A stretch of 28,497 nt of DNA from Moniliella sp. 'wahieum' (Eukaryota). Within the stretch, counting starts at the first letter, position 1, and each line of letters begins with the position of its first letter. The position numbers were made by a program, and so were the translations under genes. A model generated the notes under the pieces. It was not told the DNA's origin. It searched no databases and saw only the letters and a list, made by a program, of their open reading frames with translations. Of the stretch, positions 1 to 28,497 are shown piece by piece. The stretch covers positions 186,001 to 214,497 of the forward strand of contig RSEE01000105.1 in NCBI GenBank assembly GCA_003971905.1. The letters run 5' to 3'.

Positions 1-1568
1 GAAGCGCTGGATCGAGACCGAGGGAAAAGAGTACGTCCATCATCTCTTGGTGGTGCAGTGGGGGGGGGGTAGCTAACGTACTGCAATCGTACTTACTTTA
101 TTGTCCCTTTGCCTGTGTAGCGCATCGGTGGGTGGAAGAACGGGCGTGCTGTTCCGCAAACTGCGCGTGGCCTACTTTGAGATGGAACCGTACGTCCGTG
201 GTGGCAACCCCTACACTCGCACTGGCGTTAAGGACTCGTATGGCCGAGTGTGCTGGACGTACGTGATTGATGGGGTGGTGCGCAACACTTGGTAGGGCGC
301 GGCCAATGCGCCCCGGCGTTGCGCCGCGAAATTTACGAGATGCAAGTCTTGCACCACCCTGTGGACCAGGTGGTTGCGAAGAGCAAAGCGGCAGAGAATG
401 CGCGGGATTGGGTGGGCCTCTATGGTGACCCAGCAATTGCTGCCGAGGTGGAGGGCGAAGAGGAAGTGCCTGAATGGAGACCCCGGCGTGTTGATGGCGT
501 CGAGATGGACTTCACAGCTGTCCCAGGCACTGAATCTGACGCGACAGACCCACCTTCTCGCACCGAGGTAGCCCACAAGGCACACGCACACTAAGAAGAG
601 TCATCGTCGGTCCCATAAGAAGCACCACTCTGTCTCCTCTCCTCACTCCCCCCGCTCACAAGCCCGTGTCCGACTGGACCGAGACGGACGATCGACTCAC
701 CTCGGAATCTGTTTCGTCTGAAGCGCATCATGGCTGGGAGTCTCCACCGTCCCCACTGACGGTGGCTTGACCGACCCTTCAACCAAGTCCGCTCTCCCGT
801 CCCGCCAGCGCAGTGGCAAACTCAAGCCCAAACAAAAGGAACCCAAAAAGGCGACACAGTCCTCGTTCCAAAACGGTGACAGCTCAGACGAAGATGTGTT
901 TCACGATGCGTTGGAGCCCGACGAGGCTTCGATGGCAATGGCGCGCAAGTATCAGCTGGCAACGTTGGAGGGCGCCTTGGCCGAATCCAAGTCCCGGTCG
1001 CGCTCCCATCAGCGTAGAACGTGGGCCCGTGGACCGAGCGTGTTTGATGAGCCCCAACACCCCGAATCGCACACCAAACCGCTTCCGCAACATCGTTCCT
1101 ACGTTGTGCAGCGCGCTATCACCGACCCTGTCGACTCGATTCGTGCCGTGTCCGGACGGGGGATCGGCCACCAGCTGGGATGGGTTTCCGTCAGGCGAGG
1201 CGAGTGACGCGTACTCTGGCCACCGGGGGTACTACAGTTCGGGCCGTTCCGGCCGCTCTGTCGTTGCTCTCTCTGGTCGGTCGGGCGGTCGGGCGCGGAA
1301 CGGAACGGTCGGAACCTACAGGGTATGGTATGGGGCGTACACCAACTACAACTACAACCCCGGTCCTCTTTCCTTCTGGGGACGAGCGCGTGGGCAAGGG
1401 GTCCGGTCGTCAGGCTGCTGTCGGCAAGGGGGCTACGCATGAGCAGCAGCAGCTATGCCTGGTCGACCGACGAGGATTCTAACTTTGGCCCCCACACTCC
1501 AACAAGCACGGCCGTCGCGGAGGCAGCATTCGTCGTGCTGCAGCAACCTGTTTAGCCGCAAGAAGTAA
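1..1568 (+). CDS. 3' portion of an unidentified intron-containing gene: a short globular-looking segment, then a long disordered Ser/Arg/Gly-rich tail; frameshifted
   Basis: Splicing out 31-120 joins KRWIETEGKD to ASVGGRTGVLFRKLRVAYFEMEPYVRGGNPYTRTGVKDSYGRVCWTY in phase. Protein-like ORF pieces 289-594, ~585-770, 767-1130 and 1130-1555 follow in shifting frames. Plausible C-terminus SNLFSRKK* (TAA 1566-1568) or stop at 1555. Family not recognised. Confidence 0.55.
31..120 (+). other. Spliceosomal intron (90 nt)
   Basis: GTACGT donor at 31, GCTAAC branch at 72-77, pyrimidine tract, TAG acceptor at 118-120; splicing preserves the frame. Confidence 0.85.
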
Positions 1569-2243
1569 GTGGGAGGGGCAGGTTTGGACCATCATCTCAT
1601 CCCAACCGACTTGGGTCGAGAATGCTTCTCGACAACCCACACCCTTCTGCCTCCTCTTCTCTTATCCGCGATCTCCGTGTCGTGCTTCTACGATCTTCTC
1701 ATTTTCCTTGACGAACCCAATTGCTCGTACGAACTCACAGCAGCTTTTTTGCATGCTACGACGATACACCTTCTGATATCCTACCTGTGATGCTGATGCC
1801 CTTTTCAAACTGTGTTCCCTGTGGCCCTTGACGCTCCATTTTCCTTTCCATTTTCCATTTCCTCTGGCCTGCTGCGTGGTTGTCCCGTTCTCTACTGCCG
1901 TCAGGTTTCTTTCTAGTTACCAGTTGTCCCCCCGCGAACACTCTCTCGTTTGGTTGGACCGAGCCCCCCATTGGGCTTTGAGCGCGCGTTGCAGCTTCCA
2001 TCGTAGTTTGGTACACAATCGATCGGCTTCCCACCCACAGCAGATGGATATCACGGAGATACATGCAGGATTGGAGAGCAGACGGCATATGCGGACCTGT
2101 GCGTGCTTGGACAATCAGAACGCAATCATCGATCGGTTCGACGACCGAGAGGACATGTTACCAACGCTGAACGTTCCAGTTGAACTGCATGCGGATGGCA
2201 CGCACTGGGACTAGGCGGCCCGAGCTGCAATGCAATGAATGTT

Positions 2244-2270
2244 GAAGCTTGAGCTCGAAGCTCGAAGCTT
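2244..2270. repeat. Heptamer tandem repeat (GAAGCTY)x~4
   Basis: GAAGCTT GAGCTC GAAGCTC GAAGCTT, read directly. Confidence 0.8.
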
Positions 2271-2403
2271 GCTGTCCAACCGACCCAGACCAGCGGGGGG
2301 AGGGCGGCTGGGGCGCCCACGGCGCTCCCACCACCCTCTGTCTTCTCGTCCCTGTCTGGTGGTGTGGTGTTGTGTGGTCTCTGGCCTGGTCTGGTCTGGG
2401 TCG

Positions 2404-4816
2404 ATGGCCATGCCCCGTCCCGTGCCGCCCAGCGACGGACCTCCAGCGTCTCCCTCGCGCTGCCCACAAGCGCAAAGCTCGCGCCGCGCCTCCTCACCGT
2501 GCTCTCGGGCCTGTGGCGCCGCCCTGCGTCGCCACCAGCCCGCAGTGCCCAACCCGCCGACGTCGATGCTCGTACGCAGCCCCACCCATTATGCCCTCCC
2601 CCACGTCGGCGCCGCAAGCTCGGCCGCGCCTGCCCCTCTTCTCCGCCCCTGCGTCCTGGCCCGCTCTGCCCGCCCGCTGCCCACGCTGCCCACACCGTCC
2701 CGCCGGCATCCCTCTGGCCCTCGCCCACCACGCCTCGCCGGCCACCTTCTCTCTCCAGCGCACGCGCCACATGCATGCCGCTCCGGCAGACCAGCGCGCC
2801 TGCTCTCCCTCCGCCCACGGCGCAGCTCCCTCTGCCCCCCCCGGCCCCGCACCCAGTGCTCCCTTGCCCATCCCGCCCTCTGCCGCGCCCACACGCCGTG
2901 CCCCTGCCCAGCCGACCAAGGCGTATCCGCCTTGCTCCCGCCGTCCGCGTGCCACCGGACTTGGACCAACAACTGGAGGAACGGCCCATGTCCAGAGAGT
3001 CCTCTGTCATTCCCTCGTCGCCCAAGCGGAGGGCCACGCTGTGTTCCTGTGCTGCGCATTCCCACGAATCGGGGCTTTCTGTTGCTCGGCAATCCTTCGT
3101 TTCCGTTGCGCACGAAGGACTGGGGCTAGGCATCCGACTGGGACGAGAACGGGGCGCGGCGGTGTTGGATGGGGCATCTGTACGGACGACGATGACATTT
3201 CTCTCCACTCGGCTCGATCGAACCCCAACCAATCCTCCTCATCGTCCCCTTCCCATTCGCCTTTGTCGTCATTGTCTCCCTCGCTCCCTCGCTCTGTCCC
3301 GCCTCTACCTCGTCATCACACAGTCCCTCTACCCCTCGTTCGATACCGCACACCTACTTCACCCTCATTCCCCCCGCTCTGACTACTTCTCTGTTTTCTC
3401 CTCAGATCACGCCTCCTCCTGTTGCCCCCTTCCTCTTGCCCACACAGACACTTGTCACTCCCGCCCAGGGCACCGACCACAGCCCCACTCTCCGCAAGGA
3501 CCGGCCTTCCCCCGCCCACCACGCCCGTGCCACAGAAGAGTGATGGTTCCTTCCCCTCCCCCCCTCCGGTTGTGCTCGGCGACGGGGACCGGGCTCCATC
3601 CCATTCCAGCGTGGGGGAGGCGGTCCCGGTTCCCACTCTAGCCAAGGAAGAAGAGGCACTCCCTGGCCCCTTCTCCACCTTCGCCGCACCGATGGAGACA
3701 GCCATCCCCCACGTCATTCCGAAAGGAACCCAAGCGAATGCAGACTACCCCCCAGTCTTCCCGGGGAGGAGGGACCGGGCTGCTGCGACCGCCATCACCC
3801 GAATGGGGCGGTCCCTTGTCCTCCCCAGCCCCTCGTGGTAGAGATGGAAACGGCACCCGCTCTGCCGCCTACCACACTCTTACTTGGACGACGAGACGAT
3901 TGGCACACCCCGACAACGAGTACACAGTGCATCACTTCTTGCTTCTCGGCCGAGCCGGAGCCCGTCGGTACGAACGTCTACCAAGCGCACATTGCGTACC
4001 AATTCGCTCCCACTCGCAGCGGTCGCCCGCCAGTCCACCTGGTCCTCTTCAACGGAGGAAGTGCTGCCCCCGCGCGACCCTTCCATCACGTTTTCCCCGC
4101 TTGAAGCGGGCGGGAACCTCCCCCGCTCCCTTCCGCGCTGGGGTAAGTTTTGGCGTCGGCCTTCTCCTCCAGAAGGACGGCGACCTCGACGGTCCCTCGA
4201 TACGTTCCTTGCTTCCTCAACGTTTTTGCGCGGCAAGTTTGCCCCTGCCAGTCCTTCTCCTTCCACCTCTGCGTCCCCCTCTCCTTCCCCGTCTCCCCGC
4301 CCGTCCAAGGGAAAAGGACAGGGAAAGGGAATGGGAAAGCAAAAGGAAAAGGGAAGGGAGGACCGTGCCACCACTAAGCGCCCACTTCGTCGCACCCCCA
4401 AACCACCCACCATCCCGCTCATGCCCCCGGATCCGTTCGCTCCACCTCCCGAAGGAGCTCGGATTCTTCCCTCGCCTGTGCGATCAATGGCTGCAAATCC
4501 CTACCGTATCTTCCCCTCCTTCCCTCGCCCGACCCACCACTCCCACCCCATCTCCGTCTTCCATCGTACCCCGCCACAACAGCCCAGACGATACAGAGAA
4601 GAACGACAAGGGGACGGAGGGGAAGGGGAAAAGATCGGTTTCCCTTCCCCTGGGGAACGATGTACGGCGGTGCAAGAAGAAGGCGTTACCTCCCCCACGC
4701 GACTTGACCATGTTTTTCCCGCTGCTAACCGCGAGGGGAAGGATGGTATCCCTTTCCCGCGCCGTGCGCCTGTGCTTACCCTTCCTCCTACGCCCTTCGT
4801 GCCGCCGCGATCCTAA
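2404..4816 (+). CDS. Hypothetical Pro/Ser-rich, probably disordered protein; frameshifted; start uncertain (ATG 2404, 2410, ~2566 or 2988)
   Basis: Chain of overlapping + strand ORFs with similar composition (DDDDISLHSARSNPNQSSSS, PVPTLAKEEEALPGPF, and the 310-aa ORF 3884-4816). A T-rich 3'UTR-like tract follows 4816. No recognisable domain. Confidence 0.45.
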
Positions 4817-5002
4817 CCGTATCCTTTTGTCATGGGTTTCCTGAGTCTCTCTGCTGGCTTTGCGGTCGCTCGTCTTTTTGACTAGACTATTTTTTTCTGC
4901 CCGTTCGTTCCACGGCATCTGATCGATCCCCTCTCTCTTTGAGATTCTACTTACTTTTACTTTCTCCTATGATCCGGTCGTTCACTTAAGCGCTAAGCCC
5001 CC

Positions 5003-5036
5003 ATTCACTATTCACTATTCACCATTCACTATTCAT
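5003..5036. repeat. Heptamer tandem repeat (ATTCACY)x5
   Basis: ATTCACT ATTCACT ATTCACC ATTCACT ATTCAT. Confidence 0.9.
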
Positions 5037-5254
5037 ACCTCATGCGGTTCTGTACTTACCTCTGACTTGCGCTTCATTTCTTTTTCTTGCGCTACCCTTC
5101 CTTCTCCATCCTATCTCCCAGGCTCGGTTTAATCTCACCTTCGTTCTTCATTCTGCTCCAAGCGCAGTTGCTGGCGTCTGTGCTTCGCATCGTATGTATC
5201 CTCGTTGAGTTGGTCCCTGCTAGCTGTCGTGCCGCGTCGTGGCGAAATCGAATG

Positions 5255-5302
5255 TGTCCAAAGTCCAAAGTCCCTGTCCAATGTCCTATGTCCAATATTC
5301 AA
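5255..5302. repeat. Degenerate heptamer tandem repeat (WGTCCAA)x~7
   Basis: TGTCCAA AGTCCAA AGTCCC TGTCCAA TGTCCTA TGTCCAA TATTCAA. Confidence 0.8.
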
Positions 5303-5756
5303 TCCTCTCTCGTTTGTGCTTTTCCTTGATCCATAATGGCTGCCTTCGCTGCATCCACAATGATGTCCTGTACCTGCTTTACTTTGCCTGTGCTGTGGAG
5401 AGAGAGATAGGCCGGCGGTGGTGCGCTGTGGGTCCCAAGTAGATGCAAGGTGCAACGGCGGGGAGACAGGTGGATCAGCGCGCTGAACACCATCACCTCC
5501 GTGGTGCAGTCGAGTGCGTTTTCGTTGCTCGAAAGAATGTCCTGTTGCGAAAAAGAGAGCAATCCCCAATCCAGTCTCCATGAGTACTGAGTAGCTTGAA
5601 GCTTTCAACATGGTAGGCTTGGTATTTTTTTTTGGTGGCCGTCGACGCCGTCAGTTTCGAGTTTCTCGTGTTGACCGTCTGTTTCTTCCGAGTCGACTCG
5701 GCCTTGTGGGAGCTTGACGCCGCCCGGCCATCCCAAGCCCATCCGCAACGCCCTCC

Positions 5757-7502
5757 ATGCCGCCGCCGCTGCGTCCGCCACTCGAAGGTGAGTCTGACAC
5801 ATCGCCTTTCGTCGCTGTCGGGCGTAGACACTGACGCCGCCGCCGCCGCCCTCTTGCCAGCGCCCTCGCTCTACACGCGCTCCACCGTCCTGTCGGCCGA
5901 CTCGGCCGAGGGCCATCCCTCAGCCCCACGTGTCTTTGCCGTCGGCACGTACCATCTGGACCAACAGCCCCCCCCCCCCCTCCTTCCACTTCTGCTCCTG
6001 CTCCTGCTCCTGCTCCTGCTTCGGCCGAGCTTGGCCAGGCGCCCGACGCTCCTCGCCCTCGTACTCCCGACCCCACCGCCGACGCCCATGACAAGGACGA
6101 CGACGACGATTTGGATCCTGCATCCTCCTCCTCCCCCGACTACACGCGTCGCGGCACCCTCACCCTCCTCCGCGCTGGCACGGGTTCCCCTCTGGACTGG
6201 TACGCCTCCGTCGGCTTGCGCTGCTCTTGTTGTGCACGATCCAACTACTGACTTGACTTGATCTCAGCGAGATACTTCATGTCCTCTCCACCCCCGCCAT
6301 CCTGGACATGAAGTGGACCAGGCTGCGCGACTCGGCCGCCTGCACGCCTACTATTTCCTTGGCTGATGCAACGGGCTACGTACGTCTGTTTGATGTTGAC
6401 GCTTCGCTCTGCCCTAGGCCAAAGGCCGAGTGGCGGATGAATCCCCGCGGTGCGCTCTGCCTTAGCCTCGATTGGGCCGAGCAGGATCGGTTGGTGGTGA
6501 GCCAGAGCGATGGGACGTTGGCTTACCTCCCTTCGGCGCATGCTGCGCTCAACGACAACGTGCCTCTTCCTGCTGCTGTTGCATCACAGCAGACGCGAGC
6601 TGACTGCGAAGGGGAACCCCAAGACGACGATGATGATGACAATGATGATGATGATGAGGATGAGGATGATGACGCCGTCCAGGCGCACGCTCAACTAAAC
6701 GACCCAGCCACGTGGACCACTACCGAACTGGACCACGTTGTGGGTCCCAACGTGTCATCGGGCCCCCCGCCACGGGGGCTAGAGACGTGGCAGGCGCACG
6801 ACAATGAGGCCTGGATCGCAGCGTGGGACAAGTGGTCGGGCGGACGCGTGTTGTGGAGCGGTACGTACCTGTTGCGGAGGAGCGTGCTCGGTGACACTGC
6901 GCACGGAACACGGAGCACAGAGCACTGAGTACTGACCGAGCGAGGCCCATGGAACTTACATGGAGGGCAGGACCGGACGATTTGACATTCAAAGGGTGGG
7001 ATGTCCGGATGGCCAATGGTTCGGCCGGTCGCAAACCCACCTTTGTCACTCGGCGCGGGTTCGAGGGGGGCGTGACGTGTCTGGCGAGCCATCCGGCCCG
7101 CGAGCACCTCTGGGCAGTCGGCAGCTACGATGAACGGGTGCGGCTGTTTGATGCTCGGATGCCGCAGCGTCCGCTCGAGTGCAAGGTGCGCCGGCCATGC
7201 TGGATGTCGAGGGAGGCGTGTGGCGGCTCAAGTGGCACCCGCTCGATCCGAGCCGACTGCTGGTGGGGGCGATGCATGGCGGGTTCAAGGTCCTGCGCGC
7301 GGTCGACGGGGACAGCGCGCCCGACGCCAGCCAAGGGGAGCCGCTCGCGATCGTCCGCCGCTTTGATGAGCACAAGAGCATTGCCTATGGGTGTGACTGG
7401 GACCGGGGTACGGCATCCGCCGGCTTGGCGCAGGCCGAGGACGAGACGCTGGTCTGCTCCGTGTCGTTCTACGACGCGAGGATGCACCTCTGGTATGGCT
7501 AG
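5757..7502 (+). CDS. DPH7: Diphthine methyl ester esterase, WD40 protein (Dph7/Rrt2/WDR85); introns 5788-5860, 6200-6267, 6861-6970; a few frameshifts
   Basis: Family motifs SADSAE...FAVGTYHL, PAILDMKW, LCLSLDW, VVSQSDG, WQAHDNEAWIAAWD, SGPDDLTFKGWDVR, FEGGVT, VGSYDERVRLFDAR, GGVWRLKWHP, AMHGGF, HKSIAYGCDW and SVSFYD. All three introns have GT/CTGAC/CAG and join in phase. Confidence 0.92.
6901..6935 (+). repeat. Heptamer tandem repeat inside DPH7 intron 3
   Basis: GCACGGA ACACGGA GCACAGA GCACTGA GTACTGA. Confidence 0.85.
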
Positions 7503-7623
7503 GGACGACGGCGCGCACTGCATTTCATGGGTAGTGTGGGAGTGTGCATCGGAGGTACAGGGTGGATGTGGATAGGAAGGAAGGGAAGGGGACTGGCGAG
7601 GAAAACGCGAGGACCGACGAAGC

Positions 7624-10600
7624 CTAGAGCATAGACCGACACAGCGGACACGTCGAGTTGCCCGAGGTGGTGACCCACTTGTACAGGCACTGGCCGTGGA
7701 ACTTGTTCTTGCACGTCTTGCACGGCTTGGTCGGCAACGAGTGGTCCGCCGGGCTGAGGATGGAGTAGCAAATCGCACATTCTTGTCCTTCAAAGCCGGC
7801 AAAGCGCGCTTCGGCGTTCCGTCCAAACAGCGCGACCGCATCGAGCAAGGGCGCGTTCCGGTTGGCGACCAGCTGCTGCGTGGCCAACATCCAGGCGCGC
7901 CACTGCGCGACCGGCACCGCGGGCGGGTTCCGACCGCCATCGCCAATGCTGACGGGCGCGAGGGGGAAGTTCGCGGAAGACGGACACGCACCTCGAGCGT
8001 CTCTTCGTCCACCGTGTACGACGCCACGGCCTCGTGCGACCCGGCCGCACGCACGCCCAGGCCGGCAATGCCCAGTGCGCCCCCGTGGCGGGCGAGCTGG
8101 TTGCCGCCTGCACCTCGGCCATCTCCCATCCGGCCAGGAGGGGCGTGCAGAAGCGGACCGTGAAGCGCTCCACGGCACTTGTCAGTGCCGGTCCCGCAGA
8201 CTCGTCCACCACGACCGCACCAGCGCCGCACGGTGGCCAGCGCACGGAGGTACACGTGCGCGGCCAAGACCGACAGAGCGGACGGGTCGGTGACATCGAG
8301 CAGGTCCAAGTACACCTCTTCAATCGCCCACAGATCCAAGTCCAGCTCCTTGGCCTGCAGCGCAGGCAACAGCGTGTCAAACGTCACGGGCAGCAACGCC
8401 TTTTCTACCGCGCGCGCACGCCGCAACCGATCCATCACGCCGTCGCAAGCGGAAGCGACGCGCCATCAAAGTGATCCAGCAGCAACAGCCAGCCCAAAAG
8501 GGTCCCCCAGGCGTGCCGTCGATCGACTGGGCTCGCACTCGGCTCCTCGGGCTCCCCGGGCTCGCCGAGCAAGAGCGAGGTGCGCGTACTAAGCGCATCT
8601 AGAAGCCCAACAATGAAGTTGGGTGCCTTGTCCATCGACGGGGGAGACGGTACACGCTCCAACGGCGCTGCACTGCTGGCGTGCGAACCATCGCTCTCCT
8701 CGTCCTCTTCGTCCTCGTCCTCTCCCTCGTCGTGCGAACCACGGCTGTTCATACCCTCTTTCGAACGGGGGGATGGGGCGTGGCTGGGTCGGGCGTGGCA
8801 CTGGCAAAGCTCGTCTCGGAGGAAGAATCATGGTCGTCAGAAGCCAGGGATGTGGGTGGCTTGGTGTCGAGGTCTTCTTGCACCGTCTCGCGTTGAGCAC
8901 TTGCCTGGGTCGCCGCTGCCACCCTCGGCCTCCATGGCCAAGCGCACCACTTCGTCTTCGGTGCGTTTCTTGACGATCGCACTGAGGCGGCGGAACGAGA
9001 GCAGCTGGACCGACGGCGTAGGACCGGCCAAAAGGAGCGAGACCAAGGTACGATCCACCGAGGCCGTCTGACCCGCTTCTTCCACGGCCGTATCAAATGC
9101 CTTGTTGGGAATGGCAGCCATCAGAGGCAAGAGGGATCCCCACAGCGCGTCCTCACTGGTGAGGCAGCGGGCGGGGGCGTGGCCAACGCCTGCGATTCCG
9201 GCGCCAACGCAAGAACAAACCCACGACCAGTGCGTACACGCCGCCTCGGCGCTCGTTCCACGTATCGGCCAGGATCTGGTTGGAGGCGGCAAACCGGAGC
9301 AACTCGCCAAAAAAGGTGGCTGCTGCCGTAGCCGCGGGCCAGCTGGCCGGATCCTTGGGCGTCTCGGCCGCCATCTCCAACGCCATCTCGGCAGCGTCGA
9401 CGAGGAACTCCCAGTGGCTGCCGGCGACTGTTTTGATGATGGGGAGGAAGCGGTGCCCAGGTAGCGATCTGGCCCGCCAGAGCGTCCGGCAACTCTTCTT
9501 CGGAAGCGTACCACTTTTCCAGGGCCTTGAGAGCGAGCACAGCACGGTGCGCAGTGATCGGCTCGGCGTCTTCAGGGCCTGGGCTGGTGGCGAGAATGTA
9601 GGACAAGAGCCGGGCACCTTGCACGCCAGCCTCCTCCGGCCCGCACGCCAGTAAGACGAACGACGGCGTCGGTCTGCGATCGCTCAATCACCTTGTCCTC
9701 CCCATCTCCTGCACCAGCGCGCGCGCGACGGCCACACCCAGTGCCTCGCCCTGCAGGGCCAAGCCATGCGCCCACCGCACCCCTTTCTCCAACGCCGTCT
9801 GCGACGGCGCGCCAAAGCGCACCACGCCGGTGATCAGACGCTGCAGACTGCGCGTCGCGTTCGCATCCCCGGCCAAGGCGTCGCTGGCCAAGCGGCCAGC
9901 GACGCAGGTCAGGCCGTTGGCATCACTAGACTCGGCCCCCTTGGCGGCGTCTTGCACCGCGGCCAAGACAGCATCGGCAGCGCCACCGCGGGAAGCAGCA
10001 GCAACGGTGCTCGTCAAGCTGTGCACCACCTGATCAAAGACGACGTTGATCGCGTCCCAAGAGGAAGGATGGAAAACGTTGTTGGCCGTGCGAGGGGAGA
10101 CCAGCATCTTCCGCCAGCAGCGCGAGGTACAGCCAGTGAATGAGCAGGTCGGGATACGCTTGTACCACCGTCTCATGTTCCTCGCTGACCTGGAGCGAGA
10201 AGAGAGTGGCACGCGCGTACGCCGAAGACCCAATTCGTCGTACACGCCCGCTTGGCCGGCGGAGCAGCGGAGCGGGCCTCGGCCAATAGACAGGGGACCA
10301 GCGGATCGACCAAAGCAAGCTCGGGCTCGGAGGCAGGCAAGGACGAGCCAAGACGGTCAGTTCGTCCACCATCGGCGGAAGGACGCTGGCGATCGGGGCA
10401 GACACGCCGTCCGGAGCGAGGTGCGCAGCGGCTTTCTGCAGCACCTCGAGCGGCGCCGCGGTTGGGTCGGAGACCAAAAGCCAATTGCCCCGCCGCGTGC
10501 GTGATTACCTCGTCCTGCATCTCGGCCGGGAGGGCGAAGGTGAGGGCCCACAACTTGCGCGCCACGTCGGTTGCCTGTGCCGAGCTGCGCGAGGGATCGA

Positions 10601-13600
10601 GACAGTGCGCTGCGACAAAGGCCGTGGGGAACAGATCGGCCATCGTGCCGGCCGATCCCACTTGGGCCGCGTCGCCCGCGGCCAAGATCTGCTGGACCAG
10701 GCTCAGTCGTCGCCCGACCGACTCACTCTCCTTGGTGGAGGCCAGCACGGCGCGCAAATCGTATCGGCGCATGTCACCGCTTGCACCACCACCTCCTGCG
10801 CCACCTGCGGGTCGACAAAGGGCAAGGGCTTGCGAACCAAACGCAAGAGAACCTCGGTCGCCTCCGGACTGACCGAGGAGGCCGACGGCCCAAACAGTTC
10901 CTGCCCGAGCGCTGTGACGGTACGTTCCAAGGGCGCGAGTGTCTCTGCCCACTGAGCGTCGGCGCTGGAGGGCAGAAGCTTGGCTTCCACCTCAGCGCTC
11001 AGGTGGAGAAGAGGTGCCAACGCTGTCGTTTGCGCCGGCAGTTCTGGCAAGCGCGCAATGGCGCCCGTCAGCTTCATCCAAAAGCTAGGGAGGTCAATAG
11101 GCGATTGGGTCGCAGCGGCAAGCTTGGGCAGCAGTGCAGCGATGAACTTCATCGTCACCGTCGGGCTGGCTCCTGGTGCAGCGCCATCAATTTGGCGAAG
11201 AAGAGCCAGCTCCATCCCAGCTTCCGCAGCCGCCGTCAGGCTATGGAGGAGATGATCCGCCTCCAGCGAGGCCACGGGTGGACGGCAAATCCGTGACCAA
11301 GGTGGTGAGAAGGGCGAAGCGCGTGTCCGCCTTGCCCGCGTCCGATGCATCCTCTACGTCCCGTTGGACAAGGTCCCCGTGACCCAGGTAGCTATTTCGG
11401 ACAGAGCGGTGGCAGCTTTCCATCGTGTTGGGCACGCCCGCCGGGGCAGGAGCGGAGAGAGAGCAACAATCTCCACCATGGCCGCCAGGTTGATCGCCGC
11501 CGTCTTGTCGGCCTCGGCGGCGGAATGGATAGCATCGACAAGAACGAAAGGGAGCAGGTCAACAGTCATCGCTGCGCCGGCTCGGCGCCAAACCGCGAAG
11601 GGTCTTGACGCTCTGTTGCACGAGCCAGGAGTGGTGTTGGCGTTGCCGTGCTGCGCGGCGGGACCGGTCAGGGTTGTGCTGGTGGAATCGGCCGTGAGCA
11701 TGTCGGCCCACAGGCCACCCAAGGATGACTCCACCAGACGCTCCGCCGCAGCGACGTTGATCTGCTTTGGGTCCGCAGTTGGGCTTTGCAGGATCCGGCG
11801 CGAAGCAAAGATGATCACCTCGCATTCGCCCTCAATCAAGGCCTTGCGACGCTGGTCAGAGCAACCTGAATCGGGTCAAGAGCATGGGCGAACGCACCAA
11901 ACAATGCCCGGCGCAGCCGAAGAGCAGCTGGCGAGGTAGGCGACCAAGCACACCCAGGCAGCGTAGAGACAAAAAACACCAACGCCGGAGCTCCCGGGTG
12001 GGGCCCATGCAACAAGCGGCCCGAACCCATCGGACGAAGAGCTTCCACAGGGCGAGGCCAAAATGACCAAGGCGTCGTCTTCGGACCGGTCCCCCCCGTT
12101 CCCAGCGTCATCGCCTTCTCTTCGGTTTCCTCTTCGTTTTCATCTTCATCGCCAGCCTCGTCCTTATCCTCCTCATCGGCTTCGCTGTCCGAATCATCTG
12201 TATCGGGCAAACACCAGGATTTGAGGCGACGCCCGCAGCAGAGGCACAATCGCCTCCAGCATAAGGCGGAAGGTCGAACCATCGCGTTCGGACCAAGCGT
12301 CTCGGAGGAGATGCACCAGGCGCGCAGGGGCGGCTTGTCCTGCTCATCCTGTGCGGGAGAGGGGGATGGGGGCGAGGGAGGCACGCCAAGGAGTGTTTGA
12401 AGAAGGGAGATGTGATGCGTGCACAACGACGCGATGAGGGCCCAGGCACGACCACGCAACTGAGGCGATGCGCCCGCAAGCGCTTGGGCGGGCGAAGGGC
12501 GGAGGGTGGCCGAGGACGGCGGATGGAAGCAGTCCCACAACTCGTCCGACGTAAGCAGAGCCGCCATGGAAGAATCGAGCGCAGCTGGGTCAGCGTGCAG
12601 TGTGTCTTGTCCCAACGTCGGGTCCTTGGCCACTGCCCACGCTAGCGATCCCAATGCGGCCGCCACGATACGGGCACACGTCGCCTCGATCGATTCCTCC
12701 ACCGCCTCGTCGCAGTTCTTGGCATCGCGCACGGGTGTGCTGGCACCAGCAGGGCCCCCTCGACCTGGGGAGAAGACGTCAAGAGGGGCAAGAATGGCGC
12801 GGCTCAAGTGGTTGATAAATTCCTGTCGCACCTCCCCGACCAGCTGGACTGGCCCCGGTGGGCGGGGGCGAGGTAAAGTAGACATGCTGCTGGAACACGG
12901 AAAACGCAGCACTGGCTACTGCTGCGTCGGTGTCGAACGCGAGCAGCGACCACGGGCCCAGGACGGCCTCGGTGTGCTCGGGCGTGCCGAGCAGCTCAGG
13001 ACCGGTGACGTCAGACGAACGAGCAGGTCTGGATCTGCGCCGACAGTTGGCGAGGCGACGTGTGGGCGAGACGGAGAGGCGGGAAAGAGGTGGACCTGAA
13101 CAAAGGGGGGGGGGGTTAGCATGCATCCCGGCGGGGGCGGGGGGGGTGGGAGAGCAGGACACGTACCCAACTGGGAAGCATCAGCACCAGCACCGACTCG
13201 TAGTCGGCCGTCGCACGGGGGTCGGCAGGTGGGCAAGGGCGTACTCAAGGTAGTCTTGAGGCCCTCGAGGGCACGCTGGCGGGTGACCACATCCTTCTTG
13301 CCTGCCTTGCGGAGGAGGACGACGAGGTCGGCAGGCAGCTGGTGTGCCAGCCGAGCGTGTCGAGGGGTCGAGGACGCCTTGGACCTTGGGGGGGATGTAC
13401 TGCTTGTTCTTGGCCTTGGCCTCGCGCTTCTGGCGCTTGGAGAGATGGGCGGCCTTGGGCTGCTTGGCCTGTTTGGCCTGGGCCTTGGCTGGGCTGACCG
13501 GGGCGGGGTCGGAGGGAGAGGGCGGGGGGGTGGTGTCGGAAGGGATGGGCTCGGGCGCCGGGGATGGAGTGGGTGTCGGGGTCGGGGGCGCCGCCGGCGA

Positions 13601-13730
13601 GGGCGTTGTCGAGGGTGGCGAGGGCGTGGAGGTCGCGGGAGCGCTTGTCGGCCTTCTTGGCGGCGTGGGCGGCCTGCTTTCGCGTGGCGGAGGAGGCGGA
13701 GGAGGCGGCGCTCTTGCGGCCCTTGGCCAT
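7624..13730 (-). CDS. LTN1: E3 ubiquitin ligase listerin (ribosome-associated quality control); intron 13096-13166; heavily frameshifted
   Basis: N-terminus MAKGRKSAASSASSATRK and LVVLLRKAGKKDVVTRQRALEGL, then a long Ala/Leu helical (HEAT-like) middle. RWD-like VASYTVDEETLEVRVRL/NFPL segment and C-terminal RING ECAICYSILSPADHSLPTKPCKTCKNKFHGQCLYKWVTTSGNSTCPLCR. The ~6 kb span fits listerin. Intron GTACGT...GCTAAC...CAG. Confidence 0.95.
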
Positions 13731-14079
13731 GGCGCAGGGGTGGTGGTGGTGGTGGTGGTGGTGATGGAGAAGGAGAGGTGGTGGTCGTCCGCGTGCAATC
13801 GGGTGGAAACGTCATTAATCCGACGGGAATCATCCACTTAAGCAGCCCGCTGCTAGGGTTGGTCCTGACGCAGCGTCACCGGTCACCCGATCATCCATCG
13901 CACTCCCCCCAGCACGTGACCACGTGACCTGCCGTTGCCTCTTCCAGCCGGCTGCAACCCTGACGCGCGGAATATACGCCGCAGCAACCCTAGCGCCGCG
14001 CGCGCCGGCCGCCGGGGCCTCGGCGGCGGTGGAGGGCGGCACAGGCCTCCCGCTCGTCCACGCCCACACCTCGTCCCCA
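13731..14079. promoter_or_regulatory. Putative bidirectional promoter shared by LTN1 and RPL26
   Basis: Only 349 bp between divergent ATGs. CACGTGAC twice (13913-13928); inverted GCTAGGGTTG (13852-13861) and CAACCCTAGC (13985-13994); palindrome TGACGCAGCGTCA (13866-13878). Confidence 0.7.
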
Positions 14080-14660
14080 ATGGTCTCCAGCAGCCGCCGC
14101 ACACCCGCAAGGCCCAGCTCAGCTCCCCGCCCATCTGCGGCGCAAGCTCATGAGCTCCCCGCTCAGCAAGGAGCTCCGGGCAGCACGGGCGTAGTCAGTC
14201 CTCCGTCTTCTCGCCCACAGCGGCCCCTCTGAACAGGATCATCCGCCAGCCAGCGCGCGAGCAGAGCCATGCGCTCTCTCTGTCGCTGTCGACCGCGGAA
14301 ACATCCGTCCTGTCCCTCCTCTCCATCCTCTTGCCTGGTGAGCGTGTGCTGACGCGCGTCTGGTTTGCTTGCACAGATCCGCTCCATGCCCGTTGTCAAG
14401 GGCGACGAGGTCCAGATTGTCCGGGGCTCCAAAAGGGCGCCGAGGGCCGTGTGACCCAGGTGTACCGCAAAAAGTGGGTCATCCACGTGGACCGCGTCGA
14501 GCGCGAAAAGGCAAAGGAACAAACGGTGCCCATCCCCGTTGCTGCGTCCAACGTGGTGATCACCAAGCTCAAGCTCGACAAGAGCCGCAAGCTCATCATC
14601 TCGCGCAAGTCGGGTAAGCCTGTCGCCGACGCCGAGGGCGACGTTGAGATGAAGGCCTAA
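14080..14660 (+). CDS. RPL26: 60S ribosomal protein L26 (uL24); intron ~14191-14376; frameshifted
   Basis: MVSSSRR..RKAQLSSP..HLRRKLMSSPLSKELR | IRSMPVVKGDEVQIVRGS..KGAEGRVTQVYRKKWVIHVDRVEREK..TVPIPVAASNVVITKLKLDKSRK. Branch GCTGAC 14348-14353, acceptor CAG ending 14376. Confidence 0.96.
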
Positions 14661-15218
14661 TCGGGTTGAGAACCTGGACCTTGCTTTTTTGCAGTAGCTT
14701 GCCCTTCCGCCAGCTGGAACCTGGGCCAGTTGCACTTGATCCATCTAATCTCTTTTGCCTCCCTGCGTTTCATCGTACCACCACCCACACTTCCTTTTGC
14801 TTTACCCCTATCTCGCTGTCATCGGTACTCCCGGTACTCTGACGCAAAAATGGCCACGGCCCCTCCCTCCATTGGAATATGCATCACATCCGCGCCCCGC
14901 GTGCGCCATGGCGGCTCTGTGCCATGGTATCCACTTCTTCCAGGTATCGTAGTCGCCGGTGCGAGCTGCTGCTCACATCATGCAATCCTATGAAGGGCTC
15001 AACTTAACAGTTGAACAGCAAAAGTGAGGGTGTTGCCGTTGCGTATTTCCCCCTAGACAAGGTAGATTCACGATGCTGGAGGTACACCACTATGCTGGGC
15101 ACATTGGATTCGGTGACCTAGCCACGATGTACGGACCAGCCTGTGTGTGGGGGGGTGAGAACCTGTGCGATGCATTGAAATGGGGGAGTCTCAACGAGGT
15201 GTAATTGAGGCAAAAGTC

Positions 15219-15224
15219 AAAAAA
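15219..15224 (-). terminator. RNA polymerase III oligo-T terminator of tRNA-Lys
   Basis: T6 immediately 3' of the tRNA discriminator base. Confidence 0.85.
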
Positions 15225-15309
15225 CGCCCCACGTGGGACTCGAACCCACAACCGTGAGATGGACCTCTTGAATAAGAGTCTCAAATTCTACCGATTGAAA
15301 TAGCGAGGC
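15225..15309 (-). tRNA. tRNA-Lys(CTT) with 12-nt intron (15261-15272) at canonical position 37/38
   Basis: Minus strand reads GCCTCGC TA TTTC AATCGGTA GAAT T TGAGA CTCTTA [TTCAAGAGGTCC] A TCTCA CGGTT GTGGG TTCGAGT CCCAC GTGGGGC G. Acceptor, anticodon and T stems all pair, the B-box is intact, and intron AAGAG is complementary to the anticodon loop. Confidence 0.93.
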
Positions 15310-16838
15310 TGGATACTTCACTGCTGACCTTCCAGAAACCATGGCCGCACTCACCACATCGATGGGACTTGGCCTGGATCTCTAGTGGAAGTGTTATGCT
15401 TCTTTGACTAGCTATGATGCGTTTTCTTGGTGGGGCGGCGAATGAGAATATGATGTCGTAGAGCCCCGACGGACGTCGGCCTACTTTGTAAGGCACAGTA
15501 GCTGCCTCGGGAAGGAGACTATCCTGACGATCATAACCCCACGCGATGAGAGCAGCGACCGGAACCTTCACGTGAAGTGTTGTGGAGTGCCCGGTAAAAG
15601 AGGTTGACTGGCCTGCGGATGCGCACTGGGATCGCGATAGGGCAGTTACTCGTCGATCTTCGTAACAGTCGCAACGACCGGATTGACACTACATAAAGAC
15701 GCACGTTCAACGTACTACTACTACGGTGAACGCTGAAACGTTCGGCACTTGAGCGGTACCAAACACCATTATCTGCTTGCACCTCCCCCGACTCCTTCCT
15801 GGAACATACAGCAGACACCAGACCCTCCGTCGCAGCCTACAGTCCCACTGTGCTGCTAGGGGTGAAGAACAGGATGAGTCCGCTCGATCAAGGCATAAAG
15901 TTGAAGCTGCAGACGATCCTTCCCGAGACCTGAGGTCTTCCTGTCCCCAGCCCGTGAGGCACTGCGGTTCGTGACTGGTTTTGCAGTTGGGCTTGAAGGG
16001 AGTCAACACGACCGTGCCCAGTGTACAGTGCCCCGGCTAAAGAAACTACGGAGGAGACCGAGGGGACCGGTAGTGCGGACCACTACGACCGAGTGGCGAA
16101 AACAACAAGACGCTGGCGAGCGTCCGTCGTGGCGGTACACAATATCAGCCCCACCTTGTCCTGATACCGGCACCGCAGCCCCTCGCCCATACCGCTCCTG
16201 TCCGCCATTCTGCCTGCCACCGATTACACCGGGCGCAAGTGGGATGCGTAAACGACCACTTTCTTTGGTGCCTGGCTGCGCTGCGAGACGCGCGGCCTCT
16301 AGTCCCCGGCGGGAGGAAGGGCCATGGTGTGACAGCGGCAAAATGCGAGTAGCAAGATGGGGCTCATCCGAGAGCGGGTGCATTATAATCGCAATCCCTT
16401 GGACTCTTTCGTAAGACAAGCACACGCACCAACACTTCTGGGCCAAGTCACTGCCGGCATGGTGGCCATCACAGAGGTAGCAGCAAGACGAGGCTCATCA
16501 GTCACATGGGCACAGGAGTGCCAGCCTCTTCGCAACCACCGTCTCGTCCTGCGCAAACGGACAGCGGCGTGTGTCGTCGGGAGGGGGGGCGAGGAGAAGC
16601 AGCAGTCCTCATTCCCTCGGCGAGGAGCGTCGAAAGCCCCCACGGAGACGATAACAATCGACAAGCCCGTCGCCAGCCGATCACGCGGGATGGCAGCGCG
16701 TCACGCCATCATCACACGCGGGCAACCAGCAGCCCCAGCGGCTCGCCAGTATTAGCTTGCCCCCAGCCAACCGGCAGGCTGCCCCGCATCCCACCCTCTC
16801 CTCCACCCCGGCCGGCCACGCTCCCATGCGTACATGCC

Positions 16839-18112
16839 ATGCCCACCCCCGCCCCCGCCACCGACTCCGACGTTGAGCAGCACCCGACCGCCCCCGAGCT
16901 GCGCCGCAGCGGCCATCCGGCGCCTTCGCTTGTCCGCAACGCCCTCGCGTCTCTCCGCTCCCTCTTCCACGTCCGCCAGGTCCACGGCAACCTCACCCGC
17001 GACTTTAGCGGTACGTCCCTCCCCGTCCAGCTGACGCCCCGTCTCGACTAACATTCTCTCTCCGGCCAGCTCGCGAGCGGACGTACATTGCCTGGACCAA
17101 GATCGCCCTCACGCTCGGTGGGATCGGTGCTGTGATGCTGGTCAAGCTTGATGTTGGTCCGGACGGAGCGGGCGTGCCTTCCTTTGCCTCTTCCGCCCAC
17201 GCCCCCTCCCCTCCCCAGATGCTCGAGGAGCACTCCTTCCCGCACGCGCTCTGGCTCGCACGCAATGCCGCCCTCCACCGCGCTCAGGCTCGTCGCGCCG
17301 CCTGGTGGTACCACCAGCTGCAGCACCACCCAACCAGCGCACCGCGTGGGCCTGCCCCTCCCATGGAGTGGGCAGAACAGAGCATGGCCAACCTCCCTCT
17401 CGCACCCCATGGCCCGCGTACCCGGGGACAGGCAGCAGTATCCTTTCCTCCTCCCCACGTTCGATCCACAGATGCCAACCGTCAAGGTGCCCCCCCCCAC
17501 CCGCCGCTCGTTCTCCTCCTCGCTCTCCCGCTCCCGCAGCCCCGTCACGTGGCAAGCCGCGCGACATTTGTCCACCCGCCTTGGCTCGCTCATCTCGGGC
17601 TCTCTGTATTTCTTGCAAGCACTCCTAGCGTTGCTGATTGGTCTGGCGGACTACTTGCGAACGGAGCGGGCATTGGAAAAGATTGATGAGATCAACGACC
17701 AGGAGGCCGGGGCTAAGCAAGCCCTCGAGGCGTACACGTCGGCCTTGGCCTCGGCCCAGGCTCAAGCACGTGCTGCAGCCGTGGCTGAGACGGAATCTGG
17801 AGCTGAACGTGGGATCGCGACGCCTCCCTCGCTGGGCCCCGACTCGTGTGGGCCCGCCTGCCACAACCTGTGCCCCGGCTCCAGGACGATGACATTGCTC
17901 GAGCTCGTAGCGGCTACTTGGTCGATTGGATCACTGGCTTGCTCCTCCTTCTTGGTGGCATCATCGCGCTAGTGCCATCATTTGTTGGCGGACGAAGGCA
18001 GTGTGCAGAGCAGCTACCAGTGAATTCCGTTGCTGCTGTATGGCTGTCATCTATGTTGCTCTTTAATCTAGGCTGCATCGCAGGGTATCGCCCCATCGGG
18101 AGTAGGAGATAG
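16839..18112 (+). CDS. DUF202 (YidH/Vtc1-type) membrane protein with long insertions; intron 17011-17069; stop at 17972 or 18112 depending on a frameshift
   Basis: Spliced sequence NLTRDFSARERTYIAWTKIALTLGGIGAVML matches the DUF202 RDxxAxERTxLAW motif plus TM1. Further hydrophobic helices SLISGSLYFLQALLALLIGLADY and YLVDWITGLLLLLGGIIALV. Intron GTACGT..ACTAAC..CAG. Confidence 0.75.
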
Positions 18113-18269
18113 GCAAGTCGTGGTCGAGCGGAGAATTCAGTTAGCGTGGGAGGGGGACCACTTTTGGTACGCTAGGCGTCATAGCATTGCAGAGATAGGC
18201 TAAAAGGGCGGAAGACAATTGCTTCTCCCGGCCGAAGAGAAAGCAAGGGCCAAAGCAAAGCAAATGCAA

Positions 18270-19478
18270 TTAGAAGTTCTTGATGACCGCGTCGGTGAAC
18301 TCGGCGGGGTGGACTTGCCGCCAACGTCGGGAGTGCCAATGCGAGCTTCAGAGATGACATTGTACAGCGAGTTGGCAATCGTGTTGGCCTGTGCGTTGAG
18401 GCCGAGGTGACGGAGCATCATCGTCGACGAAAGCAGCATCGCTGTCGGGTTGGCCTTACCCGTGCCCTCAATGTCCTTGGCCACGTGACGGCAGCCAGGC
18501 TCGTACAGCGCGTATTCACGTCCAATGTTGGCACCGGGGATCACACCGGGGCCACCGACCAGGGCAGCACCAATGTTCGACACAATGTTGCCGTACAGGT
18601 TGGGCGTGACCACGACATCGAACTGCTGCGGGTTGCTGACGAGCTGCATGGAAGTGTTGTCGACAATCATCGAGTTGTGCTCAATGCCAGCGTGGCTGTA
18701 CTCCTTGGCCACCTCGTTGAAGGTGCGGAGGAAAAGACCGTCACCAAGCTTCATAATGTTGGCCTTGTGCACACACGTCACCTTCTTGCGCCCATTGCGC
18801 ACAGCAAAGTCAAACGCGAAACGTGCGATCCGCTCGGCCTTTGCCCGCGTCGAAACCTTCAGCGACTCAACCACGCCAGGGTAGGACTGGTGCTCCAGAC
18901 CCGAGTACTCTCCCTCCGTGTTCTCACGGATGATGACAAAGTCCACGTTGGGGTGGCGCGTCGGGTGGCCGGGCAACGTCTTGCAAAGCACCATCGAGGC
19001 GTAAATGTCGAGCTGCTGACGCATGGCCACGTTCCACGAGTTGTGGCCGCCAGCCTCAATGGGGGTGTAGAAGATACCTAGCCATCGCATCCGTTAGCAT
19101 TCTCCAGGGAAAACCAAGAAACAATGAGAAAACAAAACAAAACAAACGTACCCTTGAGACCGACCTTGTTACGCTGGAGGGATTGCATGGCCTCCTGGAA
19201 GAGCGCCTCGGAGCCGTGCGTCTCGCCAGACACGTCAAACTCCTCCCACTCGACGGGCACGTTGAGCGACTCAAACACCTGCTTGACCGAGTGCGTGACC
19301 TCCTTGCCAATGCCGTCACCAGGGCAGAGAGTCACCACCGACACACCGCCGTACTTCTTGGGCAGAGCAGGGGGTTGTCCATGCTCAGGGTGCTCATGGC
19401 GCGCGCGGCGAGACGCGGGGCAGGGGCAGCGGCAGCGCGGACGCTGCGGGCAAGGCCAAGGCTGCGCGGGAGAGCCAT
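18270..19478 (-). CDS. IDH1: Mitochondrial NAD-dependent isocitrate dehydrogenase, regulatory subunit 1; intron 19078-19151; two frameshifts (~19370, ~18308)
   Basis: Arg/Ala-rich presequence, [70 protein letters not shown] (Asn for the metal-binding Asp residues) and YEPGCRH mark the regulatory subunit. Reconstructed end AEFTDAVIKNF*. Confidence 0.96.
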
Positions 19479-21160
19479 GTTGGAGAGTGTGTGCGGGAGG
19501 GGGGGAGGGCAAGGGGTGGCGACAGAGGTGGTGGTGGGGGGGGGGCGGGGGCAGGCGCCGAAGAAAGTGCAGACTGCGCTGGGCGAGCACCGAATCCGGC
19601 GCAAACGCAAACCGCGCAGGCCGACGCAAACACGCGCAAACCAGCCGCAAATCGGTGTGTTTTGGGTGCGTTTGCAGCCAAGGAACGAGAAGGCAACCAA
19701 CGGGAAAACAGCGGCGGAATTCTGCAGAAAAGGGGGCTCTGACGCGTGACGTACCTTGCTTCTGTGCGCCTTGCGGTCTGGAGCAGGGGAGGCGGCCGGG
19801 CATGCGCACAACGCAGACTGCCCGCCTACCGTGTTCCAGCTTCCTGCGCTGCCGGCGGCGTGCTGGGACGCCCAGGTGCAGGCTGAGGCTGGGACCTGAG
19901 ACGGCGGAGGCCGGAAGATCCGGCGCAAAGGCAGTGTCTGTGTGGATACGTTGCAGCCAACCATGCCATGTCCCCGGCCAGCCCTGAGCGCCTGAGCCAC
20001 CAACGACGTCACTGTCGCTGGAAGCGTCACGCGTCACTGGTCAGTGGTCCTTAGTCAAAGACAAAGTCAGTAGTCACTGGTTCTTACGTGGCACCCACTG
20101 CCGCCGGCTGCGACGCCTCCCGCTTCCTGGAGTGCGGATCAAGGGCCACACCCACGTGGAGCGGCGCAGGAGAGGATTCGATGTGGAGGTTCGGGGGAAA
20201 CCGGCCAAGAAGTGCTCCATCCAAGTCATTCATCACGCGCTTCACACATTATCGCCATCACATGCACCATGCATCTGCCTCTGGAAGCGGGATGTGCGCT
20301 GGTGTGCCTGGAGGGGCGTGGCTGTCAAGAAGGATTTGTGTACGCCGCCTGGAAATCAAACTCAAGCCATTGCGGAGCAGCCATGCCGCAGATGCCCGAT
20401 CGACCACATCGCTAGAGTGCCAGGGACTACGCCCGCCTCGGCCCCTCAGGCACCCACACTGCACGGCCATCTGATGGACGACTGCGCGCTGGCGCTGAGC
20501 CATGGGTACATGGGTGCGCATCTCAGCGACGTTGACCGGTAGCCTGCAACCGGGAACCTCGCCAGCCAGATCCCCACTCTGCTCGACCCCGTTGAAGTTC
20601 TACTCGTACACAACGTTGACTAGTGATCCTAGTGACCAGCTGCTCGCTGTTCTGCGCGGTGTTGTTGACACGCCGGGCGTCGAACTTTACCATACGTCAT
20701 GCGTGTGGATCCGTGAGCATTTGAGATGTGCGATCGATGTCAAATCAGAGATCGCATCGGAGAGAAGACTGAGCCCGTGCCTCCGCGCCACGGCCCCCTA
20801 TCGACCACTCCAGCCGACGCCCAGCGCCCAGCGCCCAGGCCCGAACAGCCTCAACGTGAACCCGCCCAATCCTCGCGCAGCCTTCCGGAGCCCCAGGCCA
20901 GGGCCAGAGCTTGGCGCCGGGCCAGCGCTCCGCTGCTCAGCGCTCAGTCTCAGCATCTTCCAAGCCAATGCGTGTCGACACACACCCCGCCGCCGAAACA
21001 CACGCAAAAACATATCCCCCCTTCCCCAAAATGGCCGAAAACCCGCGCCATGAAAAAAGAAGACATTCCATTCCGCCCGCCCCGAGCCAGGTCGCTGTTG
21101 CGTTCGGACGGCTGCTTCTCTCGCTCACACGCTACCATCCTCCCCTTGCCGTCGCTCGTG
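19479..21160. promoter_or_regulatory. Divergent intergenic region shared by IDH1 and IDH2
   Basis: 1682 bp between head-to-head ATGs with no convincing gene. Contains a 12-bp inverted repeat (19740-19751/20025-20036), a GTCAC cluster and a CGCAAA cluster. Confidence 0.6.
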
Positions 21161-22307
21161 ATGCTCGCCCTTCCTGCTCTTCGCACTGGCCTGCGCGCCG
21201 CGTCTGTTCGCCCTGTGGCCAGCGCGGCCATGCCCGCCCTCGCCCGCGGCCTCCAGACCCCCGCCGGCGGACTGACCAACGCGTACGCCAAGAAGCCCGA
21301 GGCCGACGGCAAGTACCCACGTCCCCATCCCCGGTGACGGCATTGGCCCCGAGGTGGCCGACGCTGTCAAGAACATTTACAATGCCGCCGACGTGCCCAT
21401 CAAGTGGGAGGAGGTCGAGGTTACCCCCTACATCAACGAGCAGGGCAAGTCCACCATCCCCGCCGAAGCGGTCAAGAGTATTCGTCAGAACACCGTCGCC
21501 CTCAAAGGTCCCCTTGCTACCCCAGTGGGCAAGGGCCACGTTTCGCTCAACCTGACGCTGCGCCGGACGTTCAAGTTGTACGCCAACGTGCGTCCCTGCC
21601 GCTCGATCGAGGGCTTCAAGACGGCCTACGACAATGTCAACACCGTTCTCATCCGCGAGAACACCGAGGGCGAGTACTCGGGCATTGAGCACGAGATTGT
21701 GGATGGCGTGGTGCAGTCGATCAAGCTGATCACGCTCGAGGCTTCGGAACGTGTGGCCCGGTACGCGTTCCACCACGCGCAACAGAGTGGCCGCAAGCGC
21801 GTCACGGCCGTGCACAAGGCCAACATTATGCGCATGTCCGACGGCATGTTCCTCCACGCCTGCCGCGCCGTCGCCAAGGAGTACCCCGACATTGCGTACG
21901 ACGAGGACCTCCTCGACCGCGCTTGCCTGCGGATCGTGCAGGACCCCGCGCCCTACTCGGACCGCGTGATGGTCATGCCCAACTTGTACGGTGACATTTT
22001 GTCCGACATGTGCGCCGGTCTGATTGGCGGTCTGGGCCTGACCCCCTCGGGCAACATTGGCTACGACGCTAGCATCTTTGAGGCTGTGCATGGCTCTGCC
22101 CCGGACATCCAGGGTATGGACAAGGCCAACCCGACCGCGCTGCTGCTTTCGTCCATCATGATGCTGCGCCACATGAGCTTGTTCGACAAGGCCGACAAGA
22201 TTGAGGCGGCTGTTTTCAAGGCCATCGCCGAGGGCCAACGCACCGGCGACTTGGGCGGCAAGCTCGGCACCCGTGCCTTTACCGACGAGATCATCAAGCG
22301 CCTCTAA
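21161..22307 (+). CDS. IDH2: Mitochondrial NAD-dependent isocitrate dehydrogenase, catalytic subunit 2; frameshift at ~21320
   Basis: Presequence [72 protein letters not shown] (catalytic Asp residues) and [11 protein letters not shown] mark the catalytic subunit. Confidence 0.97.
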
Positions 22308-23918
22308 TCTGCTGACAAGCTACTGGTCCCGCCGCGTACCCCTGCCGATTGTGGGCGAGGCAAGCGATAATCCTATCACCTTCGCTTAGGTCCACTGTCT
22401 GTTGCGTTGTGTCTTGGAATAGAGCTGGTGCAGTAGCAGGACAGGAACGCGATGCTGGTATAGGTGAATGGAATCCAGTCGGGTGCTGCTAGGGAAAACA
22501 GATGTGAGCCAGGCAACGAAAGAGCAACCAAGCAAGGAAAAGCGTGTTGAAAATCTCTTTTGCCCTTGTGGGCCAGGAGAGTGTGTTTAGTAGATATATT
22601 GCGGTACTGCCCCCTGGGAGAGGCCAGCACGGGCGTGGGCCCTCCGACCTTTGAGTTTGACACCGTTACAGTTTGCACGAGTGGGCTGCCCATCAAAACG
22701 GATCTATTATTTGGCTCCCGCTGGCTCGAGCAAGGGCTACAAGGCTGTGGAAACGCAGGGTTACACCGAAGGACGAAGTGTGCCGATGCGGCGCCTCAGG
22801 ACCTGCCCTCCGGTTCCCCCACAAGAAGCCACCCATGCCAAAATTCATAGCGGCCAGGAAACGGCCCACCTTGTGGTTCATCCGTGCAAACGGGTTGCGC
22901 TACATGACACTGCATCACTCTGCTGAACGGACTCCCGTTCCCAATCCACACTGAGATGACATCCGTCTGTGAGGTGTTGGACGGTGGCGCGCCCGTCCAT
23001 TCCACGACGCTACACCCCCGCTGTGGGGTGGATGTGGAGCTTGTAGGGACTATTGCCGTGCCAGGCTGTCATTGCTTTACGCTCGACAGCGTATGGCGGC
23101 GAGGCGTAGGGTCAAGTCGAATAAGCACATTCCGCTTGGTGTGCAAGATAGGCCTCTCTGACGGCCTTGCCTTCCTGTCCCACTGTACTGAACTTGAACG
23201 AGTACGTCGCGGACGTCGGTTCCTGAGAATTGCCCGGTGGTAGCCGACAGGAGATGGCGGATGGAGCATTGAGTTACTGAGTACTGATCACAGGGATGAT
23301 GCGGCTGAGCAGATGAGGTCGATGAGGCCGAGTGTGCTCAGACTGGGCGGACAGCCGAGGGACGGAAGACGAGCCGAGGGAGCCGGCTTTTGTTTTGTTG
23401 CTTTGTTTGTGTTTTACTGATGGGGCGCCGAGCGCAGATCGGGCGAGAGATATCAATGTGTCAGGGAGCGCGCACAGGGCCAGTGTTGGCCATCTATCCG
23501 GCCAGCGGATTAGATCGGTGAGATTGAGACGGTGCCAGCGTTACCCGGCTGCGGGCGCTTCTGGGCATATCTCCGACGCACGGGCCGCCGGCTGGAAGGG
23601 GGCAGCGGACCCGCCTCCACGCTCCTGTGGAGGCCGGAGGCCAGAATGGAGTCACATCAAAGTCAGGCTGCTGTCACATGTCATTGCAGCCCCTCCCTCC
23701 CGCCCCAAGGGCCACGATGCTGATCCTGATCTTAACCTTAGTAACAGTGTGGCAGTTGCAGGGGACCCAAGCCAAGCGCACCAGCGCTGCCCCGCTGCCC
23801 AGTGTCCCAAAAAACCCCATTTTGTCACACCTCGGCGATGGACGTTTCTGCGGGGATTGTTGATTGTTCGTTCGTACGATTGGCAGCAGCACTATTTTCT
23901 CCCTACACAATCAAGTTG

Positions 23919-23946
23919 AACCTTCGAGCTTCAAGCTTCAAGCTTC
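23919..23946. repeat. Heptamer tandem repeat (RAGCTTC)x4
   Basis: AACCTTC GAGCTTC AAGCTTC AAGCTTC; this is the reverse complement of the unit at 2244-2270. Confidence 0.85.
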
Positions 23947-24079
23947 CACCCCGTCTTCCATTGTCCAACCATCCCCGACCCACCACCGCCTCGCCCATCA
24001 GCGCTTCAAAAGCCAAGCTTCACGCCCCGCCCTCCCGCGCCCACTCCGCCTTGTTCTGTGGCCGCCCCCATCGGCTCGC

Positions 24080-25876
24080 ATGCGGCTCATGCGCCTCCCC
24101 GCCTGCCTCGGCTCTGCGTGGCAGCGCGTCGCGGCGTCGCGGCTGTGGTCCTACCGTCTGACCCTCTTTGGCCGCGCCCTCCTGCTCGTCACCACGCTGG
24201 TCGTCGTCAATGGCATCATCTGGGCCTTGGCCGCCGGCATTCTGCCCCACAAAATCCTTGGCTTTGCCCTGCTGGCTTGGACCACCGGCTTGCGCCACGC
24301 CCTCGATGCCGACCACATCACTGCCATCGATAACACTGTCCGCCGCATCATGAGCGGTGCCGGCCCCGCCCGCGACCCGCCCCAGTCCCATAAACAGTTC
24401 CGACGCCGCTTGCGCTTTTGGCGCAAACCCGCCCCTCCCCCGCCCCCGACGCTGAACAGCCGACGGAACCAGAGGCTGTCGCGGACGATCAAGGCGCCGA
24501 TGATGCCATTGTTGCTCAACCTCACCCTCACCCCACCCCCACCCTCCACCTCCACCTCCACCTTCCGACGACTACCTCGATCCTGGCCAGGTCGGCCCTG
24601 AGGACGCTGTTGCGCCCGATGCGCATCATCGCCTGCCCACCCCCATCACCGCTGGCTCCTTCTTCAGCCTGGGCCACTCTACCATTGTGATTGCGGTGAT
24701 TATTGCCGTGGCCGTGTCGGCCGCTGTGGCTGGCAACCTGGGTTCAGCCTCTAGTGTGGGCAATGTGATTGGCACGTCTGTCTCGGGGGGGCTGCTAATG
24801 ATTTTGGGGCTGATCAATCTGTGTATTCTTATCTCATCCATTCGCCGCCTGAAGAAACTGCAGCAAACGCTTGCGGCCGCCGAGGCGGGCGATGCCGAGG
24901 CGGAAGATGGTGTGTTGCAATGGCGTCCTAGTGGCTGCTTGAGCGTACTGGCCATGCCCTTGCTCCGAGCGACCGATCGCGCTTGGAAACTGTACCCGAT
25001 CGGTGTCCTCTTTGGCCTGGGCTTCGATACTTCCTCCACCATTGCCGTCATCAGCGTCTCGGCCCTGGCCACCATCGACGCGCCCAAACGGCACAATGCA
25101 AGTGTCGTCCTATTTGCCTTCCTCTTTGCTGCGGGCATGTGTCTCGTCGACTCACTCGATAGCATTATGGCCGTGTACGTCTATGCGCCCAGCGAGGTGG
25201 CCAATCGGTTTGCGCTGTTTGAACGTCGCTGGACACCGCCTCGGGCACAAACAGAACAATTGCAACCCGATGCGGAGGACTGCAAAGAGAAGCGCCAAGA
25301 TACCAAGACCGCCGTACCCGTCGAGCCCTCGGGCAAGAAAGATGACGTACGAGGAGACAGGTGGGATGGTCCCGGTGCTGTCAGAGGATGGCGGCGGAAA
25401 GGCCGCCCAGCCCACCTGGAACGTAAGGCCCTGCTCACGATGATCGGTCCAGCTACCCAAATCCAACTGCTCATGACATTGCTCAGCATCCTCATCGCAT
25501 TCGCCATTGGCTTGATCCAGATCCTGTCCTTGATTGGCAGTCGGTGCACCCAATGTGCCGCGCGGCCGAACGGCAGCAGGAGCACGGCGATGGCGGCCTG
25601 GCCGGCCGCTGGTGGCTTGCCTGGCAAAACGCGGCGGACAATTTGACCTACATTGGAGCTGGCATCGCAGGCTTCTTCTTTGCCGTGCTCATCACCGTCA
25701 TCTTGGCACGGTGGTACTTTTCGGCCCGGGCTAAGCGCCGTGCTCGCGCCGAGACGGCCGCTCCGTTGCCTTACTCGGCCCAAGGTGCACGCGGAGGGGA
25801 TGCGTCGGACAACAGGGTTCTCGAAGCGGACCGGGCGCCGGGGGCGCCGACGCTAGAGTCGGACGCAAAGGGGTAA
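24080..25876 (+). CDS. High-affinity nickel/cobalt permease, NiCoT family (Nic1/HoxN/NixA-like); frameshifted
   Basis: Signature motifs GLRHALDADHITAIDN, FFSLGHSTIV, IGTSVSG, YPIGVLFGLGFDTSS, FAAGMCLVDSLD, TLLSILIAFAIGLIQIL and YIGAGIAGFF, all in the expected order. Confidence 0.93.
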
Positions 25877-25986
25877 ATGCAATCTCACACGGTCATACTA
25901 GGTCCATCTCGTTGCGTAGGTCCGAGTCGCCGGGGGGCGCGGTAGGAGACAGAGAGCGATGGGAAATAAAGTTGCGCTCGAGTTGG

Positions 25987-26565
25987 CTAGAGGCAGGGAA
26001 GCAGGGTCAGCCAGGTGGATGCAAATGGCCAGAGCAACAAGAGACACAACAACAACATACGTCTGTCGCTGCTCCTGGCTGTCGAGGAGGAGCAAGAGCT
26101 GGCGCTGCTGGTGCACGGACCACTCGCCGCAGGCAGACGGTCGGCCACGTCGTGCGCGTCGGCGATGAGCCGCTTGAGGCGCTGGGAAAGCGCCACCAGG
26201 TCTTCCTGCAGCTGGGTCGGGCGGGACTGGGCGACGGGCGGCGCGGCTCCAAGTCCATGTCCCACGTGGCCAAGTCGGCGTCCTCCTCCATGCCGACCAT
26301 GACGGGCGCAAACTGGGGGGCGGGGAGGGGGCCGCAGCGGCGTCCGGGGCGGGGTGTGCTGCTGCTGCTGCTGCTGGGCGGCGTGGGCCTGGGCGTCGGC
26401 GTCGGGGTCGCGCTGCTGGAGGGAGTCGGGGTCGGCGGCGGTGGCGAGGCGGCGGCAGATGGTGCGGAAGAGCGGAAGAGAGAGCGCGACGGCCGGGTCG
26501 GGTCGGGCGCGCGGCGGCCATGGCAGCGGAGGGGTTAGGCCGAAAGGAGGTGCTGCGGGCGGCAT
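25987..26565 (-). CDS. Small hypothetical protein with poly-Gln, a short coiled-coil-like segment and a hydrophobic C-terminus; start uncertain
   Basis: SLPLFRTICRRLATAADPD..QQQQQQH, MEEDADLATWDMDLEP (alternative frame), QLQEDLVALSQRLKRLIADAHDVADRL, ending MLLLCLLLLWPFASTWLTLLPCL*. No known family recognised. Confidence 0.4.
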   Translation of the reverse strand: MPPAAPPFGLTPPLPWPPRARPDPAVALSLPLFRTICRRLATAADPDSLQQRDPDADAQAHAAQQQQQQHTPPRTPLRPPPRPPVCARHGRHGGGRRLGHVGHGLGAAPPVAQSRPTQLQEDLVALSQRLKRLIADAHDVADRLPAASGPCTSSASSCSSSTARSSDRRMLLLCLLLLWPFASTWLTLLPCL

Positions 26566-26783
26566 GTATGCGTCTTGAAGCCGCCTCCACTGCTCGGCGC
26601 GGCGGGCGGAACGGCATGTTCCGCCGATGCGGCATGCGCCCAGTGTGGGCGGCGGCTGGCGCGGGGCGAGCGGGGCGCTTACGCAAGCAGACGGGCGGCC
26701 CGCAGCGGGCGTTCTTCGGCAGTCCGGCGCTCCCACCCACACAACACCAGCACCCAGCCCCCAGCCCCCCCAACCCACAGCCG

Positions 26784-28058
26784 ATGGGTGACCACGGTAC
26801 GTGCGAAGCCACACCCGCCGCCCGGCCGCCGGCCGAGCCCAGCCCCGCCTGGCCCCGCCGGCCCCCCCGCCGCCTCCTCTCCTCTCCTCCCCGGCGCAGT
26901 GCAGCGCCGAGCCCGCCGTCCTCGCCGTCCCGCGGCGGCCCCGCACTCCGCCCCCCCGCCCGCCCGCCCCCCCGGTACTGACTGGACACTCTCCGCTTCT
27001 CTCACCGCCCCTGCGCTGCTCCTCTCCGCTCGGTGCGTCCTCCTCCGTGCGCCCCCCCCGCTGACCTGCCCCCTCTACTCCCCAGCCGAATCCTGGAGCC
27101 CGCGCGACGCTCCCGCCAGCCCCACCGCCGCAGCCTCAGCCCCGCCCCCCCGCCCCGACGACGAGCCGACGCCGACGTCGCCGCGCCGCGACGACCGCGA
27201 ACGCGACTATGACGACCGTGACGCCCGCCGTGGTGAGTATGACGACCGCCCTCCCCCCGGCCGGTACGACCGCGACGACCGCCTGCCCTCGCGCCCCGAC
27301 CCCCAGGATGCCAACCCCGGCAACAACCTCCACGTCTCGGGCGTGTCCAAACTGCTCGACGACCACCAGCTTGAGGAGGCATTTGCCAAGTTTGGCAAGG
27401 TTCGTCCGTCTTCCTCCTTTCATGGTGCCGCGTGCGTCGCGTTCTCGCTCATGCGGCATGCTGACCATGCGCGCTGCCAACAGGTAACCAAGACGCAGAT
27501 CATGTATGACCCGCACTCGCGCGAATCGCGTGGGTTTGCTTTTGTGACGTATGAAACAGCTGAGGAGGCAGACGCGGCGATTGAAGGCATGAATGGCGTC
27601 GAGCTTTCGGGCCGCACGCTGGTTGTGCAGAAAGCACGCCGTGGTCGTGCGCGCAGCCCGACGCCTGGTCGCTACCGCGGACCACCCAAGTACGTCGTCC
27701 CTCCCTTTGTTTGCCTGCTTGTCCCGTTCGGACGATTGGCCATACTGACGTGGTTTCTCTCAGGCCGTGGTGGGCCCGGCGGTGGCTACGGACGCGGAGG
27801 GTACGATCGCTATGGCGGACCACCGCGTGGCTACCCCCCTCCTCGCGACATGGACGCCTGGGGGCCGCCTCCGGACCGCTACCCCCCCCCGCGTGGATAC
27901 GATCGGTACGGCTACCCACCCCCGCCGCGCGATTACATGCCCCCGCGCGGAGGTTACCGCGACTACAGTCCCCCGCCCTCGATGCGTCGGTACGACGATT
28001 ATGCTCGCCCGCCGCCCCCGCCGCGTGGGTACGACGATATGCCCCCGCTCGCCACTAA
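26784..28058 (+). CDS. Transformer-2 (TRA2)-like single-RRM splicing regulator; introns 26797-27085, 27400-27483, 27690-27763
   Basis: MGDH|AESWSP joins in phase, followed by an RD-rich N-terminal region. RRM NPGNNLHVSGV...DPHSRESRGFAFVTY is followed by the TRA2-type linker ARRGRARSPTPGRYRG and an R/G/Y/D/P-rich tail. Likely true stop TAA 28056-28058 after correcting one indel. Confidence 0.85.
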
Positions 28059-28207
28059 ATTCGCCTTGCCCCGTGCCGAGTCGTTGCTGGTTCCTCGCCG
28101 CTCGCCATGGACCGTCAACCACCCTCTTCGCCCCGCGATGTTTGTCCACCCTCGGTTCCATCCGTGGGTCTTTTTTTTTTTCGCCCGCCCACCACCAGCG
28201 TGACTAG

Positions 28208-28269
28208 TGCGATGCGATGCGATGATTGAGATGGGATGCGATGCGATGAGATGGGATGCGATGAGATGA
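28208..28269. repeat. Pentanucleotide microsatellite (GATGV)n, ~12 units
   Basis: GATGC, GATGA and GATGG units read directly. Confidence 0.92.
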
Positions 28270-28393
28270 AGCGAGCCGTCCGGCCTCGCCACCTCTGTTG
28301 GTCCAAGTCCAGTCTGGTAGTTTCTGCCCCCCTCTCCTTCGAGTTGTTTGTGCCCCCCTCCCCCCCCCCTCTTCCCATTCCTTGTTCTGTGCC

Positions 28394-28459
28394 CCTGCTC
28401 CTGCTTCTGCTTCTGCTTCTACTCCTGCGCCTGCGCCTGCGCCTGCTCCTGCTCCTGTT
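28394..28459. repeat. Hexanucleotide microsatellite (CCTGCT/TCTGCT/CCTGCG)x11
   Basis: Read directly; same unit family as the coding repeat at 5991-6020 in DPH7. Confidence 0.9.
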
Positions 28460-28476
28460 CCTTCCTCCTGCTTCTG

Positions 28477-28497
28477 TAGGGTTAGTTAGGGTTAGGG
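28477..28497 (+). repeat. Telomere-type TTAGGG repeats running off the window end
   Basis: TAGGG TTAG TTAGGG TTAGGG, with the G-rich strand oriented 5'->3' toward the end as expected for a right telomere. Only ~3.5 units visible. Confidence 0.6.

Follow-up and report, generated by a model that had tools for sequence, protein, structure and literature searches.

A long first intron in a TRA2-like gene of Moniliella sp. 'wahieum' as a candidate for conserved unproductive retention

The window analyzed here, a stretch of 28,497 nucleotides from Moniliella sp. 'wahieum' (GCA_003971905.1, contig RSEE01000105.1, positions 186,001 to 214,497), carries a TRA2-like gene near its right-hand end. To the left of this gene lie two isocitrate dehydrogenase (IDH) subunit genes arranged head to head (18200-22310), an arrangement that recurs elsewhere in the assembly, and a NiCoT-family nickel transporter gene (Pfam NicO; 23864-25876) that is broken by apparent frameshift errors. 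Telomere-like TTAGGG repeats occupy the window end (28478-28497); the sister contig, C82, runs several kb beyond the matching point. The TRA2-like gene has four exons, and its features are as follows.

26784..26796, plus strand: exon 1, coding part; ATG at 26784; 13 nt encoding MGDH plus one base, with a phase-1 junction
26797..27085, plus strand: intron 1; 289 nt, 80% G+C, 56% C; candidate retained (detained) intron
26797..26808, plus strand: donor GTACGT and an AG ending at intron position +12, a 5' signature common to relatives
26873..26904, plus strand: internal pyrimidine tract and two CAGs (ends 26899 and 26904), the cassette acceptors of an earlier note
26975..26982, plus strand: distal branch-site motif GTACTGAC, which contains TGA 26979-26981 and is also donor-like
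27033..27038, plus strand: nested GTGCGT resembling a donor, at 53 nt from the acceptor; kept in the sister haplotype
27059..27085, plus strand: CTGAC of the proximal branch site, 25 nt before the intron end, and CAG acceptor
27086..27399, plus strand: exon 2; a short RS/RD-rich region and then the RRM start; apparent indel errors
27400..27483, plus strand: intron 2; 84 nt; control intron, seen as a 28-residue insertion in alignment A1
27484..27689, plus strand: exon 3; remainder of the RRM and a RARSPTPGRYxGPPK linker; Pfam RRM_1, E=8e-15
27690..27763, plus strand: intron 3; 74 nt; control intron
27764..28058, plus strand: exon 4, coding part; tail rich in R, D, Y, P, and G; indels make the end approximate

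The encoded protein contains a single RRM, as judged from Pfam (RRM_1 alone) and alignment A1. Upstream of it, the sister haplotype encodes an RRSLSP motif and an RD-rich stretch; the tail, for which exon 4 was compared by eye with the paralogue and the Thecaphora protein P0064, is rich in R, D, Y, P, and G and is not of the RS type. The best named protein match is from Tilletiaria anomala (64%), and further fungal relatives are named transformer-2 or SR45a. Kinship with TRA2/SR45a-like proteins is suggested by an NPG start and by a TPTPG-type linker after the RRM, the latter of which we take to be a TRA2 signature, and for the smut homologue P0064 the third atlas match was an arthropod 'Transformer-2 alpha' cluster (score 0.90). 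Human Tra2beta structures matched the protein at E ~2e-12 only, below other RRMs, no TRA2 chain was matched when the linker peptide was compared with solved structures, and a search of representative sequences for homologues gained no named animal or plant sequence. The label TRA2-like given to the gene in the earlier note is a fair one by its fungal matches named transformer-2 or SR45a, and the kinship that it expresses is at the family level.

A first exon of 10 to 13 nt of the MxD type is common to the window gene, its paralogue, and agaric homologues, and exon 2 of the window gene holds no in-frame Met before the RRM. Exon 2 also contains a consensus donor, GTGAGT (27233-27238), which is present in the paralogue as well. 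Its use with the intron-2 acceptor would remove the beginning of the RRM and cause a frameshift, and the hexamer may be a mere by-product of codon use.

The earlier note had singled out intron 1 as a poison-isoform switch, in which a cassette exon (26905-27032), the nested donor at 27033, or retention would bring in the stop at 26979. The ATG, the 13-nt exon, the donor at 26797, the acceptor end at 27085, both CAGs, the TGA, and GTGCGT all lie where it had placed them, and the 53-nt nested intron running from GTGCGT at 27033 to the shared acceptor is present in the sequence. The spacing of the proximal branch site agrees with the 22 to 23 nt found in RPL26 introns of the same genome. The distal motif, GTACTGAC, matches the branch-site consensus and begins with a donor-like GTACTG (26975), a hexamer that serves as the donor of intron 2 in the paralogue. 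Only two stop triplets occur in intron 1 in any frame, and these are the TGAs of the two CTGAC motifs; the stop on which the note had relied is thus itself part of a branch-site motif. The identical 8-mer is the sole branch motif of intron 1 in the paralogue, with P=0.0003 in the shuffled intron core for a motif picked post hoc, and a 12-mer around it was not enriched genome-wide (17 matches versus 16 for a control). No branch motif was found upstream of either internal CAG, which bears out the note's caveat that the internal acceptor lacks a canonical branch site; in the introns examined in this genome, the branch motif lies ~19 to 29 nt before the acceptor, with intron 1 of the paralogue as an outlier at 45 nt.

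AGAA is a binding site of Tra2beta, and multiple copies are expected in a TRA2-type poison exon; intron 1 contains no AGAA and a single GAA. A stable fold of the whole intron was not supported (z=+0.4). In RPL30-like regulation, a hairpin sequesters the 5' splice site. Such a hairpin was not supported here: z averaged +0.29 over 12 first-intron donors and -0.27 over 22 controls, and no common fold emerged. Nor was an intronic snoRNA supported, an Rfam search of 17 loci at E<=1 returning one tRNA only, outside the gene.

Chance expectations were taken from 5000 dinucleotide shuffles of the intron-1 core, with the features defined after the sequence had been seen. An in-frame stop arose in 38% of shuffles, a pyrimidine-tract acceptor in 47%, and an internal donor in 4.5% under a strict definition or 39% under a loose one, while an acceptor followed by a donor in cassette geometry arose in 0.9% (0.5% with a stop as well) and an AG-free stretch of >=172 nt, as in intron 1, in 0.6%. 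The low rates (0.6 to 4.5%) make the layout somewhat unusual for an intron of 80% G+C and therefore favor the earlier note. By the density of GTRNGT across the window (102 in 57 kb), an internal donor is expected about one-third of the time, and intron 2 also holds a nested GTGCGT (27432), which defines a 52-nt intron. Downstream introns in this genome measure 70 to 92 nt. Long introns occur elsewhere: the RPL26 intron in the window spans ~185 nt, those in six of eight other RPL26 copies span 166 to 236 nt, and the long introns of one RPL26 pair contain extra branch motifs.

The assembly holds four copies of the TRA2-like gene, namely, the window copy, its sister haplotype, and a paralogue pair on C63 and C107 in which 38 of 66 third positions of exon 3 have changed. 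The sister haplotype (L002, on C82) is colinear with the window throughout; the two are 94% identical and, over 28.9 kb, differ by 718 mismatches and 533 gap openings. Because of these gap openings, and of 16 counted within intron 1, the frame of intron 1 is unreadable from the assembly, and in the copies that were translated, a disturbance of the exon-2 frames is plain to see. In the sister haplotype, intron 1 is 282 nt long, the nested intron is 47 nt, and the same TGA is out of frame, so that translation of a retained intron 1 ends instead on the TGA that belongs to the proximal branch site. TGA 26979 is accordingly in frame, as the note had claimed, in the window copy and not in the sister haplotype, just as the note's own caution about frame-shifting indels had allowed. 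Its distance of 51 nt from 27032 is correct, but the conclusion drawn from that distance presumes a reliable frame and a junction-dependent rule for nonsense-mediated decay (NMD).

Intron 1 of the paralogue lacks the GTGCGT donor and has no alignable counterpart of the internal pyrimidine tract and CAGs; beyond the one 8-mer, the two paralogue introns aligned no better than shuffles (z near 0). In the paralogue (L005 1108-1303), 45 nt separate the sole branch motif from the likely CAG acceptor and 12 nt separate it from an in-frame AAG, each an outlying value; with the AAG as acceptor, the protein would gain 11 residues, most of them Ala. In both haplotypes, position 51 of this intron carries an in-frame TAG. 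Copy number in the assembly varies by gene: the LTN1 C-terminus is on 2 contigs and the TRA2-like gene on 4, the IDH pair is on 4 more contigs, and RPL26 is on 8 more, with 4 further intron types. This survey covered window positions 14080-14660, 7627-8181, and 18200-22310, with copies on C7, C10, C11, C14, C19, C40, C52, C58, C60, C63, C70, C82, C107, and C115. The uneven numbers suggest an old polyploid, represented by two haplotypes and with retention biased by dosage, or a mixture of organisms.

For a comparison across fungal relatives, we used the best 80 of 448 matches from a metagenome scan for homologues. All 13 full-length basidiomycete sequences have an intron 1 of 190 to 475 nt; the set includes the four copies of this genome and one duplicate, and in each sequence retention would lead to a stop inside the intron. 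The phase-1 position after an exon of 10 to 13 nt and the GTACGT donor are kept. An AG ending at +10 to +13 was present in all nine distinct basidiomycete first introns, which are not independent because the sequences are related, versus 3 of 23 control introns. Agaric genomic loci have four further introns of ~48 to 57 nt each, according to pattern-based calling in which one call was wrong and one was missing.

The 3' part of intron 1 is identical at 69 of 78 positions in one agaric pair, compared with 150 of 244 third codon positions and 28 of 53 positions in the 3' untranslated region (p ~3e-6), which by this comparison places the intron under purifying selection in that pair. Within Moniliella, the substitutions between the window and the sister haplotype are fewer in intron 1 (6/273) than in introns 2 and 3 together (10/147; p=0.03), a difference that argues for a retained intron, and the paralogue pair has no significant constraint on intron 1 (p=0.32), which argues against it. 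In five agaric loci (L010, L023, L026, L027, and L084), a CAGCATC plus ACGAC-repeat element follows the donor within the first 35 nt of intron 1; its nucleotides are conserved even where the frame shifts, and it is a candidate protein-binding site. A conserved peptide encoded by the retained frame was rejected, as L010 shifts frame yet keeps the nucleotide motif (by eye). Many agarics (e.g., L008, L011, and L021) carry, in exon 2, an in-frame Met that precedes both the RS region and the RRM, so that an intron-retaining RNA could there give a shorter protein by re-initiation.

In ascomycete homologues, too, the first intron is in phase 1; it measures 67 to 144 nt in 20 distinct calls (8 genomic loci were unparsed). 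It was spliced in six of six transcript contigs, a contrast with the basidiomycetes that is confounded because ascomycete mRNAs are longer. The first introns of seven ascomycete loci (L038, L051, L053, L057, L059, L067, and L068) share a terminal ACGCGTAG motif, preceded in most by CTGACTC, and this conservation exceeds what a plain acceptor needs.

Among the best 80 loci, 16 were judged to be basidiomycete-type transcript contigs, two of which overlap identically. By nearest named match, most side with agarics and two with rusts, four being uncertain, and none clearly comes from the subphylum of the window organism. Intron-1 sequence was kept in 14 of the 16, ahead of a reading frame that is open from exon 2 onward to the stop, the downstream introns being absent. 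Three of the 14 contain exon 1 and all of intron 1; the other 11 start inside intron 1, 3 of them without a clear branch motif, which leaves room for an internal promoter or acceptor. The remaining two contigs were spliced at intron 1, and one of these, L007, keeps intron 2 instead. L011 is without introns 2 to 5 of its genomic relatives L026 and L084 but still has intron-1 sequence, namely, the 3' part, and spliced forms from the same or very close species were found for L019 (242/242 with P0173) and for L011 (236/243 with P0151).

The count of 14 in 16 is inflated by a length floor of ~1 kb, as no returned metagenome contig was shorter than 1006 nt. Without the intron, 8 of the 14 retained contigs would drop below 1 kb; those that would exceed 1 kb even with intron 1 removed comprise five distinct retained contigs and two spliced ones. 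We also tallied the N-termini of the 67 agaric-type sequences among 109 environmental proteins examined. Forms with a full N-terminus (spliced) and forms with a downstream start stood at 15:3 on contigs below 1000 nt and at 8:41 above, and therefore spliced and retained forms both appear to be common.

We favor, with a probability of roughly 0.55, a conserved unproductive retention, that is, a splice-or-retain switch on intron 1 that lowers protein output by nuclear detention or decay of the retained RNA. Intron 1 would be the form taken here by a first intron of the TRA2/SR45a-like gene that is enlarged across basidiomycetes, and it would be spliced slowly or conditionally, so that a share of transcripts would lose all other introns and keep this one. 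Retained RNA of the window gene would make no protein, because translation would stop in the intron or shift frame (in the shifted frames, a stop follows after 41 or 105 codons) and exon 2 offers no in-frame Met before the RRM; a choice between splicing and retaining intron 1 is therefore the most likely form of the switch. As far as sequence comparison goes, the conservation of position, length, and donor, the retention in relatives, and the constraint on the intron are established, and from these we infer retention in the window organism itself. Feedback by the encoded protein on the splicing of intron 1, suggested by analogy with Tra2beta, is possible although somewhat doubtful, and coupling of the retained RNA to NMD is to be regarded as slightly more tentative. 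A more detailed version, in which basidiomycete TRA2-like proteins would bind an element by the intron-1 donor and block their own splicing, with the paralogues here cross-regulating each other like TRA2A and TRA2B, is speculative and on balance unlikely. The earlier note was right about the intron and partly wrong about the reasons. Its idea that a long intron 1 yields an unproductive TRA2-like isoform is sustained by whole-intron retention in relatives and not by the cassette or by TGA 26979, and neither the paralogue nor the contigs of relatives gave any sign of a cassette exon or of donor 27033 acting as the switch.

The retention could instead be unregulated, with a long, C-rich, promoter-proximal intron simply being spliced last, no switch having been selected, and assemblers and the length floor over-reporting intron 1. 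High background retention in fungi and the length floor fit such an inefficiency, as do the RPL26 introns of 166 to 236 nt in the same genome, one pair of which has extra branch motifs, the nested donor in intron 2, and the lack of a stable fold (z=+0.4). We nevertheless hold it to be unlikely, given an agaric-pair intron more conserved than third codon positions, an invariant donor together with the AG at +10 to +13 across all nine distinct first introns, and the five distinct retained versus two spliced forms among contigs passing 1 kb without intron 1. A switch between 5' splice sites would join the donor at 27033 or GTACTG at 26975 to the normal acceptor, and NMD would remove the resulting RNA with its extended, frameshifted or stop-containing exon 1. 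Both donors occur in both haplotypes, only 4.5% of shuffles contain a strict internal donor, GTACTG is the donor of intron 2 in the paralogue, and 52% of frameshifting alternative-site events in Cryptococcus rise in upf1 mutants (PMC5006051). However, GTGCGT is missing from the paralogue intron, intron 2 holds an equivalent nested donor, and partial splicing is not demonstrable in the three full-intron contigs, for which matching genomic copies are lacking; the chance that this is the operative switch appears small.

A fossil or non-canonical layout of two introns would divide the region into intron 1a, with its branch at 26975-26982 and an acceptor CAC ending at 26989, a micro-exon (26990-27032) encoding Ala, Ser, and Pro, and intron 1b (27033-27085), the introns having fused after loss of the acceptor. 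Such a layout would account for the additional donor and branch motif as well as for the absence of AG over 172 nt (0.6% of shuffles), and in the paralogue an AAG stands at an equal distance from the shared 8-mer, with Ala-codon-like sequence after it (by eye). Yet the micro-exon segment did not align significantly with the paralogue (p=0.27 to 0.28), an RPL26 intron in this genome skips an AG ~10 nt after its branch motif, and most relatives have a conserved Trp within one to four codons of the junction, all of which make such a layout very improbable. Still less credence attaches to the animal-style poison cassette exon (26905-27032), which would be included at high protein level. Its acceptor-then-donor geometry is rare in shuffles (0.9%, or 0.5% with a stop, post hoc), but no branch motif precedes its acceptors where other introns here have one ~19 to 29 nt upstream, its stop is a branch motif in an unreliable frame, AGAA is absent and GAA occurs once, the intron does not align with that of the paralogue, and exon skipping is rare in Cryptococcus (accessible part of PMC5006051).

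Our search, with subscription literature mostly outside it, returned no earlier account of fungal TRA2-like genes in which retention of intron 1 is conserved, and our best reading is that this retention is a variant of the known unproductive splicing of SR-type genes. In vertebrates, the TRA2 poison exon sits after the ATG exon. It is an ultraconserved cassette exon of TRA2B and TRA2A, bound and activated by Tra2beta, with cross-regulation between the two genes (PMC11791180, in part). The locus described here resembles that system in its TRA2-like RRM protein, in having two paralogues in one assembly, and in an unproductive isoform near the 5' end. It differs in that retention, not a cassette, is involved, that the paralogue introns do not align, and that AGAA is absent; the window intron lacks a cassette branch site, exon conservation, and AGAA sites, each a mark of TRA2-type poison exons.

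Cryptococcus neoformans, like Moniliella a basidiomycete, displays condition-dependent intron retention, with 7,879 of 37,814 introns retained and 98% of retention events within open reading frames not raised in upf1 mutants (PMC5006051, in part). Among the exceptions are the long introns of two RNA-binding genes, Hrb1 (392 nt; gene name from PMC6811503) and YRA1 (243 nt), which in the same mutants rise 4.0-fold and 2.4-fold, respectively (PMC5006051 Table S7). CNAG_00399, or CNA03870, is named transformer-2-beta in PMC12691695, and its 108-nt intron within the coding sequence goes from ~4.5% retention in exponential phase to 22% in stationary phase (PMC5006051). It is tied to the window gene by name only, because the Cryptococcus orthologue was not among the best 120 matches of our homologue searches. 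CNA03870 is absent from the upf1 lists as given in PMC5006051; it lies near the 5% threshold of that test and may have escaped it. No 'transformer' entry was found in the available supplements of PMC5006051, PMC7049704, PMC12915825, and PMC12934609, bioRxiv preprint supplements being outside this search.

Intron retention in fungi is mostly hard to tell from noise. The position, size, donor, and retention of this intron are common to mushrooms and rust-like fungi, and the first three are found here, in a relative of the smuts, as well; a splicing-factor gene with a shared retained intron is a good candidate for regulated retention. The locus would allow a direct test of TRA2-family homeostasis outside animals and of NMD versus nuclear detention in basidiomycetes. 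Among known systems, the window intron would work most like the retained intron of fungal srp2, the orthologue of SRSF5, whose unproductive retention is described for Neurospora, Aspergillus, and Postia and which in Neurospora is an NMD target, as revealed with a nam7 mutant (PMC4379411, in part). Both cases concern an SR-type splicing factor with one intron kept in an otherwise spliced mRNA and stop codons in the retained intron, and srp2 retention was likewise seen in basidiomycete expressed sequence tags; the differences are that srp2 belongs to another gene family and that its intron is internal, corresponding to human intron 5 (PMC4379411, in part). If the version with self-repression and cross-regulation holds, the TRA2-like gene would be a second case, after SRSF5/srp2, of one splicing-factor family with unproductive splicing in animals and fungi, here at the 5' end and reached in fungi by retention and not by exon inclusion.
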